From Flavobacteriales bacterium (lineage in GTDB: Bacteria; Bacteroidota; Bacteroidia; Flavobacteriales_D; CAJJDF01), in assembly GCA_965658995.1 (NCBI GenBank), contig CBFHVI010000001.1, positions 1,599-65,598 on the forward strand: a stretch of DNA of 64,000 nt, given 5' to 3'. Below, one piece after another: positions 1 to 64,000 of this stretch. The translations under genes were made by a program, and so were the position numbers. The notes under the pieces were generated by a model. The model saw only the letters and a program-made list of their open reading frames with translations, did no database searches and was not told where the DNA came from. The first letter of the stretch is position 1; each line of letters opens with the position of its first letter.

Positions 1-1370
1 TTGGCAATTCCAAATTGAGCTTGAAGCCCCATTTCCCAAACCATCTTGTTTTTAAGAGTTTTGTGGTAGTCTAAATCGAATCGAAAGACATTGGATGGTC
101 CAAACTCAGTTCCCAAATTTCCACCAATTTTTGACCCATCACCATCAAAAAAATCATTATAACTATACTCATCTACACTTCGTAAATTATAAATCCCTTT
201 TATATTTAAATAATTACTTCCGTCTCTTTCTATTAAATATCTGTAAGAAAGAAAATTAGAAAAGCTTTTTACGGTTATGTCTCCTCGGTACCTATTTTCA
301 TATATCCTAAGTAAAGAATCATTGATATACTCTTCAAAAATTGAATTATCATAGGGTTTCATCAGTCTTTTTCCGTAGGTAGATCCCACTGTAAAAATGT
401 GCGAACCACTTGGTGTAAAAATCCATTCAGCTCCAGCTCTTACTCCGCCCATTTTCCAAGAGGCTTTTCCATTTTGCTCCACTATGGTTTGGTACTCTCC
501 AAAATCTGAAATTCGTTCTTCTGTAATATCGCTTGGTGAATTACGCCGGTTATAAGCCACATTCACGTTTAGTGTATGTTTTTTGGTGCTATAATTTAAG
601 GCGACATCTCCTCCGTATCTTTCAAAATTACCCCCAGAAACATTCGCTAATAAACTTACACCTTCCAACTTCTTCTTTTTAGTGATAATATTAATTATTC
701 CTCCCACTCCTTCCGCTTGTTCTCTTGCTGATGGATTAGTAACTATTTCAACACTCTTAATCGTACTAGCCGGAATAGATTGCAGCGCATCAGAGGCATC
801 CATCGCTGTCGGAATACCATTGATTAACAATTGATAAGTAGAACTACCTCGAAGAGTTACATTCCCTTGGGCATCTACTTGAATGGATGGAGTATTTTGA
901 AGAACTTCTACAGCAGATTGACCCACGGTGGTAGTCATATTTTCTACGTTGACAACTTTTTTATCTATTTCATAACTCACAGTAGGAATGTCTCCTCTAA
1001 TAGTTAACTCTTTTAAGTTTAGTGAGTTATTTAATTTTAACTCCTTTAAGTTATACACACTTTTTTTCTCATTGACTAAAATATTCTCGAACACTTTAGA
1101 TTGATAACCAACAAAGGAAACAACCACATAATAGTCGCCTATTGATACGGAGTTGATTTCAAATTTACCTTTCAGTCCAGTAATCGCTCCACCAGCCACC
1201 GAACTGTCTTTTTTTCGATACAATGCAACACTCACATACTCCATGGGAGCGTTAGAAACTGAATCAATTACAGATCCGTAAATGAGTCCAGAAATGGGCG
1301 ATTCTGAGGTTTTTTGAGTGAAACTCAGAAATGGAATGAAAAAGAGAAGTAAAATTGTAAGTCTAAACAT
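1..1370 (-). CDS. TonB-dependent receptor / outer-membrane beta-barrel protein (partial, runs off the left edge)
   Basis: Not in the ORF track. Manual translation from ATG at 1370 gives MFRLTILLLFFIPFLSFTQ (signal peptide), a carboxypeptidase-regulatory-like domain (IYGSVIDSVSNAPMEYVSVALY...VVSFVGYQ) and a plug domain (EVLQNTPSIQVDAQGNVTLRG...IKSVEIVTNPSA...GGIINIITK). Confidence 0.85.
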   Translation of the reverse strand, partial: MFRLTILLLFFIPFLSFTQKTSESPISGLIYGSVIDSVSNAPMEYVSVALYRKKDSSVAGGAITGLKGKFEINSVSIGDYYVVVSFVGYQSKVFENILVNEKKSVYNLKELKLNNSLNLKELTIRGDIPTVSYEIDKKVVNVENMTTTVGQSAVEVLQNTPSIQVDAQGNVTLRGSSTYQLLINGIPTAMDASDALQSIPASTIKSVEIVTNPSAREQAEGVGGIINIITKKKKLEGVSLLANVSGGNFERYGGDVALNYSTKKHTLNVNVAYNRRNSPSDITEERISDFGEYQTIVEQNGKASWKMGGVRAGAEWIFTPSGSHIFTVGSTYGKRLMKPYDNSIFEEYINDSLLRIYENRYRGDITVKSFSNFLSYRYLIERDGSNYLNIKGIYNLRSVDEYSYNDFFDGDGSKIGGNLGTEFGPSNVFRFDLDYHKTLKNKMVWEMGLQAQFGIA

Positions 1371-1429
1371 TGAAAATTCTAATTTAAGTGCAAATTTACC
1401 TATTTTTGAACAATATAACACGGAATCAT

Positions 1430-2638
1430 ATGAAGATTGGAATTGTAAAAGAAACGAAAAATCCTCCAGACAAGAGAGTCCCACTATCCCCCAAACAATG
1501 CAGCACCCTATTGGAAAGATTTCCACAGGTAAAGTTAGTTGTCCAGGCGAGTGATGTTAGAGCTTTTTCTGATACTGAATATCAACAAAAAGGAATCCAA
1601 ATAGTGGAAGATGTTTCTGACTGCGATGTACTAATTGGAGTGAAGGAAGTGAAGAAAGAACTTCTTTTACCTAACAAAACCTATTTTTATTTTTCTCATA
1701 CAATAAAAGAACAGCCTTACAACAGAGACTTGTTGAGAATTATGCTTAATAAGAATATCCGAATGATCGATTATGAAACCTTAACGTATCCAGAAAAAGG
1801 AAGAATTTTAGGGTTTGGAAGATACGCGGGAATCGTAGGTTCATACAATGCATTTCTTGCATTAGGGATTAAACTAAATACGTATGAATTAAAACCTGCT
1901 AATAATTGTAAAGATTATAAAGAGCTAAAGGACGAGCTAAAAAAAGTGAATCTGCCGAATGGTTATAAAATTATTATCACAGGAGACGGCAGAGTTGGAA
2001 AAGGAGCAGAGGAAATAATTCATGCCTTAAATATTACCAAAGTTTCACCAGACAAGTTTATTTCTGATACTTTCGATAAACCTGTTTACTCTCAACTCTC
2101 CGTAAAGGACTACAACAAGAGGAAAGATGGAAATCCATTTACGAAAAAAGAGTTTTATTCTTCTCCTGAATTATTCGAATCTAATTTCAAACAATTTTCT
2201 TCGCAAGGAGACATGTATATCGCTTGTCACTATTGGGACTCCGAGGCACCATTTATCTTTTCACGAGAAGATGCAAAGTCGCCAAAATTCAGGTTATCAC
2301 TAGTTGCGGATATAAGCTGCGACATTGACGGTCCTGTGGCCTCTACCTTGCGACCTTCTACAATTGATGAGCCTCTTTACGGGTATAACCCTGATACTGA
2401 GAGTGAAGTAGATTTTATGGATAACAATGCTATAGGTGTAATGGCTGTAGACAATTTACCTTGCGAATTACCTCGAGACGCTTCAGAAGATTTTGGGAAT
2501 GAATTACTCACAAAGGTGTTACCTAGTTTGATCGAAGAAGACACAGACACAATTATCCAAAGAGCTACAATCTGTGAAAATGGGAAGCTTACCTCCTACT
2601 TCGATTATTTGCAAGATTATGTGGATGGGAAAAACTAG
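1430..2638 (+). CDS. AlaDh/PNT-fold NAD(P)-dependent oxidoreductase, saccharopine dehydrogenase / lysine-ketoglutarate reductase-like
   Basis: Motifs MKIGIVKETK..DKRVPL, GVKEV, FSHTIKEQPYN, IDYE, ADISCD and MAVDNLPCELPRDAS. ATG at 1430 is preferred over the GTG at 1388. Confidence 0.8.
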   Translation: MKIGIVKETKNPPDKRVPLSPKQCSTLLERFPQVKLVVQASDVRAFSDTEYQQKGIQIVEDVSDCDVLIGVKEVKKELLLPNKTYFYFSHTIKEQPYNRDLLRIMLNKNIRMIDYETLTYPEKGRILGFGRYAGIVGSYNAFLALGIKLNTYELKPANNCKDYKELKDELKKVNLPNGYKIIITGDGRVGKGAEEIIHALNITKVSPDKFISDTFDKPVYSQLSVKDYNKRKDGNPFTKKEFYSSPELFESNFKQFSSQGDMYIACHYWDSEAPFIFSREDAKSPKFRLSLVADISCDIDGPVASTLRPSTIDEPLYGYNPDTESEVDFMDNNAIGVMAVDNLPCELPRDASEDFGNELLTKVLPSLIEEDTDTIIQRATICENGKLTSYFDYLQDYVDGKN

Positions 2639-2904
2639 TTGCCAGTTTATAGTAATCAGCAGTTAAAACACTGTAAATCAAGAGTTTTTTTTAATAAATT
2701 TGAACCAATTCATGCTATCTAATGTTTTAGGCGCAACAAGAAAGAATTGAGGTGGGTGAATAGAACATGAAAATAGTCACCTCCAAAACCCGCTCCAAGG
2801 AGGGAAATAAAAATTAAAACAAATATTGTTTTTATATAAAAACCTTACTTTTATAGCGAAGAGAAACTACAGACTAAACACCTAGGACCAAAGACTTCGA
2901 ATAA

Positions 2905-4395
2905 ATGAACAAAATACTAATTGCCAACCGGGGAGAAATAGCATTGAGAATCATGCGTTCTGCCAAAGAAATGAACATAAAAACAGTAGCGATATTTTCG
3001 GAAGCAGACAGAAATGCCCCATTTGTGAGGTATGCTGATGAGGCTGTTTGTGTGGGACCACCACCGAGTGCGGAGAGCTACTTATTGGGAGATAAAATCA
3101 TAGCGATTTGTAAAGAACTGAATGTGGATGGGATTCATCCTGGGTATGGATTTTTGTCCGAAAATGCCGAATTTGTAGATAAAGTATCCCAAGCAGGCAT
3201 TACATTTATAGGACCTTCGCCCAAGTCGATTGAACTGATGGGTGATAAACTGATGGCAAAAGACACCGTAAAAGGCTACAATATACCGATGGTTCCTGGT
3301 ACTGATCATGCGATATCAGATATTCCTACAGCTAAAAAAATAGCCTTAGAAATTGGATTTCCTATCTTGATAAAGGCTTCTGCTGGTGGTGGTGGAAAAG
3401 GAATGAGAGTGGTAGAAAACGAAGCCGAATTTGAAGAACAAATGGATAGAGCTGTATCCGAAGCGATTTCTAGTTTTGGTAATGGGGAGGTATTTATCGA
3501 AAAGTATGTAGGTTCGCCAAAACACATTGAAATTCAATTGATTGCTGACACTCACGGAAATGTGGTTTATCTATTTGACAGAGAATGCTCTATCCAAAGA
3601 AGACATCAAAAAGTAATAGAAGAAGCTCCCTCGGCTTCGGTACCAGACGACTTACGAAAAAAAATGGGAGAAGCTGCCTGCGATGTCGCTCGCAGTTGTG
3701 AGTATTACGGAGCTGGTACGGTAGAATTCTTGATGGACGAAAACAAGAATTTTTATTTCTTGGAGATGAATACTAGGTTGCAAGTAGAGCACCCTGTAAG
3801 CGAAATGATCACTGGAATAGACTTGGTAAAAGAGCAAATAAAAGTAGCGAGAGGCGAAAAACTGAGCTACAGCCAAGAAGATGTATCAATCAATGGTCAC
3901 TCGATCGAAGTAAGAGTGTATGCCGAAAATCCAAGAAATAACTTTCTGCCCGATATCGGAAAACTCATAACATATCAAAGACCGCAAGGAAATGGTGTGA
4001 GAGTGGATGATGGACTAGAGGAAGGAATGGATATTCCTATTTACTACGACCCTATGATTGCCAAACTTATCACTCATGGAAAAGACAGAGAAGAGGCTAT
4101 TGAGAGAATGAACAAAGCCATAGATGAATATGAAATAACAGGAGTTGAAACTACATTGGACTTTTGTAAATACACCATCAATCATCCAGTATTCAAAGAT
4201 TCTAGTTTTGATACTAATTTTGTAAAAAATTACTTCACAGATCCTAACGTCCTTGATAATCATAACGAAGAAGAGGAAAAAGTAGCTGCTATTTTTGCTG
4301 CTCTCGAATTTGAAAGTAACAAATCGACTCCTACCTCATTGAGTTCTGTTGGTAGCATTTCTCCCTGGAAAAAAAATCGCACTTCCATTCATTAA
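2905..4395 (+). CDS. accC: acetyl/propionyl-CoA carboxylase biotin carboxylase subunit
   Basis: Motifs ILIANRGEIA, IHPGYGFLSEN, KASAGGGGKGMR, ECSIQRRHQK, FLEMNTRLQVEHP and YDPMIAKL. Confidence 0.92.
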   Translation: MNKILIANRGEIALRIMRSAKEMNIKTVAIFSEADRNAPFVRYADEAVCVGPPPSAESYLLGDKIIAICKELNVDGIHPGYGFLSENAEFVDKVSQAGITFIGPSPKSIELMGDKLMAKDTVKGYNIPMVPGTDHAISDIPTAKKIALEIGFPILIKASAGGGGKGMRVVENEAEFEEQMDRAVSEAISSFGNGEVFIEKYVGSPKHIEIQLIADTHGNVVYLFDRECSIQRRHQKVIEEAPSASVPDDLRKKMGEAACDVARSCEYYGAGTVEFLMDENKNFYFLEMNTRLQVEHPVSEMITGIDLVKEQIKVARGEKLSYSQEDVSINGHSIEVRVYAENPRNNFLPDIGKLITYQRPQGNGVRVDDGLEEGMDIPIYYDPMIAKLITHGKDREEAIERMNKAIDEYEITGVETTLDFCKYTINHPVFKDSSFDTNFVKNYFTDPNVLDNHNEEEEKVAAIFAALEFESNKSTPTSLSSVGSISPWKKNRTSIH

Positions 4396-4425
4396 TTTTT
4401 GAATCATTCTTGTAATACCCAGTTT

Positions 4426-5094
4426 ATGAAAAATATCTTTTTTTATACCTGGGTATTTCTTTTTGCCCAGTTCGGCTTTGGTCAGGAAACGGTTCCTATT
4501 ACGGAAATTCCTGTAACGAATAAAAGAGCAATGTATCTTATTGAACAGGGAGACACAATACCGATTTTCATCCTGAAAGAATTCAATTACAAAGATCCTA
4601 ATTTTTCGAGAGAATGGAATAAGACGGTTTATTTTGCTCGAAGAATGTATACCTATGCCAAAATAATTGATTCGATAGTGGAAGAACACGAAAAACAATT
4701 GGCAGAGATAGAAAAATCAAACAAAAGAAGCTCCAGGAAACAGCGAAAAGAAAATAAGCAATTGAAAAATACATTGTGGGATGAATACGCTTACGAAATT
4801 AAAAACCTAACGAATGTGAGAGGTGATTACCTAACCAAGCTGGTATACCGAGAAACAGGAGTTTCCTGCTACGAGTTAATCAAAAAATACAAAAATGGCC
4901 GAACCGCTTTTTTTTGGAATTCTGTACTTTGGTCTTTTGGAAGTACCAACCTCAAAAACGAATTTGACCCTAAAAAAGATTGGATGTTGAAACTAGTTAT
5001 GGAAGAAATTGAAAAGGGACAGATCAGAACAATGAGTAGAAATGAACTTATTCAAGAAATAAAAAGACGCGAAAAGAGAGAAAAGAAAAAATAA
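4426..5094 (+). CDS. DUF4294-like exported protein
   Basis: Signal peptide MKNIFFYTWVFLFAQFGFG. The segment GDYLTKLVYRETGVSCYELIK...AFFWN resembles the Bacteroidota DUF4294 family. Confidence 0.6.
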   Translation: MKNIFFYTWVFLFAQFGFGQETVPITEIPVTNKRAMYLIEQGDTIPIFILKEFNYKDPNFSREWNKTVYFARRMYTYAKIIDSIVEEHEKQLAEIEKSNKRSSRKQRKENKQLKNTLWDEYAYEIKNLTNVRGDYLTKLVYRETGVSCYELIKKYKNGRTAFFWNSVLWSFGSTNLKNEFDPKKDWMLKLVMEEIEKGQIRTMSRNELIQEIKRREKREKKK

Positions 5095-5110
5095 CGTAAC
5101 ATAAGTAACA
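5095..5110 (+). promoter_or_regulatory. putative activator site CGTAAC-ATAA-GTAACA, 21 nt upstream of -7 element TATCTTTA (5132-5139)
   Basis: Imperfect copy of the palindromes at 13415 and 14295, with the same spacing to the promoter element. Confidence 0.55.
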
Positions 5111-5155
5111 AAAGAATACGTCCTCACCCCCTATCTTTACAAGTAAATTCCGTGT

Positions 5156-6055
5156 ATGTACTACAAAATTTTACTTCCACTTATCTTTTTCAATTTACTA
5201 TTTGCCTGCTCTGGAAATAATTCATCAACAAAGAACACTTCTCCCTCTGCGATGGGCAAAAAGTTATTGATAGATAATTGCGTAGCCTGTCACAACTTGC
5301 CAAGTGGGAATTCCACGGGTGTTGCTCCCTCATTTTTGGCTATCAAACAAAGCTACAACTCAACTTCTTTAGAGCAATTTCAAGAGGATATTATACAGTT
5401 TATTTCTCAACCAAGTAAAGAAAGCTCAAAAATGAAACAGGCAGTGAAAGAATATGGACTTATGCCAAAAATGGGTTTCAACGAATCAGATATTCGCTCC
5501 ATAGCTGATTATCTTTACAATACAGACTTAGAAAATTTCGAATCTAAAGAGAATGACTCTATGCCTGAAAAGGTCACAATTAACGCACTTGAGGAAAGAA
5601 AACAAGTTGCTTTGAAGACAAAGTCAATATTGGGAAAGAACTTAATGAAAGCGATAAAAGAGTATGGACCTGAAGGAGCCATAAGTTTTTGTAATGAAAA
5701 GGCGTTGTTTCTTACCGATAGCATGGCCAGAGAGTTACACGCCAAGATAAAAAGAGTCACAAACAAACCAAGAAATAGCCAGAATCAAGCAACTGAAAGA
5801 GAGATTTTAATATTAAACTCTTTAGAGTTAGCTGAAAATGCAGGTGGAGTAATAAAACAATTTGAGGGGAAAAAAATTGGTTATTTCAAGATAGAAACGA
5901 ATGAAATGTGCCTCAAATGCCATGGGGATTTTACCGAAAACATCTCAAAAAAAACTGCCGAAAAAATTTCTCAGCTCTATCCCAAAGATCAGGCAATTGG
6001 ATATAAATCAAATGAATTAAGAGGAATGTGGATGATAGAGTTATTGGGAAAGTAA
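5156..6055 (+). CDS. diheme c-type cytochrome lipoprotein (cytochrome c domain plus DUF3365/Tll0287-like heme domain)
   Basis: Lipobox LFAC, two CxxCH motifs (CVACH, CLKCH), and C-terminal YPKDQAIGYKSNELRGMW typical of DUF3365. Confidence 0.8.
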   Translation: MYYKILLPLIFFNLLFACSGNNSSTKNTSPSAMGKKLLIDNCVACHNLPSGNSTGVAPSFLAIKQSYNSTSLEQFQEDIIQFISQPSKESSKMKQAVKEYGLMPKMGFNESDIRSIADYLYNTDLENFESKENDSMPEKVTINALEERKQVALKTKSILGKNLMKAIKEYGPEGAISFCNEKALFLTDSMARELHAKIKRVTNKPRNSQNQATEREILILNSLELAENAGGVIKQFEGKKIGYFKIETNEMCLKCHGDFTENISKKTAEKISQLYPKDQAIGYKSNELRGMWMIELLGK

Positions 6056-6148
6056 TGAGAAAAAAGGTGTTGATAAGATTCCCCTACACTCTCCTATTCA
6101 AGTTCTTTTTTCAATAATTTTGAAAGAGATAAAGTTGAATAGAAATCT

Positions 6149-7144
6149 ATGTTAAAAATTGGGGTTGTTGGTGTAGGACATTTAGGAAAAATTCATTTAA
6201 AATGCATTCAACAAATTGCTGACTACAAGCTTGTTGGGGTTTTTGATTTGGATGAAGAAGTTAGTAAGCAAGTATCAGAGGAATTCGGGATACCCGCTTA
6301 CTCTACTTTTGATGAGTTGTTACAAGATTGCGATGTGATTGATATTGTAACGCCTACTTTATCTCATTTTGATTACGCAAGAAAAGCAATAATAGCCTCA
6401 AAACAGGTTTTTATAGAAAAACCAATCACTCATACCACCAAAGAGGCGAAATCACTTATGAGTTTGGCCTCAGAAGCCAATGTAAAAGTCCAAATTGGAC
6501 ATGTTGAGAGGTTCAATCCCGCATTTCTATCTATCCAAGAAGAACTTAATAATCCAATGTTTATTGAAACTCATAGATTAGCTGAATTTAATCCCAGAGG
6601 AACAGATGTTTCTGTTATTCATGACTTAATGATTCACGACATTGATATTGTATTGAGTATTGTAAAATCAAATGTAAAAAGAATAAGTGCCAACGGAGTT
6701 GCTGTGGTGAGTGAAACTCCGGATATTGCTAATGCTCGGATAGAATTTGACAATGGATGTGTGGCAAATTTAACGTCTAGCAGAGTCTCTCTTATCACAA
6801 TGAGAAAGACCAGAGTTTTCCAAAAAAACGCCTATTTAAGTATCGATTTTTTAAAAAAGAAATCAGAAATTTTACAATTAAAAGAAGCTTCTGCACAACC
6901 CGATCCTTATTCTGTGTTAATTGATTTGGGAAACAACAAAGGAAAAAAAGAAATAACCTTTTCGAAACCTCAAATTATAGAAAACAATGCTATTCAAGAA
7001 GAGTTATATTCTTTTGCTCAAGCCATAAACAACAATACCACACCCAAAGTAACGGTAGAAGATGGCTACAATGCCTTGAGAATCGCCTCCATTATTTCGG
7101 AAAAAATGAAGTTTACCTCAGATGATTTTTCTCAAAGTATTTAA
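6149..7144 (+). CDS. Gfo/Idh/MocA oxidoreductase, GnnA-like (possible UDP-GlcNAc 3-dehydrogenase)
   Basis: Motifs GVVGVGHLG, FIEKP, QIGHVERFNP and RGTDVSVIHDLMIHDID. Confidence 0.8.
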   Translation: MLKIGVVGVGHLGKIHLKCIQQIADYKLVGVFDLDEEVSKQVSEEFGIPAYSTFDELLQDCDVIDIVTPTLSHFDYARKAIIASKQVFIEKPITHTTKEAKSLMSLASEANVKVQIGHVERFNPAFLSIQEELNNPMFIETHRLAEFNPRGTDVSVIHDLMIHDIDIVLSIVKSNVKRISANGVAVVSETPDIANARIEFDNGCVANLTSSRVSLITMRKTRVFQKNAYLSIDFLKKKSEILQLKEASAQPDPYSVLIDLGNNKGKKEITFSKPQIIENNAIQEELYSFAQAINNNTTPKVTVEDGYNALRIASIISEKMKFTSDDFSQSI

Positions 7145-7226
7145 TCTGTTTATATACGATTTTTTTATTCTTCACGTTTAGTTTAAATTAGCGTTTACTT
7201 TCCAAGAATCAAACTTAATTTACTTA

Positions 7227-8084
7227 ATGAAACATTTTCTACCTTTTCTAATATTGAGCATGATTCTTACTCAATCATGTAAAGTATTTAATCCAGATGA
7301 AATAGTACCTTCCTACATATACATAAATGATATACGGGTGCAAGCTGGGGCAAATGAAGGAACCACGAGTGACAACTTGATTGATGCGTGGGTGTATGTA
7401 GACGGTAATTTGATAGGGACCTTTGAATTGCCTAGTAAAATTCCTATTCATGCGGAAGGTTCGTATAATTTGCAAATTTTTGCGGGAATAAAAAAAAGTG
7501 GATTGACAAACGTAAGAATACAGCACGATTTTTTTAATCCTTTTGACACCACGGTGGTTTCAGTTGCCAATCAATTAGATTCTATTACGCCTACCGTTAC
7601 CTATGAAGCGAACACAACTATGTGGATTGAAGACTTTGAAGATCCTGGAATTAAATTCTCTGCGCTCTCCTACTCCGATACAGTAATCGAAATCACTCCT
7701 GTCGCCTCTCAAGTTTTTGAAGGAAATGGTTCTGGGAAAATAGAATTTGCGCCAAGCCACCTTTTTTTTGAATCGAGAACAAATGAAACGAGCTTTAATT
7801 CTTTTCCCCGAGGAGGAAGACCTGTATACATGGAATTGGATTACAACAGCAATGAAGTGTTAACCATCGGAATCTATCACAACAACAGCTCTGCGGGACT
7901 TACCAAAGAGGAATACATTAATTTATTCCCCACAAACGGAGAATGGAAAAAGACCTACCTTGTTTTAACTGATGTAGTAAGTATACAAACTGCCGCTACT
8001 GAATTTGAAATATACTTGGAAGTCCAAAAAGATCATTCGTCACAACCTTTAGTCCTTATCGACAACCTAAAAGTAATGTTCTAA
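7227..8084 (+). CDS. hypothetical lipoprotein
   Basis: Lipobox TQSC after a hydrophobic stretch; 285-aa beta-rich ORF in an apparent operon. Confidence 0.7.
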   Translation: MKHFLPFLILSMILTQSCKVFNPDEIVPSYIYINDIRVQAGANEGTTSDNLIDAWVYVDGNLIGTFELPSKIPIHAEGSYNLQIFAGIKKSGLTNVRIQHDFFNPFDTTVVSVANQLDSITPTVTYEANTTMWIEDFEDPGIKFSALSYSDTVIEITPVASQVFEGNGSGKIEFAPSHLFFESRTNETSFNSFPRGGRPVYMELDYNSNEVLTIGIYHNNSSAGLTKEEYINLFPTNGEWKKTYLVLTDVVSIQTAATEFEIYLEVQKDHSSQPLVLIDNLKVMF

Positions 8085-8088
8085 CATC

Positions 8089-9486
8089 ATGGTAAAAAAG
8101 GACTCCATCAAATATTTGTTTTTATTCTTTGATTACCTGTCGGCACTTATTTCTTGGTCTGTTTTTTATTATTTCAGAAAAACTCAAATTGAACACATTC
8201 CGTTTGAATTCTCAGAAAAATTTTATCTCGGGTTGTTGATTATTCCGCTTTTATGGATAAATGGTTATTGGATTTTTGGGGCCTACGACAATGTATACAG
8301 GAAGTATCGAATGCAAGTCCTGGCAAAAACCCTAATGTCTTCCCTAATAGGAACTTTACTCGTGTTTTTTGTGTTTATTTTGGATGATAGTATCACTGTG
8401 TACTCTGATTATTACCTGTCATTTGTTGTTTTGTTTGGACTTCAGTTTGTACTTACATTTACCGCTAGGATTATCCTCACAACTAATATTGTAAAAAGAA
8501 TTCATCAAAAAAAAATTGGTTTTAATTCCCTAATTATAGGTGGAAACAACAAAGCCCACGAAACCTACCTCGAAATAAATGACGGGAAGAATTACGGTGG
8601 AAATATATTCTTGGGCTACATTCGAGTTAATGGAAAAGACACCATTCTCAAAGAATTTATTCCCGAATTGGGCGTGATATCTGATTTGCATCGGGCAATT
8701 CAAGACAATGACATCGAGGAAGTAATTATTGCGGTAGAATCTGCCGATCACAAGGTGTTAGAAACCTTACTAAATGAATTGGAAGGATATGATTTAATAA
8801 TAAAAATCATTCCAGACACTTACGACATACTGTCGAATAAAGTAAAAACAAACAATATTTTTGGTACTCCTTTTATGGAGTTGAAAACGGACATTATGCC
8901 TAAATGGCAAAAGAGAATCAAAAGAGGACTAGATGTTGTTTTATCTATCTTTGCCCTACTACTCTTATTGCCCGCATTTATTATTATTCCAATTCTGATA
9001 AAATCAGGCAGTAAAGGAAAAGTAATTTTCAAACAAAAAAGGATCGGACTTCATGGAAACGAATTCGAAATATTAAAATTTCGAACCATGAAAGAAAATT
9101 CAGAAGCAAATGGTCCTCAACTTTCCTCTGAGTATGACAGTAGAATAACAAAAGTTGGAAAATTTTTGAGAAAAACTAGGCTGGACGAAATACCTCAATT
9201 TTTCAATGTACTGAAAAAAGAAATGTCAATTGTTGGTCCAAGACCTGAACGACAATTCTTTATTGATAAGATTGTAAAAGAGGCGCCCCACTTTAAGCAC
9301 TTACACAAAGTCGTTCCGGGAATAACCTCGTGGGGACAAGTAAAATATGGCTATGCAGAGAACGTGGAAGAAATGATTCAGCGGTTGAAATACGATATTT
9401 TGTATATAAAAAATCAGTCTTTGGCGCTTGATCTCAAAATCTTACTGTACACTGTGATTATTGTATTAAAAAGAAAAGGAAAATAA
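8089..9486 (+). CDS. polyprenyl-phosphate glycosylphosphotransferase (WcaJ/CpsE-type sugar transferase)
   Basis: N-terminal transmembrane helices, then KFRTM, RITKVGKFLRKTRLDEIPQ, MSIVGPRPE and PGITSWGQV. Confidence 0.9.
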   Translation: MVKKDSIKYLFLFFDYLSALISWSVFYYFRKTQIEHIPFEFSEKFYLGLLIIPLLWINGYWIFGAYDNVYRKYRMQVLAKTLMSSLIGTLLVFFVFILDDSITVYSDYYLSFVVLFGLQFVLTFTARIILTTNIVKRIHQKKIGFNSLIIGGNNKAHETYLEINDGKNYGGNIFLGYIRVNGKDTILKEFIPELGVISDLHRAIQDNDIEEVIIAVESADHKVLETLLNELEGYDLIIKIIPDTYDILSNKVKTNNIFGTPFMELKTDIMPKWQKRIKRGLDVVLSIFALLLLLPAFIIIPILIKSGSKGKVIFKQKRIGLHGNEFEILKFRTMKENSEANGPQLSSEYDSRITKVGKFLRKTRLDEIPQFFNVLKKEMSIVGPRPERQFFIDKIVKEAPHFKHLHKVVPGITSWGQVKYGYAENVEEMIQRLKYDILYIKNQSLALDLKILLYTVIIVLKRKGK

Positions 9487-9493
9487 CAATTCG

Positions 9494-10426
9494 TCAGAAT
9501 CCTATATGATACAAAGCATCTCCTTGATTCACCACAGGATTATTGTTTATACCAAAAATCACCCCTTTTTTTCTTGCTTTTACCTTCTTCACAGTTTTGT
9601 CGTAAGGAGTCGAGATTTGCCCCAAAAGATCGCCTCGTTCAACAAAATCATTGGGTTTTTTATAGGATTCGAATACTCCCGAAAAAGAAGCTCTAATCCA
9701 ATGATTGTCTTCAATCAACAAATTGTCAAAAGGAACGGGTTGATGATTTTCAATCATTCCGTACGCAAACAACAAATTCAGAATACCTGCTCTACCCTCT
9801 GCGATAGACTCTTGATCCAAACGAAGAGATTCACCTCCCTCAAAAACCAACATTGGAATTTTTCTACGATTACATTCCTTTCGTAACGACCTTGGAATGA
9901 GAGATGATTTGATGATAAGCCGGGCACCAAATTTTAAGGCCAATGACAAAGCTTCTTTCATCGTATCGTCAATGCGTAGTTGTGGAACGTTGTGAATAGA
10001 TTTTCCTCCAGTATGAAAATCTACACCCATATCAACTAAAGGCAGAATGTGTGTTGTGAGCGTTTTGGCAACCCTCGAAGCCAGAGAACCCTTTGAACTT
10101 CCAGGAAAACTTCTATTGATGTCTTTTCCATCTGGCAAATCTCGCGAGTAATTGATAAATCCGTACACGTTGAGCAAGGGAATAGCAATCACAGTTCCAG
10201 CTGTAAGCGAGTCAAAAGCCCCTGTGTTTATCGATTTACGCACAGTTTCAACTCCATTTATTTCGTCTCCATGTAATCCTCCCAAAAAGAGCACAGTGGG
10301 TCCAGGATTTTTACTCCGGAACACATGAGCAAAAATATCGATTTCGGTGCCAGAGGGTAATTTGGAAACACTCAATTTTACCACCTTTTTCTCCCCTAAT
10401 TTTATCTCAGTCTTATTGATTATCAT
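9494..10426 (-). CDS. succinylglutamate desuccinylase/aspartoacylase (M14) family protein
   Basis: Motifs HGDEING, DINRSFPG, DFHTG and FEGGE. Confidence 0.88.
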   Translation of the reverse strand: MIINKTEIKLGEKKVVKLSVSKLPSGTEIDIFAHVFRSKNPGPTVLFLGGLHGDEINGVETVRKSINTGAFDSLTAGTVIAIPLLNVYGFINYSRDLPDGKDINRSFPGSSKGSLASRVAKTLTTHILPLVDMGVDFHTGGKSIHNVPQLRIDDTMKEALSLALKFGARLIIKSSLIPRSLRKECNRRKIPMLVFEGGESLRLDQESIAEGRAGILNLLFAYGMIENHQPVPFDNLLIEDNHWIRASFSGVFESYKKPNDFVERGDLLGQISTPYDKTVKKVKARKKGVIFGINNNPVVNQGDALYHIGF

Positions 10427-11310
10427 GAGTTAGCTAATTTTTGTTCCATGTATTCCATAATTGATCCTGCTACATCAACTTGTGTATATCTTTCAATACC
10501 TTCCAATCCTGGAGAAGAGTTTACCTCCAGAATCAAAGGTCCTCTATCCGACTGAAGCAAATCAACTCCACAAACAGATAAGTTCATTACTTTTGCAGTT
10601 TTCACCACCAAATCAGTTTCTTCTTGAGTCAATTCAATATTCATTCCTACTCCTCCTCGATGAATATTGGAACGAAATTCACCCTCAGGAGCAGTTCGTT
10701 TCATAGCTGCAACTACTTTTCCACCTACCACAAACGCCCGCACATCTTTTCCCTTTGACTCACTGATGTATTCCTGAATTAAGTATTTGATGTTTTGTTT
10801 ATTAAACGTATCCAAATATTTTCTCGCATCTATCTCTGTTTCAGCTAAAAAAACTCCGAGTCCTTGTGTACTCTTAAGATGTTTAATAATTAATGGGACT
10901 CCGTTTACCTGATCCATCATATAGGGAATATCGGATTGATGTAGGCTAGGAAAATATGTTTTTGGAACCTCGATATCACTAAATACTAAGTTCTGTGAGG
11001 CTCTTAATTTATCTCTAGATTTAAGCAGTCCATTGGCAGTCACCACTGTTTTTACTTTCATCATTTCGAATTGACGCACCACATTGGAACCAATAAATGT
11101 GGAAGAAGCTCCAATTCTGGGAATAATAAAATCGGGGGTATCAAGTTTTTTACCTTGATAGTAGATGTGAGATCCTGTTCCGATTTTTAGCTCGCACCTC
11201 GAGTGATCGATAATATGTACGGTATGTCCTCGCTTGAGAGCTGCTTCCTGTAACCGAGAAGTTGAATAAGACCCTTTGTTACGGGAAAGAATATAAATAA
11301 GCATATGCAC
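10423..11310 (-). CDS. rimK: RimK-family ATP-grasp alpha-L-glutamate ligase
   Basis: Motifs IIPRIGAS, SRDKLR, QEYI, DVRAFVVGGKVVAAMKR, FRSNIHRGG, GVDLL and LEVNSSPGLEGIE. Confidence 0.88.
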   Translation of the reverse strand: MHMLIYILSRNKGSYSTSRLQEAALKRGHTVHIIDHSRCELKIGTGSHIYYQGKKLDTPDFIIPRIGASSTFIGSNVVRQFEMMKVKTVVTANGLLKSRDKLRASQNLVFSDIEVPKTYFPSLHQSDIPYMMDQVNGVPLIIKHLKSTQGLGVFLAETEIDARKYLDTFNKQNIKYLIQEYISESKGKDVRAFVVGGKVVAAMKRTAPEGEFRSNIHRGGVGMNIELTQEETDLVVKTAKVMNLSVCGVDLLQSDRGPLILEVNSSPGLEGIERYTQVDVAGSIMEYMEQKLANS

Positions 11311-11375
11311 TATAGATTTAATGCAATTTCAACTTTTTTTTGGAGTTTGCAAAATATTGCTAACAAATAATATAA

Positions 11376-11672
11376 TTACAAAAAAGGTTGTATCTCATTC
11401 ATTATTTGCTCAGCGGGCATCACACCAGATTTTCGCCAAACTACTTGCCCTTTTTTGAACAATACGAGTGTAGGGACTCCTCTTACATTAAATCTATTTG
11501 CGGCTGCTTGATTTTTGTCAACATCAATTTTTACCACCGTAATTTTATCTTCCAAACCATTTTTTACTTGTTTCAAAATGGGAGACATAGCCTGACAAGG
11601 ACCACACCAAGTAGCATAGAAGTCTGTTAAAACCGGCGTTTCTCCATTTATTAATTTAATGAAATTTCCCAT
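11376..11672 (-). CDS. trxA: thioredoxin
   Basis: DFYATWCGPC active site; 98 aa. Confidence 0.92.
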   Translation of the reverse strand: MGNFIKLINGETPVLTDFYATWCGPCQAMSPILKQVKNGLEDKITVVKIDVDKNQAAANRFNVRGVPTLVLFKKGQVVWRKSGVMPAEQIMNEIQPFL

Positions 11673-11674
11673 AA

Positions 11675-11944
11675 TTAATTAGCCATTCTACCAACCATGC
11701 AACTCACATAGGATTTTGCTTTTTTTATCGTTGAATTCATTTCTTCTTCCAAAGGGTAGCCCACATTATCCAGAGCTACTCTCACTTTAGCAGCACTATC
11801 TTCGTTTCCCGAAAAAGAAACACTCGACTCTTCAATATTCACTTCAACAGAATGAACATTTTCTAGAGAATCTAACTTTTTAGTGATGGTTGAAGCACAA
11901 CCACTACATTTCAAGTTTTGAATAGTAAATTGATACGTTTTCAT
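11675..11944 (-). CDS. heavy-metal-associated (HMA) domain protein
   Basis: NLKCSGC metal-binding motif. The start ATG overlaps the upstream stop (TAATG). C-terminal KAKSYVSCMVGRM. Confidence 0.82.
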   Translation of the reverse strand: MKTYQFTIQNLKCSGCASTITKKLDSLENVHSVEVNIEESSVSFSGNEDSAAKVRVALDNVGYPLEEEMNSTIKKAKSYVSCMVGRMAN

Positions 11945-13359
11945 TATAATAAGGTTGTTGGACATACATATTCAGTTAAAGCAATTCCCGACTTTTTAAT
12001 TGCACCAAATCCTCCTCTTACATCTGTTACATTTTTTACACCATTTCTTTTGAAAATAGAAGTAGCAATTAATGAACGATACCCGCCAGCACAATGCAGA
12101 AAGTACTCTTTTTCTGGGTCAATTTCGGCAAAGTTTTGATTGATTGAGTCCAATGGAAAATTCTCAATTCCAACAACATGCTCCGACAAAAACTCACTTT
12201 CTTTTCTTACATCTAACGGCTGCTCCATAGACTTAGTTTCAAAGTTTGATTTAAATTCTTCTGCCGAAATAGAACGTATACTATCTACTTCATATCCTGC
12301 GCTAATCCACGAATCGAAACCGCCTTTCAAATAACCTTGAGAATTATCGTACCCCACTCGTGCCAATCTCATCACCACTTCTTGTTCTCTGCCTTCATCA
12401 GCAACAATGATTATTTTTTGAGCTATATCAACAATCAAGGCTCCTACCCATGGGGCAAATCCTCCATCAATTCCTATCCAAATTGCTCCTGGAATTGTTC
12501 CTTTTTGAGTGTACTCCGTTCCTTTTCTTGTATCCAATACCAAATACGATGAATCTTGACTCATTTCTTTGAATGAAGCGGCATCAATTGGGGTTAGTCC
12601 ATCCGAATAGATGTCGTCAATAGATTTATTTACGGCTTTATTCATTCCTGCATTTTTCGGAAAATACTGAGGCGGTGGTTTAATTCCTGTGGTTAACTCC
12701 ACAATAAACTCCTCTTTTGTCATGTCTGCCCTCAACGCGTAGTTTGTTTTCTTTTGGTTTCCTAATGTATCCCAAGTTTCTTTGCTCATGTTCTTTCCAC
12801 ACGCACTACCTGCTCCATGATTAGGGTATACAATAGTATCATCAGATAATGGCATTATTCTATTTCTCAACGAATCGAAAAGATGACCTGCCAAATCTTT
12901 TTCGGTAAGGTCAGATTTGATGGCTAAATCTGGTCTTCCCACATCCCCTATAAACAAAGCGTCACCACTAAATAAATACTTTTTGTTTTCCTTGTTATCT
13001 TCTAGATAATAAGAAGAAGATTCCATGGTGTGTCCTGGAGTATGAATTAATTTGAGCTCGGCATCCCCTATTTTGAATAGTTCGTTATCTGTTCCTTCGT
13101 GAAAATCGTAGTTAGCTGTTGCTCCTGGTCCGTAGACAATTGTAGCCCCAGTTTTGTTCGCTAAATCTACATGCCCAGAAACAAAATCTGCATGAAAATG
13201 AGTGAGAAATACATACTTAATTTTTGCATTGTCATTTTTTGCTCTTTCCAAATAAGGTTCTACTTCTCTCAAAGGATCTATAATTGCTGCTTCTCCATTT
13301 GATTCAATGTAGTAAGCCATTTCGGCTATACATGAGGTAAATATTTGTTCTACTTTCAT
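11944..13359 (-). CDS. MBL-fold persulfide dioxygenase-like protein fused to two rhodanese domains
   Basis: MBL motifs THFHADFVSG, HTPGHT, GDALFIGDVGRPDL and PNHGAGSACG. The second rhodanese domain carries the active loop HCAGGYRS. Confidence 0.88.
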   Translation of the reverse strand: MKVEQIFTSCIAEMAYYIESNGEAAIIDPLREVEPYLERAKNDNAKIKYVFLTHFHADFVSGHVDLANKTGATIVYGPGATANYDFHEGTDNELFKIGDAELKLIHTPGHTMESSSYYLEDNKENKKYLFSGDALFIGDVGRPDLAIKSDLTEKDLAGHLFDSLRNRIMPLSDDTIVYPNHGAGSACGKNMSKETWDTLGNQKKTNYALRADMTKEEFIVELTTGIKPPPQYFPKNAGMNKAVNKSIDDIYSDGLTPIDAASFKEMSQDSSYLVLDTRKGTEYTQKGTIPGAIWIGIDGGFAPWVGALIVDIAQKIIIVADEGREQEVVMRLARVGYDNSQGYLKGGFDSWISAGYEVDSIRSISAEEFKSNFETKSMEQPLDVRKESEFLSEHVVGIENFPLDSINQNFAEIDPEKEYFLHCAGGYRSLIATSIFKRNGVKNVTDVRGGFGAIKKSGIALTEYVCPTTLL

Positions 13360-13414
13360 TTCAGTGTATTTTTAATTTTATAATTCAAAGTTAGTTCTAT
13401 TCAATTTATGTCTC

Positions 13415-13430
13415 AGTAACAATTGTCACA
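13415..13430 (-). promoter_or_regulatory. putative activator site TGTGAC-AATT-GTTACT, 21 nt upstream of -7 element TAACTTTG (13393-13386)
   Basis: Near-perfect palindrome with the same spacing as the sites at 5095 and 14295. Confidence 0.7.
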
Positions 13431-13449
13431 AAAATGGATAAGGTTTAAC

Positions 13450-14247
13450 TTACTCTAACACAAACTCCATGTAAGCAATAAAGGCTGCCATGGCAAAAAC
13501 AAAATACCCAAAGCCTTTTTTTAACTTTCGTCCATCGACAAAATTTGTAAGATAAGTTCCCACAAATATACCTATTAAAGATAGGAATGTAAAGCTAAAT
13601 ATAAACGACCAATCTATTTCTATTGTTAAGGCATCTCCCAGAAAAAAACCAAGGATAGAATTTCCTGCTATGATAATTAGCGAAGTTGCCACAGCTTTTT
13701 TCATTTCTAAGTGCGCCAGAATGACCAGGGATGGAATGATTAAAAAGCCTCCTCCTGCCCCAACAAAACCAGTTAAAATTCCAATTAGTAATCCTTCAAT
13801 AGCTATCAAGGGATAATTAAGAGTAGATTGTGGTTTTGAGCGTGTCTCTTTCCTTCCTTTTATCATAGAAACTCCAGCCGGAATCATTAACAAAGCAAAT
13901 AATCCAAACATTGCCATTCTTCGGGTAAACTCGAATTCGTTTATTTGAAACAATACTTCTGGAAGAGAAGGAACCAAATACTTTCTTGCAACAGTTACAG
14001 CTACTATGGCAGGGAGGCCAAAAATAAGAGCTATTTTCCACTTTACCAATCCGTTTTTGCTTTTCTTGATTCCACCCACTAGTGCCGATACTCCTACTAC
14101 AAATAAGGAATATGCAGTAGCGAATTGTTCATTTATACCAAAAATATATGCAAATATTGGTACAGCCAAAATAGAACCTCCTCCTCCAATTAAACCCAAT
14201 GAAACTCCTATAAAAAATGCACCTAAGTAACCTACTATCTCTATCAT
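13450..14247 (-). CDS. TauE/SafE family sulfite exporter
   Basis: Repeated glycine motifs GLIGGGGSIL and GFVGAGGGFLIIP; multiple transmembrane helices. Confidence 0.9.
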   Translation of the reverse strand: MIEIVGYLGAFFIGVSLGLIGGGGSILAVPIFAYIFGINEQFATAYSLFVVGVSALVGGIKKSKNGLVKWKIALIFGLPAIVAVTVARKYLVPSLPEVLFQINEFEFTRRMAMFGLFALLMIPAGVSMIKGRKETRSKPQSTLNYPLIAIEGLLIGILTGFVGAGGGFLIIPSLVILAHLEMKKAVATSLIIIAGNSILGFFLGDALTIEIDWSFIFSFTFLSLIGIFVGTYLTNFVDGRKLKKGFGYFVFAMAAFIAYMEFVLE

Positions 14248-14294
14248 ATGATGTTATTCTTGATACAAAATTAGGTTGAATTTTATTCGATAGA

Positions 14295-14310
14295 TGTAAC
14301 CTTAGTTACA
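14295..14310 (-). promoter_or_regulatory. putative activator site, perfect palindrome TGTAAC-N4-GTTACA, 21 nt upstream of -7 element TAATTTTG (14273-14266)
   Basis: Perfect 6-4-6 inverted repeat upstream of tauE. Confidence 0.72.
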
Positions 14311-14312
14311 AA

Positions 14313-14346
14313 AAAAAAGTCTTTCGGATAACAGAAAGACTTTTTT
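14313..14346 (-). terminator. intrinsic terminator after the Cys-rich gene
   Basis: Hairpin AAAAAAGTCTTTC-N8-GAAAGACTTTTTT flanked by A/T tracts. Confidence 0.7.
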
Positions 14347-14367
14347 ATAATTGATAACCTGATTATT

Positions 14368-14715
14368 TTATTTCTTTACTTTTGAAGACTTGTCACATTT
14401 CCCTTTGCTCTTTGAAGAACAACAAGCTTTTTTCTCTTCGGTTGGTTTATTATTTTCAGTGCTCGTTTGCGCCTTATCTGCTTTGCAACAAGCCTTTCCC
14501 TTCATCGCGGTGCAGGCTTTTTTTGATGAACTTTTTGCCTCTTCGTTCTTTTTGGCACAACAGTCCTTCTTGCAGTCTTTTTTACAGCTATCTGTTTTTT
14601 CATTAATTTCTGTAATAGTCGTTGTCGAAAAATCGGTAGAAACAGTATTTACTGAAGCTAACGATAGCGAAACGGTAAAGAAAGAAAGAGTTAAGGTGAT
14701 TAAAATGTTTTTCAT
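14368..14715 (-). CDS. exported Cys/Lys-rich small protein (metallothionein-like composition)
   Basis: Signal peptide MKNILITLTLSFFTVSLSLA; 10 Cys in CKKDCKKDCC, KKAC, KACC, KKACC and KGKC; followed by a terminator. Confidence 0.65.
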   Translation of the reverse strand: MKNILITLTLSFFTVSLSLASVNTVSTDFSTTTITEINEKTDSCKKDCKKDCCAKKNEEAKSSSKKACTAMKGKACCKADKAQTSTENNKPTEEKKACCSSKSKGKCDKSSKVKK

Positions 14716-14781
14716 TGTTTTATTTTTTTAAAATGTTTTACTAAGCTACTAATTTTTAATTAGCTAAAAACTCAAAAAATG

Positions 14782-15435
14782 TTAAAATTCTGCTATTGTT
14801 GTGAGTGAGCCTTGAACTTTATCTTGAAGTTGAGCGACAATCTTACTGTTTAAAGGAAGAAATAAGTCTATTCGTGATCCAAATTTGATGAATCCAAATT
14901 CTTCACCTTGTTTACAACTTTCTCCTTCTTTCGAATACGTGACAATACGTCTGGCTACTGCGCCTGCAATCTGTCTTACCAAAATTTCTTGTCCTTCTTT
15001 ATTTTCTAACACCAACGTGCTTCTTTCGTTAAATGTAGAGGATTTTGGATGCCAGGCAACCAAATATTTTCCAGGATGATATTTATAGTAATTCACCTTC
15101 CCGTTAATCGGATACCATTGTGCATGTACATTTAAAGGTGACATAAAAATTGAAACTTGAATTCTCTCGTCTTTAAAATATTCTGGTTCGTGAACCTTTT
15201 CTATGATGACCACTTTTCCGTCTGAAGGCGCAATTATTTTATTGTCATCGATTACAGGAGTTCTGGGTGGCATTCTAAAGAACCAAATGATAAGCCCAAA
15301 TAGCACGATTCCCATAATGGCGAGAATCAGAACTATCCATTTGATTGGTATCAATGAATTCAGCAAGGCCAAAAGTCCTAATATTATAAGTGCAGATAAA
15401 ATAATTACACTCGTTCCTTCTTTGTTTAATTTCAT
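14782..15435 (-). CDS. psd: phosphatidylserine decarboxylase proenzyme
   Basis: Motifs APSDGKV, SIFMSPLNVH, QIAGAVARRI and the FGS self-cleavage site (GFIKFGSR). Confidence 0.92.
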   Translation of the reverse strand: MKLNKEGTSVIILSALIILGLLALLNSLIPIKWIVLILAIMGIVLFGLIIWFFRMPPRTPVIDDNKIIAPSDGKVVIIEKVHEPEYFKDERIQVSIFMSPLNVHAQWYPINGKVNYYKYHPGKYLVAWHPKSSTFNERSTLVLENKEGQEILVRQIAGAVARRIVTYSKEGESCKQGEEFGFIKFGSRIDLFLPLNSKIVAQLQDKVQGSLTTIAEF

Positions 15436-15436
15436 C

Positions 15437-16264
15437 TTAAATCCAAAATAAATAACACATTACTAGGGGTGCACTAAACACAATCCCATCAAACCGGTCT
15501 AATATTCCTCCGTGTCCGGGTAGTATATTTCCCGAGTCTTTTAATCCGACTTTTCTTTTTAGCATAGATTCACTCAAATCTCCTAAAAACCCGAATAAAC
15601 TTACAATGACTGCCATTCCAGTCCACAAATAACGTGAACTTTCGGTAATATACGAAATTAAAAATCCTGCTATTAATGAAAATACAACACCTCCAATAAC
15701 TCCTTCCCATGTTTTTCCGGGAGAAATTGCGGGAACTATCTTATGTTTTCCTAGTAGCTTACCCGTGACGTAGGCCATTGAATCGCTTGTCCACAGAATA
15801 ATGAAATAGCCAAGTAACATATATCGACCATTCAACATCCCAATCTTGATTGAAAAATCTGTGTTGGTTACAAGCACGATTAGTGATATAAACGGTACAA
15901 AAACGTAAAGAAACGCGAACATCATTTCAGTGATATACTTAAATTGATTCTGCTTGGTGGTAAACAATTCGTAAATAAAAAACACAAAAATGAGTGGAAT
16001 AAGCAGTAAGATCCACTGCAATTGTATTACTTCTTGGAGTATAAAGAAAGAGAGAATATAAGCGCTCCCTAATGTTATTAACTTACTTGCTACACCTAAT
16101 GTGGGCTGTTTGCCTTGATTAAAAAGTTTAGTTAACTCTATGGATGCTAACAACATACAAATTAAAAACAACAATCCCGCTGAATAAGAGCTCCAGAGTA
16201 TACAAAACACAAGGGCAGCCACAAAAAGGCTGCCCGTAATTATTCTTTGAGTTAAATTAATCAA
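15437..16264 (-). CDS. cdsA: phosphatidate cytidylyltransferase
   Basis: Motifs SPGKTWEG and GDLSESMLKR...KDSGNILPGHGGILDRFD. Confidence 0.93.
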   Translation of the reverse strand: MINLTQRIITGSLFVAALVFCILWSSYSAGLLFLICMLLASIELTKLFNQGKQPTLGVASKLITLGSAYILSFFILQEVIQLQWILLLIPLIFVFFIYELFTTKQNQFKYITEMMFAFLYVFVPFISLIVLVTNTDFSIKIGMLNGRYMLLGYFIILWTSDSMAYVTGKLLGKHKIVPAISPGKTWEGVIGGVVFSLIAGFLISYITESSRYLWTGMAVIVSLFGFLGDLSESMLKRKVGLKDSGNILPGHGGILDRFDGIVFSAPLVMCYLFWI

Positions 16265-16276
16265 TTCTAGTCTGTT

Positions 16277-18280
16277 TTATTCTTCTTCGTCTTTATTTTG
16301 ATCCACAGCATTCATTTCAGCCGCTTTCTTTTCTAGAGCTGCCAAAGGTTCTTCCTTTTTAAAGGGTCTTTCTCCAAGAATCTTTTCTAAATCTTCTTTA
16401 AAAATAACTTCCTTCTCAAGCAATAATTCTGCAATTTCCGTCAATTTGTCCTTGTTTTCAGAGAGTATTTTTTGAGCTCTCACATATTGCTGCTCAATCA
16501 TTTTGCTTACCTCTTCATCAATAACTTGAGCTGTGGTATCGCTGTATGGCTTCGTAAATCCGTTTTGGTCGTAGTTGTAATAACTCAAATTACCAACTTT
16601 TTCGTTTAGCCCATACATGGTAACCATTGCGTAAGCTTGCTTAGTCACTTTCTCAAGGTCGCTTAGGGCTCCTGTAGATATTTCACCAAATACTATTTGC
16701 TCAGCGGCTCTTCCTCCCATGGTTGCACACATTTCATCCAGTAAATGATCCGTTGTTGTGAGTTGTCTTTCCTCTGGAAGGTACCAAGCAGCACCTAAAC
16801 TTTTTCCTCTAGGAACAATCGTTACTTTTATCAGTGGTGAAGCATGCTTAGTTAACCAGCTCACGGTCGCATGACCCGCTTCGTGGAAAGCAATTTTTTT
16901 CTTTTCTGACTGAGTTATTAATTTATTCTTTTTCTCCAAACCACCAATCAACCTGTCCACAGCATCTAGAAAATCTTGTTTATCAACAAAATCTTTCTTT
17001 TTTCTTGCAGCAATTAATGCCGCCTCGTTACATAAATTGGCTATGTCGGCTCCTGAAAATCCGGGAGTTTGTTTTGCCATAAATTCGATGTCAAATTCAT
17101 GTTCAAGTTTTAGCGGTTTCAAGTGAACTTCGAAAATTTCTTTTCGTTCGTTCAAATCAGGCATCTCTACATTGATTTGTCTATCGAAACGGCCTGCTCT
17201 CATCAAGGCTTTATCCAAAATATCGGCTCTGTTTGTTGCCGCCAATATAATTACTCCACTATTCGTTCCAAAACCATCCATTTCGGTAAGCAATTGATTT
17301 AGCGTATTTTCTCGTTCATCATTGCTTCCCATATTGGGGTTATTCCCTCTAGCTTTACCGATGGCATCTATTTCATCTATAAAAATAATACAAGGCGATT
17401 TTTCCTTTGCTTGCTTGAATAAGTCTCTTACACGAGAAGCACCTACACCCACAAACATTTCAACAAAATCTGATCCTGACATAGAAAAGAAAGGTACTTT
17501 GGCCTCCCCAGCAACTGCTTTTGCTAACAAAGTTTTACCAGTTCCTGGCAACCCAACCAATAAGGCTCCTTTCGGAATTTTCGCTCCCAAACTCGTGTAT
17601 TTTTTTGGGTTTTTAAGGAAATCAACAATTTCTTGAACTTCTTCCTTAGCACCCTCCAATCCGGCAACATCTTTGAAGGAAACATTGACATTTTTTCCCT
17701 TTTCAAATAGTTTGGCTTTGGATTTTCCGATATTGAAAATTTGGCCACCGCCTCCGCCACCACCTACTCCACCGGTCATTCTTCTCATTATGATTACCCA
17801 AACTAAAATAATAGCTACAACAAAAAGTAAAGATCCAACCCAGCTGTAGTCCTCTTGTACTCCAAATTTAATAGTGAATTGTTTCTCTCCAGGTAGGTTG
17901 TTATTTAATTCCTTTAATTCTTTGTAAAAATCTTCTGAGGGAGGAGCATCAAATACAAAGTGAGGGGCTGTTTGATTGAACATCGTTGGCTTTCTAAATG
18001 ATTTATAATCATCATTATTTGCAATTGCCTCGCTTGTCAATCTTACCTCTGCCTTTCCGGTATTTTTAATGTAAGTGATTTTTTCAACTTCCCCGTTCCG
18101 AGCCATCTCCTGAAACTTGTAATTGTCGATTACACCTTTTCCAGTTGCTGATCCTCCCATTAAACTAAAACCAACTATTGCAACTATTGCAATTCCATAA
18201 ATCCAATAAAAATTGAATTTTGGTAGGTTATTCTTGTTTTTTGAATTTTTTGGCGGAGTTTTTCTATTGTTCGTTGCCAT
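16277..18280 (-). CDS. ftsH: ATP-dependent zinc metalloprotease FtsH
   Basis: Two transmembrane helices, Walker A GLPGTGKT, Walker [12 protein letters not shown] and HEAGH zinc motif. Confidence 0.96.
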
Positions 18281-18285
18281 ATTCT

Positions 18286-18654
18286 TTAGTCTTCTATGTT
18301 AATTAATTTCGCATCAGCCCACAATCCCTCAATGTCGTAATGGTCTCTCGTTTCTTTGTAAAATACATGAACCATAACGTTCACATAATCCAACAAAATC
18401 CACAAGGAATTATCACTTCCTTCTTTGTGATAGGGTTTTTCGTTTAATTGTTGGCTTGTTTCTTTTTCTACAGATTTTGCAATTGAATCCACCTGAGTAT
18501 TGGATTCTCCATGACATATTACAAAATAATCTGTTACTGAGTTAGGGATATCTCTGAGGTCAACACACACAATGTTGTGAGCCTTTAACTCTTTCATTCC
18601 TTCTACGATAGTGTCCACTAATTGCTTAGTGTATTGAGTTGTTTGTTTATTCAT
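18286..18654 (-). CDS. rsfS: ribosome silencing factor
   Basis: Motifs DYFVICHG and WILLDYVNVMVHVF...RDHYDIEGLW. Confidence 0.92.
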   Translation of the reverse strand: MNKQTTQYTKQLVDTIVEGMKELKAHNIVCVDLRDIPNSVTDYFVICHGESNTQVDSIAKSVEKETSQQLNEKPYHKEGSDNSLWILLDYVNVMVHVFYKETRDHYDIEGLWADAKLINIED

Positions 18655-18761
18655 TTATTTTTTTTCGCTCCGTAAACTTACTACAAATTTTCAAGTTGTG
18701 CAGTGTAAGATTTTCCTTTTTAAATGATTGTTGTCAGTGAATTGATACTTACATTTATACC

Positions 18762-19535
18762 ATGAATGCATTTGGAGCAACTATTCCGGATAAAATTGGA
18801 CACACAATCACAGAACTCGAATCTGTGGACTCTACTAACAATTACCTTTCCAAACTGGCAAATGAGACAATTGTGGAACATGGGTCGGTAATTTTGGCAC
18901 ATTATCAGACAAATGGCCGAGGACAAAGAGGAAATACTTGGGCGAGTGAATCTGGGAGTAATCTAACTTTTAGTTTATTCTTAGATACGTCATTTTTAAA
19001 ATTGTCTCAAAACTTTCTGTTAAGTATGATGGTGTGTAATTCGGTTCATGAGTTGATTTCGAACTACACCGATAAATCAGAGATAAAATGGCCCAATGAT
19101 TTGTTGATTGAGCGAGAGAAAGTGTGCGGAATTTTAATTGAAAACTCCATTCAAAAAAATCACATGAGCAAATCGATTGTTGGTATTGGACTCAATGTTT
19201 CTCAGCGACAATTCGCAAAAAAAAACAGCGCTACTTCTCTTCAAATCCACTCGAACAAAAAGCTGGATAAAAAAGAAGTTTTGAAAAAGCTTCTTACGAT
19301 TTTAGATAAGAATTATACGATTTTGTCCCAAGGAAATCAATTGGCAATAAAAAATTATTATTACGAACACCTAAAGGGGTACAAAACTGAATTGCCTTAT
19401 GAATGGACAGATTCAAAGGAGCGATTTATTGGAGAAATATTGGAGGTTGAGGATACAGGATTAATAAGAATGAAGATCAATCAAAAGAAAATTAGGATGG
19501 TTGAATTGAAAGAGATTAGGTTTCTAGCCAACTGA
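18762..19535 (+). CDS. birA: biotin-[acetyl-CoA carboxylase] ligase (no HTH domain)
   Basis: Motifs DSTN, QTNGRGQRGNTW, KWPND and KVCGILIE. Confidence 0.92.
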   Translation: MNAFGATIPDKIGHTITELESVDSTNNYLSKLANETIVEHGSVILAHYQTNGRGQRGNTWASESGSNLTFSLFLDTSFLKLSQNFLLSMMVCNSVHELISNYTDKSEIKWPNDLLIEREKVCGILIENSIQKNHMSKSIVGIGLNVSQRQFAKKNSATSLQIHSNKKLDKKEVLKKLLTILDKNYTILSQGNQLAIKNYYYEHLKGYKTELPYEWTDSKERFIGEILEVEDTGLIRMKINQKKIRMVELKEIRFLAN

Positions 19536-19670
19536 TCTTTTTAGTGTTAATGTCCTGAGTGGAACTCTCATTCACCATTGGATTTTCGCTTTTGAGATTG
19601 CTACCGAAGTGTATATTAAGCATTTATCGAAAGACTGGAATGACATCATAATTGATTCATCTTACCATTC

Positions 19671-19695
19671 AGATTCCTGCCTTCGCAGGAATGAC
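19671..19695. repeat. REP-like extragenic palindrome (GATTCCTGC-CTTC-GCAGGAATGAC)
   Basis: Perfect 8-bp stem with a 4-nt loop and an ATGAC tail, between convergent genes; decayed look-alikes nearby. Confidence 0.6.
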
Positions 19696-19790
19696 AATTC
19701 ACAATATTCTTCTATTTTATTCCTCAATTTCTTGAGTTGAGATTATCAACGTTCGCATGAAAGACAAGATGAAAATATTAAATAGTGATA

Positions 19791-19826
19791 AAAAAAATCC
19801 CCAACTGATTTTATCAGTTGAGGATT
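19791..19826 (-). terminator. intrinsic terminator of lpdA
   Basis: CAACTGAT/ATCAGTTG stem with a U tract on the minus strand. Confidence 0.7.
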
Positions 19827-19848
19827 ACAATTAACTCCATTATTAATT

Positions 19849-21237
19849 TTACAAATGAATCACTTCATCGTAAGCAGCGGCTGCTGCTTCCATTACAGCT
19901 TCGCTCATGGTTGGGTGAGGATGTACAGTCTTGATGATGTCATGACCTGTAGTTTCTAGTTTTCTTAGCGCTACAAGCTCAGCAATCATTTCTGTTACGT
20001 TACTTCCAATCATGTGCCCACCGAGTAATTCTCCATATTTGGCATCAAATATAAGTTTCACAAAACCATCTTTGTGGCCTGCTGCACTGGCTTTTCCTGA
20101 CGCAGAGAAAGGAAACTTCCCAACTTTGATGTCGTATCCAGCTTCTTTTGCTTGTGCTTCCGTCATTCCTACTGAAGAAACTTCTGGCGAACAGTAAGTA
20201 CATCCAGGAATATTTCCGTAATCCAATGGTTCTGGGCTGTGTCCAGCTATTCCTTCTACACAGATAATTCCTTCGGCCGATGCCACGTGAGCCAAGGCTG
20301 CACCTGGCGTACAATCACCAATGGCGTAGTAACCCGGAATATTTGTTTGGTAGTTTTCACTTACCAAAATTTTACCTTTATCAGTAGCAATTCCTACTTC
20401 TTCTAACCCTATATTTTCGAGGTTGGCTTCAATTCCTACTGCCGACAATACCACGTCACATTCTATTTTCTCTTCTCCTTTTTTTGTTTTTACCGTTACC
20501 GAACATCCATTAGAAGTTACGTCTACTTTTTCTACCGAAGAACCAGTCATTATTTTGATTCCTTGTTTTTTGAAGCTCTTTTCTAGTTGTTTCGAAACAT
20601 CCACATCTTCTACCGGTACAATGTTTGGCATGTATTCTACAATCGTCACCTCCGTTCCCATAGCGTTGTAGAAGTAAGCAAACTCCACTCCTATAGCTCC
20701 AGAACCTACTACTACCAATCTTTTTGGTTGTTTTGGCAAAGTCATTGCTTCTCTGTACCCAATGATGTTTTTTCCATCCTGTGGTAAGTTTGGTAGCTGA
20801 CGAGATCTTGCTCCAGTAGCAATGATGATACTCTCGGCAGAGTATTCTGTCACTTTTCCGTCCGCTGCAGTTACTGCCACTTTTTTACCTGGCAATACTT
20901 TCCCCATTCCCTCAATTACTTCAATTTTATTCTTCTTCATCAAGAATTTTACTCCTCCACTCATTCCTTCTGCTACTCCTCTACTTCTTTTTACAACAGC
21001 ATCAAAATCATGTTTTGCTTCTTTTACAGAGATTCCGTAGTCTGCTGCGTGATTAATATATTCAAAAACGTTGGCACTTTTTAATAATGCTTTTGTAGGA
21101 ATACATCCCCAGTTTAGGCAAATTCCTCCTAAACTTTCTTTTTCAATGACAGCTACCTTAAGTCCTAACTGCGAAGCTCTTATGGCTGCAACATATCCAC
21201 CTGGTCCTGTTCCTACTATTATTACGTCATAGTTCAT
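19849..21237 (-). CDS. lpdA: dihydrolipoyl dehydrogenase
   Basis: Motifs GTGPGGY, GGICLNWGCIPTK redox disulfide, GSGAIG and HPHPTMSE. Confidence 0.95.
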   Translation of the reverse strand: MNYDVIIVGTGPGGYVAAIRASQLGLKVAVIEKESLGGICLNWGCIPTKALLKSANVFEYINHAADYGISVKEAKHDFDAVVKRSRGVAEGMSGGVKFLMKKNKIEVIEGMGKVLPGKKVAVTAADGKVTEYSAESIIIATGARSRQLPNLPQDGKNIIGYREAMTLPKQPKRLVVVGSGAIGVEFAYFYNAMGTEVTIVEYMPNIVPVEDVDVSKQLEKSFKKQGIKIMTGSSVEKVDVTSNGCSVTVKTKKGEEKIECDVVLSAVGIEANLENIGLEEVGIATDKGKILVSENYQTNIPGYYAIGDCTPGAALAHVASAEGIICVEGIAGHSPEPLDYGNIPGCTYCSPEVSSVGMTEAQAKEAGYDIKVGKFPFSASGKASAAGHKDGFVKLIFDAKYGELLGGHMIGSNVTEMIAELVALRKLETTGHDIIKTVHPHPTMSEAVMEAAAAAYDEVIHL

Positions 21238-21317
21238 AGTTGTATTCTTTTTTTAGATTGTGAGTGCTAAATTAATAAATCTAGCTTTAATAATTAAAGG
21301 GAAACTAAAGTATTGTT

Positions 21318-21740
21318 TCAAAAATCTCGTTTGTCAATTTTTTTTCTTGAACTCTTTATTTCTGCATTTATTTTTTTGTCTTTCATCCTTTTGCGCTTCA
21401 CCGAATTCGGTATCGAAGACTTTTTTCTCAACTTCTCTTTTTTCAATGCCCCTTCCAGAATCTTTTTAAGTTTAAACAAAGACTTTTTTTTGTTCTTCAT
21501 TTGGGAGCGATATTCTTCCGTTGAAATTCTCATAACATCTCCAGAAATGTACCCACTGGACTTTGATCGAATCAACTCTTTTTCCTCATCCGATACCATG
21601 ACAGATTCTTTGAAATTCCACACAAGTGTTACTCTCGATTCTGTTTTATTTACATGCTGCCCTCCTTTTCCACTACTTCTTGAAGTTTCGAAGGAGAATT
21701 CTGATTGAATTTGTTCTATGAGCTGAGTTAAGTTTTTCAT
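21318..21740 (-). CDS. arfB: alternative ribosome rescue peptidyl-tRNA hydrolase ArfB
   Basis: RSSGKGGQHVNK (GGQ motif), RSQMKN and a basic C-terminal tail. Confidence 0.9.
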   Translation of the reverse strand: MKNLTQLIEQIQSEFSFETSRSSGKGGQHVNKTESRVTLVWNFKESVMVSDEEKELIRSKSSGYISGDVMRISTEEYRSQMKNKKKSLFKLKKILEGALKKEKLRKKSSIPNSVKRKRMKDKKINAEIKSSRKKIDKRDF

Positions 21741-21977
21741 CGTGGCTTTAACTTGATTATTAGTTGCCGGTTATAAGTATAGGATTTTATTAACAACATA
21801 CTCGAACTAGTATATCAAAAATGAAATTATGTCTTTGGCTTGAAAAAGAATATAAAATAAGTCGAAGTAAATTCACGGAATCATATTTTCAAAATCTCTT
21901 TTACTCTATTCCATTCTCTCTATTCTATTTTCTAAAAAACCTAAAATCATAAGTTATCAAATCCTATGTATTATAAA

Positions 21978-22562
21978 TCAATGAATCGCACTTCTCCACT
22001 CCAAACCTTCACATATCTTCCCTTCTATTTCGTTCAGCTCTTCTAATCTTTTGTAGATAGTATCTTTGTCCCAATACATCAATGCCAATTTTACAAACAT
22101 AGTTCCGTGTTTGGCCTCACTAGTCCAAATCTCCTTGTAAAATCTTTTTAATTCTGGATCCTCTAGTACTTCACTTATAAGTTTAAATCTTTCCATTCCC
22201 CTCATTTCTACAATACTCGCAATAAGCATTCTGTCAATTAATCTTTCTTCTACTCCCGACCGGATTGATCCAATCAGTTGTTTCATGTACTTGTCTTCCG
22301 CCATTTTTTGGGGCAACTGCACCCCTCTCTTTTCCATAAATTTATACACCCCCTCAAAGTGCTCCAATTCTTCAATGGCAGTCTCAATTAAATGAGGAAT
22401 CCACTTGGTTTTATCCGGACATTTTGCGATGAGCCCCATAGCCATGGCTGAAACTTTTCTTTCATTATCTGCATGATCTTGCAACAAAGAATCCATGTCT
22501 TTGATGGCGTTTTCGGCCCATTCCCTCGGTGTTTCGTAGGTTAAATCTATTGAATATTTCAT
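21978..22562 (-). CDS. miaE: MiaE-like tRNA-(ms2io6A) hydroxylase (ferritin-like diiron protein)
   Basis: Diiron ligand motifs DHADNERK, EELEHF, IVEMRGMERF and SEAKH. Confidence 0.78.
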   Translation of the reverse strand: MKYSIDLTYETPREWAENAIKDMDSLLQDHADNERKVSAMAMGLIAKCPDKTKWIPHLIETAIEELEHFEGVYKFMEKRGVQLPQKMAEDKYMKQLIGSIRSGVEERLIDRMLIASIVEMRGMERFKLISEVLEDPELKRFYKEIWTSEAKHGTMFVKLALMYWDKDTIYKRLEELNEIEGKICEGLEWRSAIH

Positions 22563-22679
22563 TTCCTTCGTATTTTAGTTCAAAATTATAAATTCCTACA
22601 CTTATAAATTTGAATCCCTCGTTTAATTTTTATTTCTGTTGTCGTATCTTTAAGACAAAACTAAAGGATTTCCGCCTCA

Positions 22680-23126
22680 ATGAAAAAACAAACCTACTGG
22701 AATGCCACCATGAATCATCTTTCAGAAAAAATGGCTGTCATCGAGAACGCCCTCAAAGACACCCAAGATGCTGCCAATTCTGACACCAAAAGTTCTGCTG
22801 GCGACAAACACGAAACGTCCAGAGCCATGGCCCACATTGAAAACGAGCGACTTGCCTCCCAACTTAAAGTATTACAAAATCAAGTAGAAACTTTACAAAA
22901 AATTAACCCGACTATTGAAGGAGAAACGATTAATTTTGGTAGCTTAGTTAGTTGTGAAGACTTACTCTTTTTCATGTCTATTGGTTTAGGTAAAATAAAA
23001 CATGATTCTACTGATTTTTTTGCCATTGCAGCAAATTCTCCCGTTGGAAAATCATTGATAGGTAAAAAAGTAGGAGAAACAATTCTTATTGGAAATAAAA
23101 AAATAACCATTACATATGTCGAATAA
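22680..23126 (+). CDS. GreA/GreB-fold protein, Bacteroidota TKSSAGDKHET subfamily
   Basis: Coiled coil with tip DTKSSAGDKHETSRAM; C-terminal FGSLV...SPVGKSLIGKKVGE as in the GreA C-domain. Confidence 0.75.
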   Translation: MKKQTYWNATMNHLSEKMAVIENALKDTQDAANSDTKSSAGDKHETSRAMAHIENERLASQLKVLQNQVETLQKINPTIEGETINFGSLVSCEDLLFFMSIGLGKIKHDSTDFFAIAANSPVGKSLIGKKVGETILIGNKKITITYVE

Positions 23127-23877
23127 ATTACTTTTTTTCCTCCTTTTACTTTTCTCTAACTTCTTAGTTGGTCAGGATTCCCATGTAAATGAGCTCACTC
23201 TTAAGGAAAAAAAATTCAGAACAGGATTCTCGATGAAATTAGCCTTAATCCCTCAAAGGTCTCTGTTGTTTCCAGAAGAGGCTGTGAACAGTTCGTTCTA
23301 CCAAGAGCATTTTGGATTAGTTCCCTCTCCTCAAGGTATCGATAGAGGAACTGCTACTTTTCAATTTGCAGGAAATGCGGCTTGGATACTCTTCTCTAAG
23401 AACCAACGAGTTGCCTTTGAATTAGGACTAGATTTGGGGTATCAAAACTCTGGAAATGTACAAGATAGAATATACAAAACAGTGAATAACTCCGATACGA
23501 ATTACACTTCGGCAGAAATAAATGTGGACTACAAACTAGATGAAATCTTTGGAGGCGGATATGCCTTAGCCAAAACAAATAACCCTCTATTCAACGTGTA
23601 CATTGGGCTTGGTATTTCGGTCTATACTTCGGTAGGATCTGCAATAGTTACAAATTCTTGGCAAGGAAAAGAACTAGATTCTTACAAAACTCGAATACCC
23701 AATTACACCAATATCAATCCATACATTCCTTTGGGAATAGAATTTCGTTTGTCTCAAAAAAAAGACGATTTTCACGTAAAATTAATGGGCTCCCTTCGAA
23801 GAGAAGTGAATGAAGACAATTTTCAACCGAATCGATTTTTCTTAACCGCTGGATTTCAATTTCAATATCAATTTTAA
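23116..23877 (+). CDS. hypothetical outer-membrane beta-barrel protein
   Basis: Signal peptide; C-terminal alternating strand ending in Phe (GFQFQYQF). Confidence 0.6.
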   Translation: MSNKLLFFLLLLFSNFLVGQDSHVNELTLKEKKFRTGFSMKLALIPQRSLLFPEEAVNSSFYQEHFGLVPSPQGIDRGTATFQFAGNAAWILFSKNQRVAFELGLDLGYQNSGNVQDRIYKTVNNSDTNYTSAEINVDYKLDEIFGGGYALAKTNNPLFNVYIGLGISVYTSVGSAIVTNSWQGKELDSYKTRIPNYTNINPYIPLGIEFRLSQKKDDFHVKLMGSLRREVNEDNFQPNRFFLTAGFQFQYQF

Positions 23878-23888
23878 CCCCAAATATT

Positions 23889-24470
23889 ATGTTCAAAAAA
23901 GCTGCATTTTTACTCACTATTCCCTATTTAGCGTGTATCTATCTTGAAAGCTGCAACAAACCTTGTGAGCATCCAGAAACAAGAAACATCACAGGAATTA
24001 CCATGAGCTTTGATTCAGGATTCATGAGCACACGAAACACCTTGGCAATGAATATTAATTACGAAAGTCTGTACGCTAGTAACCTCCAGTTTGACTTAAC
24101 TACCAAGGCTATGGCTTTTTCTCCTGAGTATGACCCATGTTTCAATCAATTGATCAATCCAATTGATTCGGTTTCTGTGGTGTCTTCAAACAATTTTAGT
24201 ACTTCCTTTCCTGCACACAGTGAATTAAATTCACTGTTTAGAGTTTTTAACCAAACAACTGCCTTGATGCTCAATGAATATAACTACGATATCGAAAATG
24301 ACTACGAAGACTTTTACTACGGTAATTTGTACGAAACAAGTGTAAGATTCATGAACGATTCTTTACCCACTTTAGATTCCATTCATAATTTATGCGTTAC
24401 TGTATATTGTAGCAATGGAGAAGTTTTTAAAGATTCTGTGAGAGGAATAAACTTAAAATCTAATCTGTAA
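23889..24470 (+). CDS. hypothetical (lipo)protein
   Basis: 193-aa ORF in an operon, with an N-terminal hydrophobic stretch and LESC. Confidence 0.6.
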   Translation: MFKKAAFLLTIPYLACIYLESCNKPCEHPETRNITGITMSFDSGFMSTRNTLAMNINYESLYASNLQFDLTTKAMAFSPEYDPCFNQLINPIDSVSVVSSNNFSTSFPAHSELNSLFRVFNQTTALMLNEYNYDIENDYEDFYYGNLYETSVRFMNDSLPTLDSIHNLCVTVYCSNGEVFKDSVRGINLKSNL

Positions 24471-24512
24471 CAGTTCTCTGAATCTTAGCTAATTTCTACT
24501 TAATTTTGAACC

Positions 24513-25163
24513 ATGTCAGAAATAAACAAAAAAATATCCTCGGAACGCAGAGAATTTGAAGTAGGAACGTTGGATGAATCCAATGTACCAAACAACCCCA
24601 AACAACTATTCGAAAGTTGGTTCAAAGAGGCGCTAGATAAGCAAGTTATGGAACCATACGCCTTTCATTTGGCTACCGTCTCGAGTGATAATATTCCTTC
24701 TTCGAGGGTAGTCTATTTGAGAAGTATCGAAGAAAATGGCTATGTTTTTTTCACCAATTACAAGGGAAAAAAGGGTCAAGATATAACCAAAAACCCCTCA
24801 GTTTGTATGAATTTCTTTTGGGCAGAAAAAGAAAGACAAATTCGTATTTACGGAAGAGCTGAAAAAATAGACCCTGAATTTTCTGATGCTTATTTCGCAA
24901 GTCGTCCACGAGAGAGCCAGTTAGGAGCTTGGGCTTCTCATCAGAGCGAGGAATTAGAAAATCATAAAGAACTCTCAGACCGGTTAGATTTTTACACAAA
25001 AAAATTTGAAGGACAAGAAGTTCCAAGGCCGCCTCACTGGGGTGGATACTTGATAGTACCTTTCTATTATGAATTTTGGCAAGGGCGCGCAAAACGTTTG
25101 CACGACAGAGTCACATATACCCTCGAAAAAAACGAATGGAACATCCAAAGAATAAACCCGTAA
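24513..25163 (+). CDS. pdxH: pyridoxamine 5'-phosphate oxidase
   Basis: Motifs FFTNY, RQIRIYG, YFASRPRESQLGAWAS, PRPPHWGGY and EFWQGR..RLHDR. Confidence 0.94.
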   Translation: MSEINKKISSERREFEVGTLDESNVPNNPKQLFESWFKEALDKQVMEPYAFHLATVSSDNIPSSRVVYLRSIEENGYVFFTNYKGKKGQDITKNPSVCMNFFWAEKERQIRIYGRAEKIDPEFSDAYFASRPRESQLGAWASHQSEELENHKELSDRLDFYTKKFEGQEVPRPPHWGGYLIVPFYYEFWQGRAKRLHDRVTYTLEKNEWNIQRINP

Positions 25164-26266
25164 TGCGCAAACACTTTCAATATTTCATCTTTTGTATTTT
25201 CTTTATTGGAAGTTGTTCTACCGTAGATTCTAATCGAGAAACTTTGGAGCTAAAGGAGGTGATTCCAATGAAATATGCCAAAGGTTTGTCCATGTATACA
25301 ACGAACGAGGGAACTGTTGTGACTATTACCAATCCTCAAACTCAGGAACTGCTTGATCACTTTTTGGTCACTTCACAAAAAAAATCTCAAATGGAGAGCG
25401 TAAAAGTTCTCTCAGCTCCTTTCAATAGTATTTTGGCTTATTCTTCCACATACATTTCATTTGTGAGCGCACTGGACGAAGTATCAAAAATTACAGGAGT
25501 CACCTACTCTCAAGGAATAAGTAATACTCAAATTAAGCAGCAGCTAGCCACCAGGCAAACAACAGATGTGGGATCCGACCAAAGCCCAGACAAAGAATTA
25601 ATTGTGTCTTTGAACCCAGATTTGGCAATGATCTATCCAAGTAACGGCAATCACGATTGGTTTAATTCTTTTTCTATTCCTACAATAACCAATGTAGAGT
25701 ACCTAGAAATAAATCCCTTAGCTCAAGCTGAGTGGATAAAACTCTATGGAGTATTGTTTGATAAGGAACAATTGGCAGATTCTCTCTTTCAACAAATTGA
25801 AGCAAACTATCTATCAGAAATATTTTCACTTGCGGACTCTCAAAAACCTATGGTCTTATGTGGAGAATTGTATGACGATGTATGGACTTTGCCAGGCGGA
25901 AAAAGTTTTACTAGTAAACTTATTGAGGACGCTGGAGGCAAATACTTCTTGGAAACTGACACTACCGCTGGATCACGAAAACTTGATTTCGAAACAATCC
26001 TCTCAAAAGACTCCATCCTGGATCATTGGTTACTATTGACTTACAATTCACAACCCATAACATTTTCCTATCTAAAGGAAAACAAACCGCGTTATTCATA
26101 CCTATCAGTGTTTTCACCAGAAAAAATAAGTGTATGCAATACAGCCACCACTTCCTATTTTGAAACGGGAATAATTGAGCCTCATGTCTTACTACGAGAA
26201 ATAAAATGGTTAATTCATAACCTAGAACCAAAGGACTCTTTGAAGTATTTTAAAAAAATTCACTGA
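25163..26266 (+). CDS. ABC substrate-binding lipoprotein, BtuF/iron-siderophore class
   Basis: Start ATG coupled to the pdxH stop (TAATG); lipobox IGSC; motifs KYAKGL, EYLEINPLAQAEWIK, LIEDAGG and YFETG. Confidence 0.8.
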   Translation: MRKHFQYFIFCIFFIGSCSTVDSNRETLELKEVIPMKYAKGLSMYTTNEGTVVTITNPQTQELLDHFLVTSQKKSQMESVKVLSAPFNSILAYSSTYISFVSALDEVSKITGVTYSQGISNTQIKQQLATRQTTDVGSDQSPDKELIVSLNPDLAMIYPSNGNHDWFNSFSIPTITNVEYLEINPLAQAEWIKLYGVLFDKEQLADSLFQQIEANYLSEIFSLADSQKPMVLCGELYDDVWTLPGGKSFTSKLIEDAGGKYFLETDTTAGSRKLDFETILSKDSILDHWLLLTYNSQPITFSYLKENKPRYSYLSVFSPEKISVCNTATTSYFETGIIEPHVLLREIKWLIHNLEPKDSLKYFKKIH

Positions 26267-26402
26267 GAGTAAAATCCCTACGAATTTACACTAGATGTAT
26301 ACGAATAAGTCTTCATAAAAGTATTCTTAACCTTTTTGATGGATACAATTATTCCATCAAAACTAACAAACATCGTTGGGATTCTGAATCTATTTTATCC
26401 AT

Positions 26403-26443
26403 AAAAAAAGCGAATCAACCAGAGCAGTTGATTCGCTTTTTTT
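26403..26443. terminator. bidirectional intrinsic terminator
   Basis: AAAAAAAGCGAATCAAC-N7-GTTGATTCGCTTTTTTT between convergent genes. Confidence 0.8.
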
Positions 26444-26507
26444 CTTTACTCATTGTGGTAAAAGCCTGAAGAATATTTGGACTTCAGTCGTTTACCTTCA
26501 ACCTGTT

Positions 26508-27722
26508 TTATTTTATCCCCAATTTCTTTTTCAAGGATTTTGGTAATGCATCTTTATGAATTTGGATATTCATTGTTTTGTACCTCACGTAAGGGAAAGA
26601 AGCATAAAAATAACCGTCACATTGGTTGTAATCTCCCCATGAGTTTTTCACAACAAAATACTTCGTACCCTTTTGATCTTTTACAATTCCAGTAATGTGC
26701 ATTCCGTGGTCATCAGTTGTTTCTTGACTGTCAAAAGCCTCTTGTCTTTCTTCCTGAGTTACAATTCTTTCTTCTACCGGAGTCATAAATGCATTACTAA
26801 TCTTTTCTTCCCCAGCATCACTAAAGTGTTTGTTATTTTTTCCTTTTACTTTTATCGTTGATTCATCCGTTGGCAATATTGCTAAAGCATCTCTCGCAGA
26901 AAATCCTTTTTCTGAAATATCAGCTCCCCAAGCAAAAGTATATCCATCCATAATTGCAGATTCCATTACTTCCATAAATTCGTCTAAAGGCAAATTGTAA
27001 CAGGATTGTAACGCCCAGTTATCTTGCACTTCTATTACAAAACTAGAGTAAAATGGATGATGAGTGTATGAGGTAAGTGATACATAATCATCCATATTCA
27101 AATCTAAATAATTGGCGAATGATTGTGGCGTGTAAGAGGCTCCTTGATAGTCAAATTTAAAATCCTCCATATTGTCTGGCAACTCACCTAAGTATGCATC
27201 AGTAACTCCAGTAATGGCTTTCTTCCAGGATTTTGTTAATTTTCCTCCTTGAGGTTTTTTGGCTAATACTTCCACCATCGCTTTTAGCATTCCTTGCATT
27301 TCGGAATGATTGTGAGAATCAGAACCGTAATTTAATCCTTTGTACGCAGATTCTGGAACGATTCCGAATCTTTTAATTACCCAAGGAATATCATGAAATG
27401 CTCCTCCAGGTCCAAAATTAAAAGTCCCATAATACCTTAGGTAGTTTTCTGCTTTTCCAATGTAGGCATTTCTCACGATAAACATTTCTGATAAATCGTG
27501 CTTTCCTTTTCCTTTTCTAATCAATTCTGATTCTAAAAAAGACAAAGCTGAAAAACTCCAACAAGTTCCTGTTCTGTTTTGGTTTTGTACTGATGTCTCA
27601 TCCAAATTCTTTACTTCGGTAAAGAGATAATCACTTCCTCTTTTGTTCGTAATTGTATCCTGTGAGATAGCGCTATAACTAAAAGCCGAAATGGCGATTA
27701 ATGAGAGAATAATTTTTTTCAT
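26508..27722 (-). CDS. exported C1B cysteine aminopeptidase (PepC/bleomycin hydrolase-like)
   Basis: Catalytic Cys in QNQNRTGTCWSFS, His in DDHGMHI, Asn in VKNSWG; signal peptide. Confidence 0.9.
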   Translation of the reverse strand: MKKIILSLIAISAFSYSAISQDTITNKRGSDYLFTEVKNLDETSVQNQNRTGTCWSFSALSFLESELIRKGKGKHDLSEMFIVRNAYIGKAENYLRYYGTFNFGPGGAFHDIPWVIKRFGIVPESAYKGLNYGSDSHNHSEMQGMLKAMVEVLAKKPQGGKLTKSWKKAITGVTDAYLGELPDNMEDFKFDYQGASYTPQSFANYLDLNMDDYVSLTSYTHHPFYSSFVIEVQDNWALQSCYNLPLDEFMEVMESAIMDGYTFAWGADISEKGFSARDALAILPTDESTIKVKGKNNKHFSDAGEEKISNAFMTPVEERIVTQEERQEAFDSQETTDDHGMHITGIVKDQKGTKYFVVKNSWGDYNQCDGYFYASFPYVRYKTMNIQIHKDALPKSLKKKLGIK

Positions 27723-27762
27723 GTGTGTATTTAGGGTTTTTATAATTTTTTAGTGTTCTAAG

Positions 27763-29163
27763 TTAAGGAACAAATTCGTAACATCCAATATCCCCTGGAT
27801 TACTTCGGGAATTGTTATCCAAATCGGTTGGTAAGAAATACAATGGATCTGCCTGATCAACGCACACCGAACTACTTTTAAGTCGTAAGGAACTATTGGT
27901 TGTGTAATTAGGCGAAATGTTTAATTTGCTATTTACATAATTGGAATTAATCGGTTGATCGGTTTTTACCAAGCAGTGATTGAATCGGTAATTTGCAAAA
28001 TTACCTGGCACCGTATCTAGGACAATTTCATTGTCGATATCTCCATAGATAATCGAATTATTAAAATTGGCCCTTAGAATTGGTCGGACATAAATAATAC
28101 CATTTGCCTCGTAATAATTGTTTAAAACTAGTGCTGGGGAAGTTCGAGAAGAGGCAGTCCAAAAATTATTAATTGTACAGTGATTGAAATAATATTCGCC
28201 TCCTAATCTTAAAGCCACTGCGTTGTTTCCTGCTTTGTTAAATCTGGAATTTTCGGCATGTATTCTTGCTCCTTGAGCAAAAAGAGAGGCAAAGGAATGA
28301 TTGAAAGAAGCGACATTATTCAGTGTGAGTGAATCACCACCAAAGGCCGTATCCACGTATAATCCAGCAGTAGCATTTTTAATTATCGCGTAGTTCAACA
28401 TACTATTTTGAGCAATCGCAAACCTAATTCCAAACCACTGTCCTGGCTCATTTGCATAGGAAGCTTCTCTCCTATCTCCTTGAAAAATCACGCGATTAGT
28501 TTCAGTTCCATTTATACTCAATGAACTTTTGTATACATATAGCACTGCATCGGAATGGGCATAAATTACAGCACCTGCAGGGATCACTAACGAACAATTG
28601 GAATCAATACCCGGAAATCCAACGGCCGTAATACCATACAGAACATGAGGCTTATCTACTGCCCACGTTTCGCCACAGACCAATTCGTTGTAATGAAAAT
28701 ATGCATTTTGTCCCCAAGCTGCAAGCTCCACGGATTGGTTGTTTCCATTAATTTGAAAATGTATTTTATCCTGAACCACAAATGGATTATTTGCATTTGT
28801 GGGGTCAATTGTGACTTCTACAAAAATATAGATACTGTCTTTGGCAGGTATTTCTACATCTTTTATCACTACACCCGCTATTCCATCTACATTCATTCGG
28901 TAGGCCGAGGCTGTACCTTTTCCCAATCTAATTTGGGAAATGGAGATTGGATTATTGTAGGAATTAGTAACGGTGAATCTTCGGTAAGTTGAACCTATGG
29001 TTGAAAAAACAGTGTCGAAAACTACAGTATCTTTGGAAAATTGTAATTTGACAGAGGAATCATCCAGAAAGTTTTCTTTTCGGCAACTAGAAAAAGTAGA
29101 AGCCAGAACAAGTGCTAAGAAAAAAAAGGAGATATAGAAAAAAAATGATGTATTACTCTTCAT
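27763..29163 (-). CDS. hypothetical lipoprotein with Ig-like N-terminus and right-handed beta-helix region
   Basis: Lipobox FSSC, FSKDTVVFDTVF, GTETNRVIFQGDR...PGQWFGI and C-terminal DIGCYE. Confidence 0.7.
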   Translation of the reverse strand: MKSNTSFFFYISFFFLALVLASTFSSCRKENFLDDSSVKLQFSKDTVVFDTVFSTIGSTYRRFTVTNSYNNPISISQIRLGKGTASAYRMNVDGIAGVVIKDVEIPAKDSIYIFVEVTIDPTNANNPFVVQDKIHFQINGNNQSVELAAWGQNAYFHYNELVCGETWAVDKPHVLYGITAVGFPGIDSNCSLVIPAGAVIYAHSDAVLYVYKSSLSINGTETNRVIFQGDRREASYANEPGQWFGIRFAIAQNSMLNYAIIKNATAGLYVDTAFGGDSLTLNNVASFNHSFASLFAQGARIHAENSRFNKAGNNAVALRLGGEYYFNHCTINNFWTASSRTSPALVLNNYYEANGIIYVRPILRANFNNSIIYGDIDNEIVLDTVPGNFANYRFNHCLVKTDQPINSNYVNSKLNISPNYTTNSSLRLKSSSVCVDQADPLYFLPTDLDNNSRSNPGDIGCYEFVP

Positions 29164-29263
29164 AATATGGGCTCGAACCTAAAATGTTGTTGAAATTACG
29201 GCTTTTTTGAAGATTTAGTATAAAAAGGTCTTAAGAAATGTTTTTAATCCAAAAAGAAATATG

Positions 29264-29271
29264 TAAATTTG
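29264..29271 (+). promoter_or_regulatory. Bacteroidota -7 promoter element (TAAATTTG) of rpmE2
   Basis: Exact TAnnTTTG match about 60 nt upstream of the ATG. Confidence 0.65.
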
Positions 29272-29330
29272 CAACCTAATTAACGATAACATAATGCCCG
29301 CTAAAGATAGGTGGGACTAAATTATACAAT

Positions 29331-29585
29331 ATGAAAAAAGACATCCACCCAGAAAACTACAGATTAGTTGTTTTTAAGGACATGAGTAACGACTACATGT
29401 TTTTGACTAAGTCTTGTACTGCTACGAACGACACAATTGAATTCGAAGGAAAAGAATATCCTTTGATTAAGACTGAAATTTCTCACAAGTCTCACCCATT
29501 TTACACTGGAAAACAAAACTTTGTAGATACAGCGGGTAGAATTGATAAATTTAAATCAAGATACGCAAGACACATCAAAAAATAA
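29331..29585 (+). CDS. rpmE2: 50S ribosomal protein L31 type B
   Basis: [17 protein letters not shown] and [19 protein letters not shown]; no CxxC zinc pairs. Confidence 0.95.
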
Positions 29586-29601
29586 GTGTCTCACAGATAA
29601 T

Positions 29602-29640
29602 AAAAAAGCCTTTTTGATTAGTCAAAAAGGCTTTTTTTTT
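29602..29640. terminator. bidirectional intrinsic terminator
   Basis: AAAAAAGCCTTTTTGA-TTAG-TCAAAAAGGCTTTTTT. Confidence 0.82.
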
Positions 29641-29661
29641 GGCTGATACCTAGTGAAAGAG

Positions 29662-30327
29662 TTATCCTTGTTGACTAAATTTGGTTAATTGCTTATTCAT
29701 CTTATCGATTACTTGACGGTAAGAAAGATTTTGGATAGGAGTTGGATGAAACCTCACGTAGTAGGGAAAAGGAGCGTCCAATTGTTTGAAATTATGGTCT
29801 CTAAGATACATACACTTAATCATGGTATTCACATCAGAGCCTTTGTACTTCTTTTGTTTTGATATCCTCGATTTCTCTTTCTGTTTTGTCTCAGTTTTCA
29901 ATTCTTTCTCATTTCTGAGCATACCAAAGTCGGTCACAAAAAAGTTAGAATCCAACTCCACCTCCTTAGCAATCAATTCGTACCCAGAATACAAGGTTAC
30001 TTTATTAAATTTTCCTTGCTGTAAGTTCTCTGAATCATGGCTGTAAAAAAAATACACTTCGCAAAAATCAAATCCAGAAAAAGAACTTATAATCTCTTTG
30101 TTTACTGCGTCTTGTCTTGCTTTCACAGCTTTTGCTCTCTGTTCCATTCCTTTTTCTTCCAACGCTTTAATCACAGGAGCTTTATCAGACAAACGAACAA
30201 GCATAATGCTTTGCTTCATTCGAATAATTTGGGTCTTTGCTTTTTCCTGAAGCTCTTGCCTTTGTTCAGTACCAAATGCCGCAATAGAGAAAAAGGCTAT
30301 AAATATGGATAAGAATATTTTTTTCAT
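29662..30327 (-). CDS. hypothetical exported protein
   Basis: Signal peptide MKKIFLSIFIAFFSIAAFG from ATG 30327; C-terminal LDAPFPYYVR. Confidence 0.65.
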   Translation of the reverse strand: MKKIFLSIFIAFFSIAAFGTEQRQELQEKAKTQIIRMKQSIMLVRLSDKAPVIKALEEKGMEQRAKAVKARQDAVNKEIISSFSGFDFCEVYFFYSHDSENLQQGKFNKVTLYSGYELIAKEVELDSNFFVTDFGMLRNEKELKTETKQKEKSRISKQKKYKGSDVNTMIKCMYLRDHNFKQLDAPFPYYVRFHPTPIQNLSYRQVIDKMNKQLTKFSQQG

Positions 30328-30396
30328 GAGTAAGAATTTGATTGCTAATTTAATCAAAGTAACTCAAATTTCATTCCATTGGTATCTTCCATAAAC

Positions 30397-30428
30397 AAAA
30401 AACCCTTTCGCAGTTACGAAAGGGTTTT
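30397..30428 (-). terminator. intrinsic terminator of gap
   Basis: AAAACCCTTTCG-N6-CGAAAGGGTTTT. Confidence 0.75.
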
Positions 30429-30451
30429 GAATTTAGTTTAATGGTAGTGAA

Positions 30452-31912
30452 TTAATAATACAACAGTCTTCTTACTTTTGCCACGTACTTAGCTAACCTA
30501 ATTACTTGTTTTGTATATCCAAATTCATTGTCGTACCACACATACAACACTATATTTTTCTTGTCTTCAGAAACAATAGTTGCATGGCTATCAAAAACCG
30601 AACAACACGTATTTCCGATTATATCATTGGAAACCAACTCCTCTTCAATAGAAAATTTAATTTGATTCACCAAGTCACCTTCCATCGCATATTTCTTTAC
30701 CATTTGGTTTACTTCTTCGAGGGTAGCTTCTTTCTTGATAGATAAATTCATTATTGCCAAAGAACCATTAGGTGTTGGAACTCTCACTGCGTTGGCAGTT
30801 AATTTTCCGTTCAAACTTGGAATTACTTTCGTTACAGCCTTTCCAGCTCCAGTTGAAGTGATCACCATATTAATGGCAGCCGACCTTCCTCTTCTTGGTT
30901 TTTTGTGATAATTATCCAAAAGGTTTTGGTCATTGGTGTAGGCATGAACTGTTTCGATGTGACCTTTCTCAACTCCATAATTGTCTTCAATTACTTTTAA
31001 TATTGGTGAAATTGCATTGGTGGTACAACTTGCAGCAGAAAAAATAGCGTGCTCCTCTATGCTGAATTCTTTTTGATTAATACCGTACACAATGTTCGGT
31101 ATTTCCTTTCCTGGGGCGGTCAAAATAACTTTCGAAACACCTTTCGATTTTAGATGATTAGAAAGTGCTTCTTTATCTGTGAATACTCCTGTATTATCTA
31201 GCACCAAAGCATCATTGATACCAAAAGTAGTATAGTCTATTTCAGAAGGATGATTCGCCTGAATGATCTGGATTACTTGACCATTGATGATTAAATTTTT
31301 ATTCTCGTAATCTTCGAATATAGTACCAGGGAATGGACCGTGAACAGAGTCCATTCTCAATAATGAAGCTCTTTTTTTAATTTGATCTTCAGAGTTATTT
31401 CTCACCACGATGGCTCTCAATCTCAATTGCTGACCTTTTCCTGCTTGTTTAATTAATTCTCTTGCTGCTAATCTACCAATTCTCCCAAAACCATACAAGA
31501 CAACGTCTCTTGGCTCCAATCCTTGATTATCGCTAGTTTTGAATCCGCTTAACTTCGAGTTTAAGAACTCAGTAATGGAATCAAAGTTACTTTTTTCCAA
31601 AGCCCATTCAGCGGCAAGTTTACCAATATCAAGTTTAGAAGGAGCAATATCAATATTCATCAATTCTTCGGCCAGTGCCGCTGAATCTTCTACTGTTATT
31701 TTGTTCCCAGTTACTTCACTTGTGGATTTGTGCAGACTCAGTATTTCTGAAACACTTTGATCTACTAATGGGTTTCTAAAAAGTACCAATTCAATAGATT
31801 TGTCGTACAGCAAGTTTCCTATTGAGGAAATAAGACTAATTGCTGATTTTTCTAAGTTTACCCAGTCATTCAATTCTGACTCGTAAAATGCTTTCGAAGC
31901 GGTTTGGCTCAT
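30452..31912 (-). CDS. gap: glyceraldehyde-3-phosphate dehydrogenase, N-terminally extended form
   Basis: Motifs YGFGRIGR, SAASCTTN, VRVPT and WYDNEFGY, after a roughly 130-aa N-terminal extension. Confidence 0.92.
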   Translation of the reverse strand: MSQTASKAFYESELNDWVNLEKSAISLISSIGNLLYDKSIELVLFRNPLVDQSVSEILSLHKSTSEVTGNKITVEDSAALAEELMNIDIAPSKLDIGKLAAEWALEKSNFDSITEFLNSKLSGFKTSDNQGLEPRDVVLYGFGRIGRLAARELIKQAGKGQQLRLRAIVVRNNSEDQIKKRASLLRMDSVHGPFPGTIFEDYENKNLIINGQVIQIIQANHPSEIDYTTFGINDALVLDNTGVFTDKEALSNHLKSKGVSKVILTAPGKEIPNIVYGINQKEFSIEEHAIFSAASCTTNAISPILKVIEDNYGVEKGHIETVHAYTNDQNLLDNYHKKPRRGRSAAINMVITSTGAGKAVTKVIPSLNGKLTANAVRVPTPNGSLAIMNLSIKKEATLEEVNQMVKKYAMEGDLVNQIKFSIEEELVSNDIIGNTCCSVFDSHATIVSEDKKNIVLYVWYDNEFGYTKQVIRLAKYVAKVRRLLYY

Positions 31913-32049
31913 TGTTAAGAGTTTTAAATGTGTCCACAAATTTATCAAAAATCGGACAAATAACTCCCTTGGTTTTTAAAAATTCCATAAAAAAAAACAC
32001 CTCAATTCCGTGAAGTGTTTTTCTTTTATTCTGATTTTTTACCGGAATT

Positions 32050-32913
32050 TTATCCCAAATAAGTCTTCAATAATTTGCTTCTTGATGTTTGTCTAAGTCT
32101 TCTTATCGCTTTTTCTTTAATTTGTCTTACTCTTTCTCTCGTTAAGTCAAATTTAGTTCCAATTTCTTCCAACGTCAAACCATGTTTCATTCCAATACCA
32201 AAGAATAAGATAATTACTTCTCTCTCTCTTTCCGAAAGCGTTGACAACGACCTTTTAATTTCTCTTTGTAAAGACTCTATCATCAAATCAGTATCGGCTG
32301 TTGGCGAATCTGAATTAATCAATACATCCAATAGCGAGTTATCTTCACCTTCTTGAAATGGAGCATCAACAGACACGTGTCTTCCACCAACTCTCAATGT
32401 ATCAGTAACCTTTGTATTTGTTACTTCTAATTCTTCTGCCAATTCGTGTTCACTTGGTGCTCTCTCGTATTGTTGCTCTAGTCGAGAAAAAGTTTTGTTC
32501 AATTTGTTTAATGAACCAACTTGATTCAAAGGTAGTCGAACAATTCTACTTTGTTCTGCCAAAGCTTGTAAAATGGACTGTCTTATCCACCACACAGCGT
32601 ATGAGATAAACTTAAATCCTCTTGTTTCATCGAATCGTTGAGCTGCCTTAATCAATCCCAAATTCCCTTCATTAATCAAATCTGGTAAAGTAAGTCCTTG
32701 ATTTTGATATTGTTTTGCCACAGAAATAACGAATCTAAGGTTTGATTTGATAAGTTTTTCTAGGGCTATTTGATCACCTTCCTTGATTCTTTGAGCTAAA
32801 AGTACCTCCTCTTCTGCTGTAATTAGGGTCTCCTTACTAATTTCTTGCAGGTATTTGTCTAACGATTGACTTTCCCTGTTTGTGATCGATTTGGTAATTT
32901 TTAGTTGTCTCAT
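32050..32913 (-). CDS. rpoD: RpoD/SigA-family sigma factor (Bacteroidota primary sigma, lacks region 1.1)
   Basis: Motifs [47 protein letters not shown] and [12 protein letters not shown]. Confidence 0.92.
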
Positions 32914-33326
32914 TCAATGGTTTTAAGTGAATATTAAGGTGCAAAAATAACATTTTTTGTTACATCTGTCAACACCTTTTACGAAAAGCCTTGTGTAATG
33001 TTACATTGAACGCTGTTTTTTTTCAAATAAAATGAAAATATTTTTTAAATTATTGAGTATCATACAATAGAAATTGAAAATATTTTTACATTCTCTTGTA
33101 ATTGGCCAAATTATACAATTTTAAGGCTAATATAAGCGGAAAAATCAGTGAAAAAAACAATCACAATCATGTCCTCTCACAAAAGCCAGATTCCTTATCT
33201 TTTGATTTTCAATTCTATTGCAAATAGTCCTCTCCGCAAAGGAAGGAATATTAGGTTCAAATGATTCGCGTAAATAAATCCCTGACTTATAATAAATTAC
33301 ATAGAGAAAAGGCACGAAAAACTAAA

Positions 33327-33941
33327 TTATTTAATATCCAGGGAAATTAGTTGTTTGTCTCCAATAAATCCTTCGAGTTTATCGCCAATTTTTACCGGGC
33401 CTACTCCTGCTGGAGTTCCAGTATAGATAATATCCCCTATTTTGAGTGTCATAAACTGCGAAACATAGCTGATAATTGCATCAATCGTAAAGATCATGTC
33501 TTTGGAATTCCCTCTTTGAACCTGCTCACCATTTTTGTTTAAACTAAATGAAATATCTTGAACAGATTCAAACTCCGATTTATCGATAAATTCTTTGCCA
33601 ATCACAGCAGATCCATCAAAAGCCTTTGCTTTTTCCCAAGGCAAACCTTTACTTTTACATTCTTGTTGTAAATCTCTGGCAGTAAAATCAATACCTAAGC
33701 CTATTTTATCATAATAAGTGTTGGCAAATCGCTCCTCAATATGTTTTCCTACCTTATTTATTTTTACTAGCAGTTCAATTTCAAAATGAAGGTCATTTGT
33801 AAATTCAGGAATATAAAACGGAACTCTTTTTGGAAGAATTGCAGAGTCGGGTTTTAAGAAAAATAAGGGTTCTTTAGGTGCTTCATTCCCTAATTCCTTT
33901 GCGTGCTCGCTGTAGTTTCTTCCTATGCAAATTATTTTCAT
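33327..33941 (-). CDS. fumarylacetoacetate hydrolase family protein
   Basis: Motifs KIICIGRNY, FLKPDSA, DFTARDLQ, KAKAFDGS and GDIIYTGTPAGVG. Confidence 0.92.
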   Translation of the reverse strand: MKIICIGRNYSEHAKELGNEAPKEPLFFLKPDSAILPKRVPFYIPEFTNDLHFEIELLVKINKVGKHIEERFANTYYDKIGLGIDFTARDLQQECKSKGLPWEKAKAFDGSAVIGKEFIDKSEFESVQDISFSLNKNGEQVQRGNSKDMIFTIDAIISYVSQFMTLKIGDIIYTGTPAGVGPVKIGDKLEGFIGDKQLISLDIK

Positions 33942-33996
33942 ATTGGTTATTGTAATTGGTACAAAGGCAAGAATGATTAGTCTTCAACCATTGTGT

Positions 33997-34220
33997 TTAA
34001 AAATTACTTGTATTTTGTTCCATTTTAAGGAAATTGCTATCATTCTTAACTTGAATTTTATTTATTCTATTATTAGAATGTAGAATTAAAGAATCTCCAA
34101 TTGTATCAAATAATAAATAATCTCCAACTTTTAATTCTTTTTCCATTGAAGGTTCAGGTAACTCAATTAACCCACAAGCGGTTCATACAAAACAAAAAAA
34201 GAGTGTATATTTTTTTTCAT
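33997..34220 (-). pseudogene. degraded lipoprotein gene remnant
   Basis: ATG followed by an out-of-frame A8 run, then YTLFFCFV*TACGLIELPEPSMEKELKVGDYLL...TSNF*. Repairing one frameshift and one stop restores a signal peptide II. Confidence 0.45.
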
Positions 34221-34261
34221 CACAAAATTCTAAAATCTTGCTAACTCTTAGAATCTAAAAA

Positions 34262-35023
34262 TTACATATTTTCCTTCACCTCCTGCAATACTTTCTTAGT
34301 ATACCTCGGAAAATCTCCCTGCATCATCCAAGAGTAATAACTAGGCTCTCTTCTTAATACGTCTTCAATTGTTTTCCCTTTGTGTTTACCAAAATTAAAA
34401 CAAGGCTCTCCATCGGCATTAAACACAAATCGCCCTGCGTAATCTGCCATTTTACTCCCCATTTCTGAGTATTCAGCTAAGAAATCTACGTTACCTTCCA
34501 AATCATCATACCGCTCAATTTGCGCCAACAATACGTCCATGGTCGCGGTGGTATCTGCTTCTGCACTGTGCGCATTTTCTAATGTTTTTCCGCAATAAAA
34601 TTGAAGAGCAGCTTCAAGCGTTCTTTTTTCTTGTTTGTAAAAAATATTCTGAACGTCTATCCTTTTTCTATCGGTCATGTCCAACTCTACTTCCACTCTC
34701 AATAATTCTTCCATCAACATAGGAATATCAAACCTATTGGAATTATATCCAGCCAAATCTGCATCACCAATGAATTCAACCACCTCAGGAGCAATTTCTT
34801 TCCATGTTTTTTCATTCAACACGTCAAAATCATAAATTCCGTGAACTTCAGAGGCTTCTATAGGTATTGGCATTTCTGGATTTACTCTTTTGGTAAAAGT
34901 CTCTTTTTCTCCATTTGGCATTAATTTTTGAATAGAAATTTCTACAATTCTATCTTTAGAAACATCTACTCCAGTGGATTCCAAATCAAAAAATGCAATA
35001 GGTCTAGTAAGGTTTAAATTCAT
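34262..35023 (-). CDS. dnaQ: DEDDh 3'-5' exonuclease (DNA polymerase III epsilon-like)
   Basis: Motifs FFDLESTG, GYNSNRFD and AHSAEAD; C-terminal FNFGKHKG. Confidence 0.85.
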   Translation of the reverse strand: MNLNLTRPIAFFDLESTGVDVSKDRIVEISIQKLMPNGEKETFTKRVNPEMPIPIEASEVHGIYDFDVLNEKTWKEIAPEVVEFIGDADLAGYNSNRFDIPMLMEELLRVEVELDMTDRKRIDVQNIFYKQEKRTLEAALQFYCGKTLENAHSAEADTTATMDVLLAQIERYDDLEGNVDFLAEYSEMGSKMADYAGRFVFNADGEPCFNFGKHKGKTIEDVLRREPSYYSWMMQGDFPRYTKKVLQEVKENM

Positions 35024-35041
35024 TGGTTTATTATTTTTTAT

Positions 35042-35078
35042 AAAAAAGCTCTTCATTAATGGTTAATGAAGAGCTTTT
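35042..35078 (-). terminator. intrinsic terminator after the E2 gene
   Basis: AAAAGCTCTTCATTAA-TGG-TTAATGAAGAGCTTTT. Confidence 0.7.
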
Positions 35079-35144
35079 GTAAGATTTGTATTTCTGTCAG
35101 TCTTCGATTCTCTCCCTTCCGTCAAACTCAGGCTTCAGCTTGTT

Positions 35145-36497
35145 TTAAATTTCTCTGTTAAGGTCAAATGACTCTAAATAATCGGCTACTTTTCGCACAA
35201 ACATTCCTCCAAGTGCTCCATCCACTACTCGGTGGTCATAAGCATGCGACAAGAACATTTTGTGTCTTATTCCCATTGTGTCTCCTTCCGGAGTTTCTAT
35301 TACCGAAACCATTTTACGAATCGCACCCACTGCCATAATCGCCACCTGGGGTTGATTAATAATAGGAGTTCCAAAAACATTCCCAAAGGTTCCTACATTC
35401 GTCATAGTGTAGGTGCCTCCTTGAATTTCGTCTGGAGTCAATTTATTTTGCCTTGCTCTGTTGGCTAAGTCATTTACCGCTTTAGTTAATCCCAAAAGGT
35501 TCAGTCTATCTGCGTTCTTAATTACCGGAACAATCAGGTTACCTGAAGGCAAGGCGGCAGCCATTCCTATGTTAATATTTCCTCTTTGGATAATATTCGT
35601 TCCATCGATTGAAATATTAATCATAGGAAAATCTTTTATAGCTTTAGCTATTGCTTCTATGAAAATAGGAGTGAAAGTAATTTTTTCTCCATTCTCTTTT
35701 TGAAATTGATTTTTTACTTTATTTCTCCAATTTACAATATTGGTCACATCTGCTTCTACATAAGAAGTAACGTGTGGAGAGGTTTGTTTGGACATCACCA
35801 TATGATCTGCAATCAACTTCCTCATTCTATCCATTTCTACCACCGTATCATTCGGTCCTACTGGGATTGCTGGGTTGTGAACAGGCTGGTTTATCTCCGT
35901 AGTTTTGGCGATTACCTTATCTTTTGGCGCCTCTTTTGCTTTTGTTACAGCAGCAGGAGCGCTGGTGGCTGACTGATTTCCTCTATTCTTAATGTAGTCT
36001 AGAATATCAGTTTTACTCACCCTGCCGTCTTTTCCACTACCCGAGATCTTTTCTAATTCGCTCATCGAAATCCCTTCTTCCTTGGCAATATTTCTAACTA
36101 AAGGCGAATAAAACCTACCAGAATCACCTGTTTTAGCAATTTCTACTTGCTCTGTGGCTGTTTTCGCAAGAGGTGCTGCAACTTCCGCTACAACTTCCTC
36201 GCTTGGCTCAATTACTTCCTCAACTGCTGGTGCTGATGCGGGTGCCTCTTCCCCTACTTCTGTCGAAATGATAGCAATAACATCACCTACTTGAGCTACA
36301 TCGCCTTCATTGAATAATTTCTTTACCAAAACTCCGTCTACTGGCGCGGGAACCTCAGAATCTACTTTGTCAGTCGCTATCTCAATCAAAGACTCCTCTG
36401 CCTCAATCGCCTCACCCACTTCTTTTAACCAAGTAATTACAGTAGCTTCCGCTACACTTTCTCCCATTTTTGGTAATAGAACTTCTATTTCAGCCAT
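35145..36497 (-). CDS. 2-oxoacid dehydrogenase E2 dihydrolipoamide acyltransferase (branched-chain type likely)
   Basis: Lipoyl domain EIATDKVD, E3-binding domain SPLVRNIA...GSGKDGRV, and catalytic DHRVVDG. Confidence 0.92.
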   Translation of the reverse strand: MAEIEVLLPKMGESVAEATVITWLKEVGEAIEAEESLIEIATDKVDSEVPAPVDGVLVKKLFNEGDVAQVGDVIAIISTEVGEEAPASAPAVEEVIEPSEEVVAEVAAPLAKTATEQVEIAKTGDSGRFYSPLVRNIAKEEGISMSELEKISGSGKDGRVSKTDILDYIKNRGNQSATSAPAAVTKAKEAPKDKVIAKTTEINQPVHNPAIPVGPNDTVVEMDRMRKLIADHMVMSKQTSPHVTSYVEADVTNIVNWRNKVKNQFQKENGEKITFTPIFIEAIAKAIKDFPMINISIDGTNIIQRGNINIGMAAALPSGNLIVPVIKNADRLNLLGLTKAVNDLANRARQNKLTPDEIQGGTYTMTNVGTFGNVFGTPIINQPQVAIMAVGAIRKMVSVIETPEGDTMGIRHKMFLSHAYDHRVVDGALGGMFVRKVADYLESFDLNREI

Positions 36498-36661
36498 AAT
36501 TATATAATAATGTTTATTTCAATTTTTTGAAGTACAAAAATAAGGAATATTTCCATAAAAATCTGGGCTTTTTAATTTTTATTGACTTAGAATATCGCCA
36601 ATTAACTTATGTCACTTGTTTCTCTTTGATATAGTATTAAAAAATCGTAATTTTATCCTCC

Positions 36662-37309
36662 ATGGAAACTTGGTTATTTTTTGGATTCATTCTTACTGTT
36701 TTTTCCCTATTACCAATCGGAATTAAGAAGTTAATTGGTAAGAAAAGCCAACCGAAAAAATGGATTGTTTTCTTTATTAATTTTCTGTCAATCAGTTTAT
36801 TTGCGGCAATCCTAATTGAATTTTTTCTCTCTTTGAAAAACATTTATTTTACAGGCTACAAAACCCGTACTTTTCTTTTAATATCACTTGTGGTTTGTGT
36901 CACTCTACATTACTTTGTAACTCAATACAAGAACACAGCCTACAGAATTTTTGTGCAAATTATTCTGGTGGTAACCATCTTTGTTACAACCATTATAGGA
37001 GTAGTAAATTTAGCCAACTACCAAGAGTATCTATTGTTCGAAAACAACACCTATCGAATTGAAAAAAACTGGGAACTTTCTGGGGCGAATTTTATGCTTC
37101 CTACATTGTATAGAAAAAAGGGTATGGTTGAAAACGCTTATCCACTCGAATATGAAAAGGGTAACCAAATGGATTATCTTCACGATTTCACGAAGGAATC
37201 TATCACAGAATTCACCATCAATGAAACAGACAGTTCAATTCGCGTATCGTGTCATTTTAAGGACGGTGCCACTTACTTTCTCACTACACCCGATCTTTCA
37301 TCCAATTAA
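36662..37309 (+). CDS. hypothetical membrane protein
   Basis: About four N-terminal transmembrane segments followed by a soluble C-terminal domain. Confidence 0.6.
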   Translation: METWLFFGFILTVFSLLPIGIKKLIGKKSQPKKWIVFFINFLSISLFAAILIEFFLSLKNIYFTGYKTRTFLLISLVVCVTLHYFVTQYKNTAYRIFVQIILVVTIFVTTIIGVVNLANYQEYLLFENNTYRIEKNWELSGANFMLPTLYRKKGMVENAYPLEYEKGNQMDYLHDFTKESITEFTINETDSSIRVSCHFKDGATYFLTTPDLSSN

Positions 37310-37313
37310 ATTA

Positions 37314-37353
37314 TTGTCGGGGTGGTCCCGATTCATTCGGGACGTCCGCCACG
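37314..37353 (-). repeat. degenerate copy of the tRNA-Pro 3' half
   Basis: TTGTCGGGGTGG at 37314-37325 is identical to 37417-37428. It is followed by a 7-bp hairpin in the T-arm position and CCACGT. Confidence 0.55.
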
Positions 37354-37419
37354 TTTTAAACTAATATTTTCTGAACAAAAAAAAGCCTCCCAAAGTGTTT
37401 TGAAAGGCTTTTAATTTTG

Positions 37420-37494
37420 TCGGGGTGGCAGGATTCGAACCTGCGACCTCCACGTCCCAAACGTGGCGCGATAACCGGGCTACGCTACACCCCG
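37420..37494 (-). tRNA. tRNA-Pro(TGG)
   Basis: Acceptor stem CGGGGTG/CACCCCG, anticodon arm CCACG-TTTGGGA-CGTGG, T arm GCAGG-TTCGAAT-CCTGC; promoter TATATTTG at 37606-37599. Confidence 0.96.
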
Positions 37495-37642
37495 AGTGCA
37501 GTATGTTACTTCTTAAACTAAGTGTAAACTTCCCGATAAAGGCTTAAGAATTCTTGGTTGATTTTAGAACTTTTCAATCCGTTTCCGTATTGAGATTGCA
37601 AATATAGAACTTACTTTTTAATCTGCAATAAAAAACCTGAAA

Positions 37643-39595
<1,953 letters not shown>

Positions 39596-39757
39596 TTAGC
39601 TTAAAATTGTTGGTTTCATTAAAGAACAAATATAACTAATTTGAACACCATTAGAAAGAGAAAAGAGTCGACTTTTCAACAATAAAACCTCCTAAAACAT
39701 AAGGTTTTGTTGATAAATTATTTACAAAAAGGTAAGAGTACTTGGACTCGCTCTCAA

Positions 39758-40978
39758 TTAAACATTTTTCGTTAATTCGATGAGTGTGATTTCTGGTTTT
39801 ATCCCTACTCTTCCCGGGAACCCTATATGACCAAACCCTCTGTTGACGTACAAAAACTGTTTTTTTTCTTCATATAGTCCTGCCCACCTTTTATAACGTA
39901 GCGATACCGGACTCCATTTAAATCCCGGGAGTTCTATCCCCATTTGCATTCCATGAGTGTGGCCACTTAGAGTTAAATCAATGTGCTGTCGGTGCGGAAT
40001 GACAACGTCTTCCCAATGGTGTGGATCGTGAGACATTAAAATTGTAATTGAATCGGGAACTACATCCTCAAGTGCCTTATTCAAGTCTCCTTTTGGCGGG
40101 AAGGGCGGTCTACCCCAATTCTCTACTCCTATTAAGTTTATACGGTCGCCTTTTTTTTCAATGATTCTTCCCTTATTTTCTAATAAATCAAAACCTATGG
40201 CTGAATGATGCGCTCTTATTTTCATTTCATTGACTAATTGATCTTCTTCGGTTTGCCAGTTATAATACAAACCATAATCGTGGTTACCCATGATAGAAAA
40301 TTTTCCATACTTGGCAGAAAGTCCTTTGAGTAGAGGAATAAATTTATCAAACTCTTCAGAAGTATTGTTTACCAAGTCGCCCGTGAATAAAATTAAGTCT
40401 GGTTGGAGTTCTTGAATTTTATTCACCCCTGCCTCGATTGCTTTGTAGTCATCTAAACTACCCGCATGAAAATCAGAAAACTGAGCAATTCTCAGTCCTT
40501 CAAATGAATCGGGTAAATTCTTAAGAGTTAGTCTCGTATGGAACACTTTGAAATCATACCTAGTTTTGAACATACCATACAAAAAAGAGGCAAATGGAAT
40601 AGCCGCTATTCCTAATCCTATTTGTGTTACCGCTTTTCTTCGAGACGGAAAATCAACAGAATTATTGGTAGAAAAAAATGAAAAAACATACCCAACAAAA
40701 CGAGTAATATCCTCGAAAAATATCACCGAAATAAAGACTAATTTTGCTACTCCAAAAGTGACAAACAATCCCATCATGAGATTTATCGCCTTGGTTGTTT
40801 GGCTCAGGCCATGACCTAAACTAGAAGAAGTATAAATGAGAGAAATAATAGTTAACAAAGCTACGCCCAGCTGAATTGAAATTGCTAATATAAATTGATT
40901 GTTTGAATATACTGATCGAAGTATAAAAAATATGTATACCTCAATAAGAAGCATAAACCCTAGCATTATTTTCATCAT
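39758..40978 (-). CDS. membrane-anchored metallophosphoesterase (YkuE-like)
   Basis: Motifs SDFH, TGDLVN, GNHDY, SHDP and SGHTHG; N-terminal transmembrane helices. Confidence 0.88.
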   Translation of the reverse strand: MMKIMLGFMLLIEVYIFFILRSVYSNNQFILAISIQLGVALLTIISLIYTSSSLGHGLSQTTKAINLMMGLFVTFGVAKLVFISVIFFEDITRFVGYVFSFFSTNNSVDFPSRRKAVTQIGLGIAAIPFASFLYGMFKTRYDFKVFHTRLTLKNLPDSFEGLRIAQFSDFHAGSLDDYKAIEAGVNKIQELQPDLILFTGDLVNNTSEEFDKFIPLLKGLSAKYGKFSIMGNHDYGLYYNWQTEEDQLVNEMKIRAHHSAIGFDLLENKGRIIEKKGDRINLIGVENWGRPPFPPKGDLNKALEDVVPDSITILMSHDPHHWEDVVIPHRQHIDLTLSGHTHGMQMGIELPGFKWSPVSLRYKRWAGLYEEKKQFLYVNRGFGHIGFPGRVGIKPEITLIELTKNV

Positions 40979-41016
40979 GTGTGTGAGTCGAAACTAAATG
41001 GATAATCTTACATTTT

Positions 41017-41943
41017 TTATACAAATGTTTTTATATGTCGATCGGCCTTCGAAGGATGAATATCGGCAATAGAAATTAAAATTCCAGTTTCTTCTACTCC
41101 ACCAAAATCTGGATTCTCTGCAGTTCCAAAGGTTTTCATCGAATCCGAGAGGTTCATGTAGGAATTAATAAGAGGTGGTATTCTTTCCCCTTTTTCTTTT
41201 AATACTTCCCCTAATATTTTGTGTCCCTCTTTGTAAGTAAGCCCTGTTAACTTGGCAAGAAATTCTTTAGATTCATGAATAATAGGCAAAGGAGAAATAG
41301 GTGTTACCAATTGATCCTTATCAGGAAAATAATAGTTCATAAATGAAAGTAACATATCTCGTGCTTCTTTGTTGTACTCTTTGTACATCGTTACCTTTCC
41401 AAAAAAATAATTCACCTCTGGGTTTAAAACTATGAGAGCACCCAGTCCGTCCCACAGATTATCGAGGGTAAATAATCCCTTTCTATTTGTGGCAGAAGGT
41501 TGATAGGCGGGCTGGACCCAAGACCTTCCTAATTCTATCGTGGTGGGTAAATAATCAGAAACAAAACGATTGGAAAAGTTGAAATAATGTTTTGTTGAAA
41601 TGTCTATTTTATTCAGATTTCCTCGAAATTTTGGACAGTTAAAAAACCTGTAGCCACCCAAAATCTCCTCGTCTTCAGGGCTCCAAACAATCAGTTGATC
41701 ATAATTGTGCTCGCAAGTATCCAATTCATCAATATCTACTTCTTGCCCTGTACCACCACCAGCTGAACCAAACGATACTTCTCTCAACCTACCAATTTCT
41801 CTCATTACATGAGGGGAATCATGATGATTTATTATATAAATTTCATTATTTCCTTTGTTCGTAGTTCGAATAAATTTGTTTTGGGACAATTCCTTTTTAA
41901 TTAATGACCTTTCTATTGGAGCTATAATGTAATCTAAATTCAT
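41017..41943 (-). CDS. GNAT-family N-acyl amino acid synthase (OlsB/GlsB-like)
   Basis: Motifs EIGRLREVSF, DIDELD, GGYR, IELGRSWV and IPPLINSYMNLS. Confidence 0.75.
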   Translation of the reverse strand: MNLDYIIAPIERSLIKKELSQNKFIRTTNKGNNEIYIINHHDSPHVMREIGRLREVSFGSAGGGTGQEVDIDELDTCEHNYDQLIVWSPEDEEILGGYRFFNCPKFRGNLNKIDISTKHYFNFSNRFVSDYLPTTIELGRSWVQPAYQPSATNRKGLFTLDNLWDGLGALIVLNPEVNYFFGKVTMYKEYNKEARDMLLSFMNYYFPDKDQLVTPISPLPIIHESKEFLAKLTGLTYKEGHKILGEVLKEKGERIPPLINSYMNLSDSMKTFGTAENPDFGGVEETGILISIADIHPSKADRHIKTFV

Positions 41944-41965
41944 GTTCTGAATGTAATGGATTTTC

Positions 41966-42778
41966 TTATTTTTTCGGCAAATTGTATGCTATATTTTTAA
42001 TATGGGCCGCAATTTCTTTGTCAGATTTTGATTCTTCAAAATCGATCACAGAGATGGGCTTTCCAAAGTAAATCGGCAGCACTTTGTTTTTTTGCTTGAA
42101 TAATTCGTCAGCCAAATACAACATTTCAATATTGGATTTTATTCCTATAGCTTCCCTAAGCGCGGACAACCGATAAAAGAAATTTGACAATTCACCGTCT
42201 ATAAATACAGGGACAATTTTTTTATTTGATTTTTTGGCCCGAGTTACAAAAGTTTTTTTCCATTCCAAATCACTCACTACACCTTTTTTCTTTCGCGAAA
42301 CAAGTCCAGCAGGAAATAAAAACACAGCTTTGTCTGACTCAAAAAGTTCATTTACTTTTTGGAGTGATTCTTTTGCATTCTTTCCATGTTTGTCTACCCC
42401 AACAAACAATCCCTTCAAGTTTTCCAGACTCATCAGGAGGTCGTTCACAATAAACATAATATCCTTTCTTATTGGAGCCACTTCTTTCACAATGGCCATT
42501 GCATCCATCCCTCCAAGAGGATGATTAGATACGAAGATTACACCTTCTTCTTTTGGGATGTTCTGGAGGCCATGCGATTCAACAGAAATATTGAATCTTT
42601 TGATAATATCAATGCAAAAATCTACCCCAATTACTTGTTCATTTTCTTCCAAAATTTGATTGATTTCGGATTGATGAAGGATTCGTTTTAAGTAATTAAT
42701 AAGAAAGCGAGGAAGTCTTTTCAAGAGTTTAGGGTTTTTACTTCCTATCAACCTTTCTATATCGATGAATTTTTCCAT
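41966..42778 (-). CDS. PlsC-like acyltransferase (OlsA/GlsA-like)
   Basis: SNHPLGGMD (HX4D-like motif) and FPAGLVSR. Confidence 0.8.
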   Translation of the reverse strand: MEKFIDIERLIGSKNPKLLKRLPRFLINYLKRILHQSEINQILEENEQVIGVDFCIDIIKRFNISVESHGLQNIPKEEGVIFVSNHPLGGMDAMAIVKEVAPIRKDIMFIVNDLLMSLENLKGLFVGVDKHGKNAKESLQKVNELFESDKAVFLFPAGLVSRKKKGVVSDLEWKKTFVTRAKKSNKKIVPVFIDGELSNFFYRLSALREAIGIKSNIEMLYLADELFKQKNKVLPIYFGKPISVIDFEESKSDKEIAAHIKNIAYNLPKK

Positions 42779-42799
42779 TTACTAAAGGTAAAAAAAAAC

Positions 42800-43603
42800 T
42801 TAATATGCTCTGATACTGTCAATAATAACCTTTTTTACAGGCCAATTATATTTGTCCACTTTTACTTTCGAAATTTTTGATAAGGTTTCAAATCCCGAAA
42901 CTAGTTCGCCAAAAACAGTATAATCACCATCCAAATGAGGAGTTCCGCCCGATTTTTGATACACTTTCTTTTGATAATTGGTATATTTCTTACCCTGCTC
43001 CTCTTTCTGCTTGAAGTAATAAGAAGGAAGTTTTTGACCTTCAACAAGGTAAAAATTTATAGAACTTGATTTTTTACCTAAACTTTGTTCTTCCGTGGGA
43101 ACTGCCATTGCGAGGGCTCCTTTCTTATGAATATTGTTCACCTTTATCTCATTCGGTATTCTATACCCACCTATTTCATTCAGTTTGTTCATTATTTCCG
43201 CATCATCAGAATTCCCCCCTTGAATCATAAAATTATCTATAATCCGATAAAACAAGGTGTTGTCATAAAACTTCTTTTTGGCGAGCATCACAAAATTTGC
43301 GCGATGAAGAGGGGTGTTGGTGTATAACTTTAAGGTCATAGTACCTAATGTGGTGTAGATAACAATTTTTGTTTCTCGATTTGTATTTCCAAAGGCAGTT
43401 AATTTGTCCTTGGCGTTTCTATTTGTGATTATGGTACGAGCGATTCGATTTATAATACTATCACTATCGAGGCTAGTTGTAGAAGAAACCTTTTTTTTGG
43501 AAGGAAGTTTGGCAGGGGCATCTTTTTTTACTAATTCTTGCTGGCAACTTGAAACTACCAACACACCAAAAAAAAGTAAAAAAGCACTGAGTTTTACAGA
43601 CAT
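42800..43603 (-). CDS. cyclophilin-type peptidyl-prolyl isomerase lipoprotein
   Basis: Lipobox VSSC; motifs TPLHRANF, FYRIIDNFMIQGG and HLDGDYTVFG. Confidence 0.88.
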   Translation of the reverse strand: MSVKLSAFLLFFGVLVVSSCQQELVKKDAPAKLPSKKKVSSTTSLDSDSIINRIARTIITNRNAKDKLTAFGNTNRETKIVIYTTLGTMTLKLYTNTPLHRANFVMLAKKKFYDNTLFYRIIDNFMIQGGNSDDAEIMNKLNEIGGYRIPNEIKVNNIHKKGALAMAVPTEEQSLGKKSSSINFYLVEGQKLPSYYFKQKEEQGKKYTNYQKKVYQKSGGTPHLDGDYTVFGELVSGFETLSKISKVKVDKYNWPVKKVIIDSIRAY

Positions 43604-43631
43604 CCTGCTAAGAAAATTAAAGGCACAAAAA

Positions 43632-43729
43632 ATGGCAAGCTACTCATATCGCACCGCTACGACCACCTACCCTTGCTACGTTCCCGTCCTGGGGGATTCA
43701 GTAGGAGCTGGTCGTATGAGACTTGCCAT
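43632..43729 (-). ncRNA. ffs: signal recognition particle small RNA (4.5S)
   Basis: Terminal stem ATGGCAAG...CTTGCCAT. Helix 8 reads CAGGACG-GGAA-CGTAGCA, with a GNRA loop and the CAGG/AGCA internal loop. Promoter TATCTTTG at 43739-43732. Confidence 0.9.
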
Positions 43730-43938
43730 TCCAAAGATACAACATGATTTATAAATAGCAAGAAATTAGGAGTAAGTTTTGACATTAAACTTACTCTATT
43801 CTTCAACAATCTTGAAGGGTTCTCAAAAATCTGTTAATTATTTCTAAATTAATTATTATTTTTAACAAATTATCAAGCAACCTTCAGCAAAATATCATCG
43901 TTTGTAAGATAACAACTAAAGAAAAAAGAACCATACTT

Positions 43939-46900
43939 ATGAAACTGAAAATTCTATCAGCATTAATTATTATTATTCTCAGTCTGCAAGGACTATCCTC
44001 TCACTTTGCAGGAGGAAACATTTATTACGACTGTCTGGGGAATAACCAGTATAGAATTTGGGCAGAAATCACTTTAGATTGTGGTGGAGCTTCAAACCCT
44101 ACTTCATTTCCTATTACATCCACCAACACATGTGGCTTATCAAATCCAACTATTTCTCTATCTCTAATCTCATCACAAACCAGAAACGTTTCTCAAGTAT
44201 GTTTTAAGGATAGTCTTCTTACGAGTTGTATCAATTCAAGTAATACTCTTCAGGGAAGAAGAAGGTATTTGTATTCTGCTGTTGTTACACTTCCTCCTTG
44301 TAACAACTGGACTTTTGGATGGTCTTCTTGTTGTAGAAATGGTGGTTTAGGTGGTGTGGTAAATTTGACAACAGCAGGAAATATATATTTAGAAACCAAA
44401 ATGTTTAGTGCCAACGATTCTTGTAATAATTCTGTGAGATACACAGGTGTACAAAACCCGTATGTTTGTATCAACCAACCTGCTAGTTACAACTTTGGTG
44501 CTGTTGATCCTGATGGTGATAGTTTGGCTTATGTGTTGATTCCTGCCATGACAGGTGCAGCAACTTTTTCACCTTATAATACACCTTACTCTGGTCAGAA
44601 TCCTATTAGTGCAATTGTATTAGATAGTACTACTGGAACAATCACTTTTACTCCCAATACGCTTGGTTCTTTTGTTGTGGTAGTTCAAGTAACGGAATAC
44701 GACACCGCAGGAAATATCTTAGCAGTTACGATGAGAGATATCCAGATTGTTGTGTACAACTGCGCAGGAAATATTCCGCCAGACCCTACTCCATCCTTTC
44801 TTTATAATGTAGTAGGTCAGGGAACTATTGCTGGACCAAAAAAACTAGAAGTCTGCGAGGGAGATTCATTTTGTGTAGATTTTCAAGTGTATGATTCAAA
44901 TGCTTTGGACACACTTACTCTTTGGAGTACAAACATTGCTTCTGTTTTGCCAGGTGCAACGTTGAGCTACACAGGGACAAACCCAATTACAGGAACAATA
45001 TGTTGGAGTGTACCGTCTAACTCTCCTGCCATAAACCCTGTTAGTTTATCGGTAGATGACGGATATTGTCCTATACCAGCAAGAGCCTCATTTAGTGTTA
45101 TAATAGAAGTGATAAAAAGTACGTATGTTTCCCCAGACGTGACCATCTGTTTGGGAGATAGTACTCAACTCACAGCTCAAGGAGGAAGTACGTTTACTTG
45201 GGCATCCATTTCTGGTCCGCCACTCGCGGTAGGAACAAATTTCGATTGTGATACTTGTCAACCAGCGTTTGCAAAACCAACTGCTACAACTATTTACGAA
45301 GTAACGAGTGATTTATCGGGAGGTTGTAAAAACAAGGATACAGTTCAGGTAACGGTCGCTTCCAATTTTAATTATAACTTGACACAAACCGGTACTGCCA
45401 GTTGTAAACTTGACCCTATTAGTTTTAATATTACTCCACTAGTTCCCGATACTTATACTTACTTATGGACACCAGCGAGTATGCTGAACGCAAATAACAT
45501 TCCAAACCCTGTACTAAACCCGACTCAATCTGGGTTATTCAACTATATAATTACTGCCACAAATTCACAAGGATGTGTGAAATATGATACGGTTAGTGTA
45601 TTTGTATCAAACGGAGTAAAACCAGATGTAAAAGCATTTACAGACAAGGATACTGTCATCTGTAACGACATTGCAAATCTAGCCGCATGGGTAGATACCG
45701 CAGCTTCAGTGAGTAATCTTCGAGACGATTTTGATAATGCACTGAGCCCATTTGCCTTCGTGAGCAATATTTCGGGAGGAGCAATTGGATCTGGATGTGG
45801 AGCTAATTCTCCGCCTAGTTCATTAAACTTTAATGCCGGTGGAAACCGAGAACTTCGAACATCTTCTATACAAGTTGGAAATTGTACACAAATCACATAC
45901 TCCATAAGATTAGGAAATGCTGCTTCTGGTTTTTCTTGTGAAAATGTGGAAAGTACAGACCCTGTATATTTTCAATATTCAATAAACAACGGTACCACAT
46001 GGGTGAATCTAAGGACTCACTCTTACCTTGGATGGTTGGTATCTACTGGATGGCAAACATTTACATCACCAATGCCTGCAGGAGCAACAAGCATAATGTT
46101 TAGATGGCATCAGCCAGTACATGGTGGAGTTGGACAGGACAACTGGGCACTTGATGATATCCAAATCGATTGTAGTTCGCTAAATAACTATGCCTACAGC
46201 TGGACTCCTACTCCTACTCTAGGAACCCCAAATTCGCCTTTTACAACTGCTCAACCAAATGTCGGAACTAATTATCAATTGGTTGTTACTGATACAACTG
46301 GAGGATGTTCCGATACCGCGTTTGTTTATTTAGAAGCTTCAACCGACTACCCGATGATTGATGTATCTATTGATACAAATAATGGATGTAAACCTGTAAT
46401 TGTTACATTTACCAACAATACAGATCCAACAAGAATTGGAACAATCGAATGGGATTTTGGTGACGGAACCACTAGTACGACATTAATAAATCCAATGGTT
46501 CATACCTACACTGAACCGGGAACTTATTCGGTATATGTAAAAATTACATCACCCAATGGATGTGTCTCTGACACGACATATACCAACCTAGTAACTGTGT
46601 ATGACATTCCCGTTGCGTTTTTTAATGCGAATCCACAGCCCACAAATATTTCTAATCCAAACATTAACTTCTTTGATCTATCAAGTAATTTTGTGAATCA
46701 ATGGGATTGGGCCTTTGGTATCAACCTACCCGGATTTCCTACAAACTCAAATTTACAGAATCCTTCAGTGAAATATCCCGACTTAAATAGCGGAGTATAT
46801 CCTGTGACTTTGATCGTTGGATCGGCCAATGGATGTTACGACACTGTATCAAGAAACATTATCATTGATGGACTGTATACTCTCTATCTTCCGAGTTCGT

Positions 46901-47178
46901 TTACTCCAAATGATGACGGACTTAACGATGTATTTGGTCCAAGTGGTGAAAAAATAGACCCAGACAATTACAAATTTATGATTTTCAATAGATGGGGAGA
47001 AACAATATTTAGTTCATCTAGCGTATCGGATAAATGGAACGGAAGACTGAACAATAGTGGAGACCTATTACCCGAAGGAACCTATGTGTGGCGAATAATG
47101 GCAAAAGATGGTAATACAGGTGAGGAGCATGAATACTTTGGACATGTGGTACTCCTGCAAAAACTAAAACTAGAATAA
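43939..47178 (+). CDS. T9SS type B cargo protein (gliding motility-associated CTD) with PKD domains and a reelin-like domain
   Basis: Signal peptide followed by SHFAGGNIYY; PKD motif WDFGDG; CTD YLPSSFTPNDDGLNDVF...IFNRWGE...WNG...GTYVW. Confidence 0.88.
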   Translation: MKLKILSALIIIILSLQGLSSHFAGGNIYYDCLGNNQYRIWAEITLDCGGASNPTSFPITSTNTCGLSNPTISLSLISSQTRNVSQVCFKDSLLTSCINSSNTLQGRRRYLYSAVVTLPPCNNWTFGWSSCCRNGGLGGVVNLTTAGNIYLETKMFSANDSCNNSVRYTGVQNPYVCINQPASYNFGAVDPDGDSLAYVLIPAMTGAATFSPYNTPYSGQNPISAIVLDSTTGTITFTPNTLGSFVVVVQVTEYDTAGNILAVTMRDIQIVVYNCAGNIPPDPTPSFLYNVVGQGTIAGPKKLEVCEGDSFCVDFQVYDSNALDTLTLWSTNIASVLPGATLSYTGTNPITGTICWSVPSNSPAINPVSLSVDDGYCPIPARASFSVIIEVIKSTYVSPDVTICLGDSTQLTAQGGSTFTWASISGPPLAVGTNFDCDTCQPAFAKPTATTIYEVTSDLSGGCKNKDTVQVTVASNFNYNLTQTGTASCKLDPISFNITPLVPDTYTYLWTPASMLNANNIPNPVLNPTQSGLFNYIITATNSQGCVKYDTVSVFVSNGVKPDVKAFTDKDTVICNDIANLAAWVDTAASVSNLRDDFDNALSPFAFVSNISGGAIGSGCGANSPPSSLNFNAGGNRELRTSSIQVGNCTQITYSIRLGNAASGFSCENVESTDPVYFQYSINNGTTWVNLRTHSYLGWLVSTGWQTFTSPMPAGATSIMFRWHQPVHGGVGQDNWALDDIQIDCSSLNNYAYSWTPTPTLGTPNSPFTTAQPNVGTNYQLVVTDTTGGCSDTAFVYLEASTDYPMIDVSIDTNNGCKPVIVTFTNNTDPTRIGTIEWDFGDGTTSTTLINPMVHTYTEPGTYSVYVKITSPNGCVSDTTYTNLVTVYDIPVAFFNANPQPTNISNPNINFFDLSSNFVNQWDWAFGINLPGFPTNSNLQNPSVKYPDLNSGVYPVTLIVGSANGCYDTVSRNIIIDGLYTLYLPSSFTPNDDGLNDVFGPSGEKIDPDNYKFMIFNRWGETIFSSSSVSDKWNGRLNNSGDLLPEGTYVWRIMAKDGNTGEEHEYFGHVVLLQKLKLE

Positions 47179-47221
47179 AAAAACTAAGCTGGTATTTACC
47201 TCTCTCTAAAAATCTTTTTTT

Positions 47222-47254
47222 AGCAAGCCTCATTAAAGAGGCTTGCTTTTTTTT
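47222..47254 (+). terminator. intrinsic terminator
   Basis: AGCAAGCCTC-N6-GAGGCTTGCT followed by a T tract. Confidence 0.8.
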
Positions 47255-47282
47255 GTTATAAATAGTCATATTATTGAATTTT

Positions 47283-47300
47283 TGAAAGTAATACTATTAT
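47283..47300 (+). promoter_or_regulatory. putative TetR operator TGAAAGTAATACTATTAT overlapping -7 element TATATTTG (47298-47305)
   Basis: 17/18 identical to the site upstream of the ABC gene. Confidence 0.7.
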
Positions 47301-47323
47301 ATTTGAGTGTAAATTAAAAAAGT

Positions 47324-47995
47324 TTGGAAAACCTGAAAATACATATTAAAGTAAATGAAGATCTTTATTTGAAAGATCCTGAATCAACTAAGCTCGGGAA
47401 AAAGATAATTTCTTATAGTATCTTACTCATTGATGAATTAGGATTTGAATCTTTTACTTTTAAAAAGCTTGCCACCAAAATTAATTCTACAGAAAGTTCA
47501 ATATACCGATACTTTGAAAGTAAATATTCGTTGTTGCTCTATCTCTATTGCTGGTATTGGAGCTGGATTGAATACAAACTAGTTTTTGGAACAATCAACA
47601 CAAACTCCGCTTTGATTAGATTAAAGAAAACAATCGAAATAATTAGCTCTCCCATTGAAATTGACAACGATATTTCCCACATTAACGAAGTTATCTTGAA
47701 GAAAATCATCATTTCTGAATCAATTAAAGTGACTCACACCAAGATTGTAGACGAAGAAAATGAAAAAGGACACTTTAAAGTGTATAAACGAATCATTCGA
47801 AGAATTGCTGAGATTATTCAAGAAATCAATCCTGATTATCCCTATCCGCATATGTTGGTGTTCTCCATGATTGATGGTGTAATCGAGCAATCTTTCTTCT
47901 CTTCTCATCTTTCAGGGGTGACTGAGATGAAGGATGAACATGATACTTGCTTGATTGACTTCTACACCGATTTAATATTAAAAGCAATACAATAA
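47324..47995 (+). CDS. TetR/AcrR family transcriptional regulator
   Basis: HTH motif GFESFTFKKLA...ESSIYRYFESK; TTG start. Confidence 0.88.
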   Translation: MENLKIHIKVNEDLYLKDPESTKLGKKIISYSILLIDELGFESFTFKKLATKINSTESSIYRYFESKYSLLLYLYCWYWSWIEYKLVFGTINTNSALIRLKKTIEIISSPIEIDNDISHINEVILKKIIISESIKVTHTKIVDEENEKGHFKVYKRIIRRIAEIIQEINPDYPYPHMLVFSMIDGVIEQSFFSSHLSGVTEMKDEHDTCLIDFYTDLILKAIQ

Positions 47996-48004
47996 AATAC
48001 TCGA

Positions 48005-49414
48005 TTACTGAGCTAAGACTCCCAACGTGTGTTTAAGTTTGGCGTGTGCTTTTTGATTGCTAGCAATGCTTTTGGCGAAATCAATTTGAGAATAGATATA
48101 ATTTTTTTCTCTCGTATTGATCATAAAAATAGAGCTTTCACCTAGGTCAAATAATCTCAATTCTGCATCGAGTAGTTTTTCATAATTCAATTGATTATTC
48201 AAAAATAATTTGGCTTGCGAGAAACTCGTACCAGAGGTATTATAAGCTGCAATTATCTTGTACTTTACTTGTTGATTTTTCTCCGCAAATCCCGCTTGCA
48301 TATCTCTGATTTCTAATTTATCTAGTTTTACTTGTCCTCTTTCTTTTCTAATAAACAATGGAAAACTTACCTCTGCGCTCCATTTATAATTATTTGCGTT
48401 GTATGTTTCAAAGGTAGAAGCAAAAGTATTTTGAGCTAAAGCATTGTACTTCAAATTAACAGTAGGTTTTAGGCTTTCTTTGCTCAATCGCAAATCAATT
48501 TGTTTTGATTCTATTTTATACAAATAGTTGACCAAATCCGGATGGGTTGAAATAAGTGAATCTGCCATAGAGAATAACGAATCATCAGCAGGAACAAGCA
48601 ATTCGCTTGTCAATTCTGGTGGAGATACATCTTCGGACAGTTCTAGAGGAACAATTCCCTCTTGCCACAAAAATACCTGAAGTAGTTCTGTATTATTTTT
48701 GTAAGAAAGTGTTGCCTCTTGCAGAGATATTTGTCTATTCTGTACCACAATATGATATTCCAAAGTATCAATCATAGGTTTATTTCCCATTACCGCCTCT
48801 TGTTTAATTCCTATGAACCTTGACAGGGCATTTGAGTAGGCATTTCGATATATTTCCATCTCGTGAAAGGATTTAAACCATTCCCAATAAACTGCGCTAG
48901 ACTCATACAGCAAGTCGTTTAGTATAATTATTCTTTGCGCATCTGTGCTATTTTTGTAGATCTTAGCTTTTTTTAATTCGGCCCTTCGTTCGTCAATAAA
49001 CAACCCTTTTCCGAGTGTAATTCCAACCCCCGCATTCCAAAGACCATCGGCAGGCGTGTTGAGTTCTGGGTTAAGAAACGTACCTTCGTTCAATTCATAT
49101 CCTCCTTCAAGAGTAATTCCGAACCAAGTGGGTATTTTTAATCCTCCTCGATTCTCTGCATAATAGGAATTATTATCAAAATCTTTGTAATTGGCATTGC
49201 CATAGAATTTTGGATCAAAACCACCTCGTGCTTTCATCAGATAAGCTTTTCCTTTTTGGGTAGTTAAATCTGCCTGGATAGCTACTGGATGATTACTTTT
49301 TACAATTCCAATAAACTCCTCGAACCCAAATTCTTGCTTAATTTCTTGAGCGTATAAAAACACTGGAAAAGCAAAAAGGAAAACGACCAATACGGTTCTT
49401 AAACTTTTTGTCAT
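48005..49414 (-). CDS. TolC family outer-membrane protein
   Basis: Signal peptide, NHP...ARGGFDP and AELRLFDLGESS; last gene of the ABC-HlyD operon. Confidence 0.85.
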   Translation of the reverse strand: MTKSLRTVLVVFLFAFPVFLYAQEIKQEFGFEEFIGIVKSNHPVAIQADLTTQKGKAYLMKARGGFDPKFYGNANYKDFDNNSYYAENRGGLKIPTWFGITLEGGYELNEGTFLNPELNTPADGLWNAGVGITLGKGLFIDERRAELKKAKIYKNSTDAQRIIILNDLLYESSAVYWEWFKSFHEMEIYRNAYSNALSRFIGIKQEAVMGNKPMIDTLEYHIVVQNRQISLQEATLSYKNNTELLQVFLWQEGIVPLELSEDVSPPELTSELLVPADDSLFSMADSLISTHPDLVNYLYKIESKQIDLRLSKESLKPTVNLKYNALAQNTFASTFETYNANNYKWSAEVSFPLFIRKERGQVKLDKLEIRDMQAGFAEKNQQVKYKIIAAYNTSGTSFSQAKLFLNNQLNYEKLLDAELRLFDLGESSIFMINTREKNYIYSQIDFAKSIASNQKAHAKLKHTLGVLAQ

Positions 49415-50766
49415 TTTTTCTTCTCGTTAAGGTTTGTTTGGGTTTTCTTACTATAAAAGTCAGGTGGGAATCCGTTGACATTTCGCCAAAGTTCATACCA
49501 AACGGGAACATCATTCAATAATATCATGTTGTTCGTTCCACCCCCATACATCAAGGCATTTGGCCAAGAGATATCAGTAGAATCTGGCTTTACTAATATT
49601 CTATATTTTCCATTTTCACCCAAAAACATATCCATGGCATACACATGTCCACTGTAAGTTCCATAACTCGCATTGGGCCATCCTGCAAATACAACTGCCG
49701 GCCAGCCATCAAATTGAATTTGAACTTTCTGTCCTACTTTCAGCAAGGGTAAATCAATAGGTGCCACAAAAAGCTCTACCGCCAGTTGATATTGTGTTGG
49801 CATTATTTTCACCAAGGGATCACCTTCTTTTATCATCTCTCCTATTCCTGCGTAAATCAAGCTAGAAATATACCCATCTTGTGGCGCTTTTACGTAGTAC
49901 AAATCATTCCTAAATGAATAATTAGATAATTCATTCATGAGTTTGTTTACTGTTCCCTCCGAATCGAATTGAGTAGATAAGGTAGAATAAATGTCTGAGT
50001 TGATTTTAGCGATATCCGAATCAAATTTCACCTTGATATTCGATAACTCAACCTGAGCATTTATTATTTCATTCTGGCTTGCCAACCATTTATTTTGCGC
50101 TTCAATTTTGTAGGCAAATGCTTTTTGCTCCTTTACTCTTTTGTTCTCCAAATCTGTCAATGACTTTAATCCATCTTTGTACAAACTGTCTGTCCGATTA
50201 AACTGACTAATAGCGGCCGCATAATTTGCCAAAGACGCTTGGTAATTATTTGAGTCATTTTGAGCTTTAAGTTTCGCTTGCAAAAGTTTGTTTTTTGCTT
50301 GTTGAATTTTCAATCTTCTTAACTCTTCCAACGCTACTCGCTGACTTTGCAACGCCATCACTTTACTCTTATAAGATTCTACAGAAGAAGACTTTAAATT
50401 CATTTGGTTCTTCGTTCTGGACATTAAACTTGTATCAAAATATCTGTCTTTTATCTCGGACAAGAAAGCAATTGTATCCCCTTTCTTAACGAAATCACCT
50501 TCTTGCACGAACCACTTTTCAATTTTTCCTGGGATCACGGAGTTGATTGTTTGAGGTCTTTGCGAAGGTTTAAGAGTAGTTACGTTTCCATTTGTTCGGA
50601 TATTTTGAGTCCATGGTAAAAAAAGTAGGACTATCGAGACAATAGAAATAACATACAAAAAGCGAATAAATGCCTTTTTGGAAGTTCTATTCTCCACTTT
50701 ATTGAGGGTATTAAATTTGCTTTCCTCTACCCTATTTGAAATATCTATTTTTGAAATATTTAGCAT
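49411..50766 (-). CDS. HlyD-family periplasmic adaptor
   Basis: N-terminal transmembrane helix, lipoyl half motifs VQEGDFVKKGD and APQDG, long coiled coil, C-terminal WYELWRNVNGFPP. Confidence 0.85.
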   Translation of the reverse strand: MLNISKIDISNRVEESKFNTLNKVENRTSKKAFIRFLYVISIVSIVLLFLPWTQNIRTNGNVTTLKPSQRPQTINSVIPGKIEKWFVQEGDFVKKGDTIAFLSEIKDRYFDTSLMSRTKNQMNLKSSSVESYKSKVMALQSQRVALEELRRLKIQQAKNKLLQAKLKAQNDSNNYQASLANYAAAISQFNRTDSLYKDGLKSLTDLENKRVKEQKAFAYKIEAQNKWLASQNEIINAQVELSNIKVKFDSDIAKINSDIYSTLSTQFDSEGTVNKLMNELSNYSFRNDLYYVKAPQDGYISSLIYAGIGEMIKEGDPLVKIMPTQYQLAVELFVAPIDLPLLKVGQKVQIQFDGWPAVVFAGWPNASYGTYSGHVYAMDMFLGENGKYRILVKPDSTDISWPNALMYGGGTNNMILLNDVPVWYELWRNVNGFPPDFYSKKTQTNLNEKKK

Positions 50767-50778
50767 AATTCTGTTCTC

Positions 50779-52488
50779 TTATAAATAATCCTTTACAGTA
50801 TTGTAACTTCCAATTTTTTCGATTCTTCCCTCTTTCAAAACAATGATTTTATCTAGTTTTTGACATAAAGCTTCATTAGATGATGCCAATATAAGGGTCC
50901 AGCAACGATCTTTGTGTGTTAAGAATTTTAATATTCTATTTCTTTCGTCTGGAGAAATAGCACCAAAAGCATCTTTTATTAGAAGAAGTCTTGGTTTGTC
51001 AGCAATAGCTCTAGCCAATAATATTTTATCAATTATTCCCTTCGAAAACTTCTGTCCTCTGGAGTCAATCAAGGTATCGTATCCTTTCGGCAATCTTTTG
51101 ATGTGATCTTCTAGTCCAATATTCTTAATGGCCCACTTTATGTTTTCAAAAGTTGCTTTCTCTCTGCCCATTTTGATATTATCAAAGATAGTTCCGTCAA
51201 ACAATAACTCCTCTCTTAAACAATCTCCAATAACGTTTCTTAACGTACTTAATTTTAAATTTCCTTGAGGCAAACCATTGTAGGCAATATATCCAGAAGC
51301 AGGAACATACAAGGCAGATATTAGGTACATCAAAGTTGATTTACCAGAATCATTGTCTCCATACAAAAGAACTTTTTCGTTCGGATTTATCACAACATTT
51401 ATGTCTGATAAAACTGATAAATCTTCTTGTGTGTAGCCAAAACTTACCTTGCTTAATTCCACTTTGAGTCCATTGTCGTCCATGTTATCCAAAATACACA
51501 GGCCTTCGTGATTCTCTAGTTCTAAGTCTGTAACTTGACCAATTTTTTCCAGAGAGGTAAGAACGTCATAAATTGTTTCGAGACTAACTATCAATTTTTC
51601 TACTGAATTAATTACCAAAAGAATAATTATCTCCGCTGCAACAAATTGACCAATATTCATTTGCTGTTCCATTACAAGCATACTCCCAATAATAAGCAAA
51701 CCAGATGCTACAATAGCCTTAAAAACAACCAGTAGTGAATATTGCTTTACTAGAATATTGAAATGGCTTTCCCGGGCGTCAATGTATTTATTGGTTCGCT
51801 TGTCTGTAACTTCTAGTGGCAACGAAGTTTTTCCCGCCAATTTGAAACTAATGTTGGTCCGAGCCATTTCTTGCAACCAATGGGCTACGTTGTATTTGTT
51901 TTTTGATTCTACCAAACTAGTTTCTAAACCAACTTTGGCAGTATATTGAAAAATGGCCCATACCAAAATAACCAAAATCAAACTAAAAATGATGAAAAAT
52001 GGGTGATAAAGAGATAATAATATAAGTCCAAATACTACTTGAATGGAGGCAGAAGAAAAATCAATCAATATTTTCGAAATTCCTTTTTGAACCGAAATAA
52101 TATCAAAAAAACGATTCATTAGCTCAGGAGCATAATGATTGTACAACGCTGACATTTTAATATTTGGAATTCTAAACGCAAACTCAAATGCAGCACGGGT
52201 AAATAATTTTTGCTGAAGAATCTCCGTTATTTTTAATTGACTAATTTGAAGAATACCCGAAAAAATAATTCCCAGAATAACAAAAGTTACAAGCACTATC
52301 CACGCTGTACTTACTGCACCACCTTGGATGAGATTTATGATTGCTTGAATACCAATAGGCAAAGATAAATTTACCAAACCATTGAAAATAGCATACAAAT
52401 AAATATACCTAATCTCCTGTTTATCGTTCCTCAATAGCTTCAAAAACCTTCGTAAAGGCGTAAGACTATTTTCTTTTTTTTCTTCCAT
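50779..52488 (-). CDS. T1SS-type ABC transporter (TMD-NBD fusion) with degenerate ATPase motifs
   Basis: TMD with IGQFVAAEI. Walker A GDNDSGKST is present, but the signature reads FSKGI and Walker B reads LLLIKD. Confidence 0.85.
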   Translation of the reverse strand: MEEKKENSLTPLRRFLKLLRNDKQEIRYIYLYAIFNGLVNLSLPIGIQAIINLIQGGAVSTAWIVLVTFVILGIIFSGILQISQLKITEILQQKLFTRAAFEFAFRIPNIKMSALYNHYAPELMNRFFDIISVQKGISKILIDFSSASIQVVFGLILLSLYHPFFIIFSLILVILVWAIFQYTAKVGLETSLVESKNKYNVAHWLQEMARTNISFKLAGKTSLPLEVTDKRTNKYIDARESHFNILVKQYSLLVVFKAIVASGLLIIGSMLVMEQQMNIGQFVAAEIIILLVINSVEKLIVSLETIYDVLTSLEKIGQVTDLELENHEGLCILDNMDDNGLKVELSKVSFGYTQEDLSVLSDINVVINPNEKVLLYGDNDSGKSTLMYLISALYVPASGYIAYNGLPQGNLKLSTLRNVIGDCLREELLFDGTIFDNIKMGREKATFENIKWAIKNIGLEDHIKRLPKGYDTLIDSRGQKFSKGIIDKILLARAIADKPRLLLIKDAFGAISPDERNRILKFLTHKDRCWTLILASSNEALCQKLDKIIVLKEGRIEKIGSYNTVKDYL

Positions 52489-52532
52489 TTATTTATCAAT
52501 TAGACAAACTAATACTAACTTTACTCTGCAAA

Positions 52533-52550
52533 ATAATAGTATTACTATCA
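52533..52550 (-). promoter_or_regulatory. putative TetR operator TGATAGTAATACTATTAT upstream of the ABC operon
   Basis: Palindromic core ATAGTA-A-TACTAT, matching the tetR site and abutting a near-consensus TTATTTTG element. Confidence 0.7.
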
Positions 52551-52648
52551 ATAATGCAAGTATTTTATCTATTATTTACGTTAAGGTAAGGAAAATTTCA
52601 ATATGTAGTGAACAAAAATTGCCACAAATAGGAAGATTTAGTTCATTT

Positions 52649-52664
52649 ATCGTAATATTGCAAT
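52649..52664 (+). promoter_or_regulatory. imperfect palindrome ATCGTAAT-ATTGCAAT, possible ArsR-type operator
   Basis: 6/8 inverted repeat about 40 nt upstream of the DUF6428 gene. Confidence 0.4.
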
Positions 52665-52704
52665 TAAATATGAAAATACTATCACATCTTTTTACTTTCA
52701 CACT

Positions 52705-53181
52705 ATGAAATTATCAGAATTAAAACAACAACTTTTGAGTATGGATACGCTTACATTTATTCTCCCCAACGGAACATCAGTGCCTTCACACTTTCATGTA
52801 ACTGAAGTTGGTCAAATAGAAAAAAGCTTCATTGATTGTGGTGGAATGGTACGGAAAGAAAAAACAATTGGGTTGCAATTGTGGAAATCCATTGATTTTC
52901 ATCACCGACTGAAAGCAAGTAAATTATTGTCGATTATCGAAATGAGCGAACAACAACTTCACTTATCCGATGAAGAAATAGAGGTTGAGTATCAGGGAGA
53001 AACTATCGAAAAATTTGGTCTCGCATACTCGGAAGGCATTTTTTTGCTGACTCAGACAAAAACCGCATGCTTAGCAGAAGATAGTTGTGGAATCACCCTT
53101 CCTAAAATCTCTGTATCACTTTCTGAATTAGGATCAAACGAGAAGGGAAATACGTGTACTCCCGGTTCAGGGTGCTGTTGA
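52705..53181 (+). CDS. DUF6428 family protein (usually ars-operon associated)
   Basis: Motifs VPSHFHVTEVG, FIDCGG, EIEVEYQ and C-terminal CTPGSGCC. Confidence 0.8.
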   Translation: MKLSELKQQLLSMDTLTFILPNGTSVPSHFHVTEVGQIEKSFIDCGGMVRKEKTIGLQLWKSIDFHHRLKASKLLSIIEMSEQQLHLSDEEIEVEYQGETIEKFGLAYSEGIFLLTQTKTACLAEDSCGITLPKISVSLSELGSNEKGNTCTPGSGCC

Positions 53182-53238
53182 GGATTAGATTCCCAAATCA
53201 AAGAAAATAAGTTTTACCCCCTAAAAGGAAGAATAGAT

Positions 53239-53841
53239 ATGAATCTAGATAAAAAAACACACGTACTTCATCACTTAGGGCAAGACTCTGTGCTAATGAC
53301 CCTTATTGAGTCACTAGATTTTCCTGAAATTGATAGAACCAATAATGTTTTTCACGATCTAATGAGTTGCCTAATTGAGCAACAAATTCATTACAGGAGC
53401 ACAAAGAAAATATTTAAAAAAGTACTTAATCAAGCCAAAGTGGAAGAAGTAACTCTCGATAATTTTTATAAATTGGAAGAGTCTAATTTTGGTGGTGTAA
53501 AACTCTCAATTTCCAAATACAAAACAATTCAATCTGTCATTTTGTTTTTTTCGCAAAACGAAATTGACTGGAACACTCTCAGCAACACAAGAATTCACTT
53601 ATTGCTCGGGAGTATTAGGGGAGTTGGACCAAAAACAATTGATATGATTCTACTCTATTCCTTGGGACGAGAAGACATTTTTATCTCGGATGATTATCAC
53701 ATAAAACAAATTATACCTACACTTTATGGACTTAATTGTGAGGAAAAATTAACTGCTCAAATATCAAAAATCGCCAGCCGATGGTCTCCTTATAAATCCT
53801 ACGCATTTTTGTATCTCCTTGAATTCAAACGAAAGAAATAG
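53239..53841 (+). CDS. HhH-GPD DNA glycosylase (AlkA-like, DNA-3-methyladenine glycosylase 2 family)
   Basis: LIEQQI, HhH motif IRGVGPKT, DIFISDD and RWSPYKSYA. Confidence 0.8.
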   Translation: MNLDKKTHVLHHLGQDSVLMTLIESLDFPEIDRTNNVFHDLMSCLIEQQIHYRSTKKIFKKVLNQAKVEEVTLDNFYKLEESNFGGVKLSISKYKTIQSVILFFSQNEIDWNTLSNTRIHLLLGSIRGVGPKTIDMILLYSLGREDIFISDDYHIKQIIPTLYGLNCEEKLTAQISKIASRWSPYKSYAFLYLLEFKRKK

Positions 53842-53852
53842 GAAGAAGATTT

Positions 53853-55439
53853 CTACGGATGAACCTTCTTCTTTCTGGATGCCAAAGAATGACTAGAAAA
53901 AGCGGTCAACCCATCTAGCTCCACAAATTGGCAGGTAGAACGCGAAGAGGCTCGATTTGATTGAAACTGAGAAATAAAAGACATAAAGGAATGATCTACA
54001 AAGGTAGCTTGGGAAAAATCCAATAAGATGTTTTTTTCTTCTGGGATAGAGTTAATGTGTTTTTTGAACCCAATTAAATTAGAAAAAACCGCAGCTCCTA
54101 TTATTTTGACGGTATACCCAGTTTCGGTTTCTTCAATTTCTAGATTGGCTCTAAAAAAATTGAAGAAAGAAACACCCGAAGCAAAATGGAAGATAAACTT
54201 TGTAAGAATTCCAGCAAAAACGCCCATCAATAAGTCCTCAAAAAGCGTAACCAAAATAGTCACAATAAAAAATACTAATTGCTCTCTTCCAACTCGATAA
54301 ATGTGAATAAACTCCTTGGGTGCAGCCAACCTAAAACCTGCAAATACCAGCATGGCGGCTAATGCAGAATTAGGTATTAATTCGATGATGGGTACGATAA
54401 AAATTATAGAAAGCAACAAAAATATTCCATGAAAAAAATTAGCCCATTTTGATTTGGCCCCATATCCAATGTTTGCTGAACTTCTTACAACTTCCGAAAT
54501 CATAGGCAATCCACCAAGCAAACCGGCAAGTACGTTTCCAGCTCCCTGCCCTACTAACTCTCCATTGAAATTAGAATTTCTTTGTTCGATATCAAGCGTA
54601 TCCAAGGCTTTTACGGTAAGCAATGATTCCAATGAGCTCACAAATAAAAACATGAGCACATATTTCCAAAAAGGAAAAGAAAAAAACTCTGTAAAATCTG
54701 TATTTACAGCCAAGCTTCCCCAAAAATCACCAATAATAACCAACGTATATCCTGGTTCTGTATGTTTAAAATCCCAAAATAGAGCCATTGGAATAGCAAC
54801 AAGGAGAACCGTTAAAGGAGCGGGTATTTTTCTCAGAAAACTTTTCTTAACTCCGGTAACAACAAACATTAGAAGTAGGCTAATTATTCCAATTATTGCC
54901 ACATGCTCACTAAAATTTGACAGGAACATAGGAATTGAAATCAGTAATTCTATTGGGCCTTTCGATGTATAGAGCGATGGGTCTACTCCCAAAAGAACAG
55001 GGAATTGTTTCAACATAATAATAATTCCTATGGCTGCTAACATACCATGAACGGCAGAATGAGGAAAAAAATCTGTTAGAGAACCTAACTTGAGAAACCC
55101 TAAAAATATTTGTAAAACTGCCATTGTCACAATAATGGCACATACGGTTTGCCAAGCAAATTGATTTCCTCCAAATTCTGTAACGGCTGCTGCTGAAATG
55201 GTTATAAGCCCTGCTGCGGGACCTTTGATTGACAACTCGGAAACACGAAAAAACAAAGTAAAAACTCCCCCAATAATTGCAGTCAACACTCCCATTGACG
55301 CTGGAAACCCACTCGCTTTGGCAATTCCCAAACTGAGTGGAAGAGCTAATAAAAAAACGAAGAAACCAGCAGAAATATCTGATTTAAAATTCTTTTTCAG
55401 GCTGTCTATTTCTCTTTTAGTGTTTCCCTGGTGTATCAT
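53853..55439 (-). CDS. SulP/SLC26 inorganic anion transporter with STAS-like C-terminus
   Basis: Motifs LALPLSLGIA, IKGPAAGL and GGLPMISEVVRSS. ATG 55439 is preferred because a TATCTTTG promoter element overlaps the upstream TTG. Confidence 0.9.
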   Translation of the reverse strand: MIHQGNTKREIDSLKKNFKSDISAGFFVFLLALPLSLGIAKASGFPASMGVLTAIIGGVFTLFFRVSELSIKGPAAGLITISAAAVTEFGGNQFAWQTVCAIIVTMAVLQIFLGFLKLGSLTDFFPHSAVHGMLAAIGIIIMLKQFPVLLGVDPSLYTSKGPIELLISIPMFLSNFSEHVAIIGIISLLLMFVVTGVKKSFLRKIPAPLTVLLVAIPMALFWDFKHTEPGYTLVIIGDFWGSLAVNTDFTEFFSFPFWKYVLMFLFVSSLESLLTVKALDTLDIEQRNSNFNGELVGQGAGNVLAGLLGGLPMISEVVRSSANIGYGAKSKWANFFHGIFLLLSIIFIVPIIELIPNSALAAMLVFAGFRLAAPKEFIHIYRVGREQLVFFIVTILVTLFEDLLMGVFAGILTKFIFHFASGVSFFNFFRANLEIEETETGYTVKIIGAAVFSNLIGFKKHINSIPEEKNILLDFSQATFVDHSFMSFISQFQSNRASSRSTCQFVELDGLTAFSSHSLASRKKKVHP

Positions 55440-55560
55440 TACAATATTTTGAATTATCCACAAAGATAAGATATAATCTAAATTTCTAGTGAAATGTTGG
55501 GTTTTAGACTCTCTCGACTGCGAAATGAGGAAGGACTATTAGACTAAAAATACAAAACAA

Positions 55561-55595
55561 AAAAAAGAGGTTGTAGTGAAAACGACAACCTCTTT
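55561..55595 (-). terminator. intrinsic terminator after tRNA-His
   Basis: AAAGAGGTTGT-N10-ACAACCTCTTT with a U tract on the minus strand. Confidence 0.72.
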
Positions 55596-55604
55596 ATCAA
55601 TATG

Positions 55605-55679
55605 GGTGGAAGATGGGACTCGAACCCACGACACCCGGCACCACAAACCAGTGCTCTAACCAACTGAGCTACAACCACC
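55605..55679 (-). tRNA. tRNA-His(GTG)
   Basis: G-1/C73 identity pair, D arm GCTC/GAGC, anticodon loop TT-GTG-GT, T arm GTGGG-TTCGAGT-CCCAT; promoter TATATTTG at 55701-55694. Confidence 0.92.
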
Positions 55680-55878
55680 ATTTTTTCGGTCTGCAAATAT
55701 AGATAATTTAAATTTTATCCTGCAAATTTTATCGCCAGATTTTTACGTTTATTTTTCAATCCAAATTTTGTAAATTTGGCACGCTTCCTGCTAAAGCTAA
55801 GGGAGTGTTAATACAAGCAACTACCATGTCAATTGCTCGTATTGATACAAACAAACTATCAAGTTTAAAAAAACTCAC

Positions 55879-57342
55879 ATGAAAAAAACACCACTTATTC
55901 TGCTTTTCTTATTTGTTGTATTCTCTTCACTTAGTCAAAAAAAATACGTCATAGACGTAAAGATACCGGGGCTCAAAGACTCTTTAGCTTATCTCGGAAC
56001 GTACACTGGAAAAAACTTATATTTTTACGACACGGCCGTGGTTAACGCGGATGGAAGTTTTACTTTTGAAAACGAAGACATGCCTCACGGAGTTTATGCA
56101 GTAATACCCTCGATGAATCCGCCAAAATATTTTGATATTTTGGTGAATGAGCAAAAAATTACTCTGGAAACGAATCTAGACAACCTCACTGGAAATTTAG
56201 TGGTAAAAAAATCAAAAGAGAATAAATTATTTTTTGATTACGTGCATTTCTTGGAAAAACAAGCAAAGCAAAAGGAGCCGCTCATCAAGGAAAGGAAAAT
56301 AGCATTTGAGGCAAAAGACACTAACAAAATTCAAGTGCTAAATAAAGAAATAACTAAGATTGACTCGGCAGTAATCGAGTATCAAATAGAAATTTCGAAA
56401 AAACACAAAGACACCTATTTTGGAAAACTCATTTCTATGTCCGTAGAAATTACGATTCCCGAACCGCCAATTGCAGTGGATGATACCAATAGGTGGAAAT
56501 ATGATTACTACACCAATCATTTTTGGGATAATGTAGATTTATCTGACGACAGATTAGGAAAGTCTGCTTTGTTTTACAATCAAATGGAAACTTACTTTAT
56601 GAAGGTAATTACACAAATTCCAGACACCATTAACAAACGAATAGATTCCTTTATGAATCAATTGACTCCCAATGGATTTATGATGAGATCTGCGGTGGAG
56701 TTTTTGGCTTATGCTCATGCAAAGACAAAAATTATGGGAATGGAATCAGTGTATGTTCATGTGGCAGATAATTACATCCTTAACGGAAGAAGTGAATGGA
56801 TCGAACAAGATAAAATTGAAAAACTAAGACCAAAAGTAGAGAAACTAAGACCCACATTGATAGGCAAAATCGCCCCAAACATTATATTGGCTGATACCTC
56901 TGAAAGGAAATGGATAAATTTAGCTGAAGTAAATCACGAGTACACCTTGCTTATTTTTTGGGCAGAAGATTGTGGTCACTGTAAAAAAGAAATCCCAAAA
57001 TTCAAACAAGTGTACGATAGTTTGAAAGCGGTTTCTGAAATAGATCTTGAAGTATATGCAGTGTGTACGAGTATCGAAAATGACGATTGGAGAAAATTCA
57101 TTATTGAGAAAGAACTAAATTGGATAAATGTTTCAGATTTTCAAGAAATGAGAGACGACCACATGAAATATTTAATTGAAAAGAAAACAACTCTACAAAG
57201 CATAAATTATAGAAACATATACGATGTGTTTGTAACCCCGGTAGCCTATTTATTAGATAAAGACAAGAAAATAATTGCAAAACAATTTGATTCGGAACAG
57301 CTATCAGAAATATTAAAGGTGATGAAGAATAGAAAGAAATAA
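55879..57342 (+). CDS. exported redoxin-domain protein (DUF5106-like plus TlpA/AhpC-TSA domain)
   Basis: Signal peptide, HFWDNVDLSD and thioredoxin-like FWAEDCGHCKKE. Confidence 0.8.
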   Translation: MKKTPLILLFLFVVFSSLSQKKYVIDVKIPGLKDSLAYLGTYTGKNLYFYDTAVVNADGSFTFENEDMPHGVYAVIPSMNPPKYFDILVNEQKITLETNLDNLTGNLVVKKSKENKLFFDYVHFLEKQAKQKEPLIKERKIAFEAKDTNKIQVLNKEITKIDSAVIEYQIEISKKHKDTYFGKLISMSVEITIPEPPIAVDDTNRWKYDYYTNHFWDNVDLSDDRLGKSALFYNQMETYFMKVITQIPDTINKRIDSFMNQLTPNGFMMRSAVEFLAYAHAKTKIMGMESVYVHVADNYILNGRSEWIEQDKIEKLRPKVEKLRPTLIGKIAPNIILADTSERKWINLAEVNHEYTLLIFWAEDCGHCKKEIPKFKQVYDSLKAVSEIDLEVYAVCTSIENDDWRKFIIEKELNWINVSDFQEMRDDHMKYLIEKKTTLQSINYRNIYDVFVTPVAYLLDKDKKIIAKQFDSEQLSEILKVMKNRKK

Positions 57343-57407
57343 AACTCCTCTAAACTTAATTACTCAACATTGGATTTTTTATCTTTGTGACAATCAAAGA
57401 AAAAACT

Positions 57408-59387
57408 ATGTTACATGAAATAAAACTTGGGATTCCTACAGAAATTCCAAAGAAAAAAGAATTTGATACAACAATAAGTCACGCCCCGAAAAGAAAGGAC
57501 ATTCTTTCGGATGAAGAAAAAAAATTGGCACTGAAAAATGCTTTGCGTTACTTCCCAAAAGACCAACACCCTACTCTAGTCAAAGATTTTAGAGAGGAAC
57601 TAGAAACCTACGGAAGAATTTATATGTACCGGTACATGCCGGATTACAAAATATATGCTCGTCCTATTGAGGAATATCCTGCAAAATCTAAGCAAGCAGC
57701 GGCCATCATGTTAATGATTCAGAATAATTTGGATCACGCTATTGCGCAACATCCGCACGAATTAATTACCTATGGTGGTAATGGTGGAGTGTTTCAAAAT
57801 TGGGCACAATACCTACTCACCATGCAATATTTGTCGGAAATGACAGATGAACAAACGCTTGTCATGTATTCTGGGCACCCAATGGGTTTATTTCCGTCTC
57901 ACAAAGATGCGCCCAGAGTAGTAGTTACGAATGGGATGATGATTCCAAATTACTCAAAGCCAGATGATTGGGAGAAATTCAATGCACTAGGCGTTACTCA
58001 GTACGGACAAATGACTGCCGGATCTTATATGTATATAGGACCACAAGGAATCGTGCATGGTACGACTATCACAGTTCTTAATGCCGGAAGAAAAATTTCT
58101 AAAAACGGAGAAGGACTTGCGGGTAAACTTTTTGTGACCTCGGGACTTGGCGGTATGAGCGGAGCGCAGCCCAAAGCAGGAAATATTGCCGGTTGCATTA
58201 CAGTATGTGCCGAGGTGAATGACTTTGCCTCTATCAAACGATATGAGCAAGGATGGGTAGATGAATTGATTGATGACATTGATAAGTTAGTAGAAAGAGT
58301 AAAAGATGCGAAGGAGAAGAAAGAAGTTGTGTCAATTGCTTACCAAGGAAATATTGTAGATGTATGGGAAAGATTTGAAGAAGAGAATATCTACGTGGAT
58401 TTGGGATCGGACCAAACCTCTCTTCACAATCCTTGGGCGGGTGGTTATTATCCCGTTGGACTTTCATACCAAGAAGCTAATGAGCTTATGGCTAACGACC
58501 CTGAAAAATTTAAAACTTTCATAGAGAAGTCGCTAATTAGACAAACAAATGCCATTAATAAACATGCGGCAAAAGGAACTTACTTTTTTGATTACGGCAA
58601 TGCCTTTTTGCTCGAAGCCTCACGAGCAGGAGCGAACATTATGGCTGACAACGGTATCAATTTTAAATATGCCTCTTACGTCCAAGATATTATGGGACCT
58701 ATGTGTTTTGATTATGGTTTCGGTCCATTTAGATGGGTTTGCGCCAGTGGTAAACAAGCTGATCTTGATAAAACAGATGAAATCGCCTGCAAGGTTCTAG
58801 AAAAAATGGCGAAAAATTCTCCCGAAGAGATAAAGCAGCAAATGTTGGATAATATTCAATGGATAAAAGGTGCTAAGGAAAACAAATTAGTTGTGGGTTC
58901 TCAAGCAAGAATATTGTATGCCAATGCGGAAGGTCGAATTAATATTGCTCAAGCATTCAATGAGGCTATTGAAAGGGGGGAAATTGGGGAAGTAATATTA
59001 GGGCGAGATCATCACGATGTTTCAGGAACCGATTCTCCCTACAGAGAAACTTCAAACATTTATGATGGATCTAGTTTTACTGCTGATATGGCTATTCATA
59101 ATGTTATTGGAGATTCATTTAGAGGAGCTACTTGGGTGTCGATTCACAACGGAGGTGGTGTTGGTTGGGGTGAAGTGATTAACGGTGGTTTTGGAATGTT
59201 ATTGGATGGGTCAGCCGATTCTTCAAGAAGGTTAAAATCAATGCTCTTTTGGGATGTAAACAATGGAATTGCCAGAAGAAGTTGGGCTCGAAATGAAGAG
59301 GCAATCTTTGCCATTAAACAAGCAATGAAAGACAATCCAGAATTAAAGGTTACTCTTCCTAATCTGGTTGATGAAGACTTGCTCTAA
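57408..59387 (+). CDS. hutU: urocanate hydratase (long form)
   Basis: Motifs YGQMTAGSYMYIGPQGIVHGT, GLGGMSGAQP, SDQTS, GRDHHD and HNGGGVG. A TATCTTTG element overlaps the upstream GTG, which favours ATG 57408. Confidence 0.95.
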   Translation: MLHEIKLGIPTEIPKKKEFDTTISHAPKRKDILSDEEKKLALKNALRYFPKDQHPTLVKDFREELETYGRIYMYRYMPDYKIYARPIEEYPAKSKQAAAIMLMIQNNLDHAIAQHPHELITYGGNGGVFQNWAQYLLTMQYLSEMTDEQTLVMYSGHPMGLFPSHKDAPRVVVTNGMMIPNYSKPDDWEKFNALGVTQYGQMTAGSYMYIGPQGIVHGTTITVLNAGRKISKNGEGLAGKLFVTSGLGGMSGAQPKAGNIAGCITVCAEVNDFASIKRYEQGWVDELIDDIDKLVERVKDAKEKKEVVSIAYQGNIVDVWERFEEENIYVDLGSDQTSLHNPWAGGYYPVGLSYQEANELMANDPEKFKTFIEKSLIRQTNAINKHAAKGTYFFDYGNAFLLEASRAGANIMADNGINFKYASYVQDIMGPMCFDYGFGPFRWVCASGKQADLDKTDEIACKVLEKMAKNSPEEIKQQMLDNIQWIKGAKENKLVVGSQARILYANAEGRINIAQAFNEAIERGEIGEVILGRDHHDVSGTDSPYRETSNIYDGSSFTADMAIHNVIGDSFRGATWVSIHNGGGVGWGEVINGGFGMLLDGSADSSRRLKSMLFWDVNNGIARRSWARNEEAIFAIKQAMKDNPELKVTLPNLVDEDLL

Positions 59388-59409
59388 CCTAACCTTCAAC
59401 GTAGTTAAT

Positions 59410-59445
59410 AAAAGTCTCGAGATTGCTCTTTGAGACTTTTTTTTT
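59410..59445 (+). terminator. intrinsic terminator of hutU
   Basis: AAAAGTCTC...GAGACTTTTTTTTT. Confidence 0.7.
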
Positions 59446-59599
59446 GCCCTGTATTCAAGTATATATTGTTTATTTACTATTGTTTTTTATCATTACCACT
59501 GGCTGATTTAATTCCTTTACCATGTATTTTTTTGTTTGATTCAAGTCATTTTGACCACTTGTAGGAAATCAGAATATATATGATATTTCTAATTGAAAC

Positions 59600-59631
59600 A
59601 AAAAAAGCCCCTTGTGTTAACAAGAGGCTTT
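59600..59631 (-). terminator. intrinsic terminator of the T9SS type A gene
   Basis: AAAGCCCCTTG...CAAGAGGCTTT with a U tract on the minus strand. Confidence 0.65.
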
Positions 59632-59651
59632 ACATTTTTCATTTATTTTTC

Positions 59652-62600
59652 CTATTTAACCACAGTCAACTTTTTAGAAGTTGAGAAGTAATCATTAGAA
59701 ACAGAGATTGTGTAGATTCCTTCTGCCAGGTTCGTAACATCCAGTTCCAATAAATTATTGGAAGCGGACAACTCGCTTGATTCAATTAATTTTCCAACTG
59801 CATCAAAAACTCTCACTGTTACGTTTTCATTTGCATTCATTTTGGCTATATCAATTGAAACAACAGAATTAGCAGGATTTGGATACACATTAATATCTGA
59901 AGCGTTCACCACATATTCATCCAAACTTACGCTCATTATTTGAGTACAAGTCGAGGTATCCTTACATCCATCAACAGTAGTGATTTCAACTGCATATTCT
60001 CCATTTCTCACCGGTGTAAAAGTTTGACCGGTTTCTCCTAATAAGAAAGAATATTCATTTTCACAATCCATCCACTTATAAGTTACACCCGTGTTGGGAG
60101 CGGTAAGTGTAATTCCTGATACAGTCACAGGAAGAGCTGTTACTGAGTTAATAGTTAAAATAGTGGTGATAGTTTTGACACAACCAAAAGCATTTGTTGT
60201 TAAATCAGTGTAAGTTCCACTCACAAAGTATGTATTGCCAGTTTCTGGCACGGTATAACTTTCACAAGCAGAAACCGTTCGAGTTTCTGAACTATTCGCT
60301 TTGATGGTTAGATTAATTGTCATTAAACTGTCACATCCTTTTGACGTTGGTATGGTATCATACCTCGTTCCAGATGTAGTCCACACTTTTCCACTTGGTG
60401 AGGTGTAACTTCCACATGCTGTTACTGAGATCGATTTAGCTGCATTGTAATTCACAGTTAGCAAAGTAGTAATAATACTGTCACATCCTTGTGTAGTTGG
60501 GATCGTGTCTGTGAATGACCCTGAATAATTCATTGTTCTTCCACCAGGTAGCGTGTAAGACTCACAAGCCGTTACAAAATTGTTAAATGTTTTAGTGTAA
60601 TTAACTGTTAAATCAAGGGTAATTACACTATCACAACCTACCGAGTTCGGAATGATGTGAGTAGCTGTTGTATTTGAGGCAGTATAAGTAACCCCGTCCA
60701 ACCAAGTCATTGAATCACAGACAACATATGTATCGGTATATGTCGTTGAATTTTTCACTGTAAGGTTCAGTGTGAAAATGGTATCACAAATCCCAGCAAC
60801 ATTACTTTTTATGGTATCAATTGCGGAATTATTAGACGCAGTATACGTAATGCCATCCATCCACATCATTGAATCACAAACGACATACGAGTCAATTGCC
60901 GAAACATAACAGGGAAGAATAACATTCACTGTATAATCTTCAAAAGAACCGTAAGAACCAGTGTAACAAGGGCTATTAGGTCCTAAATTATTGTCAGTAC
61001 CTCCGATTCTCATAATGTGAGGACCTACAGGTGCGGAGGAAGGCACGGCAAAGGTTCCAGATAATACGGTTGGGTTTGATGAAGCTGATAATCCGAAATA
61101 TACTTGTTCTGAGGAATCAAACACTAAGTCATCATTCCAGTCAATCCAAATTTTAGTTCCATAGGTATATCCTGTTGAATATTGGATAGAGAATGCTTGT
61201 GCTGAAGCACCTTGGATTATATCAGTAGACAAAGAATCATAATCCCCATAATATCCTGGCTCCGAACCTGTTGTATTGTTAATTGTTCCGATAGTAACAT
61301 TGGTAATACCTGATCCATCAGTTGAAGTTGGAGCAGGAACACAATACCATGTGTAGAAAGAAATAGGACCTACCCAAGCACTTGAGTCTGTACCTCCACA
61401 ATAAGATCTTACGTAATACTCGTAATTTGTTTTAGCGGTAAGACCAGTTAACGATGTCGACAAAGAACTAGAAACGACATTCGTCCCTGTCACCAATGGA
61501 TCAAAACCTGCAGTATCGTAACGTACGATGTAACTTGTTGGTGTTCCAAACAATGGTGCTGACCACGAAAGAGTTGCTGTTGTACTAGTATTTACAGTTG
61601 CACCAGCCATAGTTGGTGAGAAACAAGCAGGAGATTCAATTACTGAGATATCATCTAAACAAATATCTCCTTGATAAGAACCATTACTTATCGCAACAAA
61701 CCTAAGTTTTATTACACCAGAATACGAAGATAGATCAATATATTGTTGGTTCCATGCCGAAGCTTGAGAAGCTTGCTGAGCACCCGTAATAGTTAATTCA
61801 TTTGTCCAAGTTGTTCCGTTGAAAACCTGCACACTCAGAGAACCTATTTGGCTACCAAACATATGATAATAAAACTCTAAAAAAGGTGTGGTCAAACTTG
61901 TTAGATCCACTGAAGGAGAATTCAAAATTGCTGTATCACCAACACCTGCTCCAGAAGCTTCAGTGTAGAAAAATTTAGAACCAGAGTTTGCAGAAAGAGC
62001 ACCGGTAAATGAAGATGGAGTTCCGCTAGAGCTTATATTCCAATCAAACACAGAGCCTGTATTTGTAGAGGACCAGCAGTTTGAAATAGCAGAACCACTT
62101 GTAGTGTTTGGATGCCCTTCTACTCCATCTGACCAAGGCCCTAAATTCGTGTCATTACACAAAGTGGTGAAAGAGTATGGTCCAGCCCAAGGACTTGAGT
62201 CAGAAGCGGTACAAAGAGATGACACATAATATTGATAGGTCGTAAATGAATTCAAACCTGACAAAGGTACAGTATCGTTGGTAACAATCACAGAAGTTCC
62301 AGTTCCTTGAACAAACCCAGCAACACCGTATTCGATTCTAGAATTTGCTGATCCTGCATTGTTGCTCCAGTTAATCATCGCTGAGGTTGATAATACGTTA
62401 AACGCATTCAAAGCAGTTGGATCTGGACAATTTGGAATCGCTTCCACAATCACATTATCAACGAAAAAATCAGGCCCATAATCTGAAACCCCTACAAATC
62501 TTACTTGAATTGTTTTGTTGGTGTAGGTGGCTGAATCTAAAATTATTGTTTCAGTTACAAAAGAACCTGGGCTCGTATTTGTTGCGCCATCATTAGAAGA

Positions 62601-64000
62601 AGGATTTGTCATTCCCCACACCGTGTTCCAAGTTCCACCCACTTCTCTTACTTGTACAGAAACGGAATCATCGTAGTAGGTTGAAGTATTTCTAGACCAA
62701 TCAAATTTTAATCTTGCATTGGCACTTACAATTATTGGTTCAGACATCATATGAAGTGTACCTGAAGAAATACTCCAGAAGTTAGCTCTTGCGATACCTC
62801 CCGTGTAAGCAATCCAATTATTAGAACCACCTGTTAAATCCCAACAGTTAGGCGGCCAAGACGAAAAGTCTTGTAAGTACGGTAAAGTGGCAGCACTACA
62901 CAAAGTAGTAAAACTAAATGGACCATTATATCCACTCGAATCACTGGTACCGCAATACGCCTGAACATAAAAATCATAGGTTGTATTTGCACCTAATCCC
63001 GAAAGCGCAGCAGTTAAAGAGCTTGAAGTGCCAATTGTTCCTGTACCTTGAGTAAATCCAGTAACACCATACTCAAATTTAAAACTAGTGGAGGTTGGAT
63101 GAGACCAAGCAACATTTGCACCTGAAGATGTTATCCCAGAAAAAGCAATTCCAAGTGGAAGATTACATGAAGGTGCAGCTGAATAAGCAATACTTAGGTT
63201 AGGAACTGCTGATCTTTGATATGTTGCAGAAGGAGGTGATGAAGGATTAGGATTTGTGAAATCATTTCTGTATATAATACTTCTAGTACTCGAGGTAGTT
63301 CTGCAATAAAAATCATCAGAGCTAGAACCATAACCTGCAGCATTTTCATCCACCGCAATGATAATATTATCTATACCATTCCATACAAAAGGAGTTGTAA
63401 GAGCTATCTTTACCAAATTACGGGAACCGGAAACAACAGTTACGGTGGCGGTACCCGAAAAAACTTGACTCAAATTAGTCAAGGTTTCCCAGTCAGTGGA
63501 TGAAGAGAAACTACTTTTTGTTGTATGACCCATGTACACAGTCCAATTATCAGAACTATTCAGAGTCGAATTGGTATATTCAAAAGTTAAAGTATCCATA
63601 GACTTCGCTCCAATAATGCCAGAGGCATTTAATTCAGAGGCAGGAAAAATACTTTGGGAATAAGAATACCCGTAATAAGGTTCAATTGGTAATGTTTGAG
63701 TCGTTGACGAACCTGGGGTTCCAATAACAACGTTTCCTTGTTGTGGTGTGTAGTCCAATGTCATGTTTGGAACATAAGAACGCTGATAAGTTGCGCTAGG
63801 CGGAGAAGCTGGATCTGGGTTTGTAAAATCATTTCGATACACCAAACTCCTGGTTCCCGCAGTTGATCTACAATAAAAGTCATCTGAACTGCTTCCGTAA
63901 CCTGAAGCATTTTCATCAAAAGCAAATATTAAATTACTAGTTCCATCCCAAAGGAATGGTGTGGAAAATGTTATTACAACGGTATTGGTCCCACCTGTAG
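59652..64000 (-). CDS. large T9SS type A cargo protein (tandem N-terminal domains, FN3, MAM, GEVED, GCDS repeats); 5' end lies outside the window
   Basis: The frame stays open to the right edge. FN3 motifs (GLGANTTYDFYVQAYC), MAM (FYYHMFG...GDICLDDI), GEVED-like (WIDWNDD...GSFEDY) and CTD VYPNPA...GIY...KKLTVVK. Confidence 0.88.
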   Translation of the reverse strand, partial: TGGTNTVVITFSTPFLWDGTSNLIFAFDENASGYGSSSDDFYCRSTAGTRSLVYRNDFTNPDPASPPSATYQRSYVPNMTLDYTPQQGNVVIGTPGSSTTQTLPIEPYYGYSYSQSIFPASELNASGIIGAKSMDTLTFEYTNSTLNSSDNWTVYMGHTTKSSFSSSTDWETLTNLSQVFSGTATVTVVSGSRNLVKIALTTPFVWNGIDNIIIAVDENAAGYGSSSDDFYCRTTSSTRSIIYRNDFTNPNPSSPPSATYQRSAVPNLSIAYSAAPSCNLPLGIAFSGITSSGANVAWSHPTSTSFKFEYGVTGFTQGTGTIGTSSSLTAALSGLGANTTYDFYVQAYCGTSDSSGYNGPFSFTTLCSAATLPYLQDFSSWPPNCWDLTGGSNNWIAYTGGIARANFWSISSGTLHMMSEPIIVSANARLKFDWSRNTSTYYDDSVSVQVREVGGTWNTVWGMTNPSSNDGATNTSPGSFVTETIILDSATYTNKTIQVRFVGVSDYGPDFFVDNVIVEAIPNCPDPTALNAFNVLSTSAMINWSNNAGSANSRIEYGVAGFVQGTGTSVIVTNDTVPLSGLNSFTTYQYYVSSLCTASDSSPWAGPYSFTTLCNDTNLGPWSDGVEGHPNTTSGSAISNCWSSTNTGSVFDWNISSSGTPSSFTGALSANSGSKFFYTEASGAGVGDTAILNSPSVDLTSLTTPFLEFYYHMFGSQIGSLSVQVFNGTTWTNELTITGAQQASQASAWNQQYIDLSSYSGVIKLRFVAISNGSYQGDICLDDISVIESPACFSPTMAGATVNTSTTATLSWSAPLFGTPTSYIVRYDTAGFDPLVTGTNVVSSSLSTSLTGLTAKTNYEYYVRSYCGGTDSSAWVGPISFYTWYCVPAPTSTDGSGITNVTIGTINNTTGSEPGYYGDYDSLSTDIIQGASAQAFSIQYSTGYTYGTKIWIDWNDDLVFDSSEQVYFGLSASSNPTVLSGTFAVPSSAPVGPHIMRIGGTDNNLGPNSPCYTGSYGSFEDYTVNVILPCYVSAIDSYVVCDSMMWMDGITYTASNNSAIDTIKSNVAGICDTIFTLNLTVKNSTTYTDTYVVCDSMTWLDGVTYTASNTTATHIIPNSVGCDSVITLDLTVNYTKTFNNFVTACESYTLPGGRTMNYSGSFTDTIPTTQGCDSIITTLLTVNYNAAKSISVTACGSYTSPSGKVWTTSGTRYDTIPTSKGCDSLMTINLTIKANSSETRTVSACESYTVPETGNTYFVSGTYTDLTTNAFGCVKTITTILTINSVTALPVTVSGITLTAPNTGVTYKWMDCENEYSFLLGETGQTFTPVRNGEYAVEITTVDGCKDTSTCTQIMSVSLDEYVVNASDINVYPNPANSVVSIDIAKMNANENVTVRVFDAVGKLIESSELSASNNLLELDVTNLAEGIYTISVSNDYFSTSKKLTVVK
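60147..60887 (-). repeat. five tandem ~50-aa C(D/E/G)S...GCDS..T..LT(V/I) repeats within the T9SS protein
   Basis: Visible in the translation; each unit has two Cys. Confidence 0.8.

Follow-up and report, generated by a model that had tools for sequence, protein, structure and literature searches.

The module encoded by residues 594–745 of a 1079-residue protein in the window (the whole 64,000-nucleotide stretch analyzed here, from a marine Flavobacteriales bacterium) is a genuine homologue of reelin subrepeat B, and is nearer to subrepeat B than to subrepeat A. Our best explanation, to which we assign a joint probability of roughly 0.55, is that this homologue is inserted as a loop in an Ig-like repeat of a predicted T9SS surface protein, where it likely forms a knob stabilized by calcium and a disulfide that binds a surface polymer, most likely a glycan, and that it represents an old, mobile prokaryotic surface domain which has been inherited vertically in this genus.

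The original prediction proposed a reelin-like module from a series of short motifs, all of which (GGAIGSGCG, SLNFNAGGNRELRT, YSIRLG, SCE, VYFQYSINNGTTW, MFRWHQP and QDNWALDDIQI) are present in frame, with the proposed boundaries corresponding exactly to residues 594–745 of the host open reading frame (Table 1). The reelin-like identity is borne out by profile, PDB sequence and structure searches. Against Pfam PF21471 (Reelin subrepeat B) the module scores 85.6 bits (E 3.1e-24, cut-off 27) in an alignment covering profile positions 1–126 of 127, and since a match of this significance extends over nearly the full profile, the likeness in motifs is not due to chance. This score is far above anything obtained for MAM, cleaved-adhesin or CBM domains: PF21471 is the only Pfam family for the module at E<=1, with no match on the module to PF07675 (cleaved adhesin), PF00629 (MAM) or CBM families at that threshold, and the same Pfam search did detect MAM in another protein of the window. 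Precomputed Pfam matches carry the label for 14 of the 14 homologues checked, and the genome holds one copy of the module, at 136 bits vs. 31 bits for the next best domain.

A search of PDB sequences (177,635 sequences) returned eight rows, five of them reelin (E 2.4e-31 to 1.9e-21) and the other three with E above 1, and when a 20-row bacterial profile was compared with the PDB, reelin was recovered at E 4e-83 to 2e-44 with the next row at 0.06. The best single PDB matches of the module are reelin repeats 8B, 3B and 1B at 61–73 bits. The affinity to subrepeat B can be seen both from the module, which scores 43–73 bits against B stretches of reelin and 14 bits or less against A stretches, and from the bacterial profile, which gives 86 and 97 bits for B stretches and 39 and 51 bits for A stretches.

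An AlphaFold2 model of the module with its flanks, built from an alignment of 90 rows (pLDDT 84.4), predicts a jelly roll that resembles reelin more than it does other jelly rolls. Foldseek searches with this model place reelin at all of ranks 1–8 (E 1.5e-12 to 2.1e-10), with MAM next at 2.1e-6. In a VIA search of 48,161 chains, reelin is matched with Z 19.2–20.9 and an rmsd of 1.9–2.2 Å over 144–152 residues, and the runners-up are cleaved adhesin K1 (Z 12.9), MAM domains (11–12) and CBMs (10–12), such that the folds ranking next behind reelin are those of adhesion and carbohydrate-binding domains. Look-alikes by Atlas features are cleaved-adhesin-type clusters at 0.90–0.94, none of them named reelin. 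At none of the three levels of sequence, profile and structure are the best matches generic CBM, MAM or cleaved-adhesin domains.

Table 1. Features of the host gene and its reelin-type module (positions in the window; residues of the host protein, with module numbering in brackets where given).
Feature	Position	Strand	Basis
Host ORF, 1079-aa type-B T9SS cargo protein (P0001)	43939..47178	+	ORF; CHU_C and TIGR04131 matches; orthologues
Likely Sec signal peptide, residues 1–21	43939..44001	+	By eye: basic start, hydrophobic run
N-terminal domain, residues about 22–275, without Pfam family	44002..44763	+	Pfam search
Two uninterrupted Cys-bridged Ig-like repeats, residues 393–474 and 475–557	45115..45609	+	Register C..W..Y..C
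First half of host Ig-like repeat, residues 558–593, with Cys575	45610..45717	+	Repeat register
Reelin subrepeat-B-type jelly-roll module, residues 594–745 (P0002)	45718..46173	+	Pfam, PDB, structure
Asp599 (D6), aligned with reelin Ca2+ residues E1456/E2175	45733..45735	+	Alignment, hand-counted numbering
Cys620 and Cys667 (C27, C74), predicted disulfide equivalent to C1475-C1522 of reelin repeat 3B	45796..45939	+	Gap-free alignment between cysteines
Acidic loop E668-x-x-E671-x-x-D674 (75, 78, 81); with D734 a candidate second metal/ligand site	45940..45960	+	Conservation
Asp-box (BNR) hairpin YSINNGTTW, residues 680–688	45976..46002	+	Sequence
Last strand D734-N-W-A-L-D739; D739 (D146) aligned with reelin Ca2+ ligands D1593/D2310	46138..46155	+	Alignment
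Second half of host Ig-like repeat, residues 746–803, with Cys790	46174..46347	+	Repeat profile, 37.8 bits
Two PKD domains, residues about 805–980	46351..46878	+	PKD_4 in two stretches, best 805–882; limits of second domain by eye
Type-B T9SS C-terminal sorting domain, residues 984–1072	46888..47154	+	CHU_C, TIGR04131

The assignment of the host as a T9SS protein, also part of the original prediction, agrees with its type-B tail, which matches CHU_C (61 bits, Pfam cut-off 27) and TIGR04131 (47.7 bits, cut-off 35), and with the T9SS genes found above cut-offs in the genome (SprA, GldM, 7 PorP/SprF and 21 CHU_C matches). The genome thus encodes a T9SS and PorP/SprF shuttles, as is expected for type-B cargo. 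No PorP/SprF gene lies beside the host gene, and 0 of the 7 PorP/SprF matches are on its contig. Together with the signal peptide recognized by eye, the tail suggests that the host protein is secreted and displayed at the surface. Among the Pfam matches of the 1079-residue protein there is no EGF or Reeler family, and Ig_7 matches its Ig-like repeats weakly, below the cut-off; the protein carries one module only, without the A-EGF-B units and Reeler domain of a complete reelin, in line with the single EGF-less module that had been proposed. About 250 residues long, the N-terminal domain contains a CCRN motif, and two further proteins encoded in the genome have related N-termini. A second T9SS cargo gene (window 59652–63998, minus strand, open at the window edge) encodes fn3, MAM and GEVED domains and a type-A tail, and a 686-residue secreted metalloprotease-like protein (L002:1210–3270, minus strand) combines PKD with a MAM/cleaved-adhesin-like domain that reaches 23.5 bits on PF21471.

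An assembly chimera is ruled out as the source of this architecture, as one contig of an independent DNA run crosses both module joints (X7 record 18; also X5 record 13). At least half of the gene's words are contained in 14 of the 24 sequencing runs listed, all 14 of which are labelled marine, seawater or salt marsh. RNA runs also yield low-depth contigs on the host gene, module included, and such RNA-library contigs do not show transcription.

The module was originally placed between Ig/PKD-like repeats, and its insertion in the repeat region holds, but it sits inside one Ig-like repeat (558–593 / 746–803) rather than between repeats. The two repeats before the module follow the register C..W..Y..C, and the flanks before and after the module complete one further repeat. 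With an Ig-repeat profile of 79 positions, built from 19 uninterrupted repeats of relative loci, the downstream flank fits profile positions 30–78 in 106 of 122 domains (0/122 when shuffled) and the upstream flank fits positions 6–26 in 48 of 122 (1/122 when shuffled), and the query's own flanks score 37.8 bits downstream (positions 30–74) and only 0.7 bits upstream. Neither of the host cysteines, C575 and C790, varies across 90 aligned rows, these being the query and 89 of 133 domains picked for an Ig-like downstream flank. Judged by this register, the module is a loop insert in the host Ig-like repeat, and since its two ends lie together, both loop insertion and a side-on position are possible. 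In other Bacteroidota proteins (L085, L066, L082, L072) the module also appears to be inserted in a second kind of beta-sandwich repeat, with the flanks assessed by eye.

The residues that stabilize subrepeat B in reelin are largely retained across prokaryotic copies. In a set of 398 prokaryote-type domains reduced to 288 by a 70% identity filter, both calcium-ligand positions (the D6 and D146 equivalents) are kept in 249 of the 288 non-redundant copies and the cysteine pair (C27, C74) in 248. In reelin, the counterparts of the two calcium positions are E1456/E2175 and D1593/D2310 (calcium-site residues in Table S1 of PMC6908669), and that of the cysteine pair is the C1475-C1522 bond (SS2); the same paper treats the calcium and disulfide sites of reelin as structural. 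On this alignment we predict that the module binds calcium and forms the B-type disulfide. The Asp-box of the module, S88-I-N-N-G-T-T-W95, also fits the reelin motif S/T-x-D/N-x-G-x-x-W (PMC4882317).

A further set of residues distinguishes the prokaryotic copies. Of the 288, 245 carry an acidic triad at module positions 75, 81 and 141, among them 17 of 22 cysteine-free copies. Outside this set the triad occurs in 35 of 85 copies of the tandem type, in 3 of 27 non-canonical B copies, in 2 of 53 A copies and in none of the 63 B copies of animal reelin. These counts depend on a gap-prone loop alignment, and the absence from animal B copies is due mainly to position 75; in reelin repeat 1B, the equivalents of positions 78, 81 and 141 are retained. 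The strand order and topology of the model imply that E75, D/E78, E/D81 and D141, together with R44 and Q132, should cluster at the end opposite the host domain, and we consider this prokaryote-type acidic cluster a candidate second metal or ligand site. In the alignment of prokaryotic copies there is no clear conserved row of outward aromatics as in many CBMs; aromatics are conserved at positions 37 and 101 and in the W112-equivalent column, with surface exposure inferable from topology only.

In our best explanation the host protein would leave the cytoplasm by Sec export, after which its type-B tail would take it through the T9SS with a PorP/SprF shuttle encoded elsewhere (type-B tails, PorP/SprF shuttles and the concept of orphan cargo are described in PMC12618676), and it would be displayed on the cell surface as a short Ig/PKD stalk. 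The module would project sideways from this stalk, braced by calcium and disulfide, with its far tip binding a surface polymer, and the acidic cluster would suit a second calcium bridging to the ligand. An adhesin or glycan-binding function may be argued by analogy, as the module is also carried by secreted proteases, RTX proteins, FG-GAP proteins and a flagellar rod/hook protein; co-occurrence with proteases, RTX and FG-GAP proteins is company typical of binding modules and was counted in favor of a binding role.

The module could instead bind proteins rather than glycans, acting as a homophilic or host-receptor adhesin. Reelin's known partners, the lipoprotein receptors, are proteins, as are the ligands of MAM domains. 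The order of the closest structures, with reelin ahead of cleaved adhesin K1 and MAM domains, is in keeping with this possibility, as are the binding of reelin to ApoER2/VLDLR (PMC4882317) and the lack of an obvious conserved aromatic platform in the module copies. We nevertheless consider protein binding unlikely, given that most of the ApoER2 contacts map to subrepeat 5A and the 5B/6A junction (Table S1 of PMC6908669), a composite surface that by our reading a lone B module does not have, and that the same tip in cyanobacterial, archaeal and Bacteroidota copies would point to a common small ligand or ion.

Doubtful as well is a structural role, in which the module would be a calcium-stiffened spacer or branch of the stalk without a ligand of its own and the acidic residues would only hold structural calcium. 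The calcium and disulfide sites of reelin are indeed structural (PMC6908669), some proteins carry 12 to 35 tandem copies, and the conservation of the module among orthologues is no higher than that of its flanks; however, a sideways loop insert would not lengthen the stalk, and most bacterial proteins of the family have one to three copies.

No functional link was seen from the neighboring genes (GlsA/GlsB, PPIase, TolC/HlyD/ABC). The glycine-lipid acyltransferase pair GlsA and GlsB (window 41017–42778, minus strand, both above NCBIfam cut-offs) and the PPIase gene precede the host gene in seven of eight close loci, and the remaining locus has no upstream DNA. Downstream, at window 47324–52488, a TetR-like gene (identified by eye, with no NCBIfam match) faces an ABC/HlyD/TolC set on the minus strand, and this block follows the host gene in the closest relatives only.

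The rarity implied by the original prediction was overrated, as the module belongs to a large and mostly prokaryotic family already caught by the Pfam model. The PF21471 cut-off is passed in 31 of 41 genomes, the genome of the window included. Within the genus, 11 of the 12 other genomes have a strong match to the module, against none of 14 control genomes. Of 301 genomes sampled over the phylum, only 6 (again counting the genome of the window) match at E<=1e-10, which indicates that the module is largely a feature of this order. When species genomes were scanned, 194 of 217 candidate stretches were relatives; among the 78 loci listed, most belong to Flavobacteriales families, with others in Chitinophagales, Bacteroidales and Cytophagales and three archaeal records, and the closest named loci are Flavobacteriales MAGs at 69–99% module identity. 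At E<=0.001 the module matches 823 cluster representatives, and the best 150 of these read by architecture as 34 eukaryote-type and 116 prokaryote-type. Twenty were looked up by name, about half of them uninformatively, and the named proteins include those of Salpingoeca infusionum, Sycon ciliatum, two cyanobacteria, an Anaerolineae member (Chloroflexota) and Verrucomicrobiaceae as well as a flagellar rod protein.

Several architectures within the family deserve mention. The protein of the choanoflagellate S. infusionum (P0039, 3549 aa) has about ten reelin-type subrepeats with EGF-like spacers, from which reelin-style repeats appear to predate animals; the protein of the sponge S. ciliatum (P0068) also carries reelin-style repeats. 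P0017 and P0020 (4000–6000 aa) consist almost only of 20–35 EGF-less tandem modules and form one group in the trees, this EGF-less tandem class (up to 35 copies) being made up of unnamed proteins for which the eukaryote label is an assumption. The 3445-residue T9SS type-A cargo P0018, with 12 modules, has the most reelin-like bacterial architecture among the proteins examined, and in P0154, a flagellar rod/hook-type protein of 949 aa, three cysteine-free reelin-type modules lie between Flg end domains.

The bearing of the module on the origin of reelin, or on transfer between eukaryotes and bacteria, was raised in the original prediction and is addressed in part by phylogeny: the query falls among Bacteroidota copies, which are its nearest rows in all trees, but the direction of transfer is not settled by trees that are unrooted and weakly supported. 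These were a 563-row FastTree tree and 70-row IQ-TREE trees, all without an outgroup; 246 of 556 inner branches are under 80 in the 563-row tree and 34 of 67 in the 70-row tree. Among eukaryote-type copies, A and B group apart from each other, and a tree with one eukaryote clade is not rejected, lying within 1 log-likelihood unit of the best tree. None of the five trees compared by the AU test under LG+G4 was rejected.

A recent acquisition of the module from an animal or other eukaryote, as a mimic of reelin, is very improbable. In its favor, the best PDB matches are reelin 8B, 3B and 1B, and the AU test does not reject union of the query with all eukaryotic copies (p-AU 0.245) or with animal reelin B (p-AU 0.095); these forced unions cost 31 and 52 log-likelihood units, respectively, and the nearest rows in all trees remain Bacteroidota. 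The module also occupies one locus across the genus, its GC3 (0.26, compared with 0.26 and 0.29 in the flanks) is native, and the family spans several prokaryotic phyla. A foreign insert in this gene is likewise rejected on the native GC3, the shared locus and the matching divergence, as the module diverges at the same pace as the rest of the gene.

The module shares with reelin subrepeat B (PF21471; PDB 2DDU, 2E26, 3A7Q/5B4X, 6A48, 7LYU) a full-length profile match, a jelly roll at an rmsd of about 2 Å, the Asp-box, the B-type cysteine pair and the calcium-ligand positions. Unlike reelin, it is single, lacks EGF and a subrepeat A partner and interrupts an Ig-like repeat of its T9SS cargo host, and it keeps the acidic residue right after C74 that is absent from animal reelin B copies. 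The gingipain cleaved adhesins (K1, PDB 4ITC; PF07675) are also Bacteroidota T9SS surface domains with the same jelly roll, and have a calcium site similar to that of reelin (PMC4882317), but at 12–16% identity, with no Pfam or PDB sequence match to the module, they branch further away within the superfamily. MAM domains and beta-sandwich CBMs (CBM4, 8, 22, 29) share the galactose-binding-like jelly roll but show no sequence match and an rmsd of about 3 Å; the likeness seen is one of fold. That the module is a generic MAM, cleaved-adhesin or CBM jelly roll with a chance likeness in motifs, as the cleaved-adhesin-type Atlas clusters and the MAM/cleaved-adhesin-like domains of the genome that score weakly on the same profiles might suggest, has a negligible probability and is rejected on the Pfam, profile, Foldseek and Z-score gaps described above (136 vs. 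31 bits; Z 19–21 vs. 12.9). As for the host, its signal peptide, Ig/PKD stalk and CHU_C tail resemble type-B CTD cargo of the SprB class (TIGR04131). The host protein is much shorter than SprB. With no adjacent PorP/SprF, it is an orphan cargo in the sense of PMC12618676.

We found no description of bacterial reelin-type domains in the literature searched, which leaves out most subscription journals, and the reelin structure papers (PMC2716378, PMC4882317, PMC8011033, PMC6908669), in the text available, mention only a likeness in fold to CBMs and cleaved adhesins. The domain itself is already known in that a Pfam model labels it and nearly every close relative has it; the present analysis adds its point of insertion, within an Ig repeat, and a conserved acidic cluster at the predicted tip, which singles out specific residues.

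The family is much wider than reelin, extending over several prokaryotic phyla, a choanoflagellate and a sponge. This breadth makes it testable, with small bacterial proteins of a single domain, where the reelin repeat arose and which ligand its fold first bound. A prokaryotic origin of the family would be the simpler reading because of its wider prokaryotic spread and its bacterial cleaved-adhesin relatives. More tentatively, and short of even odds, the reelin subrepeat may have begun as a mobile prokaryotic surface-binding module with a ligand-bridging second calcium site at its tip. A single transfer would then have brought one copy to the common ancestor of animals and choanoflagellates, where duplication gave rise to A and B, EGF was joined to them, and multiplication produced reelin, in which the tip site was largely lost. 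If this is true, single modules of bacteria such as this one would reveal what the reelin fold bound originally.
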